Shown here: positions 1 to 64,000 of the stretch, piece by piece
How the letters are laid out: every line of letters begins with the position of its first letter
Numbering within the stretch: the stretch's first letter is position 1
IMG/VR virus record: IMGVR_UViG_3300011115_000650
Source: a virus
Length of the DNA: 64,000 nucleotides
Direction: 5' to 3' (one strand)
Program-made: the position numbers and the translations under genes
Notes under the pieces: model-generated
What the model saw: the letters and a program-made list of their open reading frames with translations, nothing else
Databases searched by the model: none
What the model was told of the DNA's origin: nothing

Positions 1-170
1 TCCTGATGACGTGCTTGACCTGTTGTAGTATCGCAGTAACCACCTTCTGTTAAACAAAGGATATCAAAATGTGTACCTGGGTGCTTTAGCACTGCACCTG
101 CCATGCTATATTCGGCATCATCCGGGTGAGGAGCTAAACATAATGCTCTATTAAAATTTAAAAACTTCAT
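1..170 (-). CDS. PIG-L/LmbE-family N-deacetylase (5' part; runs off window edge)
   Basis: Manual translation from ATG at 170: MKFLNFNRALCLAPHPDDAEYSMAGAVLKHPGTHFDILCLTEGG. The HPDD motif is typical of PIG-L. TAATG overlap with the upstream gene. Not in the ORF track. Confidence 0.85.
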   Translation of the reverse strand, partial: MKFLNFNRALCLAPHPDDAEYSMAGAVLKHPGTHFDILCLTEGGYCDTTTGQARHQ

Positions 171-1018
171 TATTTTCTTTTTAAGTTAAATAAAAATCCA
201 TGTGGTGCAAATAACCTTATACCGTATCTTCTTAGAAAATCTCTAAAAGCATCTGAGACTGTATCGTGTTCTCCTGTATAGGTGATTTTTTCCACGTTAA
301 TAGTTAGCTCATTTACTTTAATAAAAGGGTACTCCATTTCAAAGGTAAAATTCTCAACCTTGTAGTAAGAAATTAACTTTATAAATTCTTTTTTAATTGT
401 ATCAAATATACTGTGTTTGTCTTCTAGGGAAGGTTCTTCAACCATTTTAACTAGCTTTGCAGGAGCACCGACATAGATGCCTTTAGGTGTTGTTAGAGAC
501 TTAGTTACGGTAGCTTGAGCGCCAATGACTACATTATCTGTAATATCTACTCCACTCATAATAACTGTCTTCCATCCTACAATAACATTGTTACCTATTG
601 TAACTCCTTGAAATAATCTAGGGTAACCTTCTAAGACGGATGCCCAAAAGCCATGTGTAATAATATCTACATCGTGAGATAGTCCTACATCGTCTCCAAT
701 TGTGACTGGACAAGCTAGATTAATATGTCCTGTGTGACATACCACTCTATTACCTATTTTTAATTTAGCGTCAGGAAATCCTGCTGCTCCTCCTCCGATA
801 AACATTCCTCTCGAGTCGGTCGGAACATTAAAGAAATAATCTCCGATAATAATCTCTTCAGCATTAGCTCTAAATCGATCTCCTACTACACTATTAGCTC
901 CTATTTGAAACTTACCTCTAACTCTAATATCTATATCTCTACCGTATTTAAAATTATCTCCTAATATAATTTCACTACCTTCAATATGTACATTTTTTTC
1001 TTTATCTTCAAATACCAT
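170..1018 (-). CDS. Hexapeptide-repeat (LbH) acyltransferase
   Basis: VTIGDDVGL, VTIGNNVIVG and ITDNVVIGAQATVTK repeats; GAPAK motif. Confidence 0.85.
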   Translation of the reverse strand: MVFEDKEKNVHIEGSEIILGDNFKYGRDIDIRVRGKFQIGANSVVGDRFRANAEEIIIGDYFFNVPTDSRGMFIGGGAAGFPDAKLKIGNRVVCHTGHINLACPVTIGDDVGLSHDVDIITHGFWASVLEGYPRLFQGVTIGNNVIVGWKTVIMSGVDITDNVVIGAQATVTKSLTTPKGIYVGAPAKLVKMVEEPSLEDKHSIFDTIKKEFIKLISYYKVENFTFEMEYPFIKVNELTINVEKITYTGEHDTVSDAFRDFLRRYGIRLFAPHGFLFNLKRK

Positions 1019-1665
1019 TATATAATCCCTCCACTTATGTTAATATTCTGTCCAGTAATATACGAAGTTTTTATCAAATAATCAACTGTATTATAAAGCT
1101 CTTGAATACTTCCCCATCTTTTTGCTGGGATATTATTTTTGATAGTCTCTCTAAAAGACTCTGGAATTTTATAGGTCAGTCCTCCATCAAAGTATCCTAA
1201 CTGTAAACTATTACAAGTTACATTCTTTCCTATATTTTCTAATGCAACTGTTTTTGTAAAACTGTCTACAAATCCTTTACACCCTGAATATATACTTGTG
1301 CTTATAACTGGATGGTCTGCTAGTACTGATGAGAGTAATACAATTCTTCCATACTGTTTCTCTCTCATTTGAGGTAATGCACAAGAGGTTACGTTTATAG
1401 TTCCTTTGATATTAATATCAATTTGTTTTAGTACCTCAGAGTAACTATCTTCTGTATACTTATGTAAGAAACTATCGTAGTTATATCCACTTAAGTTAAT
1501 TAGTATATCAACTTCGTTCGTATTAAAAAATGACTGTACAGCAGCGTAATTAGTTACGTCTACATCTTTAGAACCTACTGCAATTATGCTATAGTGTTCT
1601 TTTAATAAGGGGACTAGTTGACTTCCTAACCCTCCTGTTCCTCCAAATAGTGTTATCGTTTTCAT
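1018..1665 (-). CDS. SDR oxidoreductase, FabG-like
   Basis: GGTGGLG Rossmann motif, YSGCK catalytic motif, C-terminal YITGQNINISGG. Confidence 0.88.
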   Translation of the reverse strand: MKTITLFGGTGGLGSQLVPLLKEHYSIIAVGSKDVDVTNYAAVQSFFNTNEVDILINLSGYNYDSFLHKYTEDSYSEVLKQIDINIKGTINVTSCALPQMREKQYGRIVLLSSVLADHPVISTSIYSGCKGFVDSFTKTVALENIGKNVTCNSLQLGYFDGGLTYKIPESFRETIKNNIPAKRWGSIQELYNTVDYLIKTSYITGQNINISGGII

Positions 1666-2348
1666 TTTATTTCAATTTTGCTAGACCAGTTACTACTCTC
1701 CCTATTCATATGTTGTATGTAGTGCTTCTCATCTTCTGGAAGATTTTCTGGATCATAGTAGAAAGGAGCATGTTTTACTATGTAAGGAGTTCCTACTCTT
1801 AATGTATCGTTACTCCAATCTGGCATAGTACCCGGTGCATGAACTGCAAATGTGGTATCTATAGGATGTGGATATAACCATATATCTCCATCTAATATAC
1901 CATTTGTCCAGTAATCAGATTCGTATCCGTGCACCCATTTGTTAAGTGGGTAGTTTAGATCAATATCATCTATCCTGATTGACATGCCTACTTTAGACTT
2001 ACTGTACTTAGTAGCATAGTTAATTAAATCTCCAATAAAGTTATCAGGTACTTGTTCCTCAGGAATTATATCACTGTCATTAAACACATACCAGTTCGAT
2101 ATTAGTTTTATAAATTTTGGATGGCCTGCCTGTACTAGTTGCAAAAAAGCTTTACTACTATTCGGAACGATATCGTTAACAAAGACATCGACTCCTGATA
2201 TTTTATACCAGTCTAATAACGGCTGATATGTAGATTGATTATCTATGATTACTATGTTGGTATAACCTTTTTTCTGTAGAATCTTCACCTGTTCTACTAG
2301 TGGATGTAACCTATCTCTGTTTAAAATGACTATTGGTGTATGTTTCAT
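1662..2348 (-). CDS. GT-A fold glycosyltransferase (GT2-like)
   Basis: IIDNQST motif, DSD (DxD), PIDTTFA. Confidence 0.75.
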   Translation of the reverse strand: MKHTPIVILNRDRLHPLVEQVKILQKKGYTNIVIIDNQSTYQPLLDWYKISGVDVFVNDIVPNSSKAFLQLVQAGHPKFIKLISNWYVFNDSDIIPEEQVPDNFIGDLINYATKYSKSKVGMSIRIDDIDLNYPLNKWVHGYESDYWTNGILDGDIWLYPHPIDTTFAVHAPGTMPDWSNDTLRVGTPYIVKHAPFYYDPENLPEDEKHYIQHMNRESSNWSSKIEIK

Positions 2349-2354
2349 ATTAAT

Positions 2355-3293
2355 TTATTTTTTCCATTTAATAAGACCAGCTCCCCAGGTCCATCCTGAT
2401 CCAATTGATGCTAGTAACACTGTATCTCCATCTACTACTTTTCCTGACTTAACTAATGTATCTAATGCAATTGGAATAGACGCGGCAGCTGTATTAGCAT
2501 ACTTATCCATAACTGTAATTACTTTCTCAAAAGGAAGTCCTACTTTATCCGCAACAACTTCTAACATTTTTATCCCCGGTTGATGTGGAACTAAAAAAGC
2601 TACTTTGTCAATTGGTATGTTATTTGTTTGGAGTATATCGTTAATTGCAATTGGTAGATTATTGGTACCTGTTTCAAAAACTGCTTTACCATTCATTTTA
2701 AACTTACCTCCTATAGGAGTAGTAAAGGCTTCTTTACCTCTTCCATCTGAATAGATCTTTGTAGTTATCCATCCTTCATCTGATTTAGATAATACAACTG
2801 CTCCAGCTCCGTCTCCAAAGTATACACAATCCCTACTCTCCTTATTTGTAATTTTAGAATACGTTTCAGAAGCTATGAGTAAGATATTTCTATATGCTCC
2901 AGCTTCTATGAGAGGAGTTGCTATATTTAATCCATATAAAAACCCTGAGCATACTGCATTAACATCGAAACTTGGACAGCTTACTTCTAACTTCTCTGCT
3001 ACAATACAAGCAGTCGATGGAGATATTCTATCTGGACTCGAAGTAGCTATTATCATAAGATCTATTTCATTCTTACCTAATCCTGAGTCTTCAATAGCTT
3101 TTAGAGCTGCTTTATAAGCTAAATCAGACGTTAGTTCGTTATTTGCTGACCATCTCCTCTCCTTTATTCCTAAATGATTTTCTGTCCACTTTGCATTCGC
3201 TCCATACCAAGTTTCTAACATTTCATTAGTTACAATTGCATCAGGCAGGTATGAACCAATTCCAGCAATATTTACGTTATATTTTTTACTCAT
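2355..3293 (-). CDS. fabH: 3-oxoacyl-ACP synthase III (FabH-like)
   Basis: AVCSGF catalytic Cys, FGDGAGA, PHQP, YANTAAASIP. Confidence 0.93.
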   Translation of the reverse strand: MSKKYNVNIAGIGSYLPDAIVTNEMLETWYGANAKWTENHLGIKERRWSANNELTSDLAYKAALKAIEDSGLGKNEIDLMIIATSSPDRISPSTACIVAEKLEVSCPSFDVNAVCSGFLYGLNIATPLIEAGAYRNILLIASETYSKITNKESRDCVYFGDGAGAVVLSKSDEGWITTKIYSDGRGKEAFTTPIGGKFKMNGKAVFETGTNNLPIAINDILQTNNIPIDKVAFLVPHQPGIKMLEVVADKVGLPFEKVITVMDKYANTAAASIPIALDTLVKSGKVVDGDTVLLASIGSGWTWGAGLIKWKK

Positions 3294-3294
3294 A

Positions 3295-4146
3295 TTAATA
3301 CTGTGCTATCATTCCGTATTCATCAAATATAGGCATTTTCCCCCATTTCTCCAACCATTTAGTAGTATTTTTTTCTTCTGCTTTTTTTTGTCTTTGAGAT
3401 GATTGACCTCCATTTTCTTCTAATCTATGAGAACCTCTTGCTCCAAAGTGCCATACTATAGAACTAAGTGGTAGTACAAACCTAACCCCATGCTGTAACA
3501 TTCTTAAAAATAAATCCATATCGTCCCAAGACGTCGGAGCAAATCTAGGATCGTTACCTCCTACTTCATTCCACACAGACTTTTTAACCAGTCCTGATAC
3601 TCCTTCTCCTTTTGGAATTTCAAAGTATTCATTTATCTCTTTAAATTCTTCGATCCAATTCTCAAATGCTTGAGCTAAAAAGCTATCATGATAACATCCG
3701 AAAATATCTTTGCTTACTATAGTGGTTCCCGGTCTCTGAGGAGATCCAAACATATCCGGTTCTATTCTATATGAATTAACCCATAACTTTTCTTCTGGAT
3801 ATGCTTGATGTATCTTTAGCAATTCAATATCCCAGTCCTTAGTGACATAAAAATCTGAATGAAGAAAATTAATATATTCGGTCTCTACTCTTTCAGCACA
3901 GAAATTCATTCCCCCTCCAATTCCTTTCGGTAAATCTGTATGAATATCTATATAATGTGTGATATTGTAGGCTTTTGCATTTTCTACTAACCATTCATTC
4001 GTACCATCAGTACAATTTTCAGCATGTATAATAAAAGAAGCGTCTTTAAAGTAGCTGTTCTTTCTTACCGACTCTACTGCTAATTTTAGATACGGTAGGT
4101 TATTATATGTTGATATACAATGTGTTACCGGGTTAGAAGGTACCAT
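3295..4146 (-). CDS. GT2 glycosyltransferase
   Basis: ISTYN, CTDGT, HSD, VGGNDPRF...WDDMDL. Confidence 0.85.
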   Translation of the reverse strand: MVPSNPVTHCISTYNNLPYLKLAVESVRKNSYFKDASFIIHAENCTDGTNEWLVENAKAYNITHYIDIHTDLPKGIGGGMNFCAERVETEYINFLHSDFYVTKDWDIELLKIHQAYPEEKLWVNSYRIEPDMFGSPQRPGTTIVSKDIFGCYHDSFLAQAFENWIEEFKEINEYFEIPKGEGVSGLVKKSVWNEVGGNDPRFAPTSWDDMDLFLRMLQHGVRFVLPLSSIVWHFGARGSHRLEENGGQSSQRQKKAEEKNTTKWLEKWGKMPIFDEYGMIAQY

Positions 4147-4768
4147 AATAGTTATTTTGTTTTTCTTGTCTTTGAATTGTCTTAGGATGAATTAAATCTA
4201 ATCCATGATAGGTTGGAAATACTTCTCCTAATAGTAACTCAGTAGATTGTAATCTCTCATGCACCCTACCATACCATTGAATATCTTTCCTATTCTTACA
4301 TAACCTGGTTTGATAGTCTGGATAGTTGATCCAGTTTTTATCGTTTAGATTCCATCCCCATTTCTTAATATGTTCATGAGTTATACCTTCTACTGTATTG
4401 ATTCTTGGTATCAAGAATACATCGTGGTTAGGATTAAGGTCTAAGATCTCAGGAAGATTCCCTAGTAAGTCTTTTCCTAAATACTCATCAGCATCTATGA
4501 AAAAGATATAATCCCTTGTACAATGATTCTTTAGATTGTTTTTAAATGTAGCAAAGTCTCCATTTAGTCCAAAGTATATTCTATGGTATTCGTATTTACT
4601 ACCTACGTTGTATTTAACCGCTACCTCTTTTACTTCTTCGGTAGCAGTATTATCTAATTGAACTACTATTTCATCTTCGGGTCTAATATGTTCGTTTAAT
4701 TGGTCTAGTAGCCGTTCTAGTTCTTGATGTTCATTACAGGCCGTAATTGCATAACTGATTGATGGCAT
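4133..4768 (-). CDS. GT2 glycosyltransferase
   Basis: ITACNE, FIDADE, YPDYQTRL, VHE. Confidence 0.88.
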   Translation of the reverse strand: MPSISYAITACNEHQELERLLDQLNEHIRPEDEIVVQLDNTATEEVKEVAVKYNVGSKYEYHRIYFGLNGDFATFKNNLKNHCTRDYIFFIDADEYLGKDLLGNLPEILDLNPNHDVFLIPRINTVEGITHEHIKKWGWNLNDKNWINYPDYQTRLCKNRKDIQWYGRVHERLQSTELLLGEVFPTYHGLDLIHPKTIQRQEKQNNYYGTF

Positions 4769-4771
4769 AGA

Positions 4772-5236
4772 TTACTTCTTTTTAGATTCTTGTACGTCAA
4801 AAAATCCAATATAGCCTAGAGCTTCTATGAAATCTTTACCGAAGAACTTCATCGTCGAAGCATCTGATTTAAACTTGATGCCTTTATTGGCTAGTTGTTT
4901 CTTTTCTTCTGTGGTTAGTTTTCTAACCTGTATACCACACCACTCTACTAATCCTGATTGAGGACTGATGCCTAAAAAGACTGTACCCTTCTCAGGGAGG
5001 TTAATTGTGTTGGGGTACCAGATCCTCCCCTCTTCATCGATATGTTTGATGTCTTTGTATAACTCCGGTAGAGTTTCTTCGTAAGCCTCTATATCAAATT
5101 CGTCTACAGTCTGAGCATCAGTGGTTGAACACCCACAGCTAAAACAGTAGTAGCTGAATAAGGTTTCGTTGAGGGGGGACTTATAACAAGCATCCCCCTG
5201 GCATTTTGGACATAATATTAATGTATCTTTTTCCAT
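4772..5236 (-). CDS. Hypothetical protein with N-terminal Zn ribbon
   Basis: CPKC...CFSC; co-oriented in the operon. Confidence 0.7.
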   Translation of the reverse strand: MEKDTLILCPKCQGDACYKSPLNETLFSYYCFSCGCSTTDAQTVDEFDIEAYEETLPELYKDIKHIDEEGRIWYPNTINLPEKGTVFLGISPQSGLVEWCGIQVRKLTTEEKKQLANKGIKFKSDASTMKFFGKDFIEALGYIGFFDVQESKKK

Positions 5237-5237
5237 G

Positions 5238-6545
5238 TTAATCTATCTTTTTCAATTTTGGTAGTTCGATCTTCTTTAGAGTCGGTAGTTTTAAGATTAC
5301 AGGTTTAGTAAACTTCTCTTCTACGATCTTACCCAATACTTCGGTCATAGCCTCTAGAGAGAATTCAGTCTTGGCTTTGTGTGCCTGTCTTTTACCTGAG
5401 GTCTCAAACTTCTTATAATCATCAAATACCGTCTTCCACATTCCTTTTAGTGCTATGTCATCGACTTGGAACCAACTCGACTCCTTAATCAACATATTCG
5501 GTACTACAGAAGAAGGATGTAGTGGGTGTAGCTGGCCAGGCAATAAAAAGCTAAATTGCGGATCAAGGAAATCCAGCTGACCAGACCACCCTGAAGCGAT
5601 GACCAATTTCTTAGATTGTGTAAATTCTAATAATGGTCTTCCGTATCCCTCTCCTTTTGTAATAGATACCATCGCTCTTACCTTTGGATGATTATATAAA
5701 TCATTCATATCCTTATCATCCACCTCTCCATGTAGTACGTAGATTGAAGGTAGATCACCTTTAATAGACTTCCTGATGATGTCTATCTTTCTTAGTATCT
5801 CATCTCGGTCCATTATCGAAGCACCTGCTTGAGAGGTCTTTAGTACTAATGCCGGTCTAGATTTCTTATTCTTATATGCTTCCAGGAATGATTTAATCAT
5901 ATAGCCTACATTCTTTCTATCATGACCAATCTCTCCTTGCATCCAATGCCCTACGAATAGAAAGCAGAAATCCTCTTTTATATTATCTAATGTATGGACT
6001 AATTCTGTCTTTTCCAACTTTTCTTGATAGAAATATTTTGTTACGTCTAATCCTTCAAACAATACTTCAACCGGTTTCTCTAACTTAACCTGCTTTATAG
6101 GCTGGCCGTTCTGGTCCTGGATTGTAAAGTTAGCTTCTTGGAATACTTTTTGGGCATGCTTAGAAGATACTAGGGTTAGATTCATTCTATTTATACCCTC
6201 CACCCATGATGGGTCACAGATCGTAGTCTCAATACCTGCTGTCAGGCCTAGATTAAAGGTCTTACCTACGGGTTGGAATTCATTAGGTACAGTAATCTGT
6301 ATCCAATACTCAGGCTGTTTAGGTAATTGGTTACCTTGTAGGATTAGAGGTTGCATCCATCCCCATTCCTCTTTATTCTTTTCTATAAAATTCCATGGAG
6401 TCGCTCCCCATCTCTGAGATAGTATCTTAATCTCCCATTCCTCTTTCTTTAATGTGTAGAGTGCTTTAATGAAATCTCTACTACGTGCACCATACCCAGA
6501 ATAAGTATCTGGGCAGGCTGATATAACGCATAACGGTTTGTTCAT
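5238..6545 (-). CDS. GT4-like (GT-B) glycosyltransferase
   Basis: SGYG N-terminus; GEGYGRPLLE...SGWSGQLDF. Confidence 0.88.
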   Translation of the reverse strand: MNKPLCVISACPDTYSGYGARSRDFIKALYTLKKEEWEIKILSQRWGATPWNFIEKNKEEWGWMQPLILQGNQLPKQPEYWIQITVPNEFQPVGKTFNLGLTAGIETTICDPSWVEGINRMNLTLVSSKHAQKVFQEANFTIQDQNGQPIKQVKLEKPVEVLFEGLDVTKYFYQEKLEKTELVHTLDNIKEDFCFLFVGHWMQGEIGHDRKNVGYMIKSFLEAYKNKKSRPALVLKTSQAGASIMDRDEILRKIDIIRKSIKGDLPSIYVLHGEVDDKDMNDLYNHPKVRAMVSITKGEGYGRPLLEFTQSKKLVIASGWSGQLDFLDPQFSFLLPGQLHPLHPSSVVPNMLIKESSWFQVDDIALKGMWKTVFDDYKKFETSGKRQAHKAKTEFSLEAMTEVLGKIVEEKFTKPVILKLPTLKKIELPKLKKID

Positions 6546-6688
6546 ATTTTTAATGTTTTTACTTTTATTAGATTGATGAGTTCTTCAAAGGTACCTACAG
6601 TTTCAACCTCTTCATCTTTTATTTCAATACCGTACTTAGATTCAATAAGCTGTAGTATTTCAATTTTGTATACTATATTCTCTTCCAT
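6542..6688 (-). CDS. Truncated acyl-carrier-protein-like peptide (48 aa), no DSL serine
   Basis: Manual translation MEENIVYKIEILQLIESKYGIEIKDEEVETVGTFEELINLIKVKTLKI resembles ACP helices II-IV. ATGA overlap with the next gene. Confidence 0.6.
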   Translation of the reverse strand: MEENIVYKIEILQLIESKYGIEIKDEEVETVGTFEELINLIKVKTLKI

Positions 6689-6703
6689 ACCTATAGTAAT
6701 TAC

Positions 6704-8146
6704 CTAATAAGTTAGTTTGTGTCTGATTTGTTTTTTAGGTATATCTTTTACTTCGATGAATTGGAAGCTTGGACGAGGTTTAAACGTTGTAAATGTCTCT
6801 TCTAGAGTCTCGATAACATTCTCACACATATGAGGTGATGTCATCTTGGCTTCAGAGGACATAACCCATTCTCTCCCTTTCATTCCCTTTGATTCTCTAA
6901 TGCTTTTAGGTAGGTTGTACACTTGTTCTATTGCTTGAGCTACCTCTCTAAAATCACATCTATCATCGAAAATATAAGGTGTAGGTACCGAACCTACTAG
7001 TGATAGATTTGAAGGGAAGACCGGTACCGCCCACTCACCACACTTCTTATAAGTACCGAAGTGATTGGAACAAAAGTTTTCGTCGAAGTCTATCCAATTA
7101 CCCTCCTCATCTTCAAACCTCATCTGATCTTGCATACCACCGGTTACGTTACCGATGATCATAGTACCTGTGATTAGAGATTCGGTTAGAGATAATCCCC
7201 ATCCTTCATTCGAAGATATCAAAGCAGTAACATCAGCTAGATTGTATAGGTAGTTCATCTCCTGTACCCCGTACACCTTATCGGTTATTACAACGTTACA
7301 GAGTTCTGGATCACATAATAGGTCTTTGACTGCAAGTAGATCGGTTCCATTCTCGTCTACCGGTTGGGTGTGTAGTAGTAGGACACATTTCTTAGCCTTC
7401 TCCTCACCAATCTTTTCACAAAACTGTCTATAAGCTAGTATTAGATCGGAGGTAGATTTCCTACGTATGTTTCTTGCATTATAAAATACTACATACTCGT
7501 AATCCTTCTCTCCGAATACAGTCTTTTTGAAGGCCGTAAACCGGTCGTTTTGTTCCTTATCTGTCTTATCGATAGGATAGAAGTGTTTTGGATTAATACC
7601 ATGTGGTATATACCTCAATACCTTCCCCTCTTGTTTAGGTCCTAGGACTAGCTTATTAATGTTTAGGGTCTGTTTTGAAATCGCCATCAAAGCATCACAA
7701 GATTCATAGTAGGGTTCATTATAGAGAGGTGCTGGTAGATCATCCCAGATGTTTAGATAGATCATCGGGATCTTTCTTCTAATCTCATTCTCCATCTGAA
7801 ACAACCATATCCAGTATCTTGGATCGGTGAAGAACATAATAGCATCTGGTTTCTCTATATCTATCAATTGACGGATAACTTCTGGAGAACCATACCCATT
7901 GTGTGGATACATGATGATTGAAGAATCTTCGATGTCGTTATGACCATTAGTGTCTAGGGAGAGATCTAGTCTCTTACCATGCTCGGGGTGATTAATGCCC
8001 GCTCCTAGATTAACCCAATTAAATCGGTGTGAGGTTCCGACCACGATCTCTCTTGCCATGGTAGCGATTCCAGATTGCATTCTGATATCGTCAGATAGTA
8101 ATAAGATCTTCTTACGTTGTTGTTGAGGTATGTACCCTGCTTTCAT
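6704..8146 (-). CDS. GT4-like (GT-B) glycosyltransferase
   Basis: ARNIRRK, NEGWGLSLTES, TGGMQDQ. Confidence 0.88.
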   Translation of the reverse strand: MKAGYIPQQQRKKILLLSDDIRMQSGIATMAREIVVGTSHRFNWVNLGAGINHPEHGKRLDLSLDTNGHNDIEDSSIIMYPHNGYGSPEVIRQLIDIEKPDAIMFFTDPRYWIWLFQMENEIRRKIPMIYLNIWDDLPAPLYNEPYYESCDALMAISKQTLNINKLVLGPKQEGKVLRYIPHGINPKHFYPIDKTDKEQNDRFTAFKKTVFGEKDYEYVVFYNARNIRRKSTSDLILAYRQFCEKIGEEKAKKCVLLLHTQPVDENGTDLLAVKDLLCDPELCNVVITDKVYGVQEMNYLYNLADVTALISSNEGWGLSLTESLITGTMIIGNVTGGMQDQMRFEDEEGNWIDFDENFCSNHFGTYKKCGEWAVPVFPSNLSLVGSVPTPYIFDDRCDFREVAQAIEQVYNLPKSIRESKGMKGREWVMSSEAKMTSPHMCENVIETLEETFTTFKPRPSFQFIEVKDIPKKQIRHKLTY

Positions 8147-8183
8147 TTATGTGTAACTTTAGTTTAGTGTTGTAAGGGGGGTT

Positions 8184-8375
8184 TTAAATGCTACCGGTAT
8201 AATAGGTATTCAAAGTATTGTTGATCATAGACCTGAATTCAGGATCTGTGACATACAAGTACATCGACCTATCGGTTAGCTTTTGTAGGGATAGCTTTGT
8301 TCTTACACAAGCTACCTTAAAATCGTCAAATAGCTGTGTATTGACTTTTACCGAGGTTAGTTGTTGTTCTTTCAT
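8184..8375 (-). CDS. Small hypothetical protein, possibly ribbon-helix-helix DNA-binding
   Basis: LTSVKV strand followed by two predicted helices; ATATTTAT-type motif upstream. Confidence 0.5.
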   Translation of the reverse strand: MKEQQLTSVKVNTQLFDDFKVACVRTKLSLQKLTDRSMYLYVTDPEFRSMINNTLNTYYTGSI

Positions 8376-8445
8376 TGTTAAATGTATTATCTATATTTAT
8401 AAATATATAGATGTACACCTAAACAACCTGCTTTCTTAAATAAAA

Positions 8446-9393
8446 TTATGATTCTTTTTTGACCGCTACCGGACCTTTATCACAGAATTCTGTATGGTTG
8501 AAGCTACAAAAATTGCAGAGCGGTCCAGGTTTAGCTTCATACTCCCTATCGGTCTTATACTTACCGTCTGGTGTGAAGACTTCGTTGATGAAGGCGATAA
8601 AATCTTCGTAAGCTTGTCTGAGTTTGATCTTACCGTTTGCGGGTTGGAATTGTTGGATCCTTGGTATTGGAAATTCTGCTGATTCGAATACCTTTCTCTT
8701 TACGATAAAAAATTCAACATGAATCTTCTCTTCCGGTACTCCGGTTAGTTCGGAGAAGAACTTCTTGTATAGTATGATTTGGTTTAGCTTGGTTTGATCC
8801 TTCTTCTCAAAATCTGACCAGCCTTTAGTAGAGGTTTTAATATCGTAGATTGTATATCTATCTAGGATACTATCGTAGAGTACAAAATCGATATGGCCTC
8901 TAAAGAAAACATTGTCTATCCCTGTATTAGCCTTTAAAATAACGGGGATCTCTATTCCTATTAGTTCTGTATCACGTTTGGTAAAATAACTGCTTCTCCT
9001 CTTTCTAAACCAGTTTAAGATAGTTATACCGTCTTGATAGAATTCTACTAATTCTTCAGGAGTGGAGAAGTGTACACCCTTACAATCTTTGACTGCTTTC
9101 TTGTACACCTCTCTAAATCTCTCCTTAAAGAAATCTTCTATATCGATTCTATCGGCTGCTGCTCCAGATTCTTCAAACATCGTCTTAAGGTATTCCTGTA
9201 ACGTTTCATGAATCGCAGTACCAAAGGTAGTATGAATGGAAGGCTTGAAATCCTGCTTCTTCATAATATAGTTCAAAGACCACTGATGAGGACAGTGACG
9301 GTAGGCAGAGTATTGGCTATAAGATACAGTCTTCTGAAATCTATAATCTACCTCTACCTTTGGTATCTTGATTCGGTTAGTTTTTTTGGCCAT
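8446..9393 (-). CDS. PD-(D/E)XK Cas4/RecB-like exonuclease
   Basis: SYSQ..Y..CP, GTAIH, GHID, DIKTS, Q..Y, C-terminal CxxC...C. Confidence 0.88.
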   Translation of the reverse strand: MAKKTNRIKIPKVEVDYRFQKTVSYSQYSAYRHCPHQWSLNYIMKKQDFKPSIHTTFGTAIHETLQEYLKTMFEESGAAADRIDIEDFFKERFREVYKKAVKDCKGVHFSTPEELVEFYQDGITILNWFRKRRSSYFTKRDTELIGIEIPVILKANTGIDNVFFRGHIDFVLYDSILDRYTIYDIKTSTKGWSDFEKKDQTKLNQIILYKKFFSELTGVPEEKIHVEFFIVKRKVFESAEFPIPRIQQFQPANGKIKLRQAYEDFIAFINEVFTPDGKYKTDREYEAKPGPLCNFCSFNHTEFCDKGPVAVKKES

Positions 9394-9661
9394 ACAGTCG
9401 TCTTATAATGTCTCCTAATTCTCTATCGTTAGGTGTTTTTGTAACTAGGTCTTGGATTGTGTTTAGGGTCGTGATTTCCTTTTTAAGGTATTGAGCCAGA
9501 TCGAGGGCTTCTTCATAGGCATGCTGTAACATATTCTGATGATTATTATCACCTAATGTAGTACCGTACTTAAGTAGCCCTCTATCTGCTCTCGATTTTA
9601 GATCCTCCATCACCGACGTTGTAATAGGGTCTTTTGGTTTTTCTATATAGCTGTTATCCAT
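9377..9661 (-). CDS. Small helical protein, possibly all-alpha nucleotide pyrophosphatase-like
   Basis: R...G..KYGT.L...LQHAYEEALDLAQY pattern common in phages. Confidence 0.5.
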   Translation of the reverse strand: MDNSYIEKPKDPITTSVMEDLKSRADRGLLKYGTTLGDNNHQNMLQHAYEEALDLAQYLKKEITTLNTIQDLVTKTPNDRELGDIIRRLYGQKN

Positions 9662-9683
9662 TATAATGGTTTGATGAGAGGGG

Positions 9684-9953
9684 CTAGAGGTATCTAAACC
9701 TTGCCCCTATTTTTAGAATTGTTTCTTCTTCTTCCTGGGTCAGTTGATTCCATCTACCAGATATACTTGATAGGTGTTCTTCAAATATCTTCTCACCGGC
9801 AGACATTCTAGAATGATCTACAAAGTTTTTCATTTCCAGGTCTCCGTTTTCTATTAAAGCTTCTATTAGCTTTTTAATATCCTCTGAATCGCATTCGTAT
9901 AGAAAATCATCTACGTCTATTTCTAGATCTTCGTTTACATCAAATCTTGGCAT
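9684..9953 (-). CDS. Hypothetical protein
   Basis: ORF track, co-oriented. Confidence 0.65.
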   Translation of the reverse strand: MPRFDVNEDLEIDVDDFLYECDSEDIKKLIEALIENGDLEMKNFVDHSRMSAGEKIFEEHLSSISGRWNQLTQEEEETILKIGARFRYL

Positions 9954-9956
9954 AAA

Positions 9957-11033
9957 TTAGTTTTTAGTTGGGATTAAACATTGAACACCGTACTCATCTG
10001 CTTTGATTTCCCACTTAAAATCAGATGTTAAGTAAAATGCTTTACCGCCGTATTTTCCATTCTCTCTTACATCAATTAATTCTCTACAGCTTTTTCTAAA
10101 TAATTTTACATCTTCAATCCATTCATTCATATTAACCTCTTTTGATTCTAGGGGTTGATAGAAATACTTTAGTAGTAACTTAGTTTGGTCTGAATCTGCT
10201 TCTTTAAATGCTTCAATAAGTAAATCATTCGGTACAAAAATAGATTCATCGAAGATATTCTCTTTTAACTTGTCTTCGATTACAGCCTGCCACTTACTAC
10301 ATACGTGACTGTGGACTGTTTTTAAATCGCTTCTTGAGATTGATTGTTGTGTTAATTCTGCTATTGGCATATTTGTTGGTTTAATTTCTTCAGTTGGAGG
10401 TACAAATCCTTCTGGCATAAGTTTGTAGTTTATGTTTAAGTAACTCTTTTTTAAAGCTTCAGAACAGCAATAACCTACGTGAGAAGGAAAGTTTGCTTGT
10501 GAATGATTTATAATTAAACCATATTCTCCTTTTTTAACGTTTCCTCCATTTGGAAAATCTACTAAAGCTTGAATATACCTGCCTATATGACTAGAAAGAA
10601 TATCATAGTACTTAATTTGTTCAGGGATTATTTCCGCCCATCCTCCCCTATCTGCATCGTAAATACATCCGCATCCTTTTGCTCTTCCATACCATCTAAT
10701 AGTATCCCACTCGTCTAATCTAATTTCATCTAAAGAAACAATTGGACCTCCACCACAATCATGTAAACATTTGAATTTAGTACCTACTGGGTATAATCGT
10801 CTAGCTTGTTCTAGTAATGATTCTTTTCTTCTTTCAGATTCAAATAATATCCATGTACCTTCTTTAAAGAATTGACGTACGTCATCTGAAGGGTAGCTGG
10901 TAGAGCCTTTGTCACGAAGTTCCCATTTCATATGAACTCTACCTTCTTCTACTTTAGTAATAGTGTAGATAGTCTCCTTATTAGTATAGTGGTAAAATCT
11001 CTTTCCAACTAAATTGCCTGTTAATGTATTCAT
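9957..11033 (-). CDS. Hypothetical multidomain protein
   Basis: 358 aa ORF downstream of a host-type promoter. Confidence 0.7.
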   Translation of the reverse strand: MNTLTGNLVGKRFYHYTNKETIYTITKVEEGRVHMKWELRDKGSTSYPSDDVRQFFKEGTWILFESERRKESLLEQARRLYPVGTKFKCLHDCGGGPIVSLDEIRLDEWDTIRWYGRAKGCGCIYDADRGGWAEIIPEQIKYYDILSSHIGRYIQALVDFPNGGNVKKGEYGLIINHSQANFPSHVGYCCSEALKKSYLNINYKLMPEGFVPPTEEIKPTNMPIAELTQQSISRSDLKTVHSHVCSKWQAVIEDKLKENIFDESIFVPNDLLIEAFKEADSDQTKLLLKYFYQPLESKEVNMNEWIEDVKLFRKSCRELIDVRENGKYGGKAFYLTSDFKWEIKADEYGVQCLIPTKN

Positions 11034-11120
11034 AACGTTTTTATTTTTTAAATACTGATGCGATTAATTTTTCTATTGCTTGATAGTCTATTTCCATAAC
11101 TATTTGTTTATATACTATAA

Positions 11121-11153
11121 CTAAAGATAAGAACTGTTCTTCATATAACCAAC
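11121..11153 (-). promoter_or_regulatory. Bacteroidota-type promoter (-33 GTTG / -7 TATCTTTA)
   Basis: Minus strand GTTGG-N20-TATCTTTAG; the same spacing recurs at many sites. Confidence 0.65.
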
Positions 11154-11161
11154 TTTTTTTT

Positions 11162-11440
11162 CTAAGCTTCACCTTTTATATGAGAGTAGTATTGAGTGAA
11201 AACTTCCACCCCCGGAGAATCTTTTACCAGATAATCTATAACTTTGGCATGAGAGGCAATTACTTCAGACGACTCATTAGCATACTTAATCAAATTAATG
11301 ATATCGGTATTTTGAGTATGCTGTTCTTTGTCTAAGAGGTTTACTACCTTGGTTAGACTCTGTAATTGAAAACTCAATGCAATACTGTAACATAACGAGA
11401 ATAATGTTACGATTGAAAGTATGATTATAGCTGTTATCAT
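11162..11440 (-). CDS. Membrane-anchored coiled-coil protein
   Basis: Likely start MITAIIILSIV (ATG ~11440); TM segment then coiled coil. Confidence 0.6.
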   Translation of the reverse strand: MITAIIILSIVTLFSLCYSIALSFQLQSLTKVVNLLDKEQHTQNTDIINLIKYANESSEVIASHAKVIDYLVKDSPGVEVFTQYYSHIKGEA

Positions 11441-11469
11441 ATATGATTTTATATTTTGAAGATATGTTA

Positions 11470-11709
11470 TTACCCTTTTTCTTCCACAGTACGTAACTGT
11501 TCTGGGATAAACTCCTGGTTGACTGCACCGCATTTAGAACAAGCAAAGATTGGAATTGGTACTACAGCATCTTGGGTGGTACCGGTTAGAAACTTAGAGG
11601 CTTTTCTTAGTAGCACTCCTTGAATGAAGACTTGGTTCTGACATTCATCACATTCAAAGGCAACGGTCTTGTTTAGAGATACGTTTAGTTTAGGGGTTTG
11701 TTGTTGCAT
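11470..11709 (-). CDS. Zn-ribbon protein
   Basis: CDEC...CSKC. Confidence 0.75.
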   Translation of the reverse strand: MQQQTPKLNVSLNKTVAFECDECQNQVFIQGVLLRKASKFLTGTTQDAVVPIPIFACSKCGAVNQEFIPEQLRTVEEKG

Positions 11710-11728
11710 ATTTATTCTGTTTATATAA

Positions 11729-11760
11729 TAAAGATAAGTTATATCTTACAGACTAGCAAC
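11729..11760 (-). promoter_or_regulatory. Bacteroidota-type promoter
   Basis: GTTG...CTTATCTTTA on the minus strand. Confidence 0.6.
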
Positions 11761-11825
11761 TATTAGACATAAAAAATCCCCTTATAAAAAAGGGGAAATT
11801 AATTTATAGTGTAGGTAGAATTTCT

Positions 11826-12038
11826 TTAAACCGTAGGTACATCCTCGGCAAAGAAGTTAGATAGAAACTTAGCCAGTCCAGCTACAATCAACACCCCTAC
11901 AGCAATATTTTTATAATCACTAGCAAAGCTGATAGTTGATACCGTCATCGCACCTGCTAGTAGAGCATCTGCAGTACGGCGTATTCCCTTTGGTGTTGGT
12001 TTCCAGTAATAGAACCATCCGAATTTTATTTTGTTCAT
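11826..12038 (-). CDS. Small 2-TM membrane protein (holin-like)
   Basis: Two hydrophobic segments; CTATTTAT motif upstream. Confidence 0.55.
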   Translation of the reverse strand: MNKIKFGWFYYWKPTPKGIRRTADALLAGAMTVSTISFASDYKNIAVGVLIVAGLAKFLSNFFAEDVPTV

Positions 12039-12065
12039 AGTAAGTCTATTTACAATAAATAGTAC

Positions 12066-12094
12066 AAAAAAAGGTAACCATTACTGATTACCTT
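12066..12094 (-). terminator. Intrinsic terminator of the tRNA/tmRNA/HEG transcript
   Basis: AAGGTAATCA-GTAA-TGGTTACCTT hairpin followed by a T run. Confidence 0.8.
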
Positions 12095-12116
12095 CTAGTG
12101 GAGACTTACAATAGGG

Positions 12117-12734
12117 CTACTTTACTTTTTTACCTCTTACCCATCCTTCAGGTACTGGATCATCTTTTGTTATCTTTCTAACCTCTACTCCATTTGTGAT
12201 GTATCTTACACCGTACTGAGAGTTTAACACTCCTTTCTGTTTTAAAGCGTTTGCTAATCCGATTTTCTTTTTCGTCTCTTCTCTATGCTTCCTACCTATC
12301 CAGTTTGGTACTGTAGGTTTACGAGTTCCACTTTCGTAAAGCTTTTTATTTCTTTCACTACATATTTTGGAAAACTTTTCTTTGAAGACCGGGTCTTTTA
12401 GTTTCTCTTTAAACCCTCGAGTAGCAGCTAAGTGTGCTCCACCTACACCTCCTGTTTTTAAATTCATACAGTTGAGATCTTTCATTAGATCGTCATTAAC
12501 AAGTTCTTTCTCTCTCTCAGCTAACTCCTCACGAGTGCTATAATACTCTAAAATTTCACATTTAAAATTAGATTTACCGTGCTTTCTAATAGCTCTTCTT
12601 AATCTTGTACCACTTCCAAGATAACCATCTTTTAAATTTGAAGTAGAATGCATTCCTACATAATACTCTCCGTTTAAAAGATTGGTTGTCTTGTAGATGA
12701 AGTGATGTTTTTTACTTTCATTGATGTTTGCCAT
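12117..12734 (-). mobile_element. GIY-YIG homing endonuclease (Seg-like, NUMOD3) at the tmRNA 3' end
   Basis: FIYKTTN...YYVG...YLGSG...F..EIL; GRKHREETKKKI; probable ATG at 12734. Confidence 0.88.
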
Positions 12735-12778
12735 ATCTATCTTTATAATAAATAGTACAAAAGTCAAAAAAGTGCCCG

Positions 12779-13326
12779 AGGAGATGACGGGAGTCGAACC
12801 CGTGTCTTGATATGGAAACGTAACACCAACGTCTCACACGCTTAGCTACTCTGTTCTACTCAGAAGCAGGAGGTAGATCTAGGGTGGAATGCTTATCTCA
12901 GCAGCAGACGTACGAAACGTTCCCTTGATTAGTAATGGGACTGTAGTGGTAGCTACAGTAGGTCCACCACTTGGTTGATTCGGGTTCAACCAAGAAAACC
13001 TTTAGAGATCACCTACCAAAGGTAAATGATTAACTCAACCGCCCCGATTACACACATTCTTGACGGGGATCATTCCAACATTGTGACCACTTTACGGTAG
13101 TTGGATATGCAAATTTTGTAACTATTCTGTTCCAAGGTCAGTCACCAACCTGAAGATTACGCTGCTACAGCAACTGACTCGAAAGCCATGTTGATGATAG
13201 ATGCACCGATTTCTTGACGAGATGTTTTTTCTGCGTTTATTGTTTTACAAGTATTTAAGGACGTTCATGCTTTGTCCGCGTGTGGTGCTACCCTTCTGCA
13301 TACCAATCAAATGCCAGGACATCCCC
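12779..13326 (-). ncRNA. ssrA: tmRNA, ~548 nt, tag AEKTSRQEIGASIINMAFESVAVAA*
   Basis: 5' GGGGAUG pairs with 3' CAUCUCC including G3-U70; T-arm GGUUCGACUCC; resume context AAUAAAC|GCA; tag ORF 13157-13234 ends in AA. Confidence 0.93.
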
Positions 13327-13338
13327 ATATTATTTTAG

Positions 13339-13437
13339 TAGTCAGGACAGGATTCGAACCTGTATGAAATATCTTAGGCATGTTTCTTCGCGTTTAATAC
13401 TTCTCACCGTGTGCGTCTACCATTCCGCCACCTGACT
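13339..13437 (-). tRNA. Atypical Leu-like tRNA shell with non-canonical anticodon/variable region
   Basis: Acceptor AGTCAGG/CCTGACT, D-arm GCGGAATGGTAGACGC and T-arm ACAGGTTCGAATCCTGT present; central ~48 nt form no standard anticodon stem. Confidence 0.6.
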
Positions 13438-13499
13438 ATTTAGACTTCTAAAACCCATCTCTTATCGAGGTAAGGAAACTTAGTCCAATGTTTTTTGCG

Positions 13500-13576
13500 T
13501 AGTCAGAGCCGGACTCGAACCGGATAAGTAACCATTACTGGATTCGGAACCCGTTCCTCATTACACCCATCTGACT
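13500..13576 (-). tRNA. Atypical tRNA-like gene (possible anticodon CCG on a short stem)
   Basis: Acceptor AGTCAGA/TCTGACT, T-loop GGTTCGAGTCC; weak D arm; GGG-TTCCGAA-TCC. Confidence 0.5.
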
Positions 13577-13694
13577 ATCATTAAAAGGTAATGGAAGTTC
13601 CTCGACCTCTTCCTAAGTTCAGTACCTTTGTGCCCTGCCCTTTGTTTTACACCTCTTTAAATAAATATAAGTACTTTACTTCGACTTTCCAACT

Positions 13695-14117
13695 TTAGTC
13701 TACAATAGTTTCCATTGTATGTGGTACAATCCATCTAATACAGTCCTGAGGTAATCTATTGATGTGTTTGTAGTTATTAATGTATCCCATCATATTAGCC
13801 GACCCTATTGCATTAGCACTATGTACTTTAACAGTTACTACCGGTTTGCCTTCTAACCATTGATCAACTAACCACTTAGTACAGTCCATACCTGTCTTCT
13901 CAGTTATGTTATCATAGTCTAGAGTGTAGTTGTGATAGACATTTGTATGCCATTCCTTCATTGCACTATCTCCTAAATCATGATCTAGTGAAATTAGTTC
14001 GATATTTTCTAGTCCTATCTCGTTGATAGTATCTACAAATTCATCGTAATTACGAACCACAATCCACTCTTGATCGATTGGTGTTCTTAGATCGTCTAAG
14101 TATATTAACTTTTTCAT
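13695..14117 (-). CDS. Cyclic-phosphate-processing receiver-domain protein
   Basis: YLDDLR, ISLDHDLG, TG.DC..W and VHSAN motifs. Confidence 0.78.
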   Translation of the reverse strand: MKKLIYLDDLRTPIDQEWIVVRNYDEFVDTINEIGLENIELISLDHDLGDSAMKEWHTNVYHNYTLDYDNITEKTGMDCTKWLVDQWLEGKPVVTVKVHSANAIGSANMMGYINNYKHINRLPQDCIRWIVPHTMETIVD

Positions 14118-14120
14118 ATG

Positions 14121-14202
14121 TACCTCTGGTAGGACTCGAACCTACAATGTCTGTGACTCCTGATCCTAAATCAGGCGGCTATACCAATTCGCCTACAGAG
14201 GC
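14121..14202 (-). tRNA. tRNA-Leu(UAG)
   Basis: GCCTCTG/CAGAGGT acceptor; CCTGA-TTTAGGA-TCAGG; long variable arm. Confidence 0.92.
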
Positions 14203-14328
14203 AATTTACAACTTTTAACAGGTCAGTATGAGTTGCCAACATATCCAGTTTACGATCTGGCTCTCTAGTGTGCTTCGATATTGAGAGGCTGAGAGGAACT
14301 ACGACCTTGTGGCCTGCAAGGTACATCG

Positions 14329-14400
<72 letters not shown>

Positions 14401-14525
14401 ATCTAATAAGGCAACCTGCTATTTACTAAACCTTATAAAAGGCTTAGCTTTACCTCCTACCCTTGGTTAGCTACTCCAAAGTTTAGATATAGGATGCAGG
14501 TGGATCTGACTCCAGGTATAATGTG

Positions 14526-14600
14526 TACAGTATACGGGATTCGAACCCGTGATCTTTTCCGTGAAAGGGAAACGACTTAAGCCGACTTGTCCAATACTGC
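14526..14600 (-). tRNA. tRNA-Glu(UUC)
   Basis: TTTCC-CTTTCAC-GGAAA; GCAGTAT/ATACTGT acceptor. Confidence 0.92.
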
Positions 14601-14684
14601 ATTAGGAGCTATGAGCCATCCCGAGTAGGCGCCTCCGGTACTAAATGACCGGGTTCTTCCATGTTAAACTATCATAGCCTGTTA

Positions 14685-14873
14685 TTAATACTTATTAGCA
14701 CTACCTACACATCTATTGAATGCACTCTCTGCTTCTGAGATATTACTGTAGGTATATTTTGGGTTGGTGTTATGTCCACTTACCGAGAAATTATTTAACT
14801 TCTTAGTAACCGGATTTACTTCCGCCCATAGATTGTGTCCGCTCTTTTTTAGGATTAGCACTTTGTTATTCAT
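14685..14873 (-). CDS. Hypothetical protein
   Basis: 62 aa, own host-type promoter at 14894-14925. Confidence 0.65.
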   Translation of the reverse strand: MNNKVLILKKSGHNLWAEVNPVTKKLNNFSVSGHNTNPKYTYSNISEAESAFNRCVGSANKY

Positions 14874-14893
14874 GTTGTTTTCTTTTTATATAG

Positions 14894-14925
14894 TAAAGAT
14901 AAGTAATTTAATTCAATCGACCAAC
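14894..14925 (-). promoter_or_regulatory. Bacteroidota-type promoter
   Basis: GTTGG...CTTATCTTTA on the minus strand. Confidence 0.6.
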
Positions 14926-14942
14926 TTTATATTCTTGAATTG

Positions 14943-15024
14943 TTCCGCCGAGAGGACTCGAACCTCTGAACCCGTTAGGGAGGGGATTTACAGTCCCCTG
15001 CAATTGCCACTATGCGACGTCGGA
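14943..15024 (-). tRNA. tRNA-Tyr(GUA)
   Basis: GGGGA-CTGTAAA-TCCCC; variable arm; one acceptor mismatch. Confidence 0.88.
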
Positions 15025-15128
15025 ATTTTAATTTAAAAAACAATCTTATAAACCTCCTTTAAGGTGTCTTTCAGATACCCAGGCATGGAGCCAGGGCGTT
15101 GTTTGCCTCTGAACAGCTTTTTGTATTG

Positions 15129-15199
15129 TTACCGCAAATGGATTCGAACCAATACTGACAGAACCAAAAACTGGAGTGCTACCATTACACTATGCGGCA
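15129..15199 (-). tRNA. tRNA-Gln(UUG), mismatched anticodon and T stems
   Basis: TGCCGCA/TGCGGTA acceptor; loop TTTTGGT; stem CCAGT/TCTGT has only 3 pairs. Confidence 0.7.
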
Positions 15200-15275
15200 G
15201 TATCTAGTAGCTTGATATCTGATCAAGGCCATGTCTTAGTAACCTTTTACGGTCTTCCGATCTCCTACTAGTTTG

Positions 15276-15347
15276 CACCGAGTCAGGGAATCGAACCCAT
15301 GTCCATGTAAGGTTTTGGAGGCCCACCGCTTCCTTAAGCTACCCGGC
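15276..15347 (-). tRNA. tRNA-Trp(CCA), degenerate
   Basis: GCCGGGT/ACTCGGT acceptor, G discriminator, loop CTCCAAA; short D arm, imperfect stems. Confidence 0.68.
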
Positions 15348-15403
15348 ATTTATCTATGTATATATATTAAATATAAGAACTTTCTTTTGACTTTCCAACT
15401 TTT

Positions 15404-16159
15404 TTACAAGTATTTTATGTCTACTGCACCTTCTTTAGTTATTAAAATAGCTGTTTTATTTTCAACCCAGTCTCCTGAGTTTAGATAATGGTAATTGTTT
15501 ATTTGACGATTAGCGGGTTGATGTATATGTCCACAAATCACTCCTTGACATCCATTGTATTGAGCTAATTTAATAGCTGCTGTTTCGAAGTCGTTTATGT
15601 AGTTGGTTGCTAATTTAACACTAGACTTAATCTTCTGTGAAAGAGATAGGTAAGGTAATTTTCTCCATACTCTATATCTATTATACCATCTATTCAACCA
15701 CAATGCTAGATCGTATCCAACTGAACCTATCTTGGCAAGCCATTTGTATTTTGTTGTGAATATATCTATTACATCTCCATGAAATATGTAGTACTTGTCC
15801 TTTATGTACACATCATCTATAAACCACTTAGTTGTCTCCAGTACGTAGTCTTCCCTGATTTCGATATTGGTAAACTTCATACCAATAAATTCAGCTAAAA
15901 ATTCATCATGATTACCTCTAATCCATATTATCTTAGTTTTGTGAGATAGCTTGAGTAGTTTGGAGATAACTTTAGTGTGTTGTTTTCTCCACTTAGTTCC
16001 TCTTTGTAATGCCCATCCATCTACTATATCCCCATTTAGTATCAATAGGTCAGTTTGATGTGTGTCTAAGAACTCAATGAATTCTTTTGTTTTACTGTCT
16101 TTTGTACCTAGATGTAAATCTGATACAACGATTGCTTTGTATTTAATTCCAGTACCCAT
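15404..16159 (-). CDS. LpxH-like metallophosphoesterase (UDP-2,3-diacylglucosamine diphosphatase family)
   Basis: SDLHLG, GDIVD, GNHD, HGD, GHIH, NSGDW; likely start MGTGIKY. Confidence 0.85.
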   Translation of the reverse strand: MGTGIKYKAIVVSDLHLGTKDSKTKEFIEFLDTHQTDLLILNGDIVDGWALQRGTKWRKQHTKVISKLLKLSHKTKIIWIRGNHDEFLAEFIGMKFTNIEIREDYVLETTKWFIDDVYIKDKYYIFHGDVIDIFTTKYKWLAKIGSVGYDLALWLNRWYNRYRVWRKLPYLSLSQKIKSSVKLATNYINDFETAAIKLAQYNGCQGVICGHIHQPANRQINNYHYLNSGDWVENKTAILITKEGAVDIKYL

Positions 16160-16841
16160 AATCTTGTTTATACCAATTTTCATTATTTCTGTTTAACCAT
16201 GATGACCAAGCTAGCTTTATCATATAGCCTACACCCTTATTATCAAAACGTCTAGGAGAGGTGTAGACAAACCTATTTAGTATCTTGAACTTGTTAGGTT
16301 TAATTTTTTGAGATAGATGATAATCTTCTGCTATCTTATCTTCTTGATTAAATCCACCTAACTTGTTGAATATTTCAGTCTTAAATAACATAAATCCACC
16401 TACAGCAAAAGGTTTTGTTACCCAAGATATCAACTGTATAACATCAAATATCCTATATACCCAATTGTATTCCCCTGTTAATGTTTTGAATCTACACGTA
16501 ACTAAGTCTAAATCTTTAGTAGTGATACTATCGAGTGATTTTGCTAATAAGTCTTTATCCCTTATCTCCATATCAGCATCTAGGAATAGGACATATGGTG
16601 TTGTAACCAATTTAGCTCCATTATTACGTGCAGTTGCTGGTAGGCCTCCCTCTGTAATCTCTACACCAGGGTACAACTCAGGCATAAATTTACCAATATA
16701 CACACTACGTAATCTACCTGTCGAGGAATCTGCTACTATAATTCTACACTGTATCGATTGTTGCTTTAGCGATCTAAGTGTTCTAAATAGTTTAGTACCT
16801 TCGTTCTTACACGGTATAACAATTGTTAGTAATTCGTTCAT
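16143..16841 (-). CDS. GT2 glycosyltransferase
   Basis: IVIPCKNE, FLDAD, GGFN...AED, TSPRRF. Confidence 0.9.
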   Translation of the reverse strand: MNELLTIVIPCKNEGTKLFRTLRSLKQQSIQCRIIVADSSTGRLRSVYIGKFMPELYPGVEITEGGLPATARNNGAKLVTTPYVLFLDADMEIRDKDLLAKSLDSITTKDLDLVTCRFKTLTGEYNWVYRIFDVIQLISWVTKPFAVGGFMLFKTEIFNKLGGFNQEDKIAEDYHLSQKIKPNKFKILNRFVYTSPRRFDNKGVGYMIKLAWSSWLNRNNENWYKQDYGYWN

Positions 16842-17041
16842 AAATAGTCGTAAATTAATTCTTCACCATATTGCATCGTCCGTAGAGTCCTAAATTTAGC
16901 TTCATCGTCTAACGGTTTGGCTTCATTGATATCTAGAGACCATTGTGTCTTACCTCCATCGGCTAACCCGGTGAAGTATCCCTGTTCTCCTAATACAATA
17001 AACCAATCCCGTTGTTCGTTTTTTTGTTTAGTCTTCTTCAC
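16838..17041 (-). CDS. Hypothetical protein
   Basis: ORF track, overlapping stop/start. Confidence 0.6.
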   Translation of the reverse strand: MKKTKQKNEQRDWFIVLGEQGYFTGLADGGKTQWSLDINEAKPLDDEAKFRTLRTMQYGEELIYDYL

Positions 17042-17219
17042 CGCTAACTATTTTAACTAGTTGATAAATACAAAACCCTAGTATGGTAGATAATGTTACG
17101 AGCAATATACCTGCTGCTATAAAAACTCCAATAGCCCTTGCTGTCTCATTTACTGTTGATGCTACTATGCCTCCTATTATTAGTAGTGTTATTAGGGTTG
17201 CTATTATTTTATTTTTCAT
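17028..17219 (-). CDS. Small 2-TM membrane protein
   Basis: Two hydrophobic segments. Confidence 0.6.
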   Translation of the reverse strand: MKNKIIATLITLLIIGGIVASTVNETARAIGVFIAAGILLVTLSTILGFCIYQLVKIVSGEED

Positions 17220-17244
17220 TGTTTAGTATTGAGTTAATGTATTG

Positions 17245-17568
17245 TTAGTCTTCTTTACATTTATCACATTGAGTAGAACATTTCTTAAAATCATAATCTT
17301 CTTGAGCATTGGCACAACATTCATCATGACAATAAAAATCTTCCTCATCATTAAAAAGATTATGAATAACTTTATCCCAATCAGCTGCCCATATTATTTT
17401 TTTAATCAATGCTCTTAGTTCTTCTTCTGAAAGAATGTATTTGTTTTCTTCCTTCTTAACATTACATTGCATATAATTTCCTTCATCATCAGGGTCACAC
17501 TTTACTTTGAAATGTGTTACTTGGTTACCACAAGGAATATATATAGTTTGTTTATTTAGTTTATTCAT
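17245..17568 (-). CDS. Hypothetical protein (paralog of 22436-22798)
   Basis: MNKL..IYIP ... KEENKYILSEEEL. Confidence 0.62.
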   Translation of the reverse strand: MNKLNKQTIYIPCGNQVTHFKVKCDPDDEGNYMQCNVKKEENKYILSEEELRALIKKIIWAADWDKVIHNLFNDEEDFYCHDECCANAQEDYDFKKCSTQCDKCKED

Positions 17569-17604
17569 TATTTATTTTTTACAAATATACGAAATATTTT
17601 TATA

Positions 17605-18066
17605 TTAAACAACTTTTTCTAAACAATATCTTATTCCAGCTTCATAAGCTTCTGTTGGTGAGTTAAAATAATGTTGGTATAAGTACTCGGTTTCTTCTTC
17701 ATTCATCTCTTTTAATTTATCAGAATGTATATATCTTTTATACCCTATTAGTGATAAATTTGTAACCACCCATTTAAAATTATGAACATTTGGTTCATTT
17801 ACTACTGAAATAAATTTATGGTGTTTCTCATACAACCACATTATAACATCTGCTATGGTTGGGGCATTAATATTTAAACTAGTCCACTGAACTGAATTAG
17901 CATTCGTATCAAAGTAATAGTGTGATAACGGATGTATTTCACCTGATTTGTAATGTTTAAAATATGAATGTCTACCTAATTCATAATCATTATCTTCAGT
18001 TTGAAGATATTCAAATCCTTTTTCTTTTAACAATTTAGCTAAAAGATAACTTATTGGTTTATTCAT
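17605..18066 (-). CDS. Hypothetical protein (family shared with 23262-23699)
   Basis: AP....WL.EK...FNSPTEAYEAGI pattern. Confidence 0.68.
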   Translation of the reverse strand: MNKPISYLLAKLLKEKGFEYLQTEDNDYELGRHSYFKHYKSGEIHPLSHYYFDTNANSVQWTSLNINAPTIADVIMWLYEKHHKFISVVNEPNVHNFKWVVTNLSLIGYKRYIHSDKLKEMNEEETEYLYQHYFNSPTEAYEAGIRYCLEKVV

Positions 18067-18361
18067 TGTTTAATAGTTTTAAAATTACATATTCTTTTGA
18101 TGGGTCTATATTTTTTGCTTCTAAAAATTCATTTAAAGTATCACACTTATACCAATTATCTCCTGATACTCCTTTTGTAAATGTAAAATCTTTAATTAAT
18201 TCTTTAACTTGTTCATTTGTTAATGTAGATGTAGTTCCTATTATCTTATGTTTATCTAATCCTTTCACCTTTAAATGATGTGTTAATCCTTCACTATTTG
18301 AATTACGTGAAATCTCATCAAATCCAAGTGTTATTCCATTATATGTTGTTAGTGTTTGCAT
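18059..18361 (-). CDS. Hypothetical protein
   Basis: ORF track. Confidence 0.6.
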   Translation of the reverse strand: MQTLTTYNGITLGFDEISRNSNSEGLTHHLKVKGLDKHKIIGTTSTLTNEQVKELIKDFTFTKGVSGDNWYKCDTLNEFLEAKNIDPSKEYVILKLLNNE

Positions 18362-18371
18362 TAGTTAAGTT

Positions 18372-18692
18372 TTAATATAAATCTTCTGAAAATAATCTAT
18401 CCCCTCTTATTTCATTCAAATCTAATACTTGATTTTGTTTTAATGCAATTTGCAATCCTTCTTCACGACTGACAAATCTATTTTTAGATGTTAAGAAGCC
18501 TTGTTCATTTTCGCCACTTTCTGCATCTCTTAAACCAGTTATTGCACATTTTGAATAAATACATTGTCCGTGTCTTAAACCACAAAAAACAATCCCTTTA
18601 TCTAAATTTGTGGGAAGATATACTTCTATTGGCATTTCTTTTTTAAGTTCAATTTCTTTATACCAAATTGCGGCACATAATATTCGTTCCAT
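18372..18692 (-). CDS. Conserved phage protein
   Basis: ILCAAIW, GLRH, QGFLTSKNRFVSR, LFSEDLY motifs. Confidence 0.75.
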   Translation of the reverse strand: MERILCAAIWYKEIELKKEMPIEVYLPTNLDKGIVFCGLRHGQCIYSKCAITGLRDAESGENEQGFLTSKNRFVSREEGLQIALKQNQVLDLNEIRGDRLFSEDLY

Positions 18693-18710
18693 AGTACTCT
18701 ACTTTATTGT

Positions 18711-19097
18711 TCAATTAGATTGTATAACTTTAAAAAATATTGATTTAGGATAGTACCCACCAAATACAAACACTGTAACTGGACACAACCACAAGATATG
18801 CTCTGTAGATACTTCTTTGTAGAAGCCTCCAAATTGGATTGGATGACCGTACTCTTCTAATACTTCTACATCCGCTCCCATACCCGTCATTACTAATTCA
18901 CTTTCACTACCTTTAAAATCTTCATCACTAATCCTTAATATTACTTCATCACCGTTATTAGATAACCGGTCGAGTAGAGTATCCGCACCTGCTACCATAG
19001 CTAGATTACCTTTGGTGCCTAGTCCTGCTTCTAAAAATTCAGGTAGGTCAATAAACCACCCTTGTTCGTCTTTGTAAAATCTGTGTACTGCTAACAT
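18711..19097 (-). CDS. DUF6717-like protein
   Basis: WFIDLP, MVAGADTLLD, WLCPVT..VFG..P. Confidence 0.7.
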   Translation of the reverse strand: MLAVHRFYKDEQGWFIDLPEFLEAGLGTKGNLAMVAGADTLLDRLSNNGDEVILRISDEDFKGSESELVMTGMGADVEVLEEYGHPIQFGGFYKEVSTEHILWLCPVTVFVFGGYYPKSIFFKVIQSN

Positions 19098-19297
19098 ATT
19101 GATTGATTTAAAATGATTATTACTATAGAGATACTTACCATTACGGCATTAATATACTTTACCGAACCTTCATCATACTCAAAGTACTCTTTAAGGTTCT
19201 TTACTTGGCCTGTAATCTGTAGAGCTTTATAGATAGCTAGATTACTGTAGAGTATTAGTATGGATGCTAATACGATGTTGAGTGTTGTGTGTATCAT
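19091..19297 (-). CDS. Small membrane protein
   Basis: Two hydrophobic segments. Confidence 0.55.
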   Translation of the reverse strand: MIHTTLNIVLASILILYSNLAIYKALQITGQVKNLKEYFEYDEGSVKYINAVMVSISIVIIILNQSIC

Positions 19298-19308
19298 AAC
19301 TTGTTTTA

Positions 19309-19776
19309 TTATAGTGTTAAATATTTTCTACAGATGTCTGCTTGTTCCTTTAAAGATTGTTTTCTAGCAGCAGCAGAAGCAGCAGTAGCAGCAGCAGCAT
19401 AAATAGCAGTAGTAGCATCAGCATCAGTATAAGCAGCAGCATAAGCAGAAGTAGCAGCAATATAAGCAGCAGCATAAGCAGAAGTAGCAGCAGCATTTAA
19501 TTCATCTAAAGTAATAATTCCATTACCATAATTTATTGCAGCATCAACGGCGGCAATACTTCTATCATCTTTCATAAGATGTCTAACAGTATTAGCACAA
19601 TGACCCTTAGCTAGTGTTAATTCTCGTAAGTTGTCAGGATAGAGTTTTGCATATGCCCATAACATCCAATCGGCTCTTTCACATGTTGTAAATGCTTCTT
19701 GCAATGTTTTATCCTTTACCCAGTTTAGTGCTTCTTCACAAGCATTAATGTTTTCTAGTTGTTCTTTAAATATCAT
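19309..19776 (-). CDS. Imm5-like helical protein with Ala/Tyr low-complexity repeat
   Basis: ACEEAL.W, R.DWMLW, DDRS..A, AAATSAYAAAY repeats; flanked by a 19-bp direct repeat. Confidence 0.65.
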   Translation of the reverse strand: MIFKEQLENINACEEALNWVKDKTLQEAFTTCERADWMLWAYAKLYPDNLRELTLAKGHCANTVRHLMKDDRSIAAVDAAINYGNGIITLDELNAAATSAYAAAYIAATSAYAAAYTDADATTAIYAAAATAASAAARKQSLKEQADICRKYLTL

Positions 19777-19788
19777 AACTTGTTTTAT

Positions 19789-19908
19789 TTAATTTTCATA
19801 TTCATTATTACAGCAATCACATCTATAATAATACTGGTTGCTAAATCCCCATACTATTTTATAGAATGTTTTAAATTCCTGGCAAAATTTACAATATAAG
19901 TGTTTCAT
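19789..19908 (-). CDS. 39-aa Zn-ribbon peptide
   Basis: Manual translation MKHLYCKFC...RCDCCNNEYEN; promoter at 19928-19959. Confidence 0.5.
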   Translation of the reverse strand: MKHLYCKFCQEFKTFYKIVWGFSNQYYYRCDCCNNEYEN

Positions 19909-19927
19909 TAATTACTTATTTATATAC

Positions 19928-19959
19928 TAAAGATAAGGACTTTATTTTGACTTTCCAAC
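19928..19959 (-). promoter_or_regulatory. Bacteroidota-type promoter
   Basis: GTTGG...CCTTATCTTTA on the minus strand. Confidence 0.62.
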
Positions 19960-20682
19960 TTTAAAAGAAGAATTTTCATAAATTAAATATTCTCCGCTAC
20001 TATCCTGAGTATCGATGAAGTAGTATCTTCCTCCGGTTGATTTACCTTCGATATCAATTTGTGATTGATAGGTATGTCCAACTACTTGGATTAGTTCTTT
20101 CTTTAGTATACTCTCTTTATTTGCCTTCATTAAGTATTTAGGTCTAATCCATATTGGAGTCTGACCTTCACTGTCTCCACCTTGGTCTCCAAATCTGGTA
20201 GGAGTAAAAGAAAACTGCTTTGGTTTATATGTAAACAGTTCATTTAAGTCTGTAGCTAGAGTATCAATAGACCAACTCTTATAGAACAGAGGACCAAAGG
20301 TATTATCTAGAAATAGATGTGATACACCGGCATGTGTACACAATATGTTCTCAAATTGGTATGCCATTTGTAGGTGTTCTCTATTCTCGTCTATAACCTG
20401 AACGATAGAAGGTGCTAGATTACGTTGATAGCCACTCGTACCCGTATACCCTACTTCAGGGAAGTAATGGTGATCGTGATTACCGATTAACAGTACTACT
20501 TCTTTACCAGATGTCTTCTTGTATTCAATAATCTCTTTGAAGTTATGAATCTGGTCTATACCTGGTATATCAAACGAATCAAAATAGTCTCCAATAAAAA
20601 TTACTCTGTCGGGGTTTTCTTGATGCACCATTAGTTTCCAGGTTGCTCGACCGTGTACATCGCCAATAAAAATTGTTTTCAC
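19942..20682 (-). CDS. Calcineurin-like metallophosphoesterase
   Basis: GDVHG, GDYFD, GNHD, HAG, GHT. Confidence 0.9.
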   Translation of the reverse strand: MKTIFIGDVHGRATWKLMVHQENPDRVIFIGDYFDSFDIPGIDQIHNFKEIIEYKKTSGKEVVLLIGNHDHHYFPEVGYTGTSGYQRNLAPSIVQVIDENREHLQMAYQFENILCTHAGVSHLFLDNTFGPLFYKSWSIDTLATDLNELFTYKPKQFSFTPTRFGDQGGDSEGQTPIWIRPKYLMKANKESILKKELIQVVGHTYQSQIDIEGKSTGGRYYFIDTQDSSGEYLIYENSSFKVGKSK

Positions 20683-20683
20683 T

Positions 20684-20947
20684 TTATCTAAATTTTAATT
20701 CTAATATAATACAAAAAATTATGCCTACGGCAAATATTCCACTCCACAATAAACCTTCTTTAGCTCCTTTACTCAAGATAAACTTATTACTATTCATCCC
20801 ACATCTATATCCATGCATCCAATATTCTCTTTCACTTGATGTTCCCTCATTGTTCATATTCTCCCATGCTTGTTCGGCTTGTAGTTTCTCTTTATGTCTC
20901 CGTAGCTTTCTCTTAGTAATAGCTTCTTCACTCATGTCTGCTGTCAT
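20684..20947 (-). CDS. Hypothetical protein with C-terminal TM segment
   Basis: ORF track. Confidence 0.58.
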   Translation of the reverse strand: MTADMSEEAITKRKLRRHKEKLQAEQAWENMNNEGTSSEREYWMHGYRCGMNSNKFILSKGAKEGLLWSGIFAVGIIFCIILELKFR

Positions 20948-21201
20948 AATTTATTCAGTTTAGATTGTCCTAATGTATAAATTTGATGGAAGTCTTCCCA
21001 TTCTTCAGGAGTTAGTTCTAATAGTCTTTCTCCAACACTTCTTAATTCCCAGTCTTCACTACCCTTTTCTATAAAAGCAATAACAAAACAATAAGGAGTG
21101 TCATCAATTCTTTCAACCCATTTAACTATTTCATATAATGGTTTATCTTTTTTAGTAGATGTGGATTCTCTAAATTCAAGATTGTTTATTCTAATTTTCA
21201 T
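20944..21201 (-). CDS. Hypothetical protein
   Basis: ATGA/ATAA overlaps with neighbours. Confidence 0.62.
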   Translation of the reverse strand: MKIRINNLEFRESTSTKKDKPLYEIVKWVERIDDTPYCFVIAFIEKGSEDWELRSVGERLLELTPEEWEDFHQIYTLGQSKLNKL

Positions 21202-21437
21202 AACTTACTTATTTTATATTCTACTTCATCAATTAATTCACCTGGTATTCCATCACAATAAAATCTACCCATTCCAAACTTTTCTTTTATTTGTGTAAAT
21301 TTAAAACCTGGATATGTAATAAACTTTTCAAATTGTCCGTCTAACCATTTAATAAATTCATCATCTCCTAAACTTAATCCATAATGTCCTTCCTCTAAAT
21401 AGTTTTTATATTTTTCATTAAATTGTTCTATGTTCAT
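21198..21437 (-). CDS. Conserved phage protein (QIKEKFG motif)
   Basis: QIKEKFGMGRFY. Confidence 0.68.
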   Translation of the reverse strand: MNIEQFNEKYKNYLEEGHYGLSLGDDEFIKWLDGQFEKFITYPGFKFTQIKEKFGMGRFYCDGIPGELIDEVEYKISKL

Positions 21438-21441
21438 AATT

Positions 21442-21723
21442 CTATATTTTATTATTTAGTAAATAATCATCTAATACAGATGTTATACTTTCTTTGTTTA
21501 TTTCTACACTTGGAATATACATTTGAGAACCTTCATTCCAAATCTTACCATTCTGTAAATAAACACTATCAGCAGCTTTCTCTAATAACTCTTTACCAAA
21601 TTCTCTTTGATTTTCCTCTAATTGTTTGATTAGATATTCAGCATTATGTGAATATAAATGATTTATTTTAGCTCCATCTTTTTCTAATATAAACGGTTCA
21701 AGTATTTCTTTTATTGATTTCAT
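21442..21723 (-). CDS. Hypothetical protein
   Basis: ORF track. Confidence 0.6.
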   Translation of the reverse strand: MKSIKEILEPFILEKDGAKINHLYSHNAEYLIKQLEENQREFGKELLEKAADSVYLQNGKIWNEGSQMYIPSVEINKESITSVLDDYLLNNKI

Positions 21724-21755
21724 ACTTCTTGTATTTTAGTTTGTATCATAATTGT

Positions 21756-21962
21756 TTATTTAGATTGTCTAACTATTTTAACTGATGTATTGTTTTGTAA
21801 TTTAACATTAGGTGGTTTCAATTCTTCTAAATTATCTTGTATCCAACTTTCTGTTACTTGTTCTATTGGTGTATTAGGATGGTCTTTAGTAATTAAAGTA
21901 AACGTGGTATTTTGATTACTTCTTCCGTTTAGATTACAATTAATTATTTTTATTATAGTCAT
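21756..21962 (-). CDS. Hypothetical protein
   Basis: ORF track. Confidence 0.55.
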   Translation of the reverse strand: MTIIKIINCNLNGRSNQNTTFTLITKDHPNTPIEQVTESWIQDNLEELKPPNVKLQNNTSVKIVRQSK

Positions 21963-22201
21963 AATTGTTCAATATAAAGTTTAAATAATTCTTGTGTTGT
22001 ATGAGGTACTTCTTCTTCCCCATAATCTCTCCATTGATTTAAATCATAGTCATAACAATAATTATCAAAACACCATTTATTAAATTCTATACAATGTTTT
22101 TCAACAAACTCATTAATATTCTCCACTATCAATTTATTCTTATCATGGGATAGTTCAAAACTTCCATATCTATCCCAGATTTGTTTTTCTATTTTATTCA
22201 T
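21959..22201 (-). CDS. Hypothetical protein
   Basis: ORF track. Confidence 0.6.
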   Translation of the reverse strand: MNKIEKQIWDRYGSFELSHDKNKLIVENINEFVEKHCIEFNKWCFDNYCYDYDLNQWRDYGEEEVPHTTQELFKLYIEQL

Positions 22202-22204
22202 TGT

Positions 22205-22426
22205 TTATTTTTTAAATATTAATGTGTCACCTACTGAATATTTGTTGCAACTATCTATAAAAAAATTAATATTATAATCACCAATAGCATATCCGTATTT
22301 ACATATCATTAATTGATAATTTTCGATTTCTTTTGAAGTTATTACAGGATTATGTAAATTACTTTTTAATCCACACCCAATAATAAACATAGATGCAATA
22401 AGTAGTGTTGTTAATATTCTTTTCAT
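22205..22426 (-). CDS. Small putative lipoprotein
   Basis: MKR + hydrophobic core + IIGC lipobox. Confidence 0.6.
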   Translation of the reverse strand: MKRILTTLLIASMFIIGCGLKSNLHNPVITSKEIENYQLMICKYGYAIGDYNINFFIDSCNKYSVGDTLIFKK

Positions 22427-22435
22427 TTTATTTAT

Positions 22436-22798
22436 TTATAGTATTAAGTTAATGTATTGTTCTTTTATAGGAGCATCATAATCACGTCTTTCATAATTTC
22501 TTTCTTGATATTCTCTTTTTACACCTGCTATAAAAGCATCACTAATTACTTGTTCCATTTCTTCTTTACTTAGAACATACTTGTTTGTTTCTTCTTTTAA
22601 CCAATGAGTAGGATAATTATCTTCTATATCACTTGTGTTAAAGTTATTTGGAAGTTGAAAGTAAGCTGTTCCTATTCTAGGATTTAATAAATCATTCCCT
22701 CTATTTTCTAAAATAAAAATAGCAGTTTTGTCTTTAGGTAATTCATCCTTTACACTTACAGGTACATATACCTTATCTGTTATTGTTAGTTTATTCAT
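22436..22798 (-). CDS. Hypothetical protein (DUF551-like core)
   Basis: VSVKDELP...PTHW; shares its ends with 17245-17568. Confidence 0.62.
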   Translation of the reverse strand: MNKLTITDKVYVPVSVKDELPKDKTAIFILENRGNDLLNPRIGTAYFQLPNNFNTSDIEDNYPTHWLKEETNKYVLSKEEMEQVISDAFIAGVKREYQERNYERRDYDAPIKEQYINLIL

Positions 22799-22802
22799 TG
22801 TT

Positions 22803-23111
22803 CTATTTTTTTCTGTCTTCTCTTATCATAGTTAATACCATATTAGATATAGTATCGTACCCCTTAACCTTATTGATTAATTTCCCATCCTCTCTAAAAT
22901 TAAATACCACACCCAGTTCATCAACTATCTCTAATTCATTAGCAGTTGTATGAGATAGATTACCTAATGCTACTTCGAGTTGAATATTTCTAACGTCGTA
23001 TTCTGTTAACTCTACTTCTCCAATATAGTATTTGGGTGGTGGTATGATGGGTATTACCACATGACCGCTTTTAATCTTTATAACCTTATAGTTATTATTT
23101 AGTACTTTCAT
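22803..23111 (-). CDS. Hypothetical protein
   Basis: ORF track. Confidence 0.6.
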   Translation of the reverse strand: MKVLNNNYKVIKIKSGHVVIPIIPPPKYYIGEVELTEYDVRNIQLEVALGNLSHTTANELEIVDELGVVFNFREDGKLINKVKGYDTISNMVLTMIREDRKK

Positions 23112-23261
23112 AGCTTTTGTATTTGTTTTTCTCCAACATATAAATCTGGAAATAATCTTCCTTTTAGGTTTTCACTATCAACTAAGTAATACCATGTACC
23201 TTGATGAGTTTCTCTTGTATACCAAATATACATTTCCTTATCATGCCATTTAGGATATTCT

Positions 23262-23696
23262 TTAGCTATTACTTTTACTTTTTCCATCTTTTACAATTTC
23301 AATTAATTTAATTAAACAAGCTTGTTCTGCTTCTTCGTAGGTATTAAAATAAACCATCTGATTATAATACTTATAATGATTATAATCACATTCCGTTATC
23401 CAAAAATAATAAGAACCTTCCACTCTTTTATGTAATAAACCATCTATTTCATACTTCTCTCTAAACCATCTAAATGCTTGTTGGTATAGTGGTGCTAAAC
23501 ATTCACCTTCTCTAAGAAAATCTTGTTTAAATGAAATTGAATTAGGAGAATAACCATGCATCCCATCAGTAATACATAATTGTATGTTATCTCCTTTATA
23601 TTTAGGAGTATTTGTCCAAAAAGTAAAACACTCTTCATCAAATCCAATTGACTTCATATCAAGACTTGGTTGATACGGCACAAATTCTTTAGTCAT
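23262..23696 (-). CDS. Hypothetical protein
   Basis: Likely start MTKEFVPY; APLYQQAFRWFREKY...TYEEAE. Confidence 0.68.
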   Translation of the reverse strand: MTKEFVPYQPSLDMKSIGFDEECFTFWTNTPKYKGDNIQLCITDGMHGYSPNSISFKQDFLREGECLAPLYQQAFRWFREKYEIDGLLHKRVEGSYYFWITECDYNHYKYYNQMVYFNTYEEAEQACLIKLIEIVKDGKSKSNS

Positions 23697-23720
23697 AACC
23701 TTATTTATTTTATTATACAA

Positions 23721-23752
23721 TAAAGATAAGGACTTTATTTTGACCAAACAAC
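23721..23752 (-). promoter_or_regulatory. Bacteroidota-type promoter
   Basis: GTTG...CCTTATCTTTA on the minus strand. Confidence 0.6.
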
Positions 23753-23753
23753 T

Positions 23754-23996
23754 TTATTTTAACCAAAATTTCCACCATGGTTTTGAAGGAGTTACCTTAG
23801 GCTTACCCACTAACGTGATGTGGTTGTAGAGAGAGTTTATAGTCTTATAAACTGTGTAGTGTTGGGTTGGAGGTATTTTAGAGATGTTGACCTGTATATG
23901 GACAGGAACGTGTAGTATTTCTCCATTCTCCATTATCTGAAGTTCAGTATCTACGATGAGATACTCTTTGTTTAGATGTTTTGTATTTCGAATCAC
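23754..23996 (-). CDS. Hypothetical protein with KPWWKFW C-terminus
   Basis: ORF track. Confidence 0.55.
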   Translation of the reverse strand: MIRNTKHLNKEYLIVDTELQIMENGEILHVPVHIQVNISKIPPTQHYTVYKTINSLYNHITLVGKPKVTPSKPWWKFWLK

Positions 23997-24058
23997 CCGG
24001 CATATAAGTATTATTCGTGAACAAAATGATATGTTAGTATCTAGTATAAATATATAGC

Positions 24059-24094
24059 CTAATTGGAAAGTGGTGCTTTAATTGTTGGGTGTGA
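24059..24094 (-). pseudogene. Relic thyA 3' end (SHPTIKAPLSN*)
   Basis: TCA CAC CCA ACA ATT AAA GCA CCA CTT TCC AAT TAG downstream of the HEG; the active thyA ends SHPAIKIPLSN*. Confidence 0.88.
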
Positions 24095-24104
24095 TTAAAA
24101 TACA

Positions 24105-24929
24105 CTAATCTACAAACATCCAATTGTATTTATTTGAGTTGCATCTGTAGTTAACTAATCCTCTCGTAATACCAAAAGCTTTTGCTGCTTCCTGACCTGT
24201 TTGATAGAGAACACCATCAGCTTTTACTTTCTTGCTATTTGAAGGCTTGATTGTTCTAGCATTAGCGTACTCTCTAAGCTTCTGTTTAGTTTCTTCCGTA
24301 TGGGTCTTTCCGTAAAATGGATTGTTAGCTCCTGACCTATCTCTACATTTACCGCAAGCTTTAGACGTCGGATCTATTCTTGCTCCACAATCACAAAAGG
24401 TACGTCCTCCTTTCCAATTTGGATTATTATCACCTTCATAACTTCGACGATTATTCGTACACCTCTCGATCAACTCGGTTGGCTTTTGCTTGCCTTTCCA
24501 GTACCCTTCCTTTCCATACATTCCATTATTCTGTCCTCTAACCTTAGTAGACCTCTCCTCTCGCTCTTCTGCTGATAGAGAATCCCAATACTGCTTTGCT
24601 GTTATTGATTTCTTTTCAAGGTACTCCGGATCGGTGTAGTTGATAAAACTAGAGGTATCACCACCGGTTCCTCCTTCAGTTAGGTTGTATCCGTTTTCGA
24701 TAGCGTTCTTTTCTTTAATCCAGTAAACCTCTCTACTGTTAAGATCTTCCTTATCTATACACTCTTCTAAGATACACTTTGTAAAATTCTCTAGCCCATA
24801 CTTCTGTATAGCTGCTTTGATTAGCTTGCCACTACCAAAATACGAATCGAAGTTAGATCCGCTATACTGTCCAATGTACATTTTTCCATTGAGATTATTT
24901 TTAATCTCGTAGACTATAAATCTTTTCAT
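24105..24929 (-). mobile_element. GIY-YIG homing endonuclease with NUMOD3 repeats
   Basis: IVYEIKN...MYIG...YFGSG, GYNLTEGG, NPFYGKTHTEETK. Confidence 0.9.
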
Positions 24930-24984
24930 ATTGATACTGTGTTAGGTTTACCCTTTAATATAAATATCAGAAAAGTAGAAAAAG

Positions 24985-26148
24985 CTAATTAGAAAGTGGA
25001 ATTTTTATAGCTGGGTGGCTTTGATATCCTTCGATAATAAAATCACCAATCTCATAATGTGCGATGTCATCAACTTTACTATTTAGTATTTTTAACTTCG
25101 GTAATGGGTATGGCTCCCTACTAATCTGTTCCTTAACACCATCAATTTGATTTAGGTAGATGTGACAATCTCCCATATTCGCAATTAATTCATCAGGAAC
25201 CATATTAACTTCTTTGGCTATGATTTCTAAAAGTAGAGCATAACTTGCGATGTTGAATGGGGTACCCAACGGAACATCTTGACTTCTAGTATTATACATT
25301 AAAGAGATTGCTCTGGTTGGGATATTCCATTTATTCATTAACTCAATTATGATGTCATCTTCATTTCTACTATGTCCATAATCTAATAATGATTCATATT
25401 TAAGAACATCAATAGCGTAATCCTTTCTTTCATTTAAACTCAACTCTCTTGTATAAACTTGAAATCCATAATGACAAGGTGGAAGTACCATTGAATCCAA
25501 TTCTCCAACATTCCAAGCATTAACCATTAATCGTCTTGAGTCTGGATTTGTTTTAAGGTCGTTGATTAGGTTTGCGATTTGGTCAACTGCACTCGTTTCT
25601 ACTACAATACTATCATCTGACATATTGTACATTTCCTCAAATTTTCTACGTCTAACATTAGTTGTTTCCCATCTTCTCCATTGATGTCCATAAATTTTTC
25701 CGAGTGACCCCCATTTATTAGCAAACTCATCATCTGTTTTGATTTTGTTGATAAATTCTTCTTCTGATAATATCTCACCATTTTCATTAAATGGTGTTGG
25801 TTTTATTTTTTTACCACCATCTATTTTTAAATAAAAATCATATACTTCTTTATTTTGATTAATTTTTTCAAAAAACGATTTATATGCGTCACCTGTCCAG
25901 ATATTACATTCATTATCAACTAAGTACTTAATATTAGTATCTCCACGTAAGAACCAAAGAAGCTCAGTTACCATAGTTTTAAAAGCTATCTTCTTGGTAG
26001 TTAGGAGTGGAAATCCTTCGGACATTTTATGTCTTATCTGTCTTCCAAATACTGATATAGTACCCGTTCCTGTTCTATCTTGTTTAGTTACCCCATTGTC
26101 TAAAATGTCTTGGAGTAGGTCTGTGTATTGTTTATCTATTGTATTCAT
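24985..26148 (-). CDS. thyA: Thymidylate synthase with large insertions
   Basis: DRTGTGT, ELLWFLRG, PDSRRL, LPPCH, RSQD..LG.PFN, GDCHIY. Confidence 0.95.
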   Translation of the reverse strand: MNTIDKQYTDLLQDILDNGVTKQDRTGTGTISVFGRQIRHKMSEGFPLLTTKKIAFKTMVTELLWFLRGDTNIKYLVDNECNIWTGDAYKSFFEKINQNKEVYDFYLKIDGGKKIKPTPFNENGEILSEEEFINKIKTDDEFANKWGSLGKIYGHQWRRWETTNVRRRKFEEMYNMSDDSIVVETSAVDQIANLINDLKTNPDSRRLMVNAWNVGELDSMVLPPCHYGFQVYTRELSLNERKDYAIDVLKYESLLDYGHSRNEDDIIIELMNKWNIPTRAISLMYNTRSQDVPLGTPFNIASYALLLEIIAKEVNMVPDELIANMGDCHIYLNQIDGVKEQISREPYPLPKLKILNSKVDDIAHYEIGDFIIEGYQSHPAIKIPLSN

Positions 26149-26509
26149 AACTTTCTATTTTTGTATCTTTGTATGTTATTGTGATTAGTTTGGTTGGTAT
26201 GTTTGCTTCATCCATAGCTTTATTATGACCATCAGGATAGTGTAACATTTTACTTTGCGCTTCTAATTCCTTTCTTAAATCTAAATTTTTGTAAGCAATT
26301 CTAAACCTTTCATCTCTACTCAATTCCCTTTCCTCAATCTTTAATCCCCACTTTTCAGAGAACTCAGGATTGGTTTTACATTTGTTGATGAACTCTTCTT
26401 TCCCATACCAATCACCATATATTTGATTTTCACCTTGCACAACATCGTGAATATATGTGAGGTAATTCTCATACGCTTCATCAATAATCTGTTGTTGTTC
26501 ATTATTCAT
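26132..26509 (-). CDS. ThyA-insertion-derived hypothetical protein
   Basis: Four collinear blocks match segments of the adjacent ThyA; flanked by a 20-bp direct repeat. Confidence 0.7.
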   Translation of the reverse strand: MNNEQQQIIDEAYENYLTYIHDVVQGENQIYGDWYGKEEFINKCKTNPEFSEKWGLKIEERELSRDERFRIAYKNLDLRKELEAQSKMLHYPDGHNKAMDEANIPTKLITITYKDTKIESYEYNR

Positions 26510-26522
26510 AACTTTCTATTTT
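26142..26522 (-). repeat. 20-bp direct repeat AAAATAGAAAGTTATGAATA (26142-26161 and 26503-26522)
   Basis: Exact copies spanning two consecutive start codons. Confidence 0.85.
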
Positions 26523-26987
26523 ATCGTTGATATATTTTACTAATTGATCGGCATATTCTACATACCATTGTCTGTAGTTGTGAAACATTTTATCCTTTAT
26601 TTCTTCGAAATCACTATAGTGTTTGAAGCAATAATGTAGCCCTTCTTGTTTTATTCTTGATTGAATACGAATCCAATCTTCCTGAGTATTTACTTCTACT
26701 TCGTATCTTTCTCCGCCTACGTATCTATTCAAAGGTATTGTGTATTTGAAAGATTCACTATACTCTACTACGTCTTCTATCCATCTTAAGATTAGGCCTT
26801 CAGGATAGTTTTTATCTAAGTCTTCGGCAATATCTGACATATTAAAGTAATAGATATCTCCGAAATTAGCTATTCTGCCTACTTCATCACTCACCCAATA
26901 TTCAAATTCTACTTTGTGCTTCTCGCAGAATAACTTTACGTATTTATTGCAAATTTCTTTGTATTGTTCTTGTAATCTTGGTTTCAT
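26502..26987 (-). CDS. Hypothetical protein
   Basis: Likely start MKPRLQE; ends KIESYE*. Confidence 0.62.
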   Translation of the reverse strand: MKPRLQEQYKEICNKYVKLFCEKHKVEFEYWVSDEVGRIANFGDIYYFNMSDIAEDLDKNYPEGLILRWIEDVVEYSESFKYTIPLNRYVGGERYEVEVNTQEDWIRIQSRIKQEGLHYCFKHYSDFEEIKDKMFHNYRQWYVEYADQLVKYINDKIESYE

Positions 26988-27010
26988 ATTTTTATAGTTT
27001 GTTTTTAATA

Positions 27011-27592
27011 TTAGTCCCACCATTCGTGAGATCTTTCTTCTAAAATTTTCCATAGTAACTTATTAGCCCTTTTCTCATTAGCTAACCCCACATACAAACT
27101 TAATCGGTCTTTATCTACTTCATCTGGACGTTCTAGCTTTACTTTGCGTAATGTATTTGGATACTTTGCTAAATAATCATCAAACTTCTCCCATACAATC
27201 GTACTGTCCATTGTAGAGTAATCTGGATAGTCTTCACATGGTGTAAAGCTCCATTTAAACTCATGATAGTCATATTTCTCCAGACCGTAAAACTCTTCTA
27301 ATTTCCTTTCTAATAAGTTTAACACTGTAGTCATATCACGGTTATTTCTTTCAATACCCATATGTCTATTACTTTTAACTAAATGCTTTCTTTGAAATTC
27401 AATCTTCTTCTGTAGCATTCTTAGTATGAATGAATCATCCCAATCTCTATCTTTCCATAGAGTTGGTATCCATCTTATGATGTTGTGTATACTATAGCAA
27501 AAATAGTGTATTCTATAATTTACATGTCTATACCATAACTTTCTATCCCATGCTGAATCGTTAGGTACTTTTAGTTTGTGATAAGTTTTCAT
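27011..27592 (-). CDS. Conserved phage protein
   Basis: LWKDRDWD and C-terminal WWD motifs. Confidence 0.72.
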   Translation of the reverse strand: MKTYHKLKVPNDSAWDRKLWYRHVNYRIHYFCYSIHNIIRWIPTLWKDRDWDDSFILRMLQKKIEFQRKHLVKSNRHMGIERNNRDMTTVLNLLERKLEEFYGLEKYDYHEFKWSFTPCEDYPDYSTMDSTIVWEKFDDYLAKYPNTLRKVKLERPDEVDKDRLSLYVGLANEKRANKLLWKILEERSHEWWD

Positions 27593-27930
27593 TATTTAAC
27601 AAATATTTGAATTAATATAATTAAGATACTCAATCCCAGACATACTAGAGTCTTAGGTGTTAGCGGTTCTTTAAATAATAGATACGATAAAACTGTAAAA
27701 ACGATAGCTCCTAATCCAAAACCAATTAATCTTGAGGGCCATAACTGACCATCGAATGCTTCAACAAAGCATTTTACCGATTTCATGAACATATACGTTA
27801 CCGGTATACCCATTAATAAGGAAAACCATAGGTTATTCTTAATCCAATCTATCTTTAACTGTCCCTGTAACTGTAGGAACGTTATCACTTGTGCCGTTAA
27901 TCCCCATAGTATCCCGTAGAGTATTTTCAT
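27592..27930 (-). CDS. 4-TM membrane protein (SMR/DMT-like)
   Basis: Four hydrophobic helices; FKEPLT motif. Confidence 0.65.
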   Translation of the reverse strand: MKILYGILWGLTAQVITFLQLQGQLKIDWIKNNLWFSLLMGIPVTYMFMKSVKCFVEAFDGQLWPSRLIGFGLGAIVFTVLSYLLFKEPLTPKTLVCLGLSILIILIQIFVK

Positions 27931-27999
27931 TATTGGTGTATTCGTGTAAGTATGTGTTCTGCCATAAAAAAAGTCCTTATAGTTATTACTGTTATATAA

Positions 28000-28031
28000 T
28001 AAAGATAAGGACTTTGAATTGTGTTTCCAAC
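28000..28031 (-). promoter_or_regulatory. Bacteroidota-type promoter
   Basis: GTTGG...CCTTATCTTTA on the minus strand. Confidence 0.62.
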
Positions 28032-28043
28032 TAATAGTTCGGA

Positions 28044-28190
28044 TTACTTCTTGATGCTAGTAGTATCTTTTACTACTTTAGTAGTGTCTACTTTTACTGC
28101 AGTTGAATCTGTAGTAGGTGTTGGAGCGGTAGTTGAACTACAAGCTACTAAAACGATTGATGCTACTAGAGCTACGATGATTGTTTTCAT
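28044..28190 (-). CDS. 48-aa Thr-rich lipoprotein
   Basis: Manual translation MKTIIVALVASIVLVAC|SSTTAPTPTTDSTAVKVDTTKVVKDTTSIKK; LVAC lipobox. Confidence 0.78.
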   Translation of the reverse strand: MKTIIVALVASIVLVACSSTTAPTPTTDSTAVKVDTTKVVKDTTSIKK

Positions 28191-28223
28191 GTTTTGTTTT
28201 TAATTTTACTGTTTATAAATAGT

Positions 28224-29873
28224 TTAGAATCCCATGTCCATTCCTAGATCTGGTTGTTGTTCTGTTTTCTTGTCTTCTTTCTTAGTAAAGATTACTGACT
28301 CGGTAGTTAGGATAGTGCCTGCTACTGATGCTGCATTCTCTAGAGCGATCCTGGTCACTTTAGCTGGATCTAATAAACCCGTCTCATATGCATCCACTAC
28401 CTTACCTAATTTAGCGTCATAGGTAGCGTTTGTAATATCAGCAGTTTGAATATCATGTAAGATTGCATACCAATCTTCGATACCGGCATTACTTAAGATC
28501 TTCCTAAACGGTGCTTGACAGGCTTGATGTATAATCCTTACACCCTTTCTTTCATTCTCTGACCATTCCGTAGTCTTACTAACCGCTTGATTAAAGGCAT
28601 TGATCAGAGCTACTCCACCTCCAGGTACTATACCTTCAGCTAGAGCGGCCTTGGTAGCAAATAATGCATCCTCTACCCTATCCTTCTTCTCTCTCATCTC
28701 TACTTCTGAATTACCTCCTACTGTAATAATGGCTACACCTCCAATTAACTTACCTAATCTCTCCTGTAACTTCTCTTTCTCGTAAGGTGATACTCCAGGT
28801 CTATCTAATTGATCTTTGATCTCTTGAGCTCTTAACTTAATTGCTTCTTCGGTTCCTTTACCGTCGATGATAGTTGTCTTCTCCTTATCTACAGCCACTG
28901 TCCTAGCTTTGCCTAGCATAGTCTCTAACTGCATAGCATTGAGTTTCTCCAACTTTAAGCCCTTGTCCTTACTTATCACCTGTCCTCCGGTTAGAATAGC
29001 GATATCCTCAAGCAATAGGGTTCTACGCTCACCAAAGTCTGGTGCCTTAACTGCGCAAACCTTTACAATACCTCTCATCTTGTTAACGATTAGAGTAGCT
29101 AGAGCTTCATCACCGAAGTCTTCTGCAATCAATAACAAAGACTTATTCTCGGCATTTGCCTTAGATAGGACCTGTACCATCTCTTGAGCAGTATTAACTC
29201 TACCGTCATAGATCAAGATATAAGGATCATCTAATACACTCTGCATGGTGGTGTTGTTGGTAACGAAGTAAGGTGATTTATAACCTCTATCAAACTGCAT
29301 ACCCTCGACTACTTCTAAAAAAGTCTCTCCGGTCTTAGATTCTTCAATCGATACCAAACCCTCTCTACCTACCTTCTCTAAAGAGGTTGCGATTAGGTTT
29401 CCTACCTCTTCATCACCATTACCTGAAATCATAGCCACTTGCTTGATCTGAGCTTCGGTAGAGATGTCTTGAGCTTGTAGCTTTAATTCCTCTACCACTA
29501 ACTTTACTACCTTGTCTATACCCTTCTTAACTTCAACCGGGTTAGTTCCTTGGTCGATTAGCTTTAAACCATCTTCAACGATCGTAGTCGCTAATATGGT
29601 TGAGGTTGTAGTACCATCACCTGCTTCATTAGCAGATTTGATTGAGACTTGCTTAACTAGTTGAGCTCCGATATTCTCTACCTCGTCTTTTAGTTCCGTA
29701 AAAGCTTTGGCAACAGCAACACCATCTTTGGTTACCCTAATGCCATTTACTTTGTCTTCAATTAAGACCGTTCTACCACCAGGTCCTAGGGTCGAAGAAA
29801 CTGCTAGGTTTAGTTTCTTAATGCCCTGGGCTAGTTTTGTTTTTAGTTCTGTGCCTGTTATGTTTTCTATCAT
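28224..29873 (-). CDS. groL: Chaperonin GroEL
   Basis: [30 protein letters not shown]. Confidence 0.97.
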
Positions 29874-29876
29874 ATG

Positions 29877-30281
29877 TTATAGTGTTGAATTTAATGCGGT
29901 TAGAGGTGTTTCAATATCATTCTCCGGTAATACTGGTGTCTCTATTAATAGTTGTTTAAGCGTCTCTTGTCTAGCTACGGGAGTGTCTACGATTCTAGAT
30001 AAGATTTCGGTTACTTTAGTGATGTAGTATTCTTGGTTATCAATACTTATACGCTGGCTACTCATCTTTGGTACTATAACCTTTACTCCTGGATAGAGTT
30101 TGGGTTCAGATACTAATTGACCGGTGTGCCAGTTAAAGGTACTGTCTACTGCTACTACTTCAGCTATCTCAGGTCTTTCCTTACCCATATCCGGGATTAT
30201 GATATTACCTGCCATCTGTTCTTGTTCTTCGATGGGTTTTAAGATTACATGTCCATTTAATGGATCTAGTGTTGATGTCAT
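29877..30281 (-). CDS. groS: Co-chaperonin GroES with C-terminal extension
   Basis: PLNGHV, GNIIIPD..KERP, EVVAV; adjacent to groEL. Confidence 0.88.
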   Translation of the reverse strand: MTSTLDPLNGHVILKPIEEQEQMAGNIIIPDMGKERPEIAEVVAVDSTFNWHTGQLVSEPKLYPGVKVIVPKMSSQRISIDNQEYYITKVTEILSRIVDTPVARQETLKQLLIETPVLPENDIETPLTALNSTL

Positions 30282-30529
30282 ATACTTGATTCTTGTTTTA
30301 ATTCTTCTTTGGGTGATTCTTCGATAAGAGGTTGGACAGTTTGGTCATCTTCAATAACTTCGGCTTCAGGAACTAATTCAACAAAGTACAATACGCCATC
30401 TTTCTTCAAGACTTTGTCTGCACCTAGTTGCTCTTTCCAGGATTCGATGTTAGGTCGATATTCTTCTTTTAACTTACGTTTTAGGACATAGAGGCTGTCC
30501 TCATGCTTGATAAACTCTGTACGAAACAT
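30278..30529 (-). CDS. Hypothetical protein
   Basis: ORF track. Confidence 0.65.
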   Translation of the reverse strand: MFRTEFIKHEDSLYVLKRKLKEEYRPNIESWKEQLGADKVLKKDGVLYFVELVPEAEVIEDDQTVQPLIEESPKEELKQESSI

Positions 30530-30570
30530 ATTTTAATATAACTAATTTATTTTATAAAACCAACTTTCTT

Positions 30571-31179
30571 TTAATGTTTTTTCATCTTACACATAATATC
30601 TTTTATGTATAACGTTTTTAGATGTATTAGATCTAATTCCTCTTCGGTTAAATTTATATCCTCGTGAATCCACATCGCATATACTGTACCGTATTTAATA
30701 TGATCTCCAATTCTAAACATGTATGATGTCTCAATACCGTGATAACGATTTATGTCTACTACTGCCGGTCTTGGATAATCTTTACCCACTCTTACAAATC
30801 CTCCTTCTGAGTTATGTAGTTCTAGTAGGGTCTCGCATACCGGGCTGATCGGTACTTTTTGATAATCTAACATCATCTCCCTAGTCGTTACATCAGCTTT
30901 TTCATAGGTCATTGATGCATAGTTAAACGGTAGTCCATTTATGGCTGCATTACCGTTGTGGTACTCTACTACTGCTACTCGATTGGCTCCTAATAGAGTT
31001 CTAATCTCAACTAATACTTCATTGATTAGTGCACGATGTTCGGTGTTGTGTAAAAAATCTTTAGCTTCATCAACAGGTTTACTAAATTTCTTCTTTACCC
31101 AGGTCACTATATAGGGAGCAACTGCTGCCAGTATACCACCCACTATCATTCCTACTGTCTTTAGTATGTCTTCGTTCAT
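30571..31179 (-). CDS. Putative holin (single TM + GAF-like soluble domain, T4 T-like)
   Basis: N-terminal TM, then L.EIR..LGANRV...YHNG...SMTYE. Confidence 0.55.
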   Translation of the reverse strand: MNEDILKTVGMIVGGILAAVAPYIVTWVKKKFSKPVDEAKDFLHNTEHRALINEVLVEIRTLLGANRVAVVEYHNGNAAINGLPFNYASMTYEKADVTTREMMLDYQKVPISPVCETLLELHNSEGGFVRVGKDYPRPAVVDINRYHGIETSYMFRIGDHIKYGTVYAMWIHEDINLTEEELDLIHLKTLYIKDIMCKMKKH

Positions 31180-31230
31180 TTAAGCTAATTACTCTAATAA
31201 ATAGTCTAACATCTCCGAAAAGTTTAGTGT

Positions 31231-31941
31231 TTATACAGCATTTTTTAACTTCCAAACATACCCTTTGTGTGTTTTAATATGCCCGTGAACACACCTACTT
31301 ATTCCCGATACATTAAATCCATCTTTAATAGCATCCTCCATCTTATCGTAGTCCTGCACTTCTTCTAAAGTGTCTTTGTCGAGACAGATTACAGCTTTAT
31401 TAAAACCAGGCCTACCAATCTGCCATCCGGGGTATTTAACTAGGTCAGTTTTATTTATAAACTTAACCTCTCCGTTTTTATGTATATGTATATTACCGGT
31501 AGCTAATGCTCTCCCTTTTCGTCCTGCAGATAAATAACATTCACGATTGCAATAATTAGCTACAGGTCGTACATGTGAATTAATTCTAGAGTTTTCTTTA
31601 CCGCAACTACTACATATAATAGTAGTTTGTCTCAGCTTTTCTTTTTGAACCTCTTGTTTTAGTCTCTGGTATACTCTACTGCTCGGGATATATCTTTTTT
31701 TAGTTTTATTTTGTTGACACATTGCGTAAGCAGCATAGAGTAATTTGCTATTTCCTCGATGTATTTCACATAGCAATAAATGAGCGATAAAGTGTTCTTT
31801 AGCTGTCAAAGCTACTATGTTTTCCTTACTATTATCACCTCCTAAACATTTAGGTACTACGTGATGTTTTTCTACATACCCTTCTAATTGCCTACTCTTT
31901 GCTCTTGATATTAGACTGTCGTACAATGTACTGTAGTTCAT
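31231..31941 (-). mobile_element. HNH homing endonuclease with NUMOD1 C-terminus
   Basis: EKHHVVPKCLGG.N...LTAKEHFIAH; GISRC..G..KTHKGYVW; likely start MNYS. Confidence 0.9.
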
Positions 31942-31976
31942 ACTGTCTTTATTATAAATAGGCAAACTATGTGGCT

Positions 31977-34286
31977 CTAGTGACCTTCTTTCATATTTTT
32001 TGCAACAGCTGGTTCTGCAATAAGTTTAACCCCGTCTAGCGGAGTTGTATTTTCCATACAGTCTTGAACTATAGGTACTGCTCTCTCTACATCCTCTCTC
32101 TTAACAGAACAGACTAGTTGATCGTGTATCTGTGCTATAACTACTCCGTCGATACCTTCTTGTCTAAATCTCCTACTAATCTGAAGTGCTGCTCGATTTA
32201 CAATAGAAGCTGCTAAACTTTGGATCTGGAAATTAAGTACATTATTTAGACCGTTTTTATAGTCTCTATATAAGCTAAGCACCTTTTCTTTACCGTAGAT
32301 CCTTTCTAGATCTTTTCTAACCTTCCAATCAAGTATACCATCTTGTATCTTACCGTAGATTGCTTTTACTTTAGGTAGGTGTCTTATTCTACCTACTTTA
32401 TTTTTAATATACCCGTGAGTTTTTACAAACTCTCTAGACTCCTCTCTCCACTTTTTAAGCTCTGGGAATCCGTTTAAATAACCTTCGACAAGTTTTTCTC
32501 CTTCTTTTTTATCTATGTTTAGAGACATTGCGAGAGCGTAACCCGACATTCCATACGGCACTCCTAGAGAGTAGGCTTTAGCGGTCTGTCTTTTAACAGG
32601 ATTTACCTTTTTTAAGTAGTTAGGTGCTTTTGTATGTGCACTCACTCCTTCTAGCTTTTCAGTTTGAATAGCAATATGCGAATAAAAATCTAGATCTTCT
32701 CTAAAGATACGTTTTAACTCATCGTCTCCTGCTACAGTTGCGAATACCCTAGGCTCTAAAGAAGCGTAATCTGTATCAATAAACATCCTACCTTCTTCGG
32801 CTACCAAGAACGCTCTCACTAGATTATTATAGTGTACGATTATAGGTGCTGCCTCTCCATCTTCTTTAGGCTTGGGTAACTGCTGTAGATCCGAACCGTA
32901 TCGACCTGAAACTGTGCCGTGTTGTTTGAAGTAGAAGTAGTACCGGCCATCTTCGTGGTTGTCATGAAACCTATCTACGTAGGTGGATTTAATCTTGAGT
33001 AGTTTATTGTACACCCTGATATTCTCTGCCCACTTTTCGGTCTTAGCTATCTGCTCAATAACATCATCGTCGAATTGAGGCTTACCACTCGCTGTCGTAG
33101 ATAGAGGTTTTCTACCCAAGACATTGAAAGCAATCTGCCCTAATTGGTCTTTGGACTGTATATTAAAGAACTTACCTTCGTTATCTTCTTTCCATAGTTT
33201 GAGGCTTACCTTTAACACCTGCTCTGCAGGTAATAGCTTAACGTCTCCCGTTAATAAAAATTGTTTTAACTCACCCTCTGGTAATGTCAAAACAGTGGCT
33301 TTATTCAAGGTAAATTTACCTGTCTTCTCCGATCTTGGTAATTCGATACCTGCTTGTTCGATCAACTCCTGAGCATAAGTACCCTTAGCAGAAGGTGGGT
33401 AGGCTTTGGTAGCCATGTCTATGACCCATTGCTTGACCTTGGTCTCTTTTAATAGCTCTTCCATTACCAACCTAGCATGTTCGGCTAGATCTACTTCAAT
33501 CTTCTCTTTAGTATCCTTGATTAATTCCATATCTAATTCAACACCATACTCCTCCATCGGGATCGTAACCTCTCTATAAATCGGCATCACCTCTTCTTCA
33601 AAGAAAAACTTCTCTAGTTTCTCCTCCTCTAATTTAACGATGAAATGGTTATAGATACGTAGAGTTAGATCAGTATCAGCAGCACCATACTTAGCTAGTA
33701 CATCCAGGTCAGCTTTATAGATCTCGTAATTATCCTTGGTCGTACTCCCACCATTCCTTTTAATACTCTCCTTCAACTCTATCTGTTCTTCGTTAGCATC
33801 CGATTCAACATCTAGTCCGATGTGCTGCTGGATTAGTTTAGCAATAGGTTTTAAACCAAATGCACTCCCCATTCCAAATGCTCCTTCTTCGTTTACTGTA
33901 TGTACCAGTAACATCGTATCAGCATGTAGATGAGGTATGAGATCTAGTTTGTAAAAGTTCTTAATAAACCTCAAATCGAAAGCAGCATTATGACAAACGA
34001 TCTTTTTACCTATCAGTAGGTTTAGGACTTTAAGAGCTAACTCTTGACAGCTTCTACCGCTGATGGTCAATTCTTCGAGTTTACTATTCTGATAAGCCAT
34101 CGTTGGCATATAAAAGCTCTCTCCTTCTTTACCGCAAATAGAAAAACCGATCACCTGACCCTTACGGGGATTAAGTGAATCGGTTTCTATGTCTAGAGTT
34201 AATAACTCGTAGGTACGGATATGTTCGATTAAGGCTTTTAGAGTCTCTTGACTATCTACGGTTGTATATTTCTTTTGTATTAGCAT
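31977..34286 (-). CDS. polA: Family A DNA polymerase with 3'-5' exonuclease
   Basis: DIET (ExoI), HNAAFD, YGAAD; DYASLEPR, R..AK...LG..YG, QIHDQ. Confidence 0.95.
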   Translation of the reverse strand: MLIQKKYTTVDSQETLKALIEHIRTYELLTLDIETDSLNPRKGQVIGFSICGKEGESFYMPTMAYQNSKLEELTISGRSCQELALKVLNLLIGKKIVCHNAAFDLRFIKNFYKLDLIPHLHADTMLLVHTVNEEGAFGMGSAFGLKPIAKLIQQHIGLDVESDANEEQIELKESIKRNGGSTTKDNYEIYKADLDVLAKYGAADTDLTLRIYNHFIVKLEEEKLEKFFFEEEVMPIYREVTIPMEEYGVELDMELIKDTKEKIEVDLAEHARLVMEELLKETKVKQWVIDMATKAYPPSAKGTYAQELIEQAGIELPRSEKTGKFTLNKATVLTLPEGELKQFLLTGDVKLLPAEQVLKVSLKLWKEDNEGKFFNIQSKDQLGQIAFNVLGRKPLSTTASGKPQFDDDVIEQIAKTEKWAENIRVYNKLLKIKSTYVDRFHDNHEDGRYYFYFKQHGTVSGRYGSDLQQLPKPKEDGEAAPIIVHYNNLVRAFLVAEEGRMFIDTDYASLEPRVFATVAGDDELKRIFREDLDFYSHIAIQTEKLEGVSAHTKAPNYLKKVNPVKRQTAKAYSLGVPYGMSGYALAMSLNIDKKEGEKLVEGYLNGFPELKKWREESREFVKTHGYIKNKVGRIRHLPKVKAIYGKIQDGILDWKVRKDLERIYGKEKVLSLYRDYKNGLNNVLNFQIQSLAASIVNRAALQISRRFRQEGIDGVVIAQIHDQLVCSVKREDVERAVPIVQDCMENTTPLDGVKLIAEPAVAKNMKEGH

Positions 34287-34292
34287 ATATAG

Positions 34293-34324
34293 TAAAGATA
34301 TGAAATACTATTCAAACTAACAAC
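34293..34324 (-). promoter_or_regulatory. Bacteroidota-type promoter upstream of polA
   Basis: GTTG...CATATCTTTA on the minus strand. Confidence 0.55.
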
Positions 34325-34854
34325 TATTTTCTTTGCTTATCATGCATCCATTGACCATCGTAGAGTTCAGCGGGTTGACATTCGTGGAAATAAATCTGAG
34401 CCACTCTTGCGTTTTCTTCAATAAAAATTGTCTCGTGTACGTATAAAAGTGTACCCATGAACTGAGTTTCAAAGCCTGGATCAAATACCGGGCTATTAAT
34501 TATCGAACCATTACGGTATAGTGAGGAACGCTGCTTAATAAATGCTACTCTATTATCGGGTATCTTACATCCTTCGTTAAAGGTTATATCGTATACACCT
34601 GGATATAAGATCCATCCTATTGTACTGTCTAGAGTGGTTAAGCTTTGAGGGGTATAGGTAGTGAGATGTGTTTTATCTTTTAGTACCTTGCCAATCTTTC
34701 TTACCACCACTTCATGAGGGGTATTGATTTCGTTAGGCACACCTATTTTATTCACCTGTTTTAAGGTAAGGTCATAACCCACTTGAGCTGGTTTGCCTTG
34801 TGTGTGTTCTAATAGTAATAGACCTTCGTCTATGATTTGTTTTGAGTTTAACAT
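34324..34854 (-). CDS. Trimeric dUTPase / dCTP deaminase family
   Basis: GYDLT, RSSLYR, DPGF, RVAQI. Confidence 0.88.
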   Translation of the reverse strand: MLNSKQIIDEGLLLLEHTQGKPAQVGYDLTLKQVNKIGVPNEINTPHEVVVRKIGKVLKDKTHLTTYTPQSLTTLDSTIGWILYPGVYDITFNEGCKIPDNRVAFIKQRSSLYRNGSIINSPVFDPGFETQFMGTLLYVHETIFIEENARVAQIYFHECQPAELYDGQWMHDKQRK

Positions 34855-34855
34855 T

Positions 34856-35212
34856 CTAGTTATGTATTAGTGTATTTGTTGTTAATAAGTCTCTCAATTC
34901 GTAGTATATGTCCATGCTTGGATCGATATAAATTACCTCTCCTGCTTTATATAATACAGGTACTCCTTGACGGAGTATTCGGGCATCTTCTAAGAAAGTA
35001 AACTTACGGGTACCTGTAAAGACGAATAGGTCTTGAGATAGGTGTTTATAAGGGACTATATTGTTTAGTTTCCTTCGTCTTCTATCACAACCACAATCCT
35101 CCTTACCTCTCAATCTGGCGATAAACGTAGCTAGTTTATCCAGGCCAAAAAACTTGGTAAACTTAGCTACACTATCTCCTAGTCCTACTGCTTTAGTACT
35201 TCTTACTTCCAT
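34856..35212 (-). CDS. Hypothetical phage protein
   Basis: GLGDSVAK...DCGCDRRR.KLN motif. Confidence 0.65.
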   Translation of the reverse strand: MEVRSTKAVGLGDSVAKFTKFFGLDKLATFIARLRGKEDCGCDRRRRKLNNIVPYKHLSQDLFVFTGTRKFTFLEDARILRQGVPVLYKAGEVIYIDPSMDIYYELRDLLTTNTLIHN

Positions 35213-35912
35213 TTGCTAGTTCTATGTTTTTGTAGAACTCCGCTCTTGCAGAATCTTCATTTAGAAAGCATCCTGTCAACTTAGCTGTTTGCATTGATGC
35301 ACCTTGATGTTTAACACCTCTACACGATACACAGTTATGTGTTGCATTAATCATTACAGCTACTCCTAGGTTATCCTCACAGATCGTATTTACTGCATTG
35401 TGAATAGCTACAGTTAACTGCTCTTGTATAGCTCCTCTTCTTCCGAAGTGCTCTACAATACGGTTTAACTTAGATAGTCCTACTACCCTGCCGTGTTCAC
35501 TAGGTACGTACGCTATCGATACTGTTCCTGAGATAGTTTCAAGGTGATGACTACATACACTAGTTACTGGTATATTACTTTCTTGGACAATCCCAGAATA
35601 TCCATCGCTTGGAAAGCTAGTAATTTCGTCCATCAGCTTATACCTACCTGCAAATTTATCTTTGACGTAAGCCTTAGCCACTCTCTTAGGTGTATTAGAA
35701 CTATTTGGATCATTCTTCCAATCCACTCCTAGAGCGGTTAGGAAATTACCAAAATGTAGAGCAGCTTCTTCGATGATAGCCTCTTTATCTCCTTCTGTTA
35801 ATTCACTCTTTCCCTCTTTTAGGTTATGAGCTAATTGCAGAGAGATGCCATTAGCATGACCGGGTTGAGCTATTTCTAGCTCATCGATTTTTATTTCTGT
35901 GTGTTTATTCAT
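35193..35912 (-). CDS. folE: GTP cyclohydrolase I
   Basis: TPKRVAK, SVCSHH, GLSKLNR, QEQLT, HNCVSCRG. Confidence 0.95.
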   Translation of the reverse strand: MNKHTEIKIDELEIAQPGHANGISLQLAHNLKEGKSELTEGDKEAIIEEAALHFGNFLTALGVDWKNDPNSSNTPKRVAKAYVKDKFAGRYKLMDEITSFPSDGYSGIVQESNIPVTSVCSHHLETISGTVSIAYVPSEHGRVVGLSKLNRIVEHFGRRGAIQEQLTVAIHNAVNTICEDNLGVAVMINATHNCVSCRGVKHQGASMQTAKLTGCFLNEDSARAEFYKNIELANGSKKY

Positions 35913-36105
35913 AATCTATAATATATGGACTTTATTGCTGTTCTCCAACTGCTTGTAATTCTTCTTGAGAAGGTTCCCAATTAAACTGTGATTCAGGCGG
36001 TAGCCCGTTTTTCTTCTTTTTTGCTTTTTGTACTCCGTAAATTAAACTACCTATACAGGTAGCTATAATTAGTACCACGATTGTTAATACTGTTGTTGTC
36101 ATAGA

Positions 36106-36492
36106 TTAGAAACTTAAGGTGTAGATAATTCTGATTGAAATTGATTGGGGGTCGTATTTTGATATCTCAGCATCTTTAGCTACTTGAAAATCTAAAGAAG
36201 AACCGTTTTTGGTTTGTACCCATAGTTCTTTAATGAATTTGGTATCTGTAATTTCATTTTTCTCGTTACGGATTAATTCAAATACCGCTACTTTTGTTTG
36301 TGTTACTGTCATTTTGTTTGTGTTTAAATTTAATGTTGTTCCTGTTGTTACATATCCTTGAAAACTGCTAGTATCGAACCACTTTGTAGTCATGTCTAAG
36401 TATGTTACGACTGGTGTTGCTGTAAGAGTTCCACCGTTTGCTACATATGCACCTAGCGAAGTTAGAGCAGGTCCTGTTGTTGATGTATTCAT
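36106..36492 (-). CDS. Hypothetical protein (start uncertain)
   Basis: ORF track. Confidence 0.55.
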   Translation of the reverse strand: MNTSTTGPALTSLGAYVANGGTLTATPVVTYLDMTTKWFDTSSFQGYVTTGTTLNLNTNKMTVTQTKVAVFELIRNEKNEITDTKFIKELWVQTKNGSSLDFQVAKDAEISKYDPQSISIRIIYTLSF

Positions 36493-36502
36493 TATTATTT
36501 AT

Positions 36503-36781
36503 TTAGTTATCTAATAAATTTCTCCATCTCTTTTGAGTTTCCCATGGATTACTCACATACTCGTTTATTTCTTTCATAGCCGATTCTGTAGTTTCAAAAG
36601 CTATTGATTTACATCCTACATTAACAGTACACCCTCTACTAAGGAATCTTACTGTAATTTCGTACTCCTGTAATACTTCTTGTTTACTTCGTCTATACTC
36701 TTTTTTATCTGGGTAGCATTCTTCTACCGGTATTGGCGGTATTTCAACGTCTAATGGTGCTAATTTGTCAAAGCTTGGCAT
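36503..36781 (-). CDS. Hypothetical protein (start uncertain)
   Basis: ORF track. Confidence 0.6.
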   Translation of the reverse strand: MPSFDKLAPLDVEIPPIPVEECYPDKKEYRRSKQEVLQEYEITVRFLSRGCTVNVGCKSIAFETTESAMKEINEYVSNPWETQKRWRNLLDN

Positions 36782-36811
36782 TTTACTTGTTTTTATGTTT
36801 GTTATTTAATT

Positions 36812-36913
36812 TTATCCTAGTCCAAAGACTACATGTGCAAATAGTAAACCTAGTATACTACTTACTACTATTATACCTATTTCAAATAAGGTATCTTTTG
36901 TTTTCTGTGTCAT
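36812..36913 (-). CDS. 33-aa single-TM peptide
   Basis: Manual translation MTQKTKDTLFEIGIIVVSSILGLLFAHVVFGLG; follows the last array repeat. Confidence 0.5.
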   Translation of the reverse strand: MTQKTKDTLFEIGIIVVSSILGLLFAHVVFGLG

Positions 36914-36914
36914 G

Positions 36915-37109
36915 TTATGTATTTAATGTTTTACCGTACTTTTTTAGAATGTATTGTAGTTTAGACATTCCTTTGCTTAATCCTTCTACTGTAGGTACTT
37001 CTTCATCATACATGGTTAGTCCTTCTACAATTACGGACTCTGCTTCTACACAATCAAAGCAAAATCCCATTCTTAGCTCTTTTTCTCTATTGCAGCATTT
37101 ACATTTCAT
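36915..37109 (-). CDS. Cassette ORF, Zn-finger-like, ends KTLNT
   Basis: CKCC...CFDC. Confidence 0.65.
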   Translation of the reverse strand: MKCKCCNREKELRMGFCFDCVEAESVIVEGLTMYDEEVPTVEGLSKGMSKLQYILKKYGKTLNT

Positions 37110-37112
37110 AAT

Positions 37113-37319
37113 TTATACGTTTAATGTTTTATTCCATATTGTACTAAATACAAATGTGTTTCCCTCTTGTCCCTTTCCCGAAATATTCATTCTTTTATTG
37201 GTATTTTCACATACAACATATTCGATGCCCTTTGAGTCTAGTTTACCAGTGTAGTTTTGATGTGTTTTTCCGCATCTACCGCAGTTATCTGTTTTCCACT
37301 TATTACTAGTCTTTTTCAT
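37113..37319 (-). CDS. Cassette ORF, ends WNKTLNV like QueE
   Basis: CGRC..H...C. Confidence 0.65.
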   Translation of the reverse strand: MKKTSNKWKTDNCGRCGKTHQNYTGKLDSKGIEYVVCENTNKRMNISGKGQEGNTFVFSTIWNKTLNV

Positions 37320-37328
37320 ATTATGCGT

Positions 37329-37523
37329 TTAGTGTTTTATTAATAGATCTAATTCAATAATTTCTGGGTAGCCGTAGTAAGATTTTTTCTCTAGTATTTC
37401 TTTAACATATGATTCAGCATCTGCTTTATTAAAGAATACTTTAGCGTATTCAAAGTCATGCGGTTCGTACTCCATCTCTCCACATACTAAATAGCATTTC
37501 GGTTTAGGGATATCTAGTTCCAT
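37329..37523 (-). CDS. Cassette ORF, hypothetical
   Basis: ORF between repeats. Confidence 0.62.
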   Translation of the reverse strand: MELDIPKPKCYLVCGEMEYEPHDFEYAKVFFNKADAESYVKEILEKKSYYGYPEIIELDLLIKH

Positions 37524-37540
37524 ATTATACGTTTAATGTT

Positions 37541-37801
37541 TTATACTTTTTCGTACGTTGCTTCGAATATGTCTGGTTTACATGGGTAGTACTCTCCTTT
37601 TATGCCTCTGATTATATAATCGCCTATTGAAGCAACCATCTCTCCTTCTAGGGTTGGTATCTTTATACATGATTTACCATTATCATCTCTTGAAACTTTA
37701 AAATGTGATACTTCATTAATTGAAAATTCATCAAGACATCTGAAGTTTCCATCGTACTGTACCGCTTCAATTACTACTGGTTTTTTTCTGTATTGTGCCA
37801 T
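37541..37801 (-). CDS. Cassette ORF, common phage protein
   Basis: YRKKPVVIEAVQ...TLEG.M....GDYII.G..GE.YPCKPDIF..TYE. Confidence 0.8.
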   Translation of the reverse strand: MAQYRKKPVVIEAVQYDGNFRCLDEFSINEVSHFKVSRDDNGKSCIKIPTLEGEMVASIGDYIIRGIKGEYYPCKPDIFEATYEKV

Positions 37802-37832
37802 ATTATACGTTTAGTGTTTTTTAACTAACTTT

Positions 37833-37916
37833 CTATTTTTTACTTCTATCGTGTATTGTTATTTCGATTCCTCCACAAAGAAATATGATTATTATTAATA
37901 TTACGACTGCTACCAT
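37833..37916 (-). CDS. Cassette ORF, 27-aa hydrophobic peptide
   Basis: Manual translation MVAVVILIIIIFLCGGIEITIHDRSKK. Confidence 0.45.
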   Translation of the reverse strand: MVAVVILIIIIFLCGGIEITIHDRSKK

Positions 37917-37917
37917 A

Positions 37918-38769
37918 TTATACGTTTAGTGTTTTATCCCAAGCGGATATATGTAATCTTGTTAAGCCTCTAAATCTATACTTCTTAGCCATCTCTAATA
38001 CGAATTGAGTACGCTCATGGAAGTCAGTTTGACTATCTAGTCCCGGCATACAAACCACGTTGGTAAGAGGTATGCGATATGGTACGATAAAGTCACGGAA
38101 TACTTCCTTAACATCATCTTCAGTTGAAATAACGAACTTAAATTGATAGTTATCATGCTCCATAATACGTTTAATAGCGTCTGGATTGATACGTTGTTTC
38201 TCAGTCATACCTGAGTTGGATAGCTTTGGTGAGCAGTTGATTTGACTTAACCAACTAAATAACTCATCTTCAATTACTATAGTACCGTTAGTTTCTATTT
38301 CATGGTACGGTATACATTCTTCAGTACTACCTGGTTGTTTTAATTCCCAATTACTCCAATACTCTAAAAAATTAACAATCGCCTCTTGATGTCCTTTAAT
38401 TGTAGGTTCACCACCAGTCCAAATAATGTGGATAGTACCATCTAGAATATCTTCATAGATACCTTGTTCCTTCCATTGATCAATCAGATATTGAAACTCC
38501 TTATCTTCACCTCTCCATAACCATTGTGATGTTGAATCACAGGTCCAGGTTGCTTTACCTTCAGCATGTAAATCACCGACGAATATCTCTCCGTCTTCTA
38601 GTTTTTCTTCTTTAGCTAATTGATTAGTAAACTTACGACTCATACCACAGGTTAGGTTGCATATACCTAATCTAACGAAATAAGACGGTACACCGCTACT
38701 TATTCCCTCTCCTTGGACTGAATAGAAGTCTGAGCTAATCAATAACTTGTTTGGATCTATTTTACTCAT
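37918..38769 (-). CDS. queE: 7-carboxy-7-deazaguanine synthase (radical SAM)
   Basis: FYSVQGEG, FVRL..CNLTC...CDS, TGGEP, IETNGT, SPKL. Confidence 0.93.
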   Translation of the reverse strand: MSKIDPNKLLISSDFYSVQGEGISSGVPSYFVRLGICNLTCGMSRKFTNQLAKEEKLEDGEIFVGDLHAEGKATWTCDSTSQWLWRGEDKEFQYLIDQWKEQGIYEDILDGTIHIIWTGGEPTIKGHQEAIVNFLEYWSNWELKQPGSTEECIPYHEIETNGTIVIEDELFSWLSQINCSPKLSNSGMTEKQRINPDAIKRIMEHDNYQFKFVISTEDDVKEVFRDFIVPYRIPLTNVVCMPGLDSQTDFHERTQFVLEMAKKYRFRGLTRLHISAWDKTLNV

Positions 38770-39052
38770 TTGGATAATATTTATTTAATAATTTGTTTTC
38801 TTTTTCTAAGCAAGGATAACAAACATATCCTCTACTTACAGTGTTTAATGCTTGATCGTAGGACGATAATTGGTCTAATTCCTGAGATTCTTCTTCTGTT
38901 AGATCGTTACGTTCTAAATTTTTCCACCACTCTTCTCCCCATTTTTCTTTCTTTTTTTCTATCTCAGGAACAGGCATTGTCATTGCCTGGAATCCATAGT
39001 ATAATTCTTCAGGTTTAAATTCATTTCCACAGAATTGACATTTGTTACTCAT
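38762..39052 (-). CDS. Zn-finger hypothetical protein
   Basis: CQFC...CYPC. Confidence 0.62.
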   Translation of the reverse strand: MSNKCQFCGNEFKPEELYYGFQAMTMPVPEIEKKKEKWGEEWWKNLERNDLTEEESQELDQLSSYDQALNTVSRGYVCYPCLEKENKLLNKYYPNE

Positions 39053-39055
39053 AGG

Positions 39056-39205
39056 TTATTTTTTTACTACTTCTTTAGCAGGATTTGTGGCTGCTTTCCA
39101 TTCAGATTTAGATACGTACTCCCACTGAGTACCTATCATTTGATGGGCTTGTTGGTCAGATACTCTGACGATGTTTGATGTTTTTCTGTTCTTTAGACAC
39201 TTCAT
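39056..39205 (-). CDS. Small hypothetical protein (49 aa)
   Basis: Manual translation MKCLKNRKTSNIVRVSD...WEYVSKSEWK. Confidence 0.55.
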   Translation of the reverse strand: MKCLKNRKTSNIVRVSDQQAHQMIGTQWEYVSKSEWKAATNPAKEVVKK

Positions 39206-39245
39206 AGTTTTACCTCCATGTTTTTATTGTTAGTTAATATAAGGA

Positions 39246-39680
39246 CTATTTGTTGAATAACCTACGTACTTTATTTCTAATAGGTAGGTACCAATTTTCG
39301 TAGAAGAAAGTTTTTAATTTAAACGAGGTACTAACATCTTTAGTAAATTCATTTAAGTACCCCATTAACTCCATCATCTCTTGTTCGGTATAAGCTACCC
39401 CCGGTAACTCTTTTTCTTCATAGATCCATTTACCATCTACAATGTCTACTAACATATCTCTTTTGATAGGCTGTAGGAAATAGGTCTTTACCTGATCTAG
39501 GATCGTTCCTATATCTTTTGTCATTAAATCTCCATACGTAACCTGGTAGTCAGGTATACCGCAGATTTCAAAAGCTTGACTGTATCTCAGCTTCTTGGTT
39601 GGTAATCTAAATCTACAACTTGGACTGCTTGACGACCAGTAGGTATACCACGTACTAGTGCTCCATCTTGAATATGACAT
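39246..39680 (-). CDS. Hypothetical protein
   Basis: MSYSRWS..WY.YW N-terminus. Confidence 0.65.
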   Translation of the reverse strand: MSYSRWSTSTWYTYWSSSSPSCRFRLPTKKLRYSQAFEICGIPDYQVTYGDLMTKDIGTILDQVKTYFLQPIKRDMLVDIVDGKWIYEEKELPGVAYTEQEMMELMGYLNEFTKDVSTSFKLKTFFYENWYLPIRNKVRRLFNK

Positions 39681-39836
39681 ATCTTAATTTAAAATTGATT
39701 TAATGTAATTTAAACAATACTGTAGGGTTGGGTATTCGTTTAATACTCCTAAGAAGGTAAGGTGCTGTTCTCCGCATAAACCCAACCCATGCTGTAATGT
39801 GTGTAGTAATTCGTGCATAACTTTTTATTTGCTGTT

Positions 39837-40322
39837 TTAAGCTTTAGGGTCTTGATATTCTATATAACTCTTTGAATCTGCATAGCTCTTAAGAGGTGTG
39901 TAGTTTACCGATAACCAGTTCTGTGCTTGTTGAGGTGTGATAGATTCCTTGGTACAGGTAGCAAAGCCAGCTTCTGATTCATAAGCAGTCACTAGATGTA
40001 TCTGTAGAGCTGGATTGGATTCAAATATAACTGCCATAGCTAAGAAAATCTCTTTAGTTATATGTTGTATCGTAGGTTCACAGTCTTGATCCTTACCGTT
40101 TAAAGACATATTCCATACCTTTTGATCTTCTTGTACAGGTAGTATCGGACTCTGTATCACTGTATCTCCTCCAAGTGTTTCCTCTACCCAGCCAATTCCT
40201 ATTCTCTTAACTTCAGCCTCTGCTACTTCATAGTCACCGGGTTGATTTCCGGTGTAGTCAAAAATAAGTTCGTAGTTATAGGTCTTAAATACTCCTCTAG
40301 ATGTAATGTTATTTTTTTGCAT
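39837..40322 (-). CDS. Degenerate QueD/PTPS paralog lacking catalytic His/Cys
   Basis: TY.YEL.F, EVKR, PT.Q.I.KEIF and AYES layout of the T-fold; no HGH or C motif. Confidence 0.55.
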   Translation of the reverse strand: MQKNNITSRGVFKTYNYELIFDYTGNQPGDYEVAEAEVKRIGIGWVEETLGGDTVIQSPILPVQEDQKVWNMSLNGKDQDCEPTIQHITKEIFLAMAVIFESNPALQIHLVTAYESEAGFATCTKESITPQQAQNWLSVNYTPLKSYADSKSYIEYQDPKA

Positions 40323-40335
40323 ATTTGATTATGGT

Positions 40336-40806
40336 TTATAGATTGCTGTATATAGCAGAGTTTTTTGAATTTTCAAAAAATTCTACCCTCACAACTTTTA
40401 CTCTTCCTTCTGTCTCCTCTTGTATAAACCGGTTAACTTTGTTATATATGTACTCCGCAAATCGTTCTGCTCCTACTGGACCTTCCAGTACTCTTAACTG
40501 TATTACTCCTTTCTTGTCTAATTCTCTAAACAACTCTAACTCAGGATCGTCAGGTGCTAAGACAGTTGTATGGTCAAACATATAGTCCATCCACACTTTT
40601 GCATTCATGCCGTCAATTTGAGTTTTAGCTCTTTTTAAAATTCCAAAATCAGCTACCCAGCTTCTATGATCTAAATCTCCTTCGAAGGTAATATCGAAGT
40701 ATACAGCATAGCCATGTAATTTTGAACAATGCGTATCAACAGCCTTCCATTGACGAAATACTGTACTAAAGCCTTCGTACCTTTTTCTACTATTAAATTT
40801 TTCCAT
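40336..40806 (-). CDS. queD: 6-carboxy-5,6,7,8-tetrahydropterin synthase
   Basis: CSKLHGY, DFG, FDHT, GAERFA, FEN. Confidence 0.9.
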   Translation of the reverse strand: MEKFNSRKRYEGFSTVFRQWKAVDTHCSKLHGYAVYFDITFEGDLDHRSWVADFGILKRAKTQIDGMNAKVWMDYMFDHTTVLAPDDPELELFRELDKKGVIQLRVLEGPVGAERFAEYIYNKVNRFIQEETEGRVKVVRVEFFENSKNSAIYSNL

Positions 40807-40807
40807 T

Positions 40808-41530
40808 TTATTTTTTTAATTTTAAAGTTTCTATATTCTCTATACTCCAATTAGATATCTCCGATATTGTATATACGGCGTAACCAGCTTCTTTAAAAGT
40901 CTTACCTATGTGTAGTCTATCATGTTCTTTTAATTTATGGCTAGTAGCTGCTACTGCTACCGGCGTTATTATTTTACTCGAATTCAAACACCTCTTACGT
41001 AACGTACTCATATCGATACCTATACTTTTATGTGCAGTTAGTAAAGATGAGAAATTTCCTATTGGGGTTATGTAAATGTATTTAGCTTTTCCCCCCACTC
41101 TTAAAGGGCTTTCTTGAAACTCTACTACAGTGCAAGAACCTCTAGATCCTGTTGCTAAATCTAAGTAACTTACCGTTCCTGCAGGAGAAGCTCTCTTGAC
41201 CCTATTCCGTAGCTTAACTTTCAACTCTACTAACTGATCTGCTTCTAATCCTCTGTACGTATTTCCCCCTTCACCACCAGATGCTATGTTATAAAACTGA
41301 GAACTTTCTACTGCGTTTAACAGCTTTATCCACTTTATTTCGCCTTTTCGAGTATCCTCAACATTAATATACCTCTCCAGTATAATTCTAGTAAAGTTAT
41401 CAGCACCATACTTTTCGATAGCTCTTTTTAGTAACTTACCTGAGCCTATGTAGTTATTTGATTCTGGACCTTCGTATTTTCCTATATAGCTCTTACCGTT
41501 AACTAAACATACTGTTAAATATACAAACAT
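40808..41530 (-). mobile_element. GIY-YIG homing endonuclease
   Basis: FVYLT...SYIG...YIGSG, FYNIASGG. Confidence 0.87.
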
Positions 41531-41593
41531 ATCTTTATTAATAAATAGTGCCGAAGTTAAAAAATAGTACTTCGGTAGTGCTTACCGTATATT

Positions 41594-42103
41594 TTATAAG
41601 TATTTTGATATCTGTTCTAGTCTTTGTTCAATAGTTCCTGTGATGGTAATAAGTTTTTCTGTCGGTACGTACTCTCTAATAAAGTCTACGAATAATCCAT
41701 CTACTTTCTTCTGGAGTTCTTCGTTTAATCTTTCAGGGTCGTATACAAATCCGAATTCAATCGGTATATAGAAGAAGTTATCAACTTGATGTTTAGTTTC
41801 CTCAAATAACTCTATCATCGGACTAACATCAATACTTGGATGCAAGATCCTGGTATAGATTATACAATCAATAATACTACGGGTAGATAACACGTTTTGA
41901 TGTGTTAGGTAGTTTTGATATGCCCAGATAGAGAGTTCGTTGATAACGATCTGCTTTTCATGCTCAGAGAAGTCTAGCATCTTACTAATCTTATACACAG
42001 GTCTAGAAAACCCGTCTGTAATGTAGTAGTCTGGATATGTTCTCTGAACTTCTTTTAGTAGCGTGCTTTTGCCTACGCCATGGCTGCCTACAAGTATTTT
42101 CAT
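41594..42103 (-). CDS. P-loop nucleotide kinase (AAA_28/NMP-kinase-like)
   Basis: GSHGVGKST; RSIID; FYIPIEF. Confidence 0.78.
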   Translation of the reverse strand: MKILVGSHGVGKSTLLKEVQRTYPDYYITDGFSRPVYKISKMLDFSEHEKQIVINELSIWAYQNYLTHQNVLSTRSIIDCIIYTRILHPSIDVSPMIELFEETKHQVDNFFYIPIEFGFVYDPERLNEELQKKVDGLFVDFIREYVPTEKLITITGTIEQRLEQISKYL

Positions 42104-42128
42104 ATAGTCTTAATATAAGTTATTCTAT

Positions 42129-42698
42129 TCAATCTTCCAACTTAAAGATATTCTCTTTAAAAAATTTCTTCCAACTATCTAAAGAAGTTTCTCTTAACAG
42201 GTCATACATTTCGTCTAATGAGGTTGCGGTATTGTTAACAGCCGTAAACCTGACTACCTCACCTTCGTCCACTCCTTCGGTTACTTTATGGATTACCGAA
42301 CCAACGGTAGGATATTTACCCTCCCATGCTCTAATTTGAGGATCTTTACCCTTCAATTCCTCGTAGTAAGTTATCAATCCGGGGTGTCCGTTATAGATTG
42401 TCCGAGGACTATAACTAGCAATGAATTGCCCTGGGAGGATTCGTAGATATCCGTGAAGTGTTATGATATTACTGTTTAGGATATCCTCTTGGAGATAATG
42501 TTCTAATAGGGGATTAAACGGTATTGTTTTTAACTCACATCCCTCTGCTTTTAAGAATGTAGCTACTTTTTCGTTTAGCCTCTTAGGATTATTTGTGACT
42601 AGTATTTTAGGTACGGCATTAAGGAGGTTACAAATGTCGTAGACCTCCTTTCCCGTTTGACTTACAAATACTGTCCAATCAAGTTTAGCAAATGCCAT
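42129..42698 (-). CDS. PurN-like formyltransferase (DpdN-like)
   Basis: GYLRILP, NGHPGL, G..IHKVTEGVDEG. Confidence 0.85.
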   Translation of the reverse strand: MAFAKLDWTVFVSQTGKEVYDICNLLNAVPKILVTNNPKRLNEKVATFLKAEGCELKTIPFNPLLEHYLQEDILNSNIITLHGYLRILPGQFIASYSPRTIYNGHPGLITYYEELKGKDPQIRAWEGKYPTVGSVIHKVTEGVDEGEVVRFTAVNNTATSLDEMYDLLRETSLDSWKKFFKENIFKLED

Positions 42699-42701
42699 AT
42701 C

Positions 42702-43634
42702 TTACTGTCCCATTGTTTTTGTGGTATAATAATATTTAGACTTTAAACCTATATTAACTAAAGATTCTTTAGTCGCTCTCACTGGACATATATCTAAAGA
42801 TCCTCTTCTAGCATATAACAACATCACACTACATTCTTTCACCATTGGGTTCTTCATGATTTCGGTATATAGTTTTTCGGCACAAAACTCATGAAACTCG
42901 TTTACCTCTCTTAGAGAAATAACTAGTTTTAGTAGTTCTTGTTTATTAACTGTACCTCTATGTGTTACGATATTAAAGAATGCCGTACCGGTATCTTTTT
43001 GCTTGGTATGTCTACATCTTGATCTTAAGACGTTTGTAAAGAATGAAAAGTCTCCAGGTAATGTAGATGTATCGTCGATGATACTATAGAATTCCTTAGC
43101 TTGATAGTCTGTGATCTCTAATGCCTCTAATTCTTTATCGGTTAAACTCTCGTATAAATCTACATAACCTGTACCAGGATCGTAACTAAGTTTGCGATCA
43201 TCTCCGGATCTAAAGAATTTAACTTCAACATTTGCACCAATACATTGACTGATATCTTTTTGAACTTGTGTTTCATAATTGTAAATAGCTTCATCTACAG
43301 TCTTACCCATCTTACACATATCAAACGTGTTGAGGTATAGCTTAAATGATTTTGATTCTACCATAAATTCTGAGGTAGAAGGACAGATGATTTTGAGAGT
43401 ACCTGCTAGCGGTAATCCATTCTCTATAAGAAAAGTTGCTTCGTGACAATGCCAGACATCATATCCAACAAATTCATTACCGGTTATTCCCCAGTCTTGA
43501 CGTGCTGCTGAACGTGGCATTGGATTTAACTGCGAAGGATCGAAGGTTTCTGTGTAGACAGCGTATGAGTTTGCGGAGCCTAGAGATCTAGCTGCTGCAT
43601 CATTCATTGAAAGGTTACTAGTGTTTATTGACAT
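42702..43634 (-). CDS. queF: NADPH-dependent preQ0 reductase (bimodular QueF)
   Basis: ESKSFKLYLN, RSRC...QKD, FHEFCAE, YARRG. Confidence 0.9.
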   Translation of the reverse strand: MSINTSNLSMNDAAARSLGSANSYAVYTETFDPSQLNPMPRSAARQDWGITGNEFVGYDVWHCHEATFLIENGLPLAGTLKIICPSTSEFMVESKSFKLYLNTFDMCKMGKTVDEAIYNYETQVQKDISQCIGANVEVKFFRSGDDRKLSYDPGTGYVDLYESLTDKELEALEITDYQAKEFYSIIDDTSTLPGDFSFFTNVLRSRCRHTKQKDTGTAFFNIVTHRGTVNKQELLKLVISLREVNEFHEFCAEKLYTEIMKNPMVKECSVMLLYARRGSLDICPVRATKESLVNIGLKSKYYYTTKTMGQ

Positions 43635-44406
43635 AGCTTTTAAAGGTTTTAACGTTTTTGAAGATTAGATCTATCTGCTCGGGTGTTAGCTCGATATCTA
43701 GGTTATCGGCTAGTTTTGCTTTGGGTTTAGGTTGTACTAGACCGTGTTCACCTAATTCATTACCTAACCATCCGTTGATGATTGGAGAGCTGGTATCGAG
43801 AGAATACAAGTGTTTGGTTAGATGCGGTTGATAGTACTTATATAACTGAAACTCTACCGGATCTTGACATCCAAGTAAATGGAACTTATACTTACCTTGA
43901 TTTGCGTAGGTAAACCTGTTGGCATACCACCAGTTTAAGAATCTAAATCGAACTGTTACGAAATCTGATTGAGGTATTAGGTCGAAAGGTAATGCTATGA
44001 TATCTACTTTGTGTTCGGTGTAGAAATCAATACAGTTAGCGATCTGTTCGAAAGTCTCTCCCTGACATACTCCAATATACTCTAAGTCATCGGATTTAAA
44101 GTTGCTTAGATAGTTTTCAGCATTAGTCAAGGTCTGCATATAGTCATTAACCTTATCTGGTAATACTAGATGGGTTGGTTTGTATTCTTCTCCTAATTCA
44201 TATAACTCCCCCATGGGTATTGACTCTCCTAATTCAAAAGCTGAATTATCTAAGATAGAATAGGAAGCAGTCTTTAGCCTCTCTCTATAGTAGTCAGCAT
44301 ACTCTTTGTCTTGGTTTAATAAGTGACCTAAGACATAGGGGTAGTCCGAAATTAGATCATGGTAGGGAAATAACTGTTTAGGTATTTCGTGGGATATTTT
44401 CATCAT
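43618..44406 (-). CDS. Divergent TGT/DpdA-like guanine transglycosylase (DpdA3-like)
   Basis: ILDNSAF, LPD, VCQG, HLLG and SLDTSS motifs of the TGT barrel; located between queC and queF. Confidence 0.75.
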   Translation of the reverse strand: MMKISHEIPKQLFPYHDLISDYPYVLGHLLNQDKEYADYYRERLKTASYSILDNSAFELGESIPMGELYELGEEYKPTHLVLPDKVNDYMQTLTNAENYLSNFKSDDLEYIGVCQGETFEQIANCIDFYTEHKVDIIALPFDLIPQSDFVTVRFRFLNWWYANRFTYANQGKYKFHLLGCQDPVEFQLYKYYQPHLTKHLYSLDTSSPIINGWLGNELGEHGLVQPKPKAKLADNLDIELTPEQIDLIFKNVKTFKSYVNKH

Positions 44407-44422
44407 GTTTGTTGTTTAATAA

Positions 44423-45304
44423 TTAATGAAATTCTGCTAATACTTGTTCTACTTGACTCTTTGCAAATTGCCAACTCACAGGCCCAATTTCATCAGCATA
44501 TTCTACAGGATCTGGACGACCTAATTTAATAAATGCTTCAATACGTTCTACTGATGCTGCTGATTTGTAGTCAGAAAACCATACCATTTCAGCATCTTCA
44601 GAATTACCTATTACGTGTTGGATTGGTTTATAAGATGTATTAGTACGCTTATATACCTCATCAAAATCTAATCTTAATTCTTCACAGCATTTCAAACCAT
44701 CTTCCAATATACCAAATTTATCAATATCAAGATATGGAGTATAGAATGATACTAATTCAGAATCCCAATTACCGATTCTAAATGCTTCCATATCAGCATC
44801 TCTAAATTGTTGTCTACAGTCAGGGTATATAGCATGGTCTCCAGCATGTATTCCTAGAGCAATTGCTACTTGATGTTTATCACCGGTAGTAGCTAGAGAT
44901 AGTGCAACTGCTTGTATAATAGAACTAAATATCTTATTACGATTAGGTACAACAGTTTCTTTCATGTTGTCTTGTTGGTAGTGTCCTTCGGGGACTTCGT
45001 TACCGCCTGTAACTAGAGCTGAATTTAATAGCTGAGCTAGACCATCTAGTTTGATTACTTGATGCTTTACTATAGGATACACTTCTCCCCAGCCTCCAGG
45101 AGCTCTATCTGCTGGATATACTCTAGTCGGTAATGTATTAATATACTTTACTAACGATTGTGCTCGTTCTAATTCTACTCTATGCTTTTGACCATAGTCG
45201 AATGATAGAGCGGTTACTTCATAGCCATTGGCAAGTAGATGAAGTAGTAATGTACTACTGTCTAACCCCCCGCTAAGGCTTAATACTGCTTGTTTTTTGT
45301 TCAT
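44423..45304 (-). CDS. queC: 7-cyano-7-deazaguanine synthase
   Basis: SGGLDS, FDYGQKH, VPNRN, YPDCR. Confidence 0.95.
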   Translation of the reverse strand: MNKKQAVLSLSGGLDSSTLLLHLLANGYEVTALSFDYGQKHRVELERAQSLVKYINTLPTRVYPADRAPGGWGEVYPIVKHQVIKLDGLAQLLNSALVTGGNEVPEGHYQQDNMKETVVPNRNKIFSSIIQAVALSLATTGDKHQVAIALGIHAGDHAIYPDCRQQFRDADMEAFRIGNWDSELVSFYTPYLDIDKFGILEDGLKCCEELRLDFDEVYKRTNTSYKPIQHVIGNSEDAEMVWFSDYKSAASVERIEAFIKLGRPDPVEYADEIGPVSWQFAKSQVEQVLAEFH

Positions 45305-45377
45305 ATAAAAATTAAAATTATTAATACAGGGTGTATTATTTTATGAATCGATTAACCCTATAACCGATATATTAAAT

Positions 45378-45947
45378 TTATGCTTTTTGTTTAAATCTTC
45401 CAATAAATCGACCGTGTATTTTTTCATGGCATTCTACACAAACTGCTTTACCGTTCTCAACACTAAAAGCTTTACTTAAATCTTCACTTATTGGAACTAT
45501 GTGATGAGCATGTAAGTAACTTTTTGCACCACAGTCTTGACAGGTGTAATTATCTCTCTTAAAAACTTCCTGCCTCCACTCTTTCATTTTAGGGTCATTC
45601 CTCTTTTTTTGATTAGCACCCGTTTTACCTCCTTTCCAGTTATTATTTGCAGGACCTGTTTGATTACGTCCATATGCAGGATTGTCTTTTCCTTTCTTAA
45701 ATTGAGTTTGTTTTGCTTTTTCCGATACTTTTAAAGCTTTTGAGAGATTTGCTTTATGTGATTCTGATTTAGGTTTTCCAGTTAATGCTAGAGATAGTTT
45801 CTCTCTCATTCCTGGAGTACATCTTTTCTCTACAGTGCTCTTATTAGCACACTTCTTACTACAGTATTCTCTTTTTAAATAATTCTCTTTTGATGTTCTA
45901 GTCGTATTTTCGAATTCAGCTCCACACACTTTACACGTAGGTTTCAT
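45378..45947 (-). mobile_element. HNH homing endonuclease with NUMOD3
   Basis: RDNYTCQDC...HAHHI...NG...C..CH...H; GKPKSESHK. Confidence 0.88.
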
Positions 45948-45973
45948 AGTCACTCTTATTTATTATAAATAGT

Positions 45974-46015
45974 AAGACCTCCGGGTAAACACAAGACTGC
46001 TTGTTTTTTACTCAT
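45974..46015 (-). pseudogene. Relic queC 5' end (MSKKQAVLCLPGGL)
   Basis: Upstream of the HNH gene; the active queC begins MNKKQAVLSLSGGL. Confidence 0.85.
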
Positions 46016-46020
46016 ATAAT

Positions 46021-46296
46021 TTAAAGGGTTGTTGTTGAGTTAGTGTAATAGTTTTCTGCTTTTGCTTTACGGGCTATTCCATCAGCATCTATAATGCTTT
46101 TATAGGCTGGGTTACCGAAAAACTCTCTTAGGAAAGGTCTGGTGTATAACATTACCTTACCTGTATAGGTTCGGGTTGATATTTGTCGGGTAGATACAGG
46201 AGTTTTTTGCTCTAATGCATACTTGTAAACAGATTCACCTAAGTTCTTACCTGCCGGGTAGCCTAGGAAATCAAAGAGGGATAAAAATTCATTCAT
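46021..46296 (-). CDS. Hypothetical protein
   Basis: SLFDFLG..AG...G..V; Y.GKVMLY. Confidence 0.68.
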   Translation of the reverse strand: MNEFLSLFDFLGYPAGKNLGESVYKYALEQKTPVSTRQISTRTYTGKVMLYTRPFLREFFGNPAYKSIIDADGIARKAKAENYYTNSTTTL

Positions 46297-46334
46297 AACG
46301 TGTAATTGTTTTTTATTAATATAAGGAATATTGG

Positions 46335-46793
46335 CTAAGCCGCCAACTTTGTATTGCTGATTTGTTCGATATGGTTGTGTAGTTCTTCTAGATTACCATC
46401 GAAGTTATCCATCAACTCTATAACCTCTTCTTGACTGATACGGAAATACTTTGCAAATCCTTTCCTAAGGTTTATCAATCTCTGTGCTTCATCTTTTTCG
46501 TAGTCTTGAATCAATCTACGATACTTTTCCATGTATAGACTCTGTATATCTCTTTTCTTTTCTGGGCATACTACTGCATCCATTTTTTCATTCATTTCAT
46601 GAATAGCTAGTTGAGCCATCCAGTAGTACGAAGATAGATCATAGTCCCCATTAATAATACGTTCTAACATAGGCCGGTATTCACTCAGGGTCTGTGGTAA
46701 TTGATAGTTTCTCCACCATTGAAACTTGTTGTACTTAATAGGTTTGAGATGACCGATTTGAGTTAAAATAAACTCCTTACTCTGTACTTGCAT
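46335..46793 (-). CDS. Hypothetical protein
   Basis: ORF with a host-type promoter at ~46808-46839. Confidence 0.68.
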   Translation of the reverse strand: MQVQSKEFILTQIGHLKPIKYNKFQWWRNYQLPQTLSEYRPMLERIINGDYDLSSYYWMAQLAIHEMNEKMDAVVCPEKKRDIQSLYMEKYRRLIQDYEKDEAQRLINLRKGFAKYFRISQEEVIELMDNFDGNLEELHNHIEQISNTKLAA

Positions 46794-46846
46794 AACTTAT
46801 TTTGATATAAAGATCAGTACTCTATTTTAAAGTAGCAACTTTATTT

Positions 46847-47443
46847 TTATACGTATACTTTACCTTTTATACCTGGACACATTTGTTTAATTTCTTTTTT
46901 AGTATATTTCTTACTTACTGGTGTATTACTTAAATTAAGACTTCCTCCTATTTTTAAACCTTGCGGTAAGGTAGTAATTGGAGTATTGCTTAAATAAAGA
47001 TCTCCTCCTACTTGTAAACCTTGAGGTAATGATGCTATTTTAGTATTGCTTAAATAAAGATCTCCTCCTACCTGTAAACCTTGTGGTAATGATGCTATTT
47101 TAGTCTTACCTAAATAAAGATCTCCTTTTACTTCTAAATCTTGAGGTAATGAAGTTATCTTGTTGGAAACTAAGTAAAGATTTCTATCTACTTTTAAACC
47201 TTGTGGTAATGTAGTAATTGGAGTATTGCTTAAATAGAGACTACCTCCTACTTCTAAATCTTGCGGTAGGGATGTTATTGGTGTATTGCTTAAATTGAGA
47301 TCACCTTTGCTACCATTGGTTACATACTGCTTAATCTTTTTTTGTAGAGCTATTGCATAATTTTTCTTACGCTCTTCTTTAGAACGTCTAGGAACTAATA
47401 TTGATTCCTCACTTTCTCTTAGTATGTCTAGTAATTTAATCAT
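46847..47443 (-). CDS. Leucine-rich repeat protein (20-aa units, ~7 repeats)
   Basis: LxLSNTPITSLPQxLxVGG repeats; leader MIKLLDILRE. Confidence 0.88.
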   Translation of the reverse strand: MIKLLDILRESEESILVPRRSKEERKKNYAIALQKKIKQYVTNGSKGDLNLSNTPITSLPQDLEVGGSLYLSNTPITTLPQGLKVDRNLYLVSNKITSLPQDLEVKGDLYLGKTKIASLPQGLQVGGDLYLSNTKIASLPQGLQVGGDLYLSNTPITTLPQGLKIGGSLNLSNTPVSKKYTKKEIKQMCPGIKGKVYV

Positions 47444-47444
47444 T

Positions 47445-48191
47445 TTACTTTATACCAATTATATTTGTAAATGTTTTAATATCTTTAGCACTCATCTGTT
47501 TGTCCAAACCATCATACCCATCAATCTTACCACCGTCTAATACCGCTAGTGCTACTACTTCTAGTTCTTTATACCTCTTAGGGAAAGCTTCTTTTAGCTT
47601 TTGTATTAATTCTGGAGACTTCACTCTAATATAGTAAAAAGTGACATTGTTAGTGTAGTAGTAATCATTGAAGTGATCGGGGGCTTTGTAGGTGGTACAC
47701 CAAGCTGAATCTTTACCTCCACCTTCACAATCTCTAAAAGAGAAATAAGATAAACCTAACTTACGAGATGCTTCGTGAGTGTGTGGAGACATGATTAGTA
47801 ATCGATCATTGTCTATTACGGTATCGTAATCACTCTCTAGATCTTTTACCGATACTGCTTCTCCTGATTGATTGATTTGATTTACTTCATCGTGTAAAGC
47901 TTTAAAAGATTTAAACTGATTGATATCTTTGGTCTTAGCCTTACCTTTGTTAAGAAAGGTGTTATACTCTTCAACAGTATTGCGTAGATCATCTAGATCA
48001 GGTTTCTCTGTTATCCAAATCTTGGACATCCACCCAACGTATTTCTTTTGAGGTGTTGGATCTATTTCGATAAGCTTCTTTAGATCTTCCTCAGATAGTT
48101 TGCCTTGTTGAACGTATTGCTTGCCTAGCTTTACATTTTCTAGTATAGTAACTTTATTCTCTCTTAGTAGTTTTGGGTTTGTAAATTTCAT
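47445..48191 (-). CDS. Hypothetical protein, possibly virion-internal
   Basis: IDPT..KKY..W, KDINQFKS, AWCT motifs; LxE-containing N-terminus. Confidence 0.65.
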   Translation of the reverse strand: MKFTNPKLLRENKVTILENVKLGKQYVQQGKLSEEDLKKLIEIDPTPQKKYVGWMSKIWITEKPDLDDLRNTVEEYNTFLNKGKAKTKDINQFKSFKALHDEVNQINQSGEAVSVKDLESDYDTVIDNDRLLIMSPHTHEASRKLGLSYFSFRDCEGGGKDSAWCTTYKAPDHFNDYYYTNNVTFYYIRVKSPELIQKLKEAFPKRYKELEVVALAVLDGGKIDGYDGLDKQMSAKDIKTFTNIIGIK

Positions 48192-48206
48192 AGTTATATT
48201 AAATAG

Positions 48207-49163
48207 TTATACTCTAACGTCATCTTTTATACCAGGGTACATTTGTTTAATTTGTTCTTTAGTATATTTTTTAGATATCGGTGTATTACTTAAATTAAGA
48301 CTTCCTCCTACTTTTAAACCTTGCGGTAATGAAGTTATTGAGGTATTACTTAAATTAAGACTTCCTCCTACTTTTAAACCTTGCGGTAATGAAGTTATTG
48401 AGGTATTACTTAAATTAAGACTTTCTCTTACTTCTAAATCTTTAGGTAGTGAAGTGATTGGTGTATTGCTTAAATCAAGATATCCTCCTACTTCTAAATC
48501 TTGAGGTAGAGATGTTATTTTAGTATCATCTAAATAAAGATCTCCTCCTACTTTTAAACCTTGCGGTAATGAAGTTATTGAGGTATTACTTAAATTAAGA
48601 CTTTCTCTTACTTCTAAATCTTTAGGTAGTGAAGTGATTGGTGTATTAACTAGCCAAAGAGATGCTCCTACTTCTAAATCTTGAGGTAGAGATGTTATTT
48701 TAGTATCATCTAAATAAAGACTTCCTCCTATTTTTAAACCTTGCGGTAATGAAGTTATTGAGGTATTACTTAAATTAAGACTTCCTCTTACTTCTAAATC
48801 TTTAGGTAGTGAAGTGATTGAAGTATTCCTTAGATTAAGATATCCTTTTACTTCTAGACCTTCAGGTAATGTAGTGATTGGTGTACCGCTTAAAAAAAGA
48901 TCTCCTCCTACTTTTAAACCTTGTGGTAAGGTATTAATTGGAGTATTGCTTAAATAAAGATCTCCTCCTACTTTTAAACCTTGCGGTAATGAAGTGATTG
49001 GAGTGTTTTTTAAATTAAGATCACCTTTGCTACCACCAGCTATATACTGTTTAATCTTTTTCTGTACAGCTATTAAGTGATTCTTCTCACGCTCTTCTTT
49101 AGATCGTCTAGGAACTAAAATTGATTCCTCACTTTCCCTTAATATATCTAATAATTTAATCAT
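48207..49163 (-). CDS. Leucine-rich repeat protein (20-aa units, ~13 repeats)
   Basis: 60-bp tandem units, some exactly duplicated; first 25 aa identical to 46847-47443. Confidence 0.9.
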   Translation of the reverse strand: MIKLLDILRESEESILVPRRSKEEREKNHLIAVQKKIKQYIAGGSKGDLNLKNTPITSLPQGLKVGGDLYLSNTPINTLPQGLKVGGDLFLSGTPITTLPEGLEVKGYLNLRNTSITSLPKDLEVRGSLNLSNTSITSLPQGLKIGGSLYLDDTKITSLPQDLEVGASLWLVNTPITSLPKDLEVRESLNLSNTSITSLPQGLKVGGDLYLDDTKITSLPQDLEVGGYLDLSNTPITSLPKDLEVRESLNLSNTSITSLPQGLKVGGSLNLSNTSITSLPQGLKVGGSLNLSNTPISKKYTKEQIKQMYPGIKDDVRV

Positions 49164-49201
49164 ATAGTACTAATAAATAGGTTTATACCTATATAAAACA
49201 C

Positions 49202-49402
49202 CTACTGAGCAGGTGGTGGCTGTTGTAGGGTATTTGTTCCTTTTACATGTTTAGGGGTAAAAGGACAGTGTCTACATTTTGACCCGCAGCACTGTCCTCT
49301 CTCCTTATGGTACCTTTCTGTAAATACCACTCTACCGTTTTCTAAGTAGTAGTGTATGTTTAGTATAAAGTCTGGTTTCATTGTTATTTTTAAACTTCGC
49401 AA
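49202..49402 (-). CDS. DUF5522-like Cys-rich protein
   Basis: VFTE.YH..RG.CCGS.CRHCPF. Confidence 0.75.
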   Translation of the reverse strand: MRSLKITMKPDFILNIHYYLENGRVVFTERYHKERGQCCGSKCRHCPFTPKHVKGTNTLQQPPPAQ

Positions 49403-51237
49403 CTTCCACCTGCACAGGCTACCTGGTCGGTTAAATCCGTATTGTCTTCTAATTCAATAACCTTACTTAGATCTATGGCATGTAAGTGATGTAGCATTTC
49501 GTTATACTTCTCTTCGGTACAATCCTGAAATGGGGCTTGGACATAAGTGTGATCTGAGAATGGTAAAACAGATAGTCCGTTAAAGGTATCTTTCCACTTC
49601 CACATCCATTGTCCAACTTCCTGCCATTCATTCTCCTTGATTGAAATAGTAGCTGATACGTTATTGGTATTCTGGCCTTTTCTATGTCCAGCTCTAACCC
49701 ATTCTGTATTAAACTTTCTAACTCTTTCTAGTAGCTCTAAAGCTGATTCAGTTCTTAGTATAGAACCTTGAGGTGCTTTTTGTGGTACTGAGATTACAGC
49801 TTGAATGGTAGGCTTGAAGAAATCATCTTCTATTAATTCAGGGTGATTGATAAATAGGTAGTTGTAGATAGCTTCATTCTTACCCACTCTCACCGTTCTT
49901 ATATAGTGATCATTATGCCAGGCATGTATACCTGATGATGTACCTAGGACTAAAGAACTTGTACCAGAAGGTTTAACCGTAGTAACTCTCGCTGCTTTAT
50001 TTATGCCTAAGATATCTGCTACACGTGCATTCTCGTCTTTGGCTAATTTAGCTGCTTTTTCTAAGTCGTAGTTTAGGATCTTACCTGAACCAATACCTGT
50101 CATTCCTATTCCTAGTAAAGCATCCTTTTCTGTGGTCTTCTTCCAGATATCTCTTAGGTAATGGAAATCTGTATAAGCAGCTTGTAGGGTACCGATTAGT
50201 GCTGCTGCTTTAACTCTTTGATCTAAATCTTCTTGAGATTCAATATCAGATACATTTACTTCACATAGGTTACAGAACTGATATGGACGTAGAGCGATCT
50301 CACAACATGGATTCGTACCCCAGTCTTTATCGTTGGAGAAGTATAGGCCTGGTTCTCCTGAACCTGATAATTCAATCTTCTTCCATAACTTGTAAAATTC
50401 CTCTTCATCGATCTTATGTCTTAATATGACTGCTGAGTTGTTAGCACGGCCACGTTGAGGATTCTGCTCCCACCAATTACCGAACTTACAAGTCAACATT
50501 GCTTCATCATCGAGATTAAATAGAGAGATTAGTGCCGCTCTACGAATACCTCCTGATAATACTGCATCAGCTTCAAAGCAAACTATATCATGACACTCTA
50601 GAGTAGTTAGTTTCTCTCCTGTAGCCTTTCTTTCGAAGATCTTTTGAATCTGGAATAAACACTCTTTTAAAGGTTCTGGTCCAGGTGCTTTACCTCCAGA
50701 TGTGATTAGGAGAGCTCCTTTTTTGCGTATGTCTCTGAAATCAAATTTAGGTAAAGGGCTGCCTGTGAAATAAGCCTTACATAATGCTCTGATAGCATCC
50801 GCCCACCCTTCTATACTATCACTCACCAAGAAACGTTTAGTCTTAGTAGGTACTTTGATCTCAGGTAGTTGATCTACGTGATGTCCTTGTACTGAGAATC
50901 CTACTCCACATCCAGATAACAATAAAAACATTGCTTCTGAAAATGATCGGTAGTCATCGATTGGTAAGAAGGAGCAGTTGTAGATACGTGCGTTATTTAA
51001 TTCAATCGGTCTTCCACCAAATTGTAGAGATCTCATCGAAGGTAAGACCTTCTTGGCATGTACCAATTCATAGGCTTTTACGATCTCTTGTTTTAGATCC
51101 GGGAATCTCTCGATGTGCATGTCTCTATTACGATCCACGATCTCATTCCAGGTCTCTCTTCTTTCTAGTTCTTTGTTAAATCTTGCATACTTCATGTAGA
51201 CTGTTATGTCCGATAAAATGCTTTGGGAAATGTTCAT
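49390..51237 (-). CDS. nrdJ: Class II (AdoCbl) ribonucleotide reductase
   Basis: YNCSF, GGIRRAA, TNPCCEI, NLCEV, VKPSGT, C-terminal CAGGSCEV; no NrdB nearby; likely ATG at 51237. Confidence 0.92.
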   Translation of the reverse strand: MNISQSILSDITVYMKYARFNKELERRETWNEIVDRNRDMHIERFPDLKQEIVKAYELVHAKKVLPSMRSLQFGGRPIELNNARIYNCSFLPIDDYRSFSEAMFLLLSGCGVGFSVQGHHVDQLPEIKVPTKTKRFLVSDSIEGWADAIRALCKAYFTGSPLPKFDFRDIRKKGALLITSGGKAPGPEPLKECLFQIQKIFERKATGEKLTTLECHDIVCFEADAVLSGGIRRAALISLFNLDDEAMLTCKFGNWWEQNPQRGRANNSAVILRHKIDEEEFYKLWKKIELSGSGEPGLYFSNDKDWGTNPCCEIALRPYQFCNLCEVNVSDIESQEDLDQRVKAAALIGTLQAAYTDFHYLRDIWKKTTEKDALLGIGMTGIGSGKILNYDLEKAAKLAKDENARVADILGINKAARVTTVKPSGTSSLVLGTSSGIHAWHNDHYIRTVRVGKNEAIYNYLFINHPELIEDDFFKPTIQAVISVPQKAPQGSILRTESALELLERVRKFNTEWVRAGHRKGQNTNNVSATISIKENEWQEVGQWMWKWKDTFNGLSVLPFSDHTYVQAPFQDCTEEKYNEMLHHLHAIDLSKVIELEDNTDLTDQVACAGGSCEV

Positions 51238-51276
51238 AGTTTTACTGTTCAATTTATTTGTTAAGTTGTTAAGATT

Positions 51277-51306
51277 ACAAAACCCCTAACTAGTAAGGAT
51301 AGGGGC
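51277..51306 (-). terminator. Putative intrinsic terminator
   Basis: CCCCTATC-CTTACTA-GTTAGGGG followed by TTTT. Confidence 0.5.
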
Positions 51307-51341
51307 TTGTATTATTTGAAAAATTGTGGTCTAAAACTCTA

Positions 51342-51539
51342 CTATACGTTAGGGCGTAGAGAGTTGATGTAAAAAGTATAGTTCTGCGGAGGCTTAATAG
51401 AGCTCAGAGTAGTATGCGGTGGTGAAGTAGCACCAGTAACCTCTTTTACTAATCTGCTAGTAGGTTTAGTTACCGGATATTTTATAGGATTCAATACGTT
51501 CCCACTCTTCTTGTATATGCTTAAAATACTCTGACTCAT
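51342..51539 (-). CDS. Small hypothetical protein
   Basis: CTATTTAT motif upstream. Confidence 0.6.
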   Translation of the reverse strand: MSQSILSIYKKSGNVLNPIKYPVTKPTSRLVKEVTGATSPPHTTLSSIKPPQNYTFYINSLRPNV

Positions 51540-51574
51540 AATAATCTTTATTTGTATTAATAAATAGTCTGTAT

Positions 51575-52954
51575 CTACCCAATATTACCTAATTCATAGA
51601 ACTTTTTACTTAGTAAATCTTTTTCGCTTTGATTAAATACCCCAAATCCAGACCCACTTCCTAATTGCATGGGTTGAGCTACGACATCCTCTCCTAACTC
51701 CGAAGTCTCGATCACAATCTTACCTGTTGAAGTATCTACAGTAGCACCATACGACATACCATCCATTCCATACCTATTCTTCATAATATGAAATCTACCC
51801 GTACCATTGACCTTATCCTGTCTTTGTCTTGATAGCGACATTGCAAAATCGGCAATCATCATCTTATCGTACGAACCTGCTGCTTTATCCCCTTCAATGA
51901 TATTATCCTTAGCCCCAGCACGATTAACCTGTGATACAGTCCAGACTGGTACTTTTAAATCTCGAGCCAATCCTTTGGCTGCTGTGTAAACGTCATCAAT
52001 CTCTTCTTTCTTCTCTGTCGATTTTCTCTTTGATTTTAATAGATCGACGTAATCGATTATGATGATATCTGGTACGATACCCAAGTCTTTACATTTCTGT
52101 ACATGGGATTCAATAGTTGATATCGAAGCACGGCCGGGTGAATACTCCTTAACGATTAGTTTGCCGGGTAGGGTAGCGATTAACTCCTCTACTTCTTTGC
52201 GGTGTTCGCCTAGTTTATCTACGGGTATTCCTGAGAAGCAAGCATCGTACCGTTTTCCAACATAAGATTCAGATAACTCTAGAGTATAGTGTAGTACGTT
52301 ATAGCCTAGTTTTACTGCGGTAGCACCTATAGAAACTAAGCACCATGATTTACCACCGCCGGGATTACCAAATATAATACCGAAATCTCCTGCACCTAAC
52401 CCACCCATTAGTAATTCGTTGATCTTCTCCCAGTCCGAAGGTATCGAAGATCGATCCTCTACTCTATACCTAGTCTCAATATCCTTAACGTATTCGTGTC
52501 CGATATTCTTATCCTGACCTGCTTTCAAGGCTTGGTCAATAATACTCCTAATACTGTCATACTGCCCGGATTGTAGTAGATCTACAGATGAAAATAGAGC
52601 GTTCTTTAATTGTTGGTTCTTACAGAAGGTAGAAAACTCTTGCTCTACGTATTCCTTATCGTCGTTAGTTATCTTATAGGCTTCTTTTAGCTGTTCGATA
52701 ACCGATACTTTCAATACTTCGTTTGAAATCTTCTTTACCTCTACCTGTAGAGAATCTAGAGAAGGAGTGGTGTTGTAGGTTCTATAGTATCTTCCTATCT
52801 CTTCAACAATCCACTTATGTGCTGGGTTATCAAAAGATTCAGGTTCTAATACGTCGTGTATGTTCTGTAGAAATTCTTTATGCTTTAATAGCGAAGCTAG
52901 TACTTTGACTTGGAATCCTACTCCATACGTACTTAATTTTGATAGTGATGTCAT
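51575..52954 (-). CDS. Replicative DnaB-family helicase
   Basis: GNPGGGKS, YTLEL, IIIDYVD, SQVNR, KNRYG. Confidence 0.93.
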   Translation of the reverse strand: MTSLSKLSTYGVGFQVKVLASLLKHKEFLQNIHDVLEPESFDNPAHKWIVEEIGRYYRTYNTTPSLDSLQVEVKKISNEVLKVSVIEQLKEAYKITNDDKEYVEQEFSTFCKNQQLKNALFSSVDLLQSGQYDSIRSIIDQALKAGQDKNIGHEYVKDIETRYRVEDRSSIPSDWEKINELLMGGLGAGDFGIIFGNPGGGKSWCLVSIGATAVKLGYNVLHYTLELSESYVGKRYDACFSGIPVDKLGEHRKEVEELIATLPGKLIVKEYSPGRASISTIESHVQKCKDLGIVPDIIIIDYVDLLKSKRKSTEKKEEIDDVYTAAKGLARDLKVPVWTVSQVNRAGAKDNIIEGDKAAGSYDKMMIADFAMSLSRQRQDKVNGTGRFHIMKNRYGMDGMSYGATVDTSTGKIVIETSELGEDVVAQPMQLGSGSGFGVFNQSEKDLLSKKFYELGNIG

Positions 52955-52991
52955 ATATAACTAATTTAATGTTTTTTTATTTCTTAGCCAA

Positions 52992-54011
52992 CTAGTTGAC
53001 CTTGAAATATCGGAGATAGTCGAAGGTGTCGTAGATCCATGTAGATACATTGGGTATAGAATTTCCTAAATAATCTTCATTGTATAATTTTAGAAAGCTT
53101 GCCTTATCTAGAGTACTATTTGGATTGTTTATAACATTGTCTACCGTAACTATATCTTCTTCCGGTAAGTTAACATCGTGTAGATCCATTAGGAGTTTAT
53201 TGATTAGTAGCTGTTGTCTAAAATCATGAATCTTTTTAAACTTATCCTGCGTTAGTTCTGCGTGTTTTAAAATCTTTTCAATCGTAACCAACTCATCTCC
53301 CCCTAATTCCGGTACCATTTTTAATAACGTCTTCATACCTATTCCATGTACACCGGGTACATTATCGGATTTATCTCCTAGAAGGATCTTCTGGGTTAGA
53401 AAGTTTATCGCCGATACACCGTATTCTTCTTTTACACTTTTAGGGGTATAGAATTTTTTCTTGATCGGTGAATAAACCGTTACTCTATCAGAGACTAATT
53501 GAAGATAATCTTTATCCGAAGACATGATATGTACCGAAGTACCTGCTTTACCGGTGATATAACCTATGACATCGTCTGCCTCCACCTTATCGATACTTAG
53601 TAAATCTACTGGAAGACATTTTAGATAATCTACCAGTCGTACGATTTGGTTTGTGATTGCATCTGATTCTTCTGCTTGAGTTTCAAAGCCTTCCCAGTTA
53701 GATATCTTATTAATCTTTCTGTTAGCTTTATACTCTGGATACAGGTATCTTTTATTTGTAGATCCTCCATGCCCATCGAAGACCAGGATGACACGCGTTG
53801 GTTTGATATGTCGGATTGCAAACCCTATAGACTTTAAATACCCTGTTAATCCTCCGATATGATTGCCTTGTGGATTGATGTGATTGATCATTACAAAGCT
53901 CCTTAGGAAGGTGTTGAGAGAATCGACAAGCAAGATCTTGCTGTTTCGATGCGAAGACTCTTGCTTGGATTCTTTTAGGCTATCAATGATAGCTTGAAAT
54001 TCTTTATTCAT
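52992..54011 (-). CDS. 5'-3' exonuclease / flap endonuclease (T4 RNase H-like)
   Basis: VFDG, YKANR, EADD, SSDKD, GDKSDNVPG..GIG. Confidence 0.93.
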   Translation of the reverse strand: MNKEFQAIIDSLKESKQESSHRNSKILLVDSLNTFLRSFVMINHINPQGNHIGGLTGYLKSIGFAIRHIKPTRVILVFDGHGGSTNKRYLYPEYKANRKINKISNWEGFETQAEESDAITNQIVRLVDYLKCLPVDLLSIDKVEADDVIGYITGKAGTSVHIMSSDKDYLQLVSDRVTVYSPIKKKFYTPKSVKEEYGVSAINFLTQKILLGDKSDNVPGVHGIGMKTLLKMVPELGGDELVTIEKILKHAELTQDKFKKIHDFRQQLLINKLLMDLHDVNLPEEDIVTVDNVINNPNSTLDKASFLKLYNEDYLGNSIPNVSTWIYDTFDYLRYFKVN

Positions 54012-54016
54012 ATACT

Positions 54017-55090
54017 TTATTCTGCTTCTGAAGCATCGAAGATATCTCGTGTATCCTCTGCCGCTTCTTCAATAAGATCGAAGTCTGTTGATCCTAAAAC
54101 TGATAACCATTCTTGTGAGTGATCTTTTTTGTATTGATCGATTGCTTTCTTATCGTCAGCTATAAAGCCATGTGAGGTCATGACAATCTTACCTTCCGTC
54201 TCTACACCTGTAACGTGATTTTTGTCACAGGAGATTTTAGTACGTTTAGCAAATTGTACTGTCTTACCACCTTTGGTTGCCTTGATCTTATTAGTACCTG
54301 AGTTAGCGATGTTACCAAATGTAACCACCATACTAGCATCAAAGTACATCGTATCTCCACCTTTATTCTTTAGCTTTGGTTGCTCCATTGGTGATCCAGG
54401 TTTTAAAACCCACACCTTATTAATAGCTACAAAAGTATTAGTGTAAATTTGATTTGACTTACGTGATAAAGGAAACTTCTGATTGATGAAATTACCGAAT
54501 TGAGTCGACATCGCTCCTGCGTTCCATTCGTTGTTATTGGATGCTTTCTCTACCGACATTCTACAGGGAATTGAACCTACTGAGTCCCAGAAGAAGCATA
54601 GTTCATAAGGTAGTTTACCTCTCTTCTGTTCATCTAAGATATCTACTACAAACGCAGCAACATCTTCAATAGTTCCTAATTTCTCTCTGTCGACATATAA
54701 AAAGAATCCATCATAGTCCACAACCTCTCCAGTTACAGGATCGGCTACTTCTTCGAATTGGAAGCCCATCTGACGGGCATGTTCCCAAGACCATTTCATC
54801 TCGGTGATAATCAAAACAGGTAAGATGCCCATCTTCTGTGCCTGTACGGCAGCTTCTAGTAAACAAGTCGTCTTACCTGTATCTGAATGACCTCTCAATA
54901 ACGTTATATGCCCGATAGGGATTCCAGGTACACTTACTGTGTCTTGGAATGCTTGTGATAAAGGTATCCAGGTTTGAGTTTTAAACTTTACCGGAGATGA
55001 GGATAGGTTTTTTGATTTCTTAAACCCGCTCAAATCAGGTGTAGCGTTGATCGCACTAGATAACTTTGCATTTAGAGATGCTTTAGCCAT
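54017..55090 (-). CDS. RecA/UvsX-like recombinase
   Basis: GIP.G.IT...G.SDTGKT, WDSVG, KGG. Confidence 0.88.
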   Translation of the reverse strand: MAKASLNAKLSSAINATPDLSGFKKSKNLSSSPVKFKTQTWIPLSQAFQDTVSVPGIPIGHITLLRGHSDTGKTTCLLEAAVQAQKMGILPVLIITEMKWSWEHARQMGFQFEEVADPVTGEVVDYDGFFLYVDREKLGTIEDVAAFVVDILDEQKRGKLPYELCFFWDSVGSIPCRMSVEKASNNNEWNAGAMSTQFGNFINQKFPLSRKSNQIYTNTFVAINKVWVLKPGSPMEQPKLKNKGGDTMYFDASMVVTFGNIANSGTNKIKATKGGKTVQFAKRTKISCDKNHVTGVETEGKIVMTSHGFIADDKKAIDQYKKDHSQEWLSVLGSTDFDLIEEAAEDTRDIFDASEAE

Positions 55091-55118
55091 ATTGTTTTTG
55101 TTGTTGTTTTTTTGTTAA

Positions 55119-55934
55119 TTAGAAAGGAAGGTCGTCTTTAAATAAATCGTCGAATGCTTTATCAACGTCTTTTACTGGTTTAGCAGCTAGAGAATAATTT
55201 GATTTTGGTTTCTCTGCTACTGGTGCTGTAGGTACTACCGTATCATCTTCTGCTGCTGTTTCACTTGGATTCAACCACTCCAATAACGAATTCTTCATCT
55301 CTTCATAACCGTACTTCTTGAATAGTGTTAAGGTTTCTGGTTGAGTTGTTAACCATAGTTTAACTTGTTCAGAATCTGAAGATAGTGGTGTGATCTTAGT
55401 TCTTACTCTTACCTTTGACTGATTATAGCCCGTACCATTGGTAGCAGCATCAGTTGTTTCGATAGTTAGATCTCTACCCTCTACTGGATCGGTATAATCT
55501 TGTACATCTTCGTCTTCAGCGATTGCTAATAACTCTATGTAGATCTGCTTACCAAACTCCCATAACCTTACACCCTTGTCTTCTTCACCTCTTACGATGA
55601 TAGGTGCAAACACTCTCATCTTAGGTGCTAGCTTTTTAGCCATAGCCCAGTTGTCTTTGTCGCTAGTCTTTTTTAACTGATCTGCGAACTCAACGATAGG
55701 GTCCTTTTCACCGAAATTTAACAATGAGATCATTGTACGGTTTCCGATACCGTAATGAAAAAATACCTCTTTAAAAGGATTTGATTTGTCGTACGCCGAC
55801 GGTACGATCCTTACTGAATGTTTCCCCACAGACGGTTTCCAAATCACCTGTGATAGGTCCTTTTTTTGACCCCCTCCACTCTTTTGTTGAAGAGAAGTCA
55901 GCTTGTTTTTGATGGCTGATAAATCCATACCCAT
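55119..55934 (-). CDS. Single-stranded DNA-binding protein (gp32-like)
   Basis: WKP..G...VRIVP, LWEFGK, DPVEGRD, acidic DDLPF tail. Confidence 0.85.
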   Translation of the reverse strand: MGMDLSAIKNKLTSLQQKSGGGQKKDLSQVIWKPSVGKHSVRIVPSAYDKSNPFKEVFFHYGIGNRTMISLLNFGEKDPIVEFADQLKKTSDKDNWAMAKKLAPKMRVFAPIIVRGEEDKGVRLWEFGKQIYIELLAIAEDEDVQDYTDPVEGRDLTIETTDAATNGTGYNQSKVRVRTKITPLSSDSEQVKLWLTTQPETLTLFKKYGYEEMKNSLLEWLNPSETAAEDDTVVPTAPVAEKPKSNYSLAAKPVKDVDKAFDDLFKDDLPF

Positions 55935-55989
55935 GCTGTTTTGATTTTATTGTGAATAAATAATTAAAATAGTTAATACTATCATCTAT

Positions 55990-56021
55990 CAAAGATATGA
56001 TAAATAATAATGCTTTCCAAC
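55990..56021 (-). promoter_or_regulatory. Bacteroidota-type promoter (exact TAnnTTTG)
   Basis: GTTGG...TATCTTTG upstream of ssb. Confidence 0.68.
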
Positions 56022-56032
56022 TCTTTTTTTAA

Positions 56033-56449
56033 TTAAAGAGCTACGATGCGGTGAATTTTTGTTTTTAGTTGTCTTAGGTCTGGACCTTGAGTTAGTAGGA
56101 CTGTATTTCTATAGTCTGTCCAGTTTACCCTGTATTGAGGGTCGATTACTCCATTATTCACCTGGCGAATTAGAGCATTCAAGCCATTGATGGTGTAGAG
56201 TGTATTGGTTTCTTTCTTTCTATGTAGTAGAATTGTACTCGGGAGTACGGAGTTGCTTGAGTTATGCGGGTCGATATTGTAGGTTAGTATAAATTCTTCT
56301 CCATCTACAATCTCTAATACAAATACTTTGCTGTACAGTATGCTGTAATGCGTCGTAACTGTAGCGAGTGTTTCTTCTAAGTTTAACTTAGGTGTAAATG
56401 TACAAAATAATTTATTCCCCAATTCGTAAATATTTATCTGTTCTGTCAT
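56033..56449 (-). CDS. Conserved hypothetical protein
   Basis: LFCTF, TYN, HRKKETNTLYTIN; likely start MTEQ. Confidence 0.7.
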   Translation of the reverse strand: MTEQINIYELGNKLFCTFTPKLNLEETLATVTTHYSILYSKVFVLEIVDGEEFILTYNIDPHNSSNSVLPSTILLHRKKETNTLYTINGLNALIRQVNNGVIDPQYRVNWTDYRNTVLLTQGPDLRQLKTKIHRIVAL

Positions 56450-56465
56450 AACTGTTTTTAATATA

Positions 56466-57788
56466 TTATAAATAGCTGGAAATCTGTAGAGAATCGTAAT
56501 TCTTACCAACTTTTCCTCTTATCCTTAATCCTCTCTTGTTTACAATCTCTCTAATACCGGTTAGTACTTGTTTACCATCTTCTAGAGAATAATCTACCAG
56601 GAATGAATCATAGACCACTAGTACTACTTGACTCTTCTTACCCTGTAGTACTTGATTTATCTCTTTTAGGATTTCTACGTTAGAATGGGTTTCTGCGTTT
56701 TGAATTACATAGTTAAATACTTTCTGTGGGTTTAAAGAGTTCTTTGGGAGATGCAAGGGTCTCCCTGTTCTAAGTATAGTCTTTCCGTTCTCTTGATACT
56801 CATTCCACAGGTTTTCTATGTATGCCTCTATTTTTTGGAAGAAAGGTATGGTTTTATACTCCTTCTGTACACTTCCATACATCTGTCTAAAGCTTATCGA
56901 TTTAGCTTGTTGATACTCTTCCTCCGATAGTTCCTCTTTATCAAAATAGATTCTACCTAACTGAGTGTGTATGGATAGAGACGGGTCGAATGTATGACCG
57001 ACCAAGTCAGCAATCAAAGCTAGATGATAGGCTTCAAAATCATACTCCACAAATAAATCATTCTTAGGTATAAAAGATTGTCTCGAACCATCTTCCTTGT
57101 TTAGGGCCAGGAAGTTTATAGCATTGAAGGCATTAGTGGGCCGGGTGGTTAGGTTATATAGGTTATAGGACGTATAGATTACATTATCCTTAATTGAATA
57201 AGGTTCCCAGGTAGGATCATAGAATCTATTGAATCTATTCTTATCCAGGCCTATTCCATTTTGTTCTATTAGAAGGTATTGTTGGGTTAGTTCTTGGTAG
57301 AATTTATGGTCGGTCTCCTTTCCTATATAGTCTTTTAGATGTTCGTATAAATTCTCACATCTCTCGTAGTGTTTAGTTACCGGTATGATTTGATTTATGC
57401 TGGTATTATAGGTGTGGTCGGTGTAGAAGTTTTGATATACTTTTGGAGTGTAATCGAATATGATATGTTTATTCTCTTGATCTAATACAACCTGGTTTAG
57501 GTCTATAATGTTTTGATGTTTAATAAAACTTGTAGTTAGTTTTAGATCCGGGCAGTATAGAGTCTTGTAATTAGCTAGATGTGCTTGTATATCTTCTAGA
57601 TCAAGACTAAAAGTCTCACTATGGTCAATAGGTAAGATATATCCCTTGTATTGATTTCTTAAGTATACTAAACAAACCTTATTTAAGTACGGGTGATAAT
57701 TATCGTTCTGTAAAACTACCTGTACATAACAACTCTCGTATACTAACAATCTCTGTAATTGCTCTTTAGTCTCAACTATGAAATACAT
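56466..57788 (-). CDS. Second, compact family A polymerase-like protein
   Basis: TTRP.N; motif A YDFEAYH; motif B AK...F..MYG; FNY.IQ; motif C VYDSF. Confidence 0.78.
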   Translation of the reverse strand: MYFIVETKEQLQRLLVYESCYVQVVLQNDNYHPYLNKVCLVYLRNQYKGYILPIDHSETFSLDLEDIQAHLANYKTLYCPDLKLTTSFIKHQNIIDLNQVVLDQENKHIIFDYTPKVYQNFYTDHTYNTSINQIIPVTKHYERCENLYEHLKDYIGKETDHKFYQELTQQYLLIEQNGIGLDKNRFNRFYDPTWEPYSIKDNVIYTSYNLYNLTTRPTNAFNAINFLALNKEDGSRQSFIPKNDLFVEYDFEAYHLALIADLVGHTFDPSLSIHTQLGRIYFDKEELSEEEYQQAKSISFRQMYGSVQKEYKTIPFFQKIEAYIENLWNEYQENGKTILRTGRPLHLPKNSLNPQKVFNYVIQNAETHSNVEILKEINQVLQGKKSQVVLVVYDSFLVDYSLEDGKQVLTGIREIVNKRGLRIRGKVGKNYDSLQISSYL

Positions 57789-57849
57789 ACAACCTTTATT
57801 TAGTTTGAAGTTATGAACTTATTTTTATACTTCCAAACCTTTTACACAT

Positions 57850-57883
57850 AAAAAAAACCGGTAAGTTTTATTTTACCGGCTTT
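57850..57883 (-). terminator. Intrinsic terminator
   Basis: GCCGGTAA-loop-TTACCGGT followed by a T run. Confidence 0.78.
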
Positions 57884-57935
57884 CTTGTTATTTGTTCTAC
57901 TATCCTCGAATTGTAATACGTTGTTAAGATCTTTA

Positions 57936-59000
57936 TTATTTTTGGATTAAGTAATGTTTTTCAAGCTTTTGCCTATTCATAACTCTAGAATCGTATCCAT
58001 CATCATCCTTAATTTTATACTTATCTCCCTCTATTTTAGCTATTTCACCAAAAATACCTGTAAGACTAAGTACGTTCTTACCTACTATAACTTTTGTTGC
58101 TGGAGTTATACGTACATAATCACCATCAGCTAAGGCCTTCTGAGCGGCGTATGATAAGTCTTCATTTAATTGTGCTCCACCATAATTACTGGGATCAGTA
58201 ACTATTTCGATTGCTTTATCAATTGCTTGTTCGATACTCAACATTCCTGTGTGATAATCTTTGCTTAATTGAATTAACGATTGGTCCATCTTTTCATTGA
58301 ACATTCCTGATGGTTTAAGTTCTTCTGGTATGTTGTCTGTGATAGTTTCCCCGTAAACGTCTGTTCCGTCTGCTACATGTTTTACACCCCAAGCTTTAAT
58401 AGTCTTTCCTATTTGCGCTTTGTCTATAGTTTCTGAGCTATCCTCTGCATATCCCATATCCTCTTCTTTAAGAATACCTGCTAATTTTTGCATTCTTCTT
58501 ACTTCGTTTAACTGTGTTTTCATTTCATTCATATTTGGTTTAGTGTAACTCCAAAATTGTTCTACATCTCCAACTGGAGTATCTCGGTACTTACTTCTTA
58601 GTATATATTGAATAGAGAATCCATCTGATGATGGTTTTTGATCGTAATATTTACGAATATTCGGTACTGTATCTTCTATATCAGAATCTAAATTAAGCCG
58701 TGTCGGTAACAATCCTTGAGACTGTCTTGCTTTTTCAGCTGCTGAACCAGCGGCTATTCTGTTATTTAACGATTTAACACTAGCCTCTGTATCTTTAACA
58801 TTCTGTATTCTTGTGCTCTTAGCTTTCTCAGCTGCTGCTTTATAAGAATCTGGTGTTCTTTTTGAAACCTGGTGGGTACGTAAAGCTTTTTTTAAGTTGA
58901 AGGTTAGTGTATTAATTTCATCGGTAGTTAATTCTCCGTTAGCTGCCATAGCTTCTAACTTCTTCATTAAATCCTCGTTGTACACTTCTTGTAAATTCAT
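57936..59000 (-). CDS. Hypothetical late protein, possibly a processed internal head protein
   Basis: Multiple LxE sites (LQE, QLNE, ILKE); RMQKLAGI motif; CTATTTAT upstream. Confidence 0.62.
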   Translation of the reverse strand: MNLQEVYNEDLMKKLEAMAANGELTTDEINTLTFNLKKALRTHQVSKRTPDSYKAAAEKAKSTRIQNVKDTEASVKSLNNRIAAGSAAEKARQSQGLLPTRLNLDSDIEDTVPNIRKYYDQKPSSDGFSIQYILRSKYRDTPVGDVEQFWSYTKPNMNEMKTQLNEVRRMQKLAGILKEEDMGYAEDSSETIDKAQIGKTIKAWGVKHVADGTDVYGETITDNIPEELKPSGMFNEKMDQSLIQLSKDYHTGMLSIEQAIDKAIEIVTDPSNYGGAQLNEDLSYAAQKALADGDYVRITPATKVIVGKNVLSLTGIFGEIAKIEGDKYKIKDDDGYDSRVMNRQKLEKHYLIQK

Positions 59001-59059
59001 TTTGATGTTATCTGATTTATAATAAATAGTCTGGTTTATGCAAAAAAAAAAGTTTTTAC

Positions 59060-59662
59060 TTACTTACTAAACTTATTATAGTCCTCACCAATAAAAGCAG
59101 TCAGGCCAGGGAAAGTAGGATCTTTCATCATAGTCAATCTACGGTTTGTATCAAGGATCCCGGATACTTTACCCCCATTTTGAATAGTATCGTATTGAGG
59201 ACCGCTGATCTGCCAAAATAGACTCGTAGTTTCATACGTAATGTAATCGTATTCGCTATCTGATTTGAGTAGTGAGTCATGAGTTGACTTATCAACCTCG
59301 ATAACATATCCTGATTGTCCTCTCTTTTTAACGAAGTATCTTATTATAGATCCTCGTTTGTAGTCTGTAGACGTTGGTTTGGGGTAGTACGGTACAGGGA
59401 TTTGAAAGGTAGGTTGACTGCCTGCACTAGCAGATCGGCCGGTTCGAAAGGCTTCCTGGCCATTAGTACTGGCATTAGAAGCTAGATCGGCAGGTTGTAG
59501 TATCTGAGAAGGTCCTTGTACGGGATCTTTTCCAGTAAAGACTTGACCGTTATAGGTCTTATAGTAGTAACCGGAATAGTTTGAACCGTTTAGTGTAAAC
59601 TCTCCTCCATTTGTTTTCTGGTTGGTTAACACTCTATTTAATGGGTAATATCTTATTGACAT
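59060..59662 (-). CDS. Hypothetical structural-module protein
   Basis: Follows baseplate genes. Confidence 0.62.
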   Translation of the reverse strand: MSIRYYPLNRVLTNQKTNGGEFTLNGSNYSGYYYKTYNGQVFTGKDPVQGPSQILQPADLASNASTNGQEAFRTGRSASAGSQPTFQIPVPYYPKPTSTDYKRGSIIRYFVKKRGQSGYVIEVDKSTHDSLLKSDSEYDYITYETTSLFWQISGPQYDTIQNGGKVSGILDTNRRLTMMKDPTFPGLTAFIGEDYNKFSK

Positions 59663-59665
59663 GGT

Positions 59666-62600
59666 TTATACAATATTGTTAATCTCACGTATAGTAGTAT
59701 TTGCTGTAATCTGTATATTTTGATTCTTGAAATAGTTTATAATGAAATTAGTGTAGTTTGTAGGATTATTTCCTGCAGGTGTACCATCATCGTTATAGAC
59801 AGGGGCATACTTTGATAAGTACTGAAATAGCGTATCTGTAGGTTTATATATAGCTGAAGTACCGGTTACTGCACCTTTTAGCACTGATTGCCACTGAGCT
59901 TGAATTCCCTGCTCTAACGTAGGGAATGTTTTTGTAGCTTTCCCAGTATTACCTACATTACCTGGATTTTTTGTTTTATACGATAGAGTATTTGGTTTAA
60001 ATCCTTCGTTTACTGTCTGTGCTGTTAGTAAAAGTTTTGCACCTTTGCTTAATGTTGGTAGAGCTTTCTCTAACGCAGGTTTATATACATCTTTTACTAT
60101 TTGAGTATCTCTTGCATTGAACTGTACGTAACCTCCATAGCTATTAGATATACCTTTAGGTATAAATGTTCTCGGTGTAGATTGTTTAATCACCTCTTCT
60201 ACAGGAGTACCTTCCGGCAGGTTAATCATCAATGCTCTAATCGAAGTAGTCCATTGGTTATTTTGAATAGTATGACTGATACCTGCTATTGTAAATCCAA
60301 CCAACGGCTTGGCATCTTTCCCGGTAGGCGATACATACTGAATAGGTAGTCTATTACCAGGTATTGTAAATGCTTCAAATAGAGGTATACCGCTAATTCC
60401 GTCTAGAGTCATATTAAGAGCTAGCGGTAAAATACCATTTGCTGTTATAGTTCCTTTAGCTAGTTGTTTACTGTTTTTTATTTTTAATAATACATCTGTA
60501 TAGTAGTTTAAGACCCCTGGTATGTTATCTTGATTAAGCTGGATTGAACCACGAGGTGCGTTACTAAATCCATACGTAGTGGTTAGTTGTTTATTAAATG
60601 CATTAGCTTGTATATAATTTTGTTCCTCTACCTGTTGAGCAGCTGCTTGTTGCGGGGATGGTGGTGGTGTTGGGGTGGTAGCTAGTACTGGTATGTTTGC
60701 ATTAAACGGTGTAACAGTGCTTGCAAGGTAGGGTGGGTTTGGAGTAGGGAATGTGACAGACGGTACACTATTCACAGGATTAGGTGCTATAACTGTAACG
60801 TTTGAAGCAGGGGTAGAGTTTAGTGTGATTTTTGGTGTTGCATTAGGACTTGGATTTACTTTTAGTCTATCTCGAAGTCTGTTATTAATTGCAACAAACC
60901 CACTCCCATCTTTATTTAGCCCCGAACTATTTAGATCTTTAGTGTCTGGGTTATACATAGCAGTAATAGCTAGAGTGCTTCCTAGAGCTGTACTAGCTTC
61001 AGTTTTTAAACTAAACTCTCTAACTGTTGCGGTACCCAATCCAAATACCGGTATTATAGGTATAACTTCTTCTTTACTCGCTAAATTTTGTGTATCAAAG
61101 ATTGTAATCACATCACAACTCTGATCAGGTACTATATTAAAGATATTGATACCCCCGATTGCTTTAGAAATATCTGTTAGAATTTGCTTTAGGTATGAAT
61201 TCAATAAGATATTCTTTGATTTATCGCTTGACATCAATCCTTCGTAGATCTTTAGTAAGTAGTCTACGTTAACAAAGATGTTCATAGTGTGTCCTCGGTA
61301 ACGGTCGTTCTTATCTTCAAACGACAAGCCGGTTACGCGTATCTTATCGTTTACCGTACATTCTGCTGTCAAAGGTCCAGGTGATACTATCTTACTTAAA
61401 TCTGTGATACCTTTCTTTAGTAACAGGTCCTGTAATTCTTCTGTAGTTGCATTACATTCAATTAAACATACTGTCGGATCGACAGATACTTGTTGGGGTA
61501 GGTGCAGGCACAGATTAGTATCTGGGTGAAAGTCTAGATAGACTATTTGCTTTCTAATATTATCCCCAGTGTAGATTAGACATGAATTATTGATATAGGC
61601 CAGTAACAGACTCAACGGTATATAAGTTAGAACCGTAGTTGAGGTTGGTGAGGATGTCTTAGTAGTAGTCTCTACAGTAAGGGTAGTATATTTTACGAAG
61701 TCTGCTAGCTTTAAAGGTGCTACCTTGTTTGCTGTTGTACCTTTACTCCTATCTCTCATGTACCTCCTACTAAACCCGTGTTTAAAATTATCGTAGATAT
61801 CACCGGGAGTTTTACTCGAATCTATTAGGTTTAGATAATCTTTACCTGTTGAGAATACTTCTTTCATCTTAGCTTCAAAACCTGCTAAGTTAGGAGTTGT
61901 ACTGTAAGCATTAGCGTTGGCAAAGTTCTTAACTTCGGTTAGGAAACCTTTTAAAGCTGAGTCTACTATTATCGGAGTGGTTTGATTGGTAGCAGTTCCG
62001 CCTTGTGAAGGCTGTGTAATTGCTGGCATATTCTCCTGACTATTAATCTTCAAAGATTCAGCTAATGAACCTAGACCGGTAACTTTAACTGTACAATCAT
62101 AGCTTCCGTCTCTATTCTGTACCCATTCGTAGTTTGTAATAAACCCAAGCATTGCATCATAGTTATATCCACTCTCTATTCTTTTCTTCTGTATTTCATC
62201 TTTGATGTCATCTGAAGTAATACCTTTTGCAAAAGCATCTATAGTCTGTACAATTGTAGTCTTGACATGCCCTTCGTTATCAACGTATGTACTATGTCCC
62301 CATTCAATCAAGCAGCTAAATCCTAGTCTAAAATATAACATATCTAAGATAGATAGCTGGTTTAGATTCCAGGCCTTAATCTTAACTGTTGCAGAATATA
62401 CTGCTCCTACTGGTGGTAGAGATTCAACTGTCAGAGATACTATACCAGGCATAGGTCTATACCCCAACTCTCTAATACCTCCTGCTCCATATGCTCCACT
62501 ATAAGGATCTTGTTTAGTTCCAATTCCAGACCTCATTGTAACAGGTTTATCAACACCATCTCCTGCAGTCGACGCTCCTCCTGATAGAGTCCAGTGCTTT

Positions 62601-62839
62601 GCTAATTCTACTCCATTTTGAACAGGAACCTCTCCGTCCATTAACTTTTCAATAATATCTGCATCTTGCATTATTTCTGTAAAGGAGGACATTTTAATCC
62701 AACAGTTCTTGTTACCTAGGTATAACAAATCTGTGTGAGTTCTTAACCCTGTTTGACTAAGTATATTTACTCTCTGTTCTAATTGATTTAAAATTCCTTG
62801 ATCGAGTGCTCCTCCAATTACATTATCGGGTGTTAACAT
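59666..62839 (-). CDS. Large baseplate hub / tail-associated protein with C-terminal lysozyme-like domain
   Basis: PMPGI, LIEWG, GNYD-like, H.I....WTT hub motifs; C-terminal E...NPGN...YAP...N..NY. Confidence 0.62.
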   Translation of the reverse strand: MLTPDNVIGGALDQGILNQLEQRVNILSQTGLRTHTDLLYLGNKNCWIKMSSFTEIMQDADIIEKLMDGEVPVQNGVELAKHWTLSGGASTAGDGVDKPVTMRSGIGTKQDPYSGAYGAGGIRELGYRPMPGIVSLTVESLPPVGAVYSATVKIKAWNLNQLSILDMLYFRLGFSCLIEWGHSTYVDNEGHVKTTIVQTIDAFAKGITSDDIKDEIQKKRIESGYNYDAMLGFITNYEWVQNRDGSYDCTVKVTGLGSLAESLKINSQENMPAITQPSQGGTATNQTTPIIVDSALKGFLTEVKNFANANAYSTTPNLAGFEAKMKEVFSTGKDYLNLIDSSKTPGDIYDNFKHGFSRRYMRDRSKGTTANKVAPLKLADFVKYTTLTVETTTKTSSPTSTTVLTYIPLSLLLAYINNSCLIYTGDNIRKQIVYLDFHPDTNLCLHLPQQVSVDPTVCLIECNATTEELQDLLLKKGITDLSKIVSPGPLTAECTVNDKIRVTGLSFEDKNDRYRGHTMNIFVNVDYLLKIYEGLMSSDKSKNILLNSYLKQILTDISKAIGGINIFNIVPDQSCDVITIFDTQNLASKEEVIPIIPVFGLGTATVREFSLKTEASTALGSTLAITAMYNPDTKDLNSSGLNKDGSGFVAINNRLRDRLKVNPSPNATPKITLNSTPASNVTVIAPNPVNSVPSVTFPTPNPPYLASTVTPFNANIPVLATTPTPPPSPQQAAAQQVEEQNYIQANAFNKQLTTTYGFSNAPRGSIQLNQDNIPGVLNYYTDVLLKIKNSKQLAKGTITANGILPLALNMTLDGISGIPLFEAFTIPGNRLPIQYVSPTGKDAKPLVGFTIAGISHTIQNNQWTTSIRALMINLPEGTPVEEVIKQSTPRTFIPKGISNSYGGYVQFNARDTQIVKDVYKPALEKALPTLSKGAKLLLTAQTVNEGFKPNTLSYKTKNPGNVGNTGKATKTFPTLEQGIQAQWQSVLKGAVTGTSAIYKPTDTLFQYLSKYAPVYNDDGTPAGNNPTNYTNFIINYFKNQNIQITANTTIREINNIV

Positions 62840-62853
62840 ATAACTTTTTTATT

Positions 62854-63159
62854 TTATCTTAATGAATTAATTCGTGTATAGTTCGCTAGTACACTTTGTA
62901 TATCCGCTGGTATTCTTAACTGCTTACCTAGGGGCGGTATCAAACTATCTCCAGGTAGAGCGTTAGCGGATGCTAGAACCCAGTACAAGCTACTATCTTT
63001 ATAGTAGTTATACGCTAATAGGTCTAGTCTATCTCCTATAGTTGGTATAATATAAATATCACTTTCTGTCACAGGGATGTCTGGGTAAATATTATTTAAG
63101 TAGTATCTTTTACCCGATGGTGTTTTTGTTGCGGGTACGGCAAGGTATCTATTTGGCAT
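62854..63159 (-). CDS. LysM/tail-X-like baseplate protein
   Basis: GDRLDLLAY.YY.D..LYWVLA.AN...G.QLRIP. Confidence 0.82.
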   Translation of the reverse strand: MPNRYLAVPATKTPSGKRYYLNNIYPDIPVTESDIYIIPTIGDRLDLLAYNYYKDSSLYWVLASANALPGDSLIPPLGKQLRIPADIQSVLANYTRINSLR

Positions 63160-63170
63160 ATCTTATGTAC

Positions 63171-64000
63171 TTATAGGTTTAGAGCTCTTGGTGTTTGATT
63201 CAAAAATCGATTTGCTACTTGTGGATTAACTGTTCCTGGTATGCTAGGCGGATTGCGTGGTAGGGCAACTGTCTGTCCAGGAGCTGGTTTAGGTCCGAAT
63301 TGAGAATTTTTACCTACTCCAAATTTATTACCTTGTGATGAGTTGTCGGTTGGATTAGGAGTTATTAAAGGTGTTATGTTAGCATTATCAGGATTGTTTG
63401 ACCTATTAGCACTTGGTATCCAAGATCTTCTTGCTAAGAAATCATGTATAGGTGTAAATTGACAAGATACTTCCAGGACGTGTGGTAGTTGGTACATATC
63501 CTCATCCTTACCGCCCTGACCGTCATCGGCAGTAATCTCCCAAGGTGAATCATCCGGTATAGTTATATTCATAGATGTAAAGAAGCCTGGCTGCCTTACG
63601 ATGTAATCTCCTATAGTTAATCTAGTTATGGGTGCTCTCATAAATCCACTTCCTAGATTGGTTCCATTTGTTCTAATAAAGCTTTGATAGTCTGGATATA
63701 ATTGAGAAACTAAGTAGTTTAACTTTCTGTATAGAGGTCTCATCTCCTGTCTAGTCTGCGGAGCTATTTTAAATGAAAACGATAAGCTTCGTGTAAATCC
63801 ATTGTAGGCATAAAAGTTTTCTCCTCTACCCACATACTTTACTGGTGAGTATTCTGCTGCATGATTATCTTGGATTGCAGTCAGGAAAGCTCTAAATACT
63901 AGTAAGCTAGCACCAGCCGCTCCTTCACCTGGCTGATCTGGACTATCTACTTCGATTGTTTCAATATTAAACTTGACTAAGTCTTTCGGTACTCTACCTG
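63171..64000 (-). CDS. Tail-tube initiator / baseplate protein (5' end beyond window)
   Basis: Frame open to the window edge (..FRAFL..I.DN.......YVGRGE.FY.Y.GF.R..SF.F..AP..RLTIG). Confidence 0.7.
   Translation of the reverse strand, partial: GRVPKDLVKFNIETIEVDSPDQPGEGAAGASLLVFRAFLTAIQDNHAAEYSPVKYVGRGENFYAYNGFTRSLSFSFKIAPQTRQEMRPLYRKLNYLVSQLYPDYQSFIRTNGTNLGSGFMRAPITRLTIGDYIVRQPGFFTSMNITIPDDSPWEITADDGQGGKDEDMYQLPHVLEVSCQFTPIHDFLARRSWIPSANRSNNPDNANITPLITPNPTDNSSQGNKFGVGKNSQFGPKPAPGQTVALPRNPPSIPGTVNPQVANRFLNQTPRALNL

Follow-up and report, generated by a model that had tools for sequence, protein, structure and literature searches.

A SegB-like homing endonuclease cassette just past a phage tmRNA gene, with an A/T polymorphism at the tmRNA discriminator

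The homing endonuclease SegB of phage T4 has a 27-bp recognition site whose core, GGTTCRANTCC, is the T-arm motif, and it cuts tRNA genes at their 3′ end, just after CCAR or about 3 nt further upstream where CCA is lacking. The segB gene showed nearly 100% inheritance in T4 × T2L crosses, and translational occlusion has been proposed for it (Brok-Volchanskaya et al. 2008, PMC2330249). Group I introns are known from the T-loop of tmRNA genes, and those at T-loop subsite 3 have been reported from Bacteroidia only (PMC11915505). Islander genomic islands lie at the 3′ ends of tmRNA and tRNA genes, where the gene end is regenerated and a displaced fragment marks the boundary (PMC4383910). Here, we compare with these systems a locus in a virus record of 64,000 nucleotides (IMG/VR IMGVR_UViG_3300011115_000650), the whole of which is called the window below. 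A further point of comparison is F-CphI at cyanophage psbA, where a free-standing endonuclease and an ORF-less intron reportedly travel together in 'collaborative homing'.

The window encodes a protein that resembled SegB over its full length at approximately 39–43% identity. Its gene likewise starts about 40 nt past a tRNA-type gene and is patchily present among related phages; the T-arm motif published as the target of SegB, which cleaves tRNA genes at the 3′ end, is also found in the window, and a leader hairpin at the start codon is predicted in both systems. Unlike in T4, the neighbour and presumed target is a tmRNA gene and not a tRNA gene, the phage is an uncultured freshwater one, 5–7 nt that duplicate the target end remain stranded past the cassette, and cleavage is predicted only. 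As in the described T-loop introns, a 208-nt group I intron was present in the tmRNA gene of three close relatives (contigs L061, L086, and L087), whereas the window allele is intron-less and the intron and the endonuclease gene lie on alternative alleles. The cassette is similar to Islander islands in being a mobile element at the ssrA 3′ end, in the regenerated gene end, and in the displaced fragment that marks its boundary. It differs from them in having no integrase or att site, in its size (680 nt, a single gene, and a displaced fragment of 5–7 nt), and in the proposed mechanism, homing by double-strand-break repair. As with F-CphI, the endonuclease gene stands beside a gene whose alleles may bear an ORF-less group I intron near the likely target; in contrast to F-CphI, the two have never been seen on the same allele in this lineage. 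No description of a homing endonuclease adjoining a phage tmRNA was found in the literature searched.

The tmRNA gene and the cassette behind it

Relatives were reached by two routes. L061, an IMG/VR contig, was found through the 70-aa gene downstream of the locus, which served as an anchor in the search, and the metagenome contigs L086 and L087 were found through a lineage-specific 22-mer of the tmRNA. Contigs of public metagenome DNA runs (X5, X7, and X8) and of one RNA library (X15) were also used. The features of the locus are as follows.

12779..13326, minus strand: phage tmRNA gene, intron-less (Rfam RF00023, 56.6 bits, E 1.6e-19; sequence)
13157..13234, minus strand: tmRNA tag reading frame (translation; 100% identical in L086 and L087)
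12790..12800, minus strand: T-arm motif GGTTCGACTCC, which fits the T4 SegB core GGTTCRANTCC (PMC2330249; sequence)
12098..12777, minus strand: 680-nt homing-endonuclease cassette, missing from endonuclease-free alleles, with a possible 1-nt shift of the junction (joint 12097 to 12778 in X5/X8 DNA contigs; L061, L086, L087)
12735..12778, minus strand: cassette leader with ACTTTTTTGA and TTTTGTACTATTTATT, common to the cassettes of L002, L035, and L078
12117..12734, minus strand: putative SegB-family GIY-YIG homing endonuclease gene, 205 aa, ATG at 12734 (PF01541, PHROG 314, segB homology, alignment)
12098..12104, minus strand: stranded copy of the tmRNA 3′ end, TCTCCAC, with an A-type discriminator at 12099 (equals the native end of L087)
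12062..12096, minus strand: native tmRNA terminator, now displaced behind the endonuclease gene (12-bp stem at 12096..12069 and a T run)
11826..12038, minus strand: gene for a 70-aa membrane-like protein with a CTATTTAT-type promoter-like motif

The covariance-model score of the tmRNA gene for RF00023 (56.6 bits) exceeded the gathering score of 47; ARAGORN called neither this gene nor the tRNA-like genes of the window. The acceptor strand GGGGATG pairs with CATCTCC and includes G3-U70. The discriminator at 12779 is T, not A73, and no CCA is encoded. The tag frame consists of the resume codon GCA (alanine) and 25 codons in all, AEKTSRQEIGASIINMAFESVAVAA, ending in VAVAA before the stop codon TAA. 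The pseudoknot region (12874-13113) is a mosaic, with no change in the tRNA-like ends or the tag: L086 is shorter here than the window and L087 by approximately 140 nt, a third variant near the 3′ side distinguishes L087, and a contig of the X15 RNA library shows a further variant that skips 137 nt and carries 56 other letters between.

Upstream of the tmRNA gene, two tRNA-shaped genes (13339-13437 and ~13500-13580) have D and T arms, a common acceptor (AGTCAG./.CTGACT-A), and long non-tRNA cores. The cores of the window and L086 were completely different, and metagenome contigs contained many alternative cores at very high depth (joints 13363-13422). A 140-aa protein encoded between these genes and the tRNA array (13695-14117) contains a cREC_REC domain, the receiver of cyclic-phosphate processing (PF20274, E 1.3e-22), and suggests a context of RNA repair.

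The protein encoded behind the tmRNA gene has an N-terminal GIY-YIG domain (residues 11-80, PF01541, E 1.3e-6) and matched PHROG 314, 'homing endonuclease' (E 4e-38). A tblastn search gave 38.5% identity over residues 11-205, 95% of the length (E 8e-37), to genes annotated as segB, that of phage PP01 among them, and the identity in a multiple alignment was 42.6%. The alignment with PP01 SegB was colinear, with common motif blocks along the whole length, including the C-terminal DNA-binding part; the N-terminal motif block aligned with PP01 SegB and with all retrieved homologues. In PP01, segB lies inside a tRNA array and starts 41 nt past tRNA-Met; in the window, the gap between the tmRNA acceptor and the endonuclease ORF is 45 nt, and the gene stands behind a tRNA-type gene, outside any intron. 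In a DNA search of a phage database, the endonuclease gene had distant matches only, and no close relative was retrieved. Two other ORFs of the window (24660-24926, which is the thyA-adjacent endonuclease gene, and 41264-41536) resemble the N-terminal 90 residues, that is, the GIY-YIG domain only, at 35–40% identity.

Homologues with 44–52% identity to the window protein were retrieved from viral contigs of other phage lineages, and each of the eight either followed a tmRNA directly or belonged to a tRNA array. The gene starts 38-39 nt past the tmRNA acceptor in L002, L035, and L040 and approximately 55 nt past the tmRNA in L079, L080, and L081, and it is within tRNA arrays in L078 and L082. 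In the lineage of L035, comparison with the endonuclease-free L058 and L023 showed that the cassette starts 6 nt past the acceptor and replaces the terminator; A73 is kept in all of these tmRNAs. Judged from homology and position, the cassette appears to be a SegB-family free-standing homing endonuclease that adjoins the 3′ end of a phage tmRNA gene. Other phage contigs with a tmRNA contained a GOLLD RNA (RF02032, 279–312 bits) at a distance of a few kilobases from the tmRNA and the tRNA arrays (L002:599-1006, L035:771-1177, L041:7420-7829, L044:9443-9855, and L058:9185-9592); the window contained none at the gathering score.

The insertion point was defined by alleles of close relatives that form a precise empty site. 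L061 and L086 were 90–99% identical to the window over many kilobases, and for L087 the identity was ~90–95% in the flanks and 88.6% in the tmRNA. In all three, the endonuclease gene is missing, the tmRNA is immediately followed by CTAGAAGG and the terminator, and the sequence downstream in L087 is identical to the window from 12104 to 12040. A joint from 12097 to 12778, with 680 nt skipped and an ambiguity of 1 nt, occurred in DNA contigs of both X5 and X8, two runs of separate studies, and here too the terminator lies directly 3′ of the tmRNA. Record 26 of X8 equals the window at 13311..12778 without a difference (534 nt) and continues with 12097..12047 (51 nt on the terminator side). Junction contigs bearing the endonuclease gene occurred in X5 and X7, and contigs of the gene body also in X8. 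Among further contigs found through the 70-aa gene (L062-L077), no tmRNA was located upstream, and an IMG/VR scan for the tag sequence returned the L061 contig only.

These alleles showed that the cassette, 1–2 nt past the discriminator, separates the tmRNA from its own terminator and is a 680-nt presence/absence polymorphism in natural populations. On the terminator side, TCTCC recurs at 12104..12100, twelve bases past the endonuclease stop, and is followed by ACTA at 12099..12096 (TCTCC-ACTAG, 12104..12095); TCTCCAC at 12098..12104 is an imperfect direct repeat of TCTCCTC at 12784..12778. A 5-bp repeat is expected by chance about 0.7 times per strand in 700 nt. The junction is nevertheless real and not a chance repeat, because the insert-free alleles show it: deletion of 12777..12098 (680 nt, 1-nt ambiguity) rebuilds the allele present in relatives.

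The initial annotation, made from the window sequence, had described a tmRNA ending in CATCTCC followed by T (confirmed by the sequence and by the RF00023 placement at 13326..12779), the G3-U70 pair (seen in GGGGATG/CATCTCC), a GIY-YIG cassette at the discriminator position (junction 12778/12097), and a return of TCTCC-ACTA with a terminator about 680 nt further on (12104..12096, stem 12096..12069). All of these were borne out. It had also pointed to endonuclease-free relatives with ACTA and the terminator directly after the tmRNA as a check, and L087 provided one with CATCTCC-A-CTAGAAGG and then the terminator. Its remark that the neighbouring tRNA-like gene has the same ACTA ending is correct, as that gene (13437..13339) ends in CCTGACT-ACTA, but this carries little weight, the L087 counterpart having ACTG.

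An exact 15-mer, TTTGTACTATTTATT, which flanks the endonuclease gene and occurs only there in the window, was considered as the true cassette boundary and rejected. The endonuclease-free alleles place the junction at 12778/12097, and CTATTTAT recurs, with 14 of its 15 copies on the minus strand, and is present in the leaders of homologous cassettes. The 15 sites of CTATTTAT in the window (e.g., 12055, 12748, 16840, and 45965; 14 minus and one plus) compare with 8.8 expected in total, and identical 16-nt copies of TTTTGTACTATTTATT lie upstream of both the endonuclease gene and the 70-aa gene. Probably, CTATTTAT is part of a phage promoter.

Two alleles at position 73

In all 60 IMG/VR loci with the exact 22-nt tmRNA 3′ end GGGTTCGACTCCCGTCATCTCC, the next base was A, and a review describes A73 as conserved in every known tRNA-Ala of bacteria, archaea, the cytoplasm, and plastids (PMC9976931). 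A scan of IMG/VR for any tmRNA end followed by T yielded L084 and L085, both chance matches in high-GC coding sequence. In the lineage of the window, four allele types were distinguished. Allele a (L087) has the intron, no endonuclease gene, and A73, and its end CATCTCC-A-CTAGAAGG...TATTTATTGTAAATAG is the sequence found behind the endonuclease gene of the window. Allele b (L061/L086) also has the intron and no endonuclease gene, with T73 (CATCTCC-T-CTAGAAGG). Allele c (X5/X8 contigs) has neither intron nor endonuclease gene and carries T73 in exactly the tmRNA of the window. Allele d, that of the window, has the endonuclease gene, no intron, T73 in the working gene, and the stranded TCTCC-A. 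Position 73 is therefore shown to be an A/T polymorphism in the phage population, in which U73 circulates with and without the cassette and is not simply a product of insertion. The stranded TCTCC-ACTAGAAGG with the terminator is a genuine native tmRNA 3′ end of the A type.

It had originally been supposed that the insertion displaced the native 3′ end and thereby produced U73. The displaced end stood up, as the stranded piece matches the native end of L087; the causal part did not, since the endonuclease-free relatives L061/L086 and X5/X8 also have U73, an outcome that the initial annotation itself had named as contrary to its reading. In a modified form, the idea can still be put as follows: the native end was CATCTCC-A-CTAG, the cassette brought the T, and T73 alleles without the endonuclease are secondary, through cassette loss between TCTCCTC and TCTCCAC or through co-conversion of the flank followed by recombination. 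Such a course would account for the identity of the stranded TCTCC-A-CTAGAAGG with the L087 end, for A73 in 60 of 60 other phage tmRNAs, and for the occurrence of T73 only in the lineage with the window's cassette. Markers 1–2 nt from a homing cut are, moreover, normally converted to the donor's sequence. However, endonuclease-free T73 was found in both intron-bearing (L061/L086) and intron-less (X5/X8) backgrounds; a deletion would mostly cross over in the 5-nt TCTCC and leave A73, and only T73 was seen; and the endonuclease-free X8 contig equals the window over 534 nt of tmRNA and 51 nt of the terminator side. We regard U73 as a by-product of the insertion as possible but rather doubtful, and lean towards a T73 that is independent of the insertion in the window, because repeat-mediated loss should mostly give A73, which was unseen in the endonuclease-free, intron-free contigs.

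A mature tmRNA with A73 might in principle still arise if, at the RNA level, splicing took out the insert or editing restored the 3′ end, as had also been suggested from the window sequence. The sole precedent is the discriminator repair known in mitochondrial tRNAs, and the analysis itself yielded nothing in its favour. The segment 12098..12777 gave no Rfam match at E≤1 and showed no intron structure, the stranded piece consists of TCTCC only, without the T-stem strand, and the continuous tmRNA gene is complete. There is, furthermore, nothing to splice in the endonuclease-free T73 alleles, and the RNA-library contig is colinear over the junction. This suggestion was dropped as extremely improbable.

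Another way to read U73, a deviation from a conserved alanine identity element (PMC9976931), is that the tmRNA of this phage is in decay, or that it is hard to charge and titrates SmpB as a decoy, which would leave its discriminator free to drift. A tRNA-like-domain-only tmRNA of phage DS6A is mentioned as an inhibitor of the host tmRNA in a report cited in PMC4131195. Against this reading, the acceptor and G3-U70 are intact, the Rfam score is above the gathering score, and the tag frame, the resume and stop codons, and the first ~213 nt are 99–100% conserved where the flanks differ by 4–10%. Across the three aligned alleles (window, L086, and L087), the first ~213 nt including the tag were near-identical, with 99.2% identity and two differences over 252 nt between the window and L086 and one difference in the ~213 nt between the window and L087, and the flanks of the same alleles were 90–96% identical. 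Because the 5′ part and the tag are conserved while the flanks diverge, the comparison argues for continuing selection on the tmRNA, T73 genomes included, and we consider decay or a decoy role very unlikely. Most likely, the tmRNA with U73 still works through G3-U70, perhaps with less efficient charging; its full function is not assured, because A73 is reported to be conserved in bacterial tRNA-Ala (PMC9976931).

As for the origin of the two alleles, the stranded A and the working T of the window may mean that the cassette first entered an A73 allele, with T73 spreading together with the cassette. Two histories fit the four allele types: the cassette first entered an A73 allele, where the TCTCCAC repeat was perfect over 7 bp, and T73 alleles are the target of its homing today, or the T arrived with the cassette and spread by recombination or cassette loss.

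The T-loop intron and the proposed route of homing

In L061, L086, and L087, the T-loop of the tmRNA gene is interrupted between GGGTT and CGAATCC by a group I intron of 208 nt without an ORF (RF00028, 55.7 bits, E 2.1e-13; L061:328-535), which is identical in L086 and L087. Its site corresponds to the point after 12797 in the T-arm motif of the window, so that at the DNA level the intron divides the SegB-type core. As read here, the exon joint GGGTT|CGAATCC would place the intron at loop subsite 3, which may give a hint at the host.

In our view, a SegB-family cassette with its own leader was very probably inserted between the tmRNA gene and its terminator and spread by homing. Like SegB, the enzyme would probably recognise the T-arm motif GGTTCGACTCC of the tRNA-like domain and cut the 3′ edge of the gene in genomes without the cassette, as extrapolated from a homologue of ~40% identity. 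Counted from GGTTCGACTCC, the cut calculated for a SegB-type enzyme in the absence of CCA falls just after position 74, which is the start of the cassette. In a co-infected cell, repair from a cassette-bearing genome would then introduce a copy of the cassette; the tmRNA gene remains continuous.

Since the tmRNA and the endonuclease gene are not separated by a terminator and the native one follows the latter, the two are probably co-transcribed. The tmRNA would be freed by normal tRNA-type 3′ processing, followed by CCA addition. A contig of the X15 RNA library, from a diverged relative, runs colinearly from the tmRNA body through T73 into the start of the endonuclease gene; as transcript evidence this single contig is weak and could derive from DNA, and the X15 data, available as contigs only, gave no cover over most of the endonuclease gene. 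A hairpin is predicted over the start codon in the leader (-11.3 kcal/mol, z -2.48), and this modelled structure echoes the translational occlusion proposed for segB.

Every endonuclease-free allele seen carries a change within the presumed 27-bp target, namely the intron (L087), T73 (X5/X8), or both (L061/L086), and the intron and the endonuclease gene were never seen together. Selection for cleavage resistance is suggested by this pattern rather than shown. The stronger proposal, that the tmRNA 3′ end is the site of an arms race with a SegB-like endonuclease in which U73 and the intron were selected as cleavage-resistance variants, seems to us unlikely; if it were true, the phage would be protecting the gene at the cost of an alanine identity base that is nearly universal.

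The locus would extend the T4 SegB model, in which the universal T-arm serves as a landing pad, from tRNA genes to the tmRNA gene of phages in several uncultured lineages. Alleles with and without the endonuclease gene coexist in the same lakes, and the natural U73 and A73 tmRNA alleles of one population offer a ready test of the weight of the discriminator in charging in vivo. A single T-arm that is taken alternatively by an intron or by an endonuclease cassette would provide a compact system for the study of competition between selfish elements.

Follow-up and report, generated by a model that had tools for sequence, protein, structure and literature searches.

The homing endonuclease I-TevI of bacteriophage T4 cuts the intronless thymidylate synthase gene td at a CNNNG sequence lying 23–25 nt upstream of the point where the intron inserts. 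Its own gene sits in the td intron, the integrity of td is ensured by splicing, and the intron confers immunity by splitting the site. Control of I-TevI by a late promoter located in a hairpin has been described (reviewed in PMC2988022). Other T4 endonucleases, such as SegF, SegG, SegE and MobE, are free-standing, occupy intergenic positions beside conserved genes and show presence/absence polymorphism. Co-conversion associated with these enzymes extends over hundreds of bases and the cut is displaced from the insertion site, whereas no duplicated gene end is reported in the review (PMC2988022). In the T4-like Aeromonas phage Aeh1, mobE has entered nrdA, and the gene is split into two polypeptides that are still functional (PMC2988022).

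A different solution is known from fungal mitochondria. Mobile ORFs in atp6 of Allomyces macrogynus and in atp6, atp9, cox2 and nad3 of Glomus form 'gene hybrids', in which an endonuclease ORF is accompanied by a foreign, in-frame C-terminus and the native C-terminus is stranded downstream (PMC3630166).

Here, we describe a phage thyA locus that combines traits of these systems. Its architecture is the phage counterpart of the mitochondrial mobile-ORF gene hybrids, and its mechanism would be an intronless homing of the Seg/Mob type. As in T4, the nuclease gene is intergenic, adjoins a conserved gene and is polymorphic for presence or absence, with the difference that the end of the target gene is left behind as a relic and is perhaps reused as a homology arm. 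As in Aeh1, a nuclease has moved into a gene of nucleotide metabolism, but thyA is kept whole by replacement of its end instead of being split. An earlier note on this DNA had seen in the arrangement a distinct invasion strategy; this cannot be maintained, since the same solution is already well described in the organelles of fungi (PMC3630166). For phages, our search of the open-access literature found no description of a gene end replaced next to a nuclease gene. The best explanation of the data, to which we assign a probability of about 0.6, is that a free-standing member of the I-TevI endonuclease family spreads into thyA genes through intronless homing and cuts at the site equivalent to that of T4 td.

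A free-standing GIY-YIG gene between two thyA ends

The window, meaning the whole stretch of 64,000 nt that was analysed, carries all genes of its thyA–nuclease part on the minus strand. The thyA gene (24985–26148) is a contiguous ORF encoding a complete thymidylate synthase of 387 aa, which matches Pfam PF00303 with 325.8 bits over profile positions 1–264 of 266, and its active tail (24985–25020), of the IKIP type, reads SHPAIKIPLSN-stop. A spacer of 55 nt (24930–24984), containing a promoter-like motif (24945–24967), lies between the thyA stop and the start of a free-standing GIY-YIG homing endonuclease gene of 274 aa (24105–24929). Nine nt past the stop codon of the latter follows a relic thyA tail of the IKAP type (24059–24094), composed of the last 11 thyA codons and the stop (SHPTIKAPLSN-stop). 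An in-frame TAA directly precedes the relic, which is therefore not translated within any long ORF. Further downstream is an 80-aa ORF (23754–23996) belonging to a right flank shared with a nuclease-less relative. This layout of two tails and a GIY-YIG gene is exactly the one proposed in the earlier note. The note was also right that thyA remains intact without splicing, as the ORF is contiguous and no group I intron is found in the window at Rfam gathering thresholds; nor does a split thyA occur in any of 163 loci. The stop of the host gene, the spacer and a separate ATG split thyA from the nuclease, so that the two are neither in phase nor fused. In fungal mitochondria, by comparison, the mobile ORF often shares the reading frame of the host gene, whereas the phage ORF has its own start and promoter-like motif.

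The nuclease aligns with T4 I-TevI over its full length (33% identity, E 1e-40). Its N-terminal catalytic domain is recognized by PF01541 (28.5 bits, cut-off 22.6) and PF19835 (30 bits) and matches PDB 1ln0 (E 3.2e-6). The zinc finger and DNA-binding domain of I-TevI are also present (PF22635, 42 bits; PF20987, 61 bits; NUMOD3 as well), the C-terminal 109 residues (165–273) matching the I-TevI DNA-binding domain of PDB 1i3j with an E value of 3.5e-25. Among 50,697 records of isolated phages, the best matches are intron-encoded I-TevI genes residing in td. From its domains and alignments we regard the nuclease as a free-standing, full-length homologue of I-TevI. It resembles the T4 enzyme in its complete set of domains and in its association with thymidylate synthase; it differs in standing free after the thyA stop with no intron, and hence in not being intron-encoded as is usual for the family. 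The integrity of the target gene is provided here by a duplicated or replaced thyA 3′ part and not by splicing, and immunity would have to come from sequence change and not from a split site. The nearest relatives of the nuclease are only about 55% identical to it and I-TevI only 33%, so that its specificity may have shifted.

The promoter-like motif was mentioned in the earlier note as a candidate late promoter. It is conserved, lying 10–30 nt before the nuclease start codon in nearly all of the 29 nuclease-bearing loci described below, but as a short octamer it is not enriched within the window. Each of the window's four nuclease genes has a short core of the motif in front of it, and the longer version from the spacer occurs in the window once. 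Spacers of the L008 type contain an inverted repeat that surrounds the motif and extends as far as the AUG (z about −2.3); the spacer of the window has lost the 5′ arm, and folding of a hairpin across its start codon receives no significant support (z −0.8). The likeness to I-TevI thus includes the upstream motif here, and the hairpin around motif and start in sister lineages only. A parallel with the late-promoter-in-hairpin control of T4 endonucleases (PMC2988022) may exist.

The empty site and the swapped block

The phage is unlike T4 in its freshwater origin and in its relation to Flavobacterium immuto phages, which provide the only nucleotide matches among isolated phages, limited to a short stretch of thyA. 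The window sequence is present in sequencing runs from freshwater, river and viral metagenomes of several studies. Scans of IMG/VR and metagenomes with ThyA yielded no relative above 66% protein identity, and near-isogenic contigs were reached only via an exact look-up of a 144-aa protein whose gene lies 0.3 kb downstream from the relic. Three contigs were returned, including L244 and L245. L244, a contig of another study, contains the nuclease gene and shows 100% identity to the window. In L245, which comes from another sample, thyA is followed directly by the 80-aa ORF and the nuclease gene is absent.

Positions 568–3925 of L245 match positions 24091–20734 of the window with 99.3% identity over 3,358 nt (24 mismatches, no gaps), and within the first 200 nt past the relic 194 are identical. 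The thyA end of L245 agrees with the relic at 32 of 33 nt and with the active copy at 25 of 36, as the earlier note had predicted for a relative lacking the nuclease. Likewise, all 65 IKAP alleles of relatives resemble the relic more closely than they do the active end. Since both the tail and the flank of L245 match it, the relic is the old end of the resident thyA. The active and relic tails themselves share 26 of 36 nt and 9 of 11 residues. In the fungal hybrids, the stranded end is 91–98% identical to the endonuclease-less relative and 64–81% to the inserted copy (PMC3630166); the corresponding values here are 32/33 and 26/36, for a phage relic that is only 11 codons long (98 in locus L179). 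Homology to the empty site begins at 24091, and at the three relic nucleotides before this position the window disagrees with L245 and agrees with the tail common among other phages.

On the left side, the first 600 nt of L245 show only 71.8% identity, with 16 gaps, to the thyA 3′ part of the window (24985–25584). Both sequences are the same over 25508–25584 and divergence starts at about 25507. Contig L252, from the same sample as L245, is 98.1% identical to positions 26766–25630 of the window. All contigs carrying the upstream gene end inside thyA, and the left junction therefore rests on two non-overlapping contigs of one sample. The swapped block is about 1.4 kb long (about 24092–25507) and consists of thyA codons 214–387 (174 codons, 24985–25507) followed by the spacer and the nuclease gene, with 13 nt more. 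Target-gene sequence flanking the nuclease gene has thus been co-converted with it; the foreign C-terminal part continues the reading frame of the native 5′ part, and the native relic downstream matches the nuclease-less relative. The foreign thyA part belongs to the nuclease-associated allele class: residues 276–387 are 87.5–89.6% identical to those of L163, L004 and L003, compared with 62–64% for residues 1–275, and the active tail is nearest to the tails of the nuclease-linked alleles L170, L179 and L189.

With the thyA 3′ part of L245 only 72% identical to that of the window, the block is far longer than 12 codons. The idea of some 12 synonymously recoded codons had to be abandoned, as the actual piece spans 174 codons with 72% DNA identity and many amino-acid changes. 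An insertion about 12 codons before the stop is correct for the right-hand junction, located 11 codons before it, but not for the left one, which lies 174 codons before it.

The filled junction was found at 100% identity in contigs of two further studies (runs X4 and X5). Run X5 also contains three joints linking 24088/24096 to 25110–25182, with sides of only 25–30 nt, which were excluded from counts and may represent nuclease-less forms within the same sample. Presence or absence of the nuclease gene between near-identical genomes is seen for L245 compared with the window and L244, and also for the pairs L066/L075 and L077/L218. These data bear on the possibility that the second tail resembles thyA by chance or arose in assembly, for which a borderline local alignment of the flanks alone at the nucleotide level could be cited (score 31, against a maximum of 32 in shuffles). 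This reading has a negligible probability: a degenerate tail pattern has two matches in 64 kb, the active tail and the relic, where 0.02 are expected; tail-like peptides with a stop are enriched in relatives (21 in 322 kb downstream of thyA, against one in 1.22 Mb of control sequence); and the match of the independent empty-site contig L245, together with the identical filled junctions in contigs from other studies, refutes it.

Allele classes of thyA and the predicted cut site

For a broader comparison, 129 non-redundant thyA loci were assembled from IMG/VR, JGI metagenomes, two immuto phages and the window. Relatives of the nuclease beside thyA were found by phmmer on the ORFs downstream of thyA, an IMG/VR scan with the nuclease protein having missed them. 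A GIY-YIG gene directly follows thyA in 29 of the 129 loci and belongs to one of three lineages, two of which are I-TevI-like. At least one stranded thyA tail is present in 18 of the 129, and almost all of these relics are of the IKAP type. The nuclease gene accompanies none of 46 alleles with an IKAP tail and 29 of 48 alleles with other tails. A tree of ThyA computed with the tail removed implies about 8 changes of end type and 23 of nuclease presence; in a control with independent pairs, 5–6 pairs point in the same direction and none in the opposite one (median p about 0.03). So low a number of changes in end type makes for a small effective sample, and the association between allele class and nuclease is real, but based on few events. 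The earlier note had expected relatives lacking the nuclease not to carry the active-type tail; some of them (L163, L003) do carry it, and look like resistant alleles or losses of the nuclease gene.

The intron insertion site of T4 td (NC_000866) lies just before the peptide LPFNIASY, and the equivalent of the I-TevI homing region corresponds to residues 285–303 of the window's ThyA (25240–25296, minus strand), where the sequence is altered. In a position-by-position scan, association with the nuclease is confined to residues 286–387, with peaks at 290–296, 328–338 and 381–385, and is absent from codons 1–285. It is strongest at residues 290–296 and equally strong in the tail (residue 383). 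A CNNNG occurs at the T4-equivalent cut place in all 45 scored IKAP alleles lacking the nuclease, whose consensus shares 45 of 57 nt with the T4 homing region, compared with 30 of 57 in the window; this T4-like region is a further likeness to the I-TevI system. The empty-site allele of L245 is of this sensitive kind. Among the nuclease-linked alleles, CNNNG is missing in 20 of 29, including all eight with window-type enzymes, and is kept in seven L008-type and two L032-type alleles; codon 293 is altered in all 29. The window itself lacks CNNNG at the T4-equivalent cut position and has Pro in place of Phe and Thr in place of Leu in this region.

Because the linked positions span residues 286–387, with an equal peak at the I-TevI-like site, a cut and an immunity determinant about 100 codons upstream of the stop are more likely than ones in the tail. 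The enzyme most likely cuts there, and the recoded tail is probably a hitch-hiker. The association of the tail is nevertheless as strong as that of the I-TevI-like site, and the comparison by itself cannot tell which of them matters. The nuclease might instead cut within the last 12–17 codons of nuclease-less thyA, with the recoded tail, inserted at that place, giving immunity. The alanine codon of the tail does separate the alleles perfectly (mutual information 0.45 at residue 383, no IKAP allele having a nuclease gene), the right junction of the window is 11 codons before the stop, and most relics begin 7–17 codons from the stop, which a cut near the tail would explain more simply. Such a cut fits poorly with a swapped block beginning 174 codons before the stop, with a linked haplotype that covers residues 286–387 and peaks equally at the I-TevI-like site, with an enzyme homologous to I-TevI in its DNA-binding domain too, and with the T4-like cut motif kept in sensitive alleles. 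It is also at odds with L179, whose nuclease is 56% identical to that of the window and whose relic, an open frame of 98 codons, starts within one codon of the T4 insertion-site equivalent. Given the equal association of the tail and the usual position of the relics, a near-tail cut retains some weight, but we consider it unlikely.

Right junctions vary, lying 2 codons (with a 6-nt repeat), 7–17 codons or up to 98 codons from the stop, a spread consistent with crossing-over, or with joining at microhomologies, in the tail region.

A proposed homing route through thyA and related arrangements

If the enzyme acts as its homology to I-TevI suggests, sensitive thyA alleles, having the T4-like site with CNNNG and no nuclease gene, would be cut at the site that corresponds to the insertion point of the td intron in T4, about 100 codons before the stop. 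Repair would then copy the donor from a left-hand homology through the nuclease gene, and the block 24092–25507 would replace the resident part. The left homology could be a short conserved stretch before the site or a patch of frozen synonymous sites at residues 191–230 (25459–25578, minus strand), which has a median nucleotide identity of 88–92% to 127 loci and contains the left junction of the swap; it is in this nucleotide-frozen patch that the left crossover of the window fell. The same patch is also a place of contig ends and of a spike in depth. Between the patch and the predicted site, thyA carries a hypervariable insert at codons 236–275, and block boundaries common to several loci recur both in the patch (codons 191–230) and at 15–50 nt upstream of where the cut is predicted. 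The right crossover fell in the conserved last ~30 nt of thyA, with the consequence that the last 11 codons of the resident gene are stranded, silent, behind the nuclease gene, while thyA stays whole by virtue of the imported end. Co-conversion would necessarily extend over the whole interval from the cut to the nuclease gene, and so over the tail as well, and the window allele, having lost the motif, would be immune to its own enzyme.

The relic may have a role of its own. Genes downstream of thyA differ widely, and the thyA tail is therefore the sole right-side sequence common to diverse phages. The relic could act as a short right-hand homology arm, by which the cassette would enter phages with different genes downstream of thyA. 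In relatives of the L008 type, the relic is read in frame as a continuation of the nuclease ORF and the nuclease–relic junction is the same in five loci with five unrelated downstream sequences; these contexts, together with the first three nucleotides of the window's relic, suggest that the relic travels with the cassette as its right arm.

Junctions of this kind could also arise independently of the nuclease, by a shuffling of cassettes in which the thyA tail serves as recombination linker, the nuclease is a possibly inactive cargo and the allele classes reflect ordinary mosaicism. Small ORFs other than nucleases are indeed enclosed by two sensitive-type tails in the nuclease-less loci L001, L002, L057, L174, L181 and L207, and tail duplication around such ORFs extends to the isolated immuto phages. 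In the window itself, small ORFs at 36911–37937 are surrounded by five to six copies of the queE tail, an array that is a case of linker shuffling without a nuclease, and the L066/L075 and L077/L218 pairs show clean presence or absence of the cassette in a resistant background. Tail duplications without a nuclease and the queE repeats make linker recombination a real rival as regards the formation of junctions. As a full account of the locus it is rather improbable, even more so than a near-tail cut, as it leaves unexplained the absence of the nuclease gene from sensitive-type alleles, the start of the linked positions at the I-TevI-like site and the three GIY-YIG lineages at thyA, and as the nuclease ORF is full length with all its domains.

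The earlier note had counted three or more loci with the same architecture in this genome. Besides thyA, queC conforms to it, in that a 14-codon copy of the gene start, a promoter-like motif and an HNH gene (45378–45953) precede the functional queC. The case of a GIY-YIG gene (12117–12767) abutting a tmRNA gene is weak: the tmRNA gene is found by Rfam and missed by ARAGORN, and the proposed second acceptor end measures only 7–10 nt. The queE array, as said, has no nuclease. Flank-to-flank alignment detected no duplication around the GIY-YIG genes at 12117–12767 and 40808–41530. A pair of LRR genes (46847–47443 and 48207–49163) was considered as an end replacement and rejected, the tail being common to both because they are paralogues.

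For a phage homing endonuclease known only from metagenomes, the thyA locus supplies filled and empty sites as a natural pair resolved at the sequence level, and shows that the mitochondrial solution of a foreign C-terminus with a stranded native C-terminus occurs in phages too. It links I-TevI, the best-studied intron endonuclease, to free-standing relatives that apparently use the same target without an intron. The existence of sensitive and resistant classes of an essential enzyme makes the cost of resistance visible at conserved residues. Testable predictions follow as to which allele is cut, where it is cut, and whether a tail of 30 nt suffices as a homology arm. A bolder view, to which we would give slightly less than even odds, is that a clade of freshwater phages harbours free-standing I-TevI orthologues acting at the T4 td-intron site and equipped with a replacement 'exon 2' and a portable tail arm. 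If true, end replacement would be a general mode of phage invasion, seen here at queC as well, and the thyA locus would represent the I-TevI/td partnership in a living form that lacks the intron, as its precursor or its derivative, with a bearing on how endonucleases and introns joined.

A conserved patch within thyA

Synonymous sites are frozen in a patch of the window's thyA gene encoding amino acids 191-230 (25459-25578). When the patch is compared with 127 related thyA loci, the median identity at the nucleotide level is 88-92%, against 73-75% for stretches in which the protein is equally conserved. The left junction of the swap, i.e. the replacement of the thyA 3' part together with acquisition of the nuclease gene, lies inside the patch, as do several contig ends and a spike in depth. 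This segment acts as a recombination anchor common to the loci.

Duplicated gene ends elsewhere in the window

The queC region (45263-46015) is a mirror case of the thyA arrangement, in that the start of the gene is duplicated. The 14-codon copy, identical at 10 of 14 residues, runs out into the short promoter-like motif found upstream of nuclease genes, and is followed by an HNH endonuclease gene (45378-45953) and then by functional queC (44423-45304). The same motif precedes a GIY-YIG gene (12117-12767) situated within about 45 nt after a tmRNA gene (12779-13326; whole locus 12117-13326), which is found by Rfam though not detected by ARAGORN. The second tmRNA acceptor end proposed after this GIY-YIG gene amounts to merely 7-10 nt.

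Repeated ends also occur without end replacement. The last five codons of queE, with the stop and the next start codon, are present in five to six copies at 36911-37937, each bounding one small ORF; the repeat is confined to this locus and the array contains no nuclease gene. The tail-duplication scan additionally picked up a pair of leucine-rich-repeat genes (46847-47443 and 48207-49163) with common N- and C-terminal caps, which were rejected as a tail duplication and are ordinary paralogues.

Spacers, cassettes and relics at related thyA loci

In loci carrying the L008-type nuclease lineage, the spacers after the thyA stop (e.g. L053:2113-2200 and L028:3662-3750) contain a look-alike, about 21 of 29 nt, of the uninterrupted homing site of sensitive-type alleles. 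It pairs with the sequence immediately upstream of the nuclease AUG and leaves the promoter-like motif in the loop, an arrangement resembling the operator and hairpin of I-TevI.

Clean presence or absence of the nuclease cassette distinguishes L066 from L075 and L077 from L218, all with resistant-type thyA backgrounds, and a 6-nt stretch from the end of thyA is repeated at the borders of the cassette. Two HEG-less Flavobacterium immuto phage isolates also possess a second thyA tail copy (L001:4905-5144 and L002:4756-5036), separated from thyA by a different small ORF; these small ORFs have the same last four residues as ThyA.

Remnants of thyA accompany other nuclease genes as well. Downstream of its window-type nuclease gene, L179 (5053-6223) carries a second version of the thyA 3' part, 98 codons long and of the sensitive type. 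The frame of this copy is still open, and it begins at the position corresponding to the one where the intron is inserted in T4 td. Two further loci (L004:5098-5160 and L200:5131-5192) have a degenerate thyA tail after the thyA stop, ahead of the promoter-like motif that belongs to a third GIY-YIG lineage (L032-type), and the L004 nuclease gene retains only 42 codons. Layered invasions and decay are therefore evident at this site.

Follow-up and report, generated by a model that had tools for sequence, protein, structure and literature searches.

A 125-amino-acid reading frame that overlaps the start of the phage thymidylate synthase gene (thyA) probably represents a genuine gene derived from thyA itself: its product, predicted to be translated and to fold on its own, has lost the catalytic core of the enzyme. 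In this probable reading, hypervariable cassettes are exchanged between such 'mini-genes' and thyA at conserved anchors, whole genes are exchanged at a short stop/start linker, and the mini-protein would act as a free competitor or adaptor. The DNA analysed, a 64-kb viral stretch that we call the window, has the Flavobacterium phages vB_FspM_immuto, with genomes of 160 kb, as its closest sequenced relatives: a quarter of the query aligns with them, at about 71% DNA identity. The public runs that contain the stretch are freshwater and viral metagenomes. The mini-gene is carried by an uncultured freshwater T4-like phage related to Immutovirus. thyA and the single mini-gene copy of the window belong to a chain of overlapping genes on the minus strand, whose features are as follows.

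24105-24929, minus strand: gene for an I-TevI-like GIY-YIG homing endonuclease, directly downstream of thyA (Pfam domains)
24985-26148, minus strand: thyA, long-form thymidylate synthase of 387 aa (PF00303, matches to PDB thymidylate synthases, catalytic motifs, AF2)
25312-25449, minus strand: ThyA insert 2, residues 234-279, located in the beta-hairpin after the catalytic Cys strand, with HV2 at 25327-25425
25585-25668, minus strand: third variable region of ThyA, residues 161-188, variable in the alignment and without counterpart in the mini-protein
25708-25890, minus strand: ThyA insert 1, residues 87-147, an L. casei-type small-domain insert, with HV1 at 25765-25872 (PDB thymidylate synthase alignments, hhalign)
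26132-26509, minus strand: mini-gene, 125 aa, core-less relative of ThyA (reading frame, family matches, hhalign, AF2)
26142-26161, minus strand: linker copy 1, in which the mini-gene ends across the start codon of thyA (exact repeat, junction sequence)
26171-26344, minus strand: mini-protein module 2, residues 56-113, comprising a strand, anchor A3 (RELS), HV2 (26204-26305), anchor A4 (NIPT) and a strand (aligns to ThyA 230-289)
26345-26482, minus strand: mini-protein module 1, residues 10-55, comprising anchor A1, HV1 (26402-26461) and anchor A2 (aligns to ThyA 87-147)
26502-27053, minus strand: gene of 183 aa, directly upstream of the mini-gene, whose tail IESYE is encoded by the linker (reading frame, junction sequence)
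26503-26522, minus strand: linker copy 2, in which the 183-aa gene, with its tail IESYE, ends across the start codon of the mini-gene (exact repeat, junction sequence)
Between the 183-aa frame and the small membrane protein in the chain, minus strand: reading frame of 193 aa (ORF list)
27592-27930, minus strand: small membrane protein (ORF list)

A core-less relative of ThyA

The ThyA of the window matches PF00303 over model positions 1-264 of 266 (E = 2.3e-97) and the thymidylate synthase sequences of the PDB at E = 1e-72. Its catalytic motifs PDSRR, PPCH and RSQD are all present and intact, and its AF2 model has a pLDDT of 82.9. The enzyme is of the long form, with a small-domain insert of about 50 residues between the IWDEWA helix and the GxLGxVYG loop. 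In phmmer, residues 1-237 align with residues 5-216 of 4dq1 straight through this insert 1, which is aligned together with both of its anchor helices by the enzymes of S. aureus (4dq1), E. faecalis (3uwl) and L. casei (1lca). Such small-domain inserts have long been known in cellular long-form thymidylate synthases, and Firmicutes structures were solved decades ago. Insert 2 is absent from the PDB alignments; it is carried by 68 of 78 related phage ThyAs and by the ThyA of the cultured phage vB_FspM_immuto (MW353175-7), which has no mini-gene, and the alignment of related ThyAs shows a variable middle between conserved flanks.

The initial annotation had described the 125-aa frame as matching ThyA in four collinear blocks while lacking the catalytic segments PDSRR, PCH and RSxD. 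The frame is present, and both observations hold. BLASTP returns two collinear segment pairs, mini-protein 32-55 with ThyA 124-147 (E = 7e-7) and 40-113 with 194-285 (E = 9e-4), and at the DNA level positions 26346-26400 and 25709-25763 are 75% identical over 55 nt. When family profiles are compared (144 mini-proteins against 111 long phage ThyAs), hhalign places mini-protein residues 11-117 on ThyA 87-147 plus 230-289 in a single collinear alignment, with a probability of 99.2% and E = 6.9e-20, and all four blocks lie inside it. The alignment passes over ThyA 148-229, 82 residues of catalytic core that include PDSRR, the Arg pair binding the dUMP phosphate, and PCH, which holds the catalytic Cys; the RSQD segment lies beyond its end. 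The mini-protein is thus homologous to segments of thymidylate synthase and carries none of the catalytic motifs PCH, PDSRR and RSxD, and no Pfam domain was found in it at E ≤ 0.1. Its N-terminal half retains both anchors of the long-form small-domain insert.

That the ThyA insertions form a free-standing module, as was proposed at the outset, agrees with structure prediction. An AF2 model of the mini-protein built with 144 family members has a pLDDT of 87.8 and a pTM of 0.73, and all five models reach at least 84. It consists of six helices and a three-stranded sheet, whose helix and strand order equals that of the inserts in the ThyA model apart from one additional C-terminal strand. In the ESM Atlas, which uses its own model, the closest structural clusters are viral thymidylate synthases (TM 0.50 over 106 residues), a lead rather than a proof. 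Searches of the mini-protein model against the PDB with Foldseek (best E = 0.3) and against 48,161 chains with VIA-align (best Z = 4.1 over about 40 residues) gave no informative match, and the mini-family profile has only a chance-level match among PDB sequences (E = 0.44). The mini-protein is confidently predicted to fold on its own, and the order of its secondary structure elements, together with the ESM Atlas lead, suggests that it is structurally equivalent to the ThyA inserts. A prediction of the ThyA/mini-protein complex using both alignments scored 0.20 (mark 0.32), which counts neither for nor against binding.

The mini-protein has 4257 matches at E ≤ 0.01 among 5.8 billion proteins, with 423 representatives at the 50% identity level. 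Nearly all family members are 90-220 residues long, and none has a Pfam domain. No PHROG model matches the mini-protein, and tblastn against 50,697 phage genomes finds no match. On phage contigs of 100-290 kb, zero to three genes separate a mini-gene from the thyA (344-385 aa) downstream of it; across 85 viral loci, each of about 8 kb, there are one to seven copies per locus, with conserved heads (MNKEQQ) and tails (IESYE). The reverse association is weak: of the 30 loci that extend 6 kb or more to either side of thyA, 3 have a mini-gene within 8 kb of it, as do 10 of all 78 loci, and about 90% of insert-bearing thyA loci have none nearby. The co-occurrence that the initial annotation proposed to check stands in one direction only: mini-genes often sit upstream of thyA but only about a tenth of such thyA genes have a mini-gene near them. 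From these proportions it follows that the cassette diversity of ThyA is independent of a neighbouring mini-gene and that the mini-protein is an accessory, not required by ThyA. The mini-gene is an accessory gene and not a decaying duplicate.

Hypervariable cassettes and their exchange

In ThyA and mini-proteins alike, each insert is made of a hypervariable middle with conserved anchors on either side. Anchor patterns could be parsed in 116 of 266 mini-proteins. Among these, a strong match to a ThyA at the same position is found for HV1 in 20 and for HV2 in 70, against 0 of 116 in each of two controls (wrong position; shuffled sequence). HV2 of the mini-protein P0025 is identical to HV2 of the ThyA P0269, and the HV2 cassette of the window is also present inside three ThyAs (P0359, P0390 and P0395) and a split ThyA C-terminal fragment (P0394). 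Cassettes are highly diverse, with 41 HV1 types and 49 HV2 types among 68 genes, and the two reassort: 11 of 12 multi-member HV1 types and 9 of 10 multi-member HV2 types have more than one partner type. Within a genome, the cassettes of mini-gene and thyA have a median normalised similarity of 0.14, and both cassettes are unlike in 14 of 16 pairs.

Several sequences point to the route of exchange. As an exception to the within-genome difference, two loci (L027 and L028) each belong to a phage whose mini-gene contains a 117-nt tract that is 100% identical in its thyA; in L027 the tract extends between the RELS and NIPT anchors, and the remainder of both genes is barely alignable. By its sequence, this is a fresh conversion tract. 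The protein P0387 has a mini-protein head fused at the NIPT anchor to the C-terminal core of ThyA, and is the product expected of a crossover between a mini-gene and the downstream thyA. In some proteins (for example, P0108, P0115 and P0395) the module is duplicated internally. In metagenomes that contain the phage of the window, environmental contigs from other phages match the flanks of the mini-gene and jump over 26401-26466 (HV1) and 26204-26308/26318 (HV2); in thyA, such contigs jump over 25763-25897 (HV1), 25320-25440 (HV2) and 25588-25709 (HV3). The skipped intervals coincide with the cassette coordinates and are consistent with replacement, contig matching being a comparison that does not show the intervening sequence. 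With the shared cassettes, the identical tract and the chimera show that mini-genes and thyA trade cassettes through recombination at the anchors.

Both the protein and the DNA of the mini-gene bear marks of constraint. In a set of 136 different mini-gene DNAs, the amino acids at conserved positions of the central block stay the same while the codons change: the fraction of non-major codons is 0.40-0.44 at L56, E59 and R61, strand residues that are specific to mini-proteins and not common to ThyA. Over the central block from anchor A2 to anchor A3, which includes strand 56-61, pN/pS is 0.28 at a pS of 0.51, and inside cassette types it is 0.32 (HV1) and 0.19 (HV2), all computed from pairs that are not independent. 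Since peptides of the same type show purifying selection, the HV cassettes appear to be discrete functional modules and not junk loops. At the two ends of the mini-gene (the first 10 or so and the last 17 or so codons), fourfold-degenerate sites are nearly invariant (0.02-0.12), so that these ends are conserved as DNA; part of the conservation of the mini-family is thus nucleotide-level homogenisation or a DNA/RNA function, and not protein selection. Overall, the substitution patterns indicate that the mini-gene encodes a selected, putatively translated protein.

A stop/start linker between small genes

The exact 20-bp repeat first seen as spanning both start codons (26142-26161 and 26503-26522) does so: one copy overlaps the start codon of thyA and the other that of the mini-gene. 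Even with up to three mismatches allowed, these are the only two copies in the window, for an expected number of 0.08. Each encodes the final residues and the stop codon of one gene plus the overlapping ATG of the next. A related viral contig (L087) follows the window at 94% identity between 28298 and 26502, and identity ends exactly at the repeat. Past this breakpoint, L087 continues with an extra, unrelated 75-aa gene that has the same tail; then come a mini-gene of 142 aa and a thyA, which differ from those of the window in their cassettes and in HV1, respectively. The extra gene and the mini-gene each end in the linker. In related loci, the 10-nt degenerate core of the linker, A[AG]AG[TC]TATGA, is found at 223 sites on the coding strand and at a single site on the other, and it joins mini-genes to each other, mini-genes to other genes, other genes to each other, and genes to thyA. 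Because of the L087 breakpoint and this count of 223 against 1, we consider the repeat a generic, portable stop/start linker for whole-gene exchange. The earlier notion of a repeat-bounded cassette is right in that the repeat bounds the mini-gene; however, the repeat is not specific to this gene and links many unrelated small genes in these phages. No environmental contig was seen to join 26142 to 26503, as a variant devoid of the mini-gene would, which is not evidence of absence.

The 183-aa gene upstream is unrelated in sequence to the mini-gene, and its PHROG matches are families of unknown function. A scan limited to the sigma-70 consensus found no promoter-like or terminator-like sites between the 183-aa gene, the mini-gene and thyA. 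Since the reading frames overlap and an intervening terminator is absent, co-transcription of the mini-gene and thyA is probable, and the three genes are likely co-transcribed and translationally coupled. Environmental contigs from RNA libraries cover part of thyA and a transporter gene, and none covers the mini-gene; contigs of this kind do not show transcription.

A close parallel to the linker is the PeSL of T4-type phages, mobile regulatory cassettes made of an intergenic promoter and a terminator hairpin (Arbiol et al., 2010, PMC2839356; Comeau et al., 2014, PMC4122927). As with those cassettes, short repeats lie between small accessory genes, and related phages gain, lose or replace genes there, as L087 and the window do in parting at 26502. 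In contrast to PeSL, the linker lies within coding sequence, where a stop and a start overlap over about 14-20 nt, and has no promoter or hairpin: neither a sigma-70-like promoter nor a stem-loop terminator was found at 26142-26161 or 26503-26522 by the same sigma-70 consensus scan.

Origin and possible role of the mini-protein

Of the two origins entertained in the initial annotation, we favour a domain split off from ThyA. The cellular long-form enzymes 4dq1, 3uwl and 1lca align through insert 1 and its anchors, a known L. casei-type small-domain insert, which sets the direction from ThyA to the mini-protein. The solved long-form enzymes resemble the phage ThyA, which aligns with them through the insert, and the mini-protein, whose N-terminal half keeps the flanking anchors; they differ in having neither the second, beta-hairpin insert nor free-standing core-less relatives, and the mini-protein differs from them in the loss of every catalytic segment. 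The opposite origin, with an ancestral free domain that supplied ThyA with its inserts, is very improbable. Cassettes do enter ThyA, and the module is duplicated within P0108, P0115 and P0395, as such an origin might predict; yet insert 1 and both anchors exist in cellular long-form enzymes of Firmicutes, two separate loops cannot receive one contiguous domain, and mini-genes are scarcer than insert-bearing ThyAs. The free domain as donor is thus wrong as an account of origin and right in the narrower sense that variable cassettes pass between mini-genes and thyA.

We therefore favour the following scenario. The mini-gene would descend from the long-form ThyA of the phage itself, having lost the N-terminal, central and C-terminal core and kept only the two non-catalytic surface insertions of the enzyme, joined directly, and would have gained a family-specific N-terminal helix start and the extra C-terminal strand. 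Homologous recombination at the anchors may shift cassettes between mini-gene and thyA, both inside one genome and among phages that infect the same cell, so that the enzyme surface and the mini-proteins would share one pool of discrete, individually conserved peptide modules. The linker would couple translation and offer a short homology for the gain, loss and swapping of whole small genes. The mini-protein would show a variable surface like that of the ThyA inserts and so most likely meets the same putative partner, as a free, non-catalytic competitor or adaptor.

Mini-genes could instead serve mainly as silent donors, storing loop sequences that rewrite the thyA surface by gene conversion, with their protein irrelevant. 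Segmental gene conversion from partial copies is known from Neisseria (pilS to pilE), Borrelia (vls) and Mycoplasma genitalium (MgPar), where, as here, copies made of variable segments and brief conserved flanks are found close to the complete gene and swap tracts with it. In those systems the donors are promoterless, truncated and untranslated, and transfer is frequent and runs one way, into a single expression locus. Mini-gene arrays do lie upstream of thyA in the same orientation and contain only variable parts and anchors. The mostly different cassettes of mini-gene and thyA in one genome, the 117-nt conversion tract and the conservation of mini-gene ends as DNA would also suit a donor, and variable segments framed by shared conserved sequence, with conversion tracts, are indeed what we observe. 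However, judged from sequence, mini-genes are complete, selected frames with retained start codons and probable translational coupling, their product has a confident predicted fold, and strand 56-61, which never enters ThyA, is conserved as amino acids with varying codons, inside the A2-to-A3 block for which pN/pS is 0.28. Most thyA loci moreover have no mini-gene, including some 90% of the insert-bearing ones in their vicinity. As mini-specific residues are selected as protein, a pure donor role is unlikely. A decoy or regulatory role, which the initial annotation suggested along with that of a scaffold, would have the mini-protein imitate the ThyA surface and soak up a host factor directed at the enzyme, or bind ThyA and tune it; it has in its favour the scaffold and module pool common to both proteins and the adjoining, probably co-transcribed genes (the frames overlap and no terminator was found between them). 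A mimic should match the resident cassettes, though, and both cassettes are unlike in 14 of 16 same-genome pairs, which disfavours a mimic of the resident ThyA; with most insert-bearing ThyAs lacking a nearby mini-gene as well, we hold this role to be improbable. Finally, a functionless, decaying partial duplication of thyA would explain the loss of the catalytic core. The initial annotation would have fallen back on this reading had the pairwise alignment not been significant or had no conserved homologs existed. The alignment is significant by both BLASTP and hhalign, and the search of 5.8 billion proteins uncovered a conserved stand-alone family; thousands of intact homologs, purifying selection and the confident fold prediction refute a decaying duplicate, whose probability we regard as negligible.

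The endonucleases that crowd thyA raise a further idea. The product of the gene at 24105-24929 has an I-TevI DNA-binding domain, a zinc finger, NUMOD3 and GIY-YIG in Pfam. In related phages, thyA is split inside HV1 by GIY-YIG or other endonuclease-type genes (L019, L035 and L042), and in another locus (L026) before the Cys strand by an endonuclease-type gene; Rfam detects no group I intron in the loci with interrupted thyA. Genes split by free-standing homing endonucleases, such as Aeh1 nrdA with mobE, were reportedly reviewed by Edgell and colleagues in 2010. The likeness lies in these split thyA genes and in the I-TevI-like gene abutting thyA here; the mini-gene differs in that it is not a fragment of a split enzyme, there being no catalytic half and an intact thyA adjacent. 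Break-induced conversion is a plausible, if speculative, driver of cassette exchange. Mini-genes might then be resident templates for repair and diversification: once thyA is cut in or near a variable loop, for instance by these endonucleases, or a host factor disfavours its present surface, conversion from a mini-gene carrying another cassette would rewrite that surface without DNA from a rival phage. We think this rather unlikely; if true, it would amount to an antigenic-variation-like system acting on a viral housekeeping enzyme. An old claim holds that the thymidylate synthase of T4 is a baseplate component, which suggests one possible reason for surface variation, as an idea only; a literature search gave no title or abstract that deals with it.

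Returning to the core-less, self-folding ThyA derivative that we favour, no system compared here combines a housekeeping enzyme with free-standing core-less copies of it, and a literature search found no description of such a system. The gp38 adhesins of T-even phages have hypervariable segments between conserved glycine-rich motifs (Trojet et al., 2011; PMC3157838). They share with ThyA and the mini-proteins conserved structural motifs that enclose several hypervariable segments, each exchanged on its own. Unlike these, gp38 is a virion protein that binds receptors, and the reason for its variation is plain, whereas the present case concerns a nucleotide enzyme with a housekeeping role and paralogs that lack its core.

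A large group of environmental phages appears to treat the surface of ThyA as a set of interchangeable, individually conserved peptide modules, and the same phages hold catalytically empty copies of that surface as separate genes. This in one of the most conserved and best-studied of enzymes points to a putative interaction of phage ThyA, be it with a host factor, a defence sensor, a phage complex or a selfish endonuclease, strong enough to drive diversification. The mini-protein would be a natural example of a foldable domain, as predicted, carved from two enzyme loops, and the stop/start linker may constitute a second, very compact route by which T4-like phages shuffle their accessory genes.

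Enlarged ThyAs and fusions involving ThyA or the mini-protein

The anchors and inserts of the window's ThyA recur in the ThyA of the cultured Flavobacterium phage vB_FspM_immuto (423 aa, locus L001, 3410-4681), in which we found no mini-gene. The immuto protein carries an extra insert of about 45 residues ahead of its C-terminal REP motif, with a RELS-like motif at its start and an IPT-like motif at its end. A large in-frame insertion is also present in a 628-aa thyA ORF of another relative (L038, 6156-8042).

Fused forms were seen among proteins P0389, P0413, P0415 and P0395. In one, a 479-aa protein, a whole mini-protein is fused to the C-terminus of a ThyA; in another, a mini-protein forms the C-terminal end of a protein with a PurS domain. 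A further form combines the N-terminal half of a mini-protein and a domain of glycosyltransferase type, and one ThyA has the RELS-to-NIPT module twice in tandem.

In the ThyAs P0277 and P0280 the third insert is giant, spanning residues 161-237, and is matched by a family of 191-aa ORFs (E 1e-9 to 1e-11), so that a free-standing relative exists for a third ThyA insert too. Members of this family, which extends beyond the three listed, lie beside mini-genes:

L027, 1240-1815: 191-aa ORF family member
L017, 4359-4940: 191-aa ORF family member
L072, 4952-5527: 191-aa ORF family member

Endonuclease genes in and beside thyA

At four related loci, thyA is split into two ORFs with an endonuclease-type gene between them:

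L035, 4317-6434: GIY-YIG gene, break within HV1
L042, 4921-6960: GIY-YIG gene, break within HV1
L019, 4675-6814: DUF7487 gene, break within HV1
L026, 1997-4248: GIY-YIG gene, break ahead of the Cys strand

An Rfam search found no intron at any of these loci. In L019, the linker tail also closes the inserted DUF7487 gene, and the C-terminal thyA fragment opens with the mini-type head.

In the window, the GIY-YIG gene directly downstream of thyA is immediately followed by an orphan reading frame:

24040-24110, minus strand: orphan reading frame

It ends in a near duplicate of ThyA's final 11 residues (SHPTIKAPLSN and a stop). This ThyA-like tail is compatible with insertion of an endonuclease cassette close to the 3' end of thyA, the cassette supplying a replacement gene end.

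Conservation of mini-gene ends

Across the mini-genes of related loci (n = 136), synonymous sites are almost invariant in the first 30 or so and last 50 or so nucleotides. This holds even between very divergent copies, while the gene centre differs. Such a pattern points to either homogenisation driven by recombination or a signal at the nucleotide level.

Follow-up and report, generated by a model that had tools for sequence, protein, structure and literature searches.

The question raised by this locus is why the last codons of queE, a gene for a QueE-like radical SAM protein, come back several times between small unrelated genes, and what these copies do for the genes that they separate. 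In the window, that is, the whole 64-kb stretch of viral DNA analyzed here, six same-strand copies of a unit of about 22 nt, hereafter R, lie between six unrelated small ORFs, all genes of the array being on the minus strand. The master copy consists of the last six codons and the stop of queE (37918..38769, minus strand; 283 aa; phrog_2076, E=2.7e-38), and R as a whole is this 3' end, with a TAA in each of the three frames, followed by the next ATG. The 18-mer AAAACACTAAACGTATAA is exact at the queE end (37918-37935) and at 37803-37820, has one mismatch in each of three further copies (37525-37542, 37321-37338 and 37113-37130) and is more diverged in a sixth (36915-36932), the spacings within this repeat family of six being 115, 278, 204, 208 and 198 bp. 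On the minus strand, the corresponding junctions are R1 (37914..37937), lying within the queE end and reaching through the c1 ATG, R2 (37799..37822), where the exact 18-mer is followed by T and the c2 ATG, R3 (37521..37544), R4 (37317..37340), R5 (37107..37132), which reads TAA-ATT-ATG, and R6 (36911..36934), which has diverged most (AAAACATTAAATACATAA) and is followed by C and the c6 ATG. The first-pass annotation had described the copy nearest to queE as exact and the most distal one as the most diverged, which holds for R2 and R6, respectively.

The repeat and its spacings behind queE, also reported there, are real and far above chance, as 0.21 matches to the 18-mer are expected per window and six were reached in 0 of 100 shuffles. 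Within the 64 kb, the 11-mer core TAAACGTATAA has no occurrence outside the array; the lone other match with at most three mismatches (13229-13246) has no ATG after it, does not lie at a gene junction and was set aside as a chance hit. The DNA comes from a metagenome, where short repeats may mis-join contigs, and an assembly artefact or a chance repeat could be suspected. The probability of such an origin is nevertheless negligible: the 22 nt of R are below the usual assembly k-mers, the same architecture recurs in IMG/VR, in dozens of contigs that are independent and come from different samples, contigs from three runs of one study, together with parts from other studies, match the window exactly, and chance is rejected by the shuffle test.

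Each R interval holds one ORF (27, 86, 64, 68, 64 and 33 aa) whose ATG lies 1-3 nt past the TAA of R, and the six ORFs form six separate similarity families; the single-ORF intervals, the position of the ATG and the C-termini in frame with the repeat were all seen again as first described. On the minus strand, c1 (37833..37916) encodes a hydrophobic singleton of 27 aa, with no family match in Pfam or PHROGs, and stops 13 nt ahead of R2. The product of c2 (37541..37801; 86 aa), whose stop is the first TAA of R3, belongs to phrog_419 (E=1.7e-36), a family of unknown function that is widespread in phages and present at 347 IMG/VR loci; one c2 homolog, in the relative L027, lies after folE and without R, the homology spanning from the ATG to the R edge. 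The stop of c3 (37329..37523; 64 aa, ending in ...IKH) is the second TAA of R4, and its match to DUF7336 is weak and below cut-off. The Cys-rich products of c4 (37113..37319; 68 aa) and c5 (36915..37109; 64 aa) end in WNKTLNV and GKTLNT, respectively, where QueE ends in WDKTLNV; c4 is found in the relative L130 with 95% amino acid identity, where just one R separates it from c6, and a c5 homolog (74%) takes another array position in L090/L009. Finally, c6 (36812..36913), the last gene with R ahead, encodes 33 hydrophobic aa and is conserved in L130. Among 16 cassettes, six from the window and ten from relatives, the sole Pfam or PHROGs matches were that of c2 to phrog_419 and sub-threshold ones, and no nuclease or recombinase domain was found.

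Beyond c6, the genes g7, g8 and g9 (35932..36781, minus strand; 92, 128 and 56 aa) are variable and have no R junctions, and the GTP cyclohydrolase I-like folE (35193..35912, minus strand) forms the conserved far border of this hypervariable interval. The 236 QueE relatives in IMG/VR share 75-85% amino acid identity with the protein of the window, and in 68 of 80 relatives folE follows queE at a distance of 88-5770 bp. No close cultured relative was found, the best QueE match being 34% identical and the INPHARED nucleotide matches at best short and weak. In haloarchaeal viruses, HNH genes adjoin queE.

As for the origin of R, KTLNV is kept at the QueE C-terminus despite differing codons (L011, L027 and L106) and, because the motif is conserved in the protein with synonymous changes, queE is taken as the source of the repeat. 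Conservation of synonymous sites shows a modest rise at the queE end, which ranks 7 among 36 windows; this signal, considered as a trace of an overlapping function, was too modest and was dropped as evidence.

Since it carries TAA in all three frames, R would terminate any ORF ahead of it, and the ATG 1-3 nt further on, in an unstructured A-rich stretch, would allow the next ORF to be re-initiated on the same transcript. All three frames are in use by the ORFs of relatives (20 in frame, 11 at the second TAA and 5 at the first); counted by family, the KTLNV stop frames (14:9:5) do not depart clearly from equal use. The starts of genes in the window are rich in A and have SD-like (Shine-Dalgarno) motifs in 4 of 100 cases, a context with which the stop and A-rich restart proposed at first agree, this role of R being one that we infer. 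No sigma-70-like promoter was found on the minus strand between 36800 and 37940, region-wide sites being fewer than in shuffles, and the TATAAT within R adjoins the ATG and is therefore no promoter for that ORF. Besides, there is no terminator inside the array, no inverted repeat or palindrome at the R junctions and no Rfam match for R, and the ssDNA folds of the six copies with 20-nt flanks on either side lie between 0 and -3.3 kcal/mol, without any attC-like fold and with z-scores of -0.16 to +1.41 against shuffles, which makes R unstructured. The promoter, terminator, fold and Rfam results rule out R as a promoter, a terminator or an RNA family.

R might still be mainly a signal for translation or a regulatory RNA, for instance a repressor operator or an optimised restart, the array having been made by local duplication and mobility being incidental. 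Its place at -22 to -1 of each ORF, the site of initiation regions, the preference for the stops nearest to the ATG (20:11:5) and the A-rich start context without SD would all suit such a role, but we hold this explanation to be very improbable. A regulon signal should recur genome-wide, whereas R is confined to the queE slot and the sequences upstream of other genes are quite different; the ORFs between the copies bear no relation to one another, homologs of some of them lying elsewhere without R; and neither the modest conservation at the queE end nor the Rfam search supports it. The recurrence of the motif genome-wide at gene starts had in fact been set beforehand as one of two checks against the cassette array, the other being an invariant gene content among relatives. 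Regarding the former, R is locus-specific in the 64-kb window and in five complete relatives of about 170 kb, which have one or two copies each, all at the queE end, and the usual gene-start context differs from R, which rules out a generic start signal.

Regarding the latter, gene content is highly variable in 96 relatives and breakpoints are enriched at the repeat. In these 96 non-redundant loci, R is present in 0-6 copies, the window array being the largest, and 62 loci have no extra R. The ORFs directly behind R make up 30 families and 26 singletons, that is, at least 56 ORF types, and two or more different neighbours lie upstream in 26 of the 30 families. Of the 193 ends of segments with at least 92% identity, 55 lie within R vs 2.2 expected, and breakpoints fall at 13 of 41 internal R junctions vs 37 of 659 other junctions (Fisher p=1e-6), these statistics being drawn from related, non-independent loci and from HSP ends that are attracted by any shared repeat.

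Individual pairs of relatives show the same at the level of single units. L130 equals the window minus exactly the 198-bp R-to-R unit of c5, which is also missing in L131, the two HSPs sharing the one R that L130 has there; in the same line, L011 equals L027 plus one unit of an ORF and R, and L090 and L091 share 99.96% identity as far as the ATG behind R2 and differ in their cassettes from there on. The block of c3 and c4 is 97.7% identical to that of L106, though the queE genes are only 75.6% identical; the shared block, common to L106 and L002, has its left edge at R3, and four of the six differences between the window and L106 within it cluster in R4. Copies of R have drifted or decayed in L015 and L091, and in a few contigs, including one of 334 kb, R is attached to cassettes at loci other than queE. 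At the level of reads, looked at through the Logan contigs of metagenome runs, freshwater and riverine contigs from other studies have c2, c4 and a near-identical queE joined via R to other sequences; a contig of run X4 has a different upstream sequence past R2, and one of run X6 a different ORF past R5. A joint in run X5 that places c3 directly behind queE (37541->37918) is weak, with 27 letters on one side and 90% likeness. No circle-like joints were seen in the contigs of X4-X6, which cannot show rare forms. Taken together, these data bear out the cassette array with a gene content that changes at the repeat, the mosaic breakpoints lying at R.

Many cassette changes in the queE-folE interval nonetheless fall at junctions without R. 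Contigs of run X5 and of run X6, for instance, lack precisely the gene g8 (joint 36098->36489), a homolog of which lies directly behind R in L067. Given this indel without R and the 62 of 96 loci without an extra copy, R is not required for plasticity here.

In the light of these observations, R is probably a portable stop/restart junction whose copies serve as short homologies for the recombinational shuffling of cassettes inside a 7-deazaguanine operon. The gap between queE and folE would be a hyperplastic slot in a freshwater phage of about 170 kb without Shine-Dalgarno signals, filled with promoterless single-gene cassettes split by R, and R would stem from the closing codons of queE with their stop, joined to the beginning of the gene that follows. 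Co-infecting relatives or sister copies would recombine at R, through homologous recombination, annealing or copy choice, so that whole R-to-R units may be lost, gained, replaced or moved elsewhere without a dedicated site-specific recombinase. Plasticity at R is established by comparison between sequences, and the enzymology is what we infer from it. A UvsX-like recombinase (54017-55090, minus strand; phrog_97, E=7.8e-18) and an exonuclease (52992-54011, minus strand; phrog_107, E=9.7e-34) are present in the window, as the first-pass annotation had it when naming UvsX and a Cas4-like nuclease; they are candidate machinery only.

With its 18-24 nt, R does not exceed, and may fall short of, the length of homology usually deemed efficient for recombination of the RecA/UvsX type. 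In addition, the identity extends past the 18-mer by only 0-6 nt in 50 of 50 contexts of internal copies, and this sharp left edge is not by itself predicted by pure homology-driven or illegitimate events; it could be the mark of a site-specific cut or of selection for an initiation region of fixed length. An unrecognised phage or host enzyme (a nuclease, a transposase-like protein or a novel recombinase) could accordingly be imagined to insert and excise R-bounded cassettes, as in attC x attI recombination. Besides the short length of R and its sharp edges on both sides in the 50 contexts, the presence of R on cassettes moved to other loci, including the 334-kb contig, and the decrease in R frequency with rank from queE (65, 22, 14, 11, 7, 4 and 0%) would agree with such a capture. 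This decrease would also suit the polarised acquisition at the queE end suggested at first, but exchanges are seen at internal copies as well, namely between L011 and L027, between L090 and L091 and in the c5 indel, and R-linked cassettes lie at non-queE loci too; exchanges thus take place at any copy rather than at one entry site. No integrase had been seen in the window at first, and the relatives agree: five genomes, complete or near-complete, gave no match to the tyrosine recombinase family PF00589, positive controls being found in 14 of 14 genomes, and there was none to the serine recombinase family PF00239 in five complete ones. R has no palindrome or fold, the tested cassettes have no nuclease or recombinase domain, and drift and decay of R, as in L015 and L091, are expected without recognition by an enzyme. 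We therefore regard site-specific capture as quite improbable, and the same holds for R as the recognition site of a dedicated integrase-independent capture system adding small accessory genes next to queE. If true, a freshwater phage family would have a functional counterpart of the integron, borne by the phage and based on a different enzyme and an unstructured 22-nt site, by which small accessory, possibly anti-defence, genes would be recruited into an expressed slot of the 7-deazaguanine operon.

At the thyA locus of the window, the end of thyA (...SHPAIKIPLSN, then stop) is followed by an ORF of 274 aa, GIY-YIG-like, and then by an orphan copy of the end (SHPTIKAPLSN, then stop). A comparable history at queE would be a sequential displacement, in which homology-facilitated illegitimate recombination or an insertion of the homing-endonuclease type adds one R per acquisition on the queE side: incoming DNA would anchor in queE and bring its own queE end and gene, and the resident end would be stranded downstream. 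Such a route accounts for a repeat that equals a gene 3' end and for the concentration of R beside queE, has been invoked for T6SS/Rhs orphan arrays (PMC5361080) and finds parallels in the thyA locus and in the HNH genes of haloarchaeal viruses. As a full explanation it is nevertheless unlikely: the remnants would be expected to vary in length and are here uniformly 18-24 nt, no cassette is endonuclease-like, and the indels and swaps at internal copies, together with the non-queE loci, require exchange between R copies anyway. Displacement may instead be the source of new R copies.

Short repeats as exchange points, the reading that we favor, matter since small accessory genes are the store of host-takeover and anti-defence functions of phages, and their turnover is poorly understood beyond T4 and its promoter-early stem-loop (PeSL) elements. 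R would make an inserted ORF translatable and marks exchange points for at least 56 ORF types in wild freshwater phages. A core gene whose last codons recur downstream also provides a simple rule by which hot spots of accessory genes may be searched for in uncultured phages, and R, as a defined short sequence, lends itself to a direct test of its recombination activity.

Among known systems, the attC site of integrons is an imperfect palindrome of 57-141 nt. The R array resembles an integron in its promoterless single-gene cassettes of one orientation, expressed from upstream, with a recurring site between them and with a number and order that vary among relatives. However, complete relatives have no IntI or other tyrosine/serine recombinase, R is an unstructured 18-24 nt without an attC-like fold and exchanges are not limited to one entry site, so the integron-like membership proposed at first is not retained. 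Clusters of attC have been reported in phages (PMC9892861). In the orphan-module arrays of Rhs, CDI and T6SS effector-immunity loci, formed through C-terminal displacement or homology-facilitated illegitimate recombination (PMC5361080), the genes displaced one after another are likewise separated by the repeated 3' end of the conserved gene upstream of them, and growth is expected on the conserved-gene side, whereas R remnants are uniformly short and sharp-edged, the genes are not toxin/immunity pairs and R units move to other loci too. Homing-endonuclease insertions of the free-standing kind, in which a gene end is duplicated or recoded, have a likeness in the thyA locus, which shows the same topology of gene end, insert and end copy as queE but is a single duplication around a 274-aa GIY-YIG-like gene, while the queE cassettes encode 27-86 aa in a six-copy array and bear no nuclease signature. 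Finally, the PeSL cassettes of T4-type phages (Arbiol et al. 2010, PMC2839356; Comeau et al. 2014, PMC4122927) are built on an intergenic unit of about 100 bp that carries an SD along with a sigma-70 promoter and a stem-loop terminator, each genome having about 50 such units. R differs in its length of about 22 nt, in its origin from the coding end of a conserved gene, in having no promoter, stem-loop or SD and in occupying essentially one slot per genome rather than occurring in tens of copies over several regions, which rules it out as a PeSL; its action would moreover be on translation, through the three-frame stop and the restart. In both systems, nevertheless, hyperplastic regions contain small ORFans bordered by short conserved repeats, these repeats delimit the indels and replacements that set related phages apart, recombination between the repeats is proposed without a dedicated integrase, and the repeat itself carries expression signals for the downstream ORF. 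Repeat-mediated shuffling would thereby reach a phage lineage that lacks Shine-Dalgarno signals, a junction that acts on translation rather than on transcription and a slot within a DNA-modification operon.

In this region of the window every gene is on the minus strand, including queE (37918-38769, minus strand), which matches phrog_2076 and whose protein ends in WDKTLNV before the stop codon. The last 18 nt of queE recur at 37803, 37525, 37321 and 37113 with 0-1 mismatch, where 0.21 matches would be expected by chance, and a sixth, more diverged copy is found at 36915, the spacings between successive copies being 115, 278, 204, 208 and 198 nt. Read with its flanks, this repeat, R (copies R1, inside the queE end, to R6), spans about 22-24 nt, (A)TAAAACAYTAAACGTATAA, followed by 1-3 nt and then an ATG, and all three frames are closed by TAA within it. 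One ORF occupies each interval, c1 to c6 being 27, 86, 64, 68, 64 and 33 aa long and belonging to six separate similarity families. The 11-mer core of R has no further occurrence in the 64-kb window; the lone other loose match to R in the window sits in non-junction sequence and was rejected as chance. The repeats, spacings and single ORF per interval described in the first-pass annotation are confirmed. As for the cassettes themselves, c2 (37541-37801) is a member of phrog_419 (E=1.7e-36), a phage family of unknown function that is very widespread (347 IMG/VR loci), and displays 70-79% nucleotide similarity over about 110 nt to Streptococcus, Acinetobacter, Erwinia, Bacillus and Staphylococcus phages.

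The window has a G+C content of 35.5%, and 95 of its 100 tiled ORFs lie on the minus strand. A Shine-Dalgarno (SD)-like motif precedes 4 of these 100 ORFs, while the sequence ahead of the starts is 45-60% A with T at -1, a start-codon context which tentatively suggests a Bacteroidota-type host. Among cultured phages, only Flavobacterium phage immuto gives a match, a weak one, and none has a QueE above 34% identity to that of the window. QueE at 75-85% identity is encoded by 236 IMG/VR contigs, including complete genomes of about 160-175 kb with terminal repeats, and the stretch is contained in runs from viral, riverine, lake and freshwater metagenomes. The window also encodes a family A-type DNA polymerase, a DnaB-like helicase, an exonuclease, a UvsX-like recombinase and, at 28224-29873, a full-length GroEL-like chaperonin (phrog_5725, E=3e-145).

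A search for the 18-mer with up to 2 mismatches in five relatives with complete or near-complete genomes gives a single match in each, at the queE end, plus one additional copy, 205 nt downstream, in one of the five. Sequences upstream of other genes share with R only their A-richness. R is therefore not a generic gene-start signal. Nor are the genes that follow queE constant. In 68 relatives, 88 to 5770 bp separate the queE stop from folE, and 96 non-redundant loci contain zero (4 loci), one (62), two (22), three (5) or four, five and six R copies (one locus each), the window with its six copies being the largest array. The ORFs immediately following R fall into 30 families and 26 singletons, and for 26 of the 30 families two or more different neighbours are seen on the upstream side. 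In relatives, 73-113-aa cassettes of families F27/F34 recur (L091:4899-5123, L090:3283-3555, and L015), starting with a twin-arginine-like motif (MNNRRDFLKM; PF10518, E=5.7e-4, below the cut-off), and may be small exported proteins. Besides, a motif resembling TTATATTTAYA, found in four relatives (L047, L014, L048, L067) 10-25 nt ahead of the ATG of several larger genes (F5, F10, F13, F14), is a candidate family-specific promoter distinct from R.

When segments of at least 92% identity are compared between loci, 55 of 193 segment ends fall inside R against 2.2 expected for random positions, and breakpoints occur at 13 of 41 internal R junctions (queE's own copy excluded) against 37 of 659 other gene junctions; because these are related loci, and alignment ends are drawn to a repeat that they share, individual cases carry more weight than these counts. 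In relative L130, c4 (95% aa identity) is followed by one R and then by c6-g7-g8-g9-folE: both alignment blocks with the window overlap exactly on this single R, the 198-bp c5 unit being absent. Similarly, L027 plus one unit of a 62-aa ORF and R gives L011, and L090 and L091 are 99.96% identical through the ATG after the second R, with different cassettes beyond. The c3-c4 segment is 97.7% identical to L106/L002 from R3 onwards, the queE genes being 75.6% identical, and 4 of the 6 differences in this block cluster in the 20 columns that make up R4, as if R4 had been converted by another R. In contigs from other studies, near-identical queE is followed by another ORF after R1, another ORF follows R5 behind c4, and c2 has a different sequence beyond R2 on its upstream side, each in a single low-depth contig. 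Wild relatives are thus shown, by comparison of their sequences, to gain, lose, replace and relocate R-bounded units.

Gene-sized indels also occur at junctions without R: g8 (128 aa), an R-less gene before folE, is precisely absent in two independent runs (X5, X6), where 36098 is joined to 36489 with 4 nt fitting both sides. In L067, a homolog of g8 comes immediately after the R of queE.

No tyrosine or serine recombinase was detected in five complete relatives, although positive controls worked, and no nuclease or recombinase domain among the cassettes tested. The six R copies fold as ssDNA no better than shuffles, no inverted repeat was found at R junctions, the Rfam search of R gave no match, and the array contains neither a sigma-70-like promoter nor an intrinsic terminator. 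The gene-capture reading of the first-pass annotation is supported in part: the array is a cassette-shuffling hot spot, but not an integron or an integron relative, and strict polarity of acquisition at the queE end is not supported, since close relatives differ at internal R copies.

The exact 22-mer R also lies away from queE in eight IMG/VR contigs, one of them of 334 kb, and in 3 of these 8 the adjoining ORFs come from families also present in queE arrays. For example, the pair of 71-aa and 54-aa ORFs of L091 recurs in L032 behind a different gene. In other relatives, by contrast, c2 and the 198-aa family F29 have homologs after folE that lack any R; in the case of c2, the homologous stretch begins at the ATG and ends at the edge of R. 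Taken together, these data indicate that ordinary genes are the source of the cassettes, which afterwards circulate together with R. In the 334-kb contig (IMGVR_UViG_3300046820_001270, L036:2369-2390), R follows an ORF ending in NKTLNV, within a long run of 60-110-aa ORFs whose members next to R match no queE-array family; this may be an R-linked cassette in another phage lineage.

In terms of working, R would provide short homology for exchange, via phage general recombination/annealing functions or copy choice. It would also allow promoterless ORFs of the queE-folE transcript to be expressed, by closing every reading frame and presenting an A-rich, unstructured site for restart. In relatives, ORFs end at each of its three TAAs (20, 11 and 5 cases), so that R acts like a joint at the DNA level and not like a peptide under selection. 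As to how R is first gained by a new ORF, the fact that the repeat is a gene end and is concentrated beside queE points to a displacement-type insertion with queE as its anchor, like that put forward for the orphan arrays of T6SS/Rhs loci (PMC5361080). A comparable structure in the same window (24059-25020, minus strand) points the same way: the thyA end (SHPAIKIPLSN and stop) precedes a 274-aa GIY-YIG-like ORF (24105-24929), behind which lies an orphan thyA end (SHPTIKAPLSN and stop, 24094-24059). However, illegitimate joins would not predict remnants as uniformly short and sharp-edged as those observed, so that a site-specific step may be involved, or selection for an initiation region of fixed length. 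The orphan thyA copy is diverged, and the topology of the thyA locus matches that of the queE repeats, but with a homing-endonuclease-like insert. In the Haloarcula viruses KC292029 and MZ334524 (haloarchaeal tailed viruses), annotated queE adjoins an HNH endonuclease gene, so that unrelated viruses may repeatedly have received insertions at the queE end.

The R array shares the logic of integrons and of the promoter-early stem-loop (PeSL) cassettes of T4-type phages without their defining features: identity with the former was rejected in terms of IntI and attC, and with the latter in terms of promoter, stem-loop and many copies per genome. No paper was found in the literature on stop/start-junction mini-gene arrays beyond PeSLs, which are the closest described system. 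R differs from PeSL repeats in being four to five times shorter and of coding origin, and in that it would act on translation rather than on transcription; it is also tied to a single slot, which lies within a DNA-modification operon, and belongs to a phage lineage lacking SD signals.
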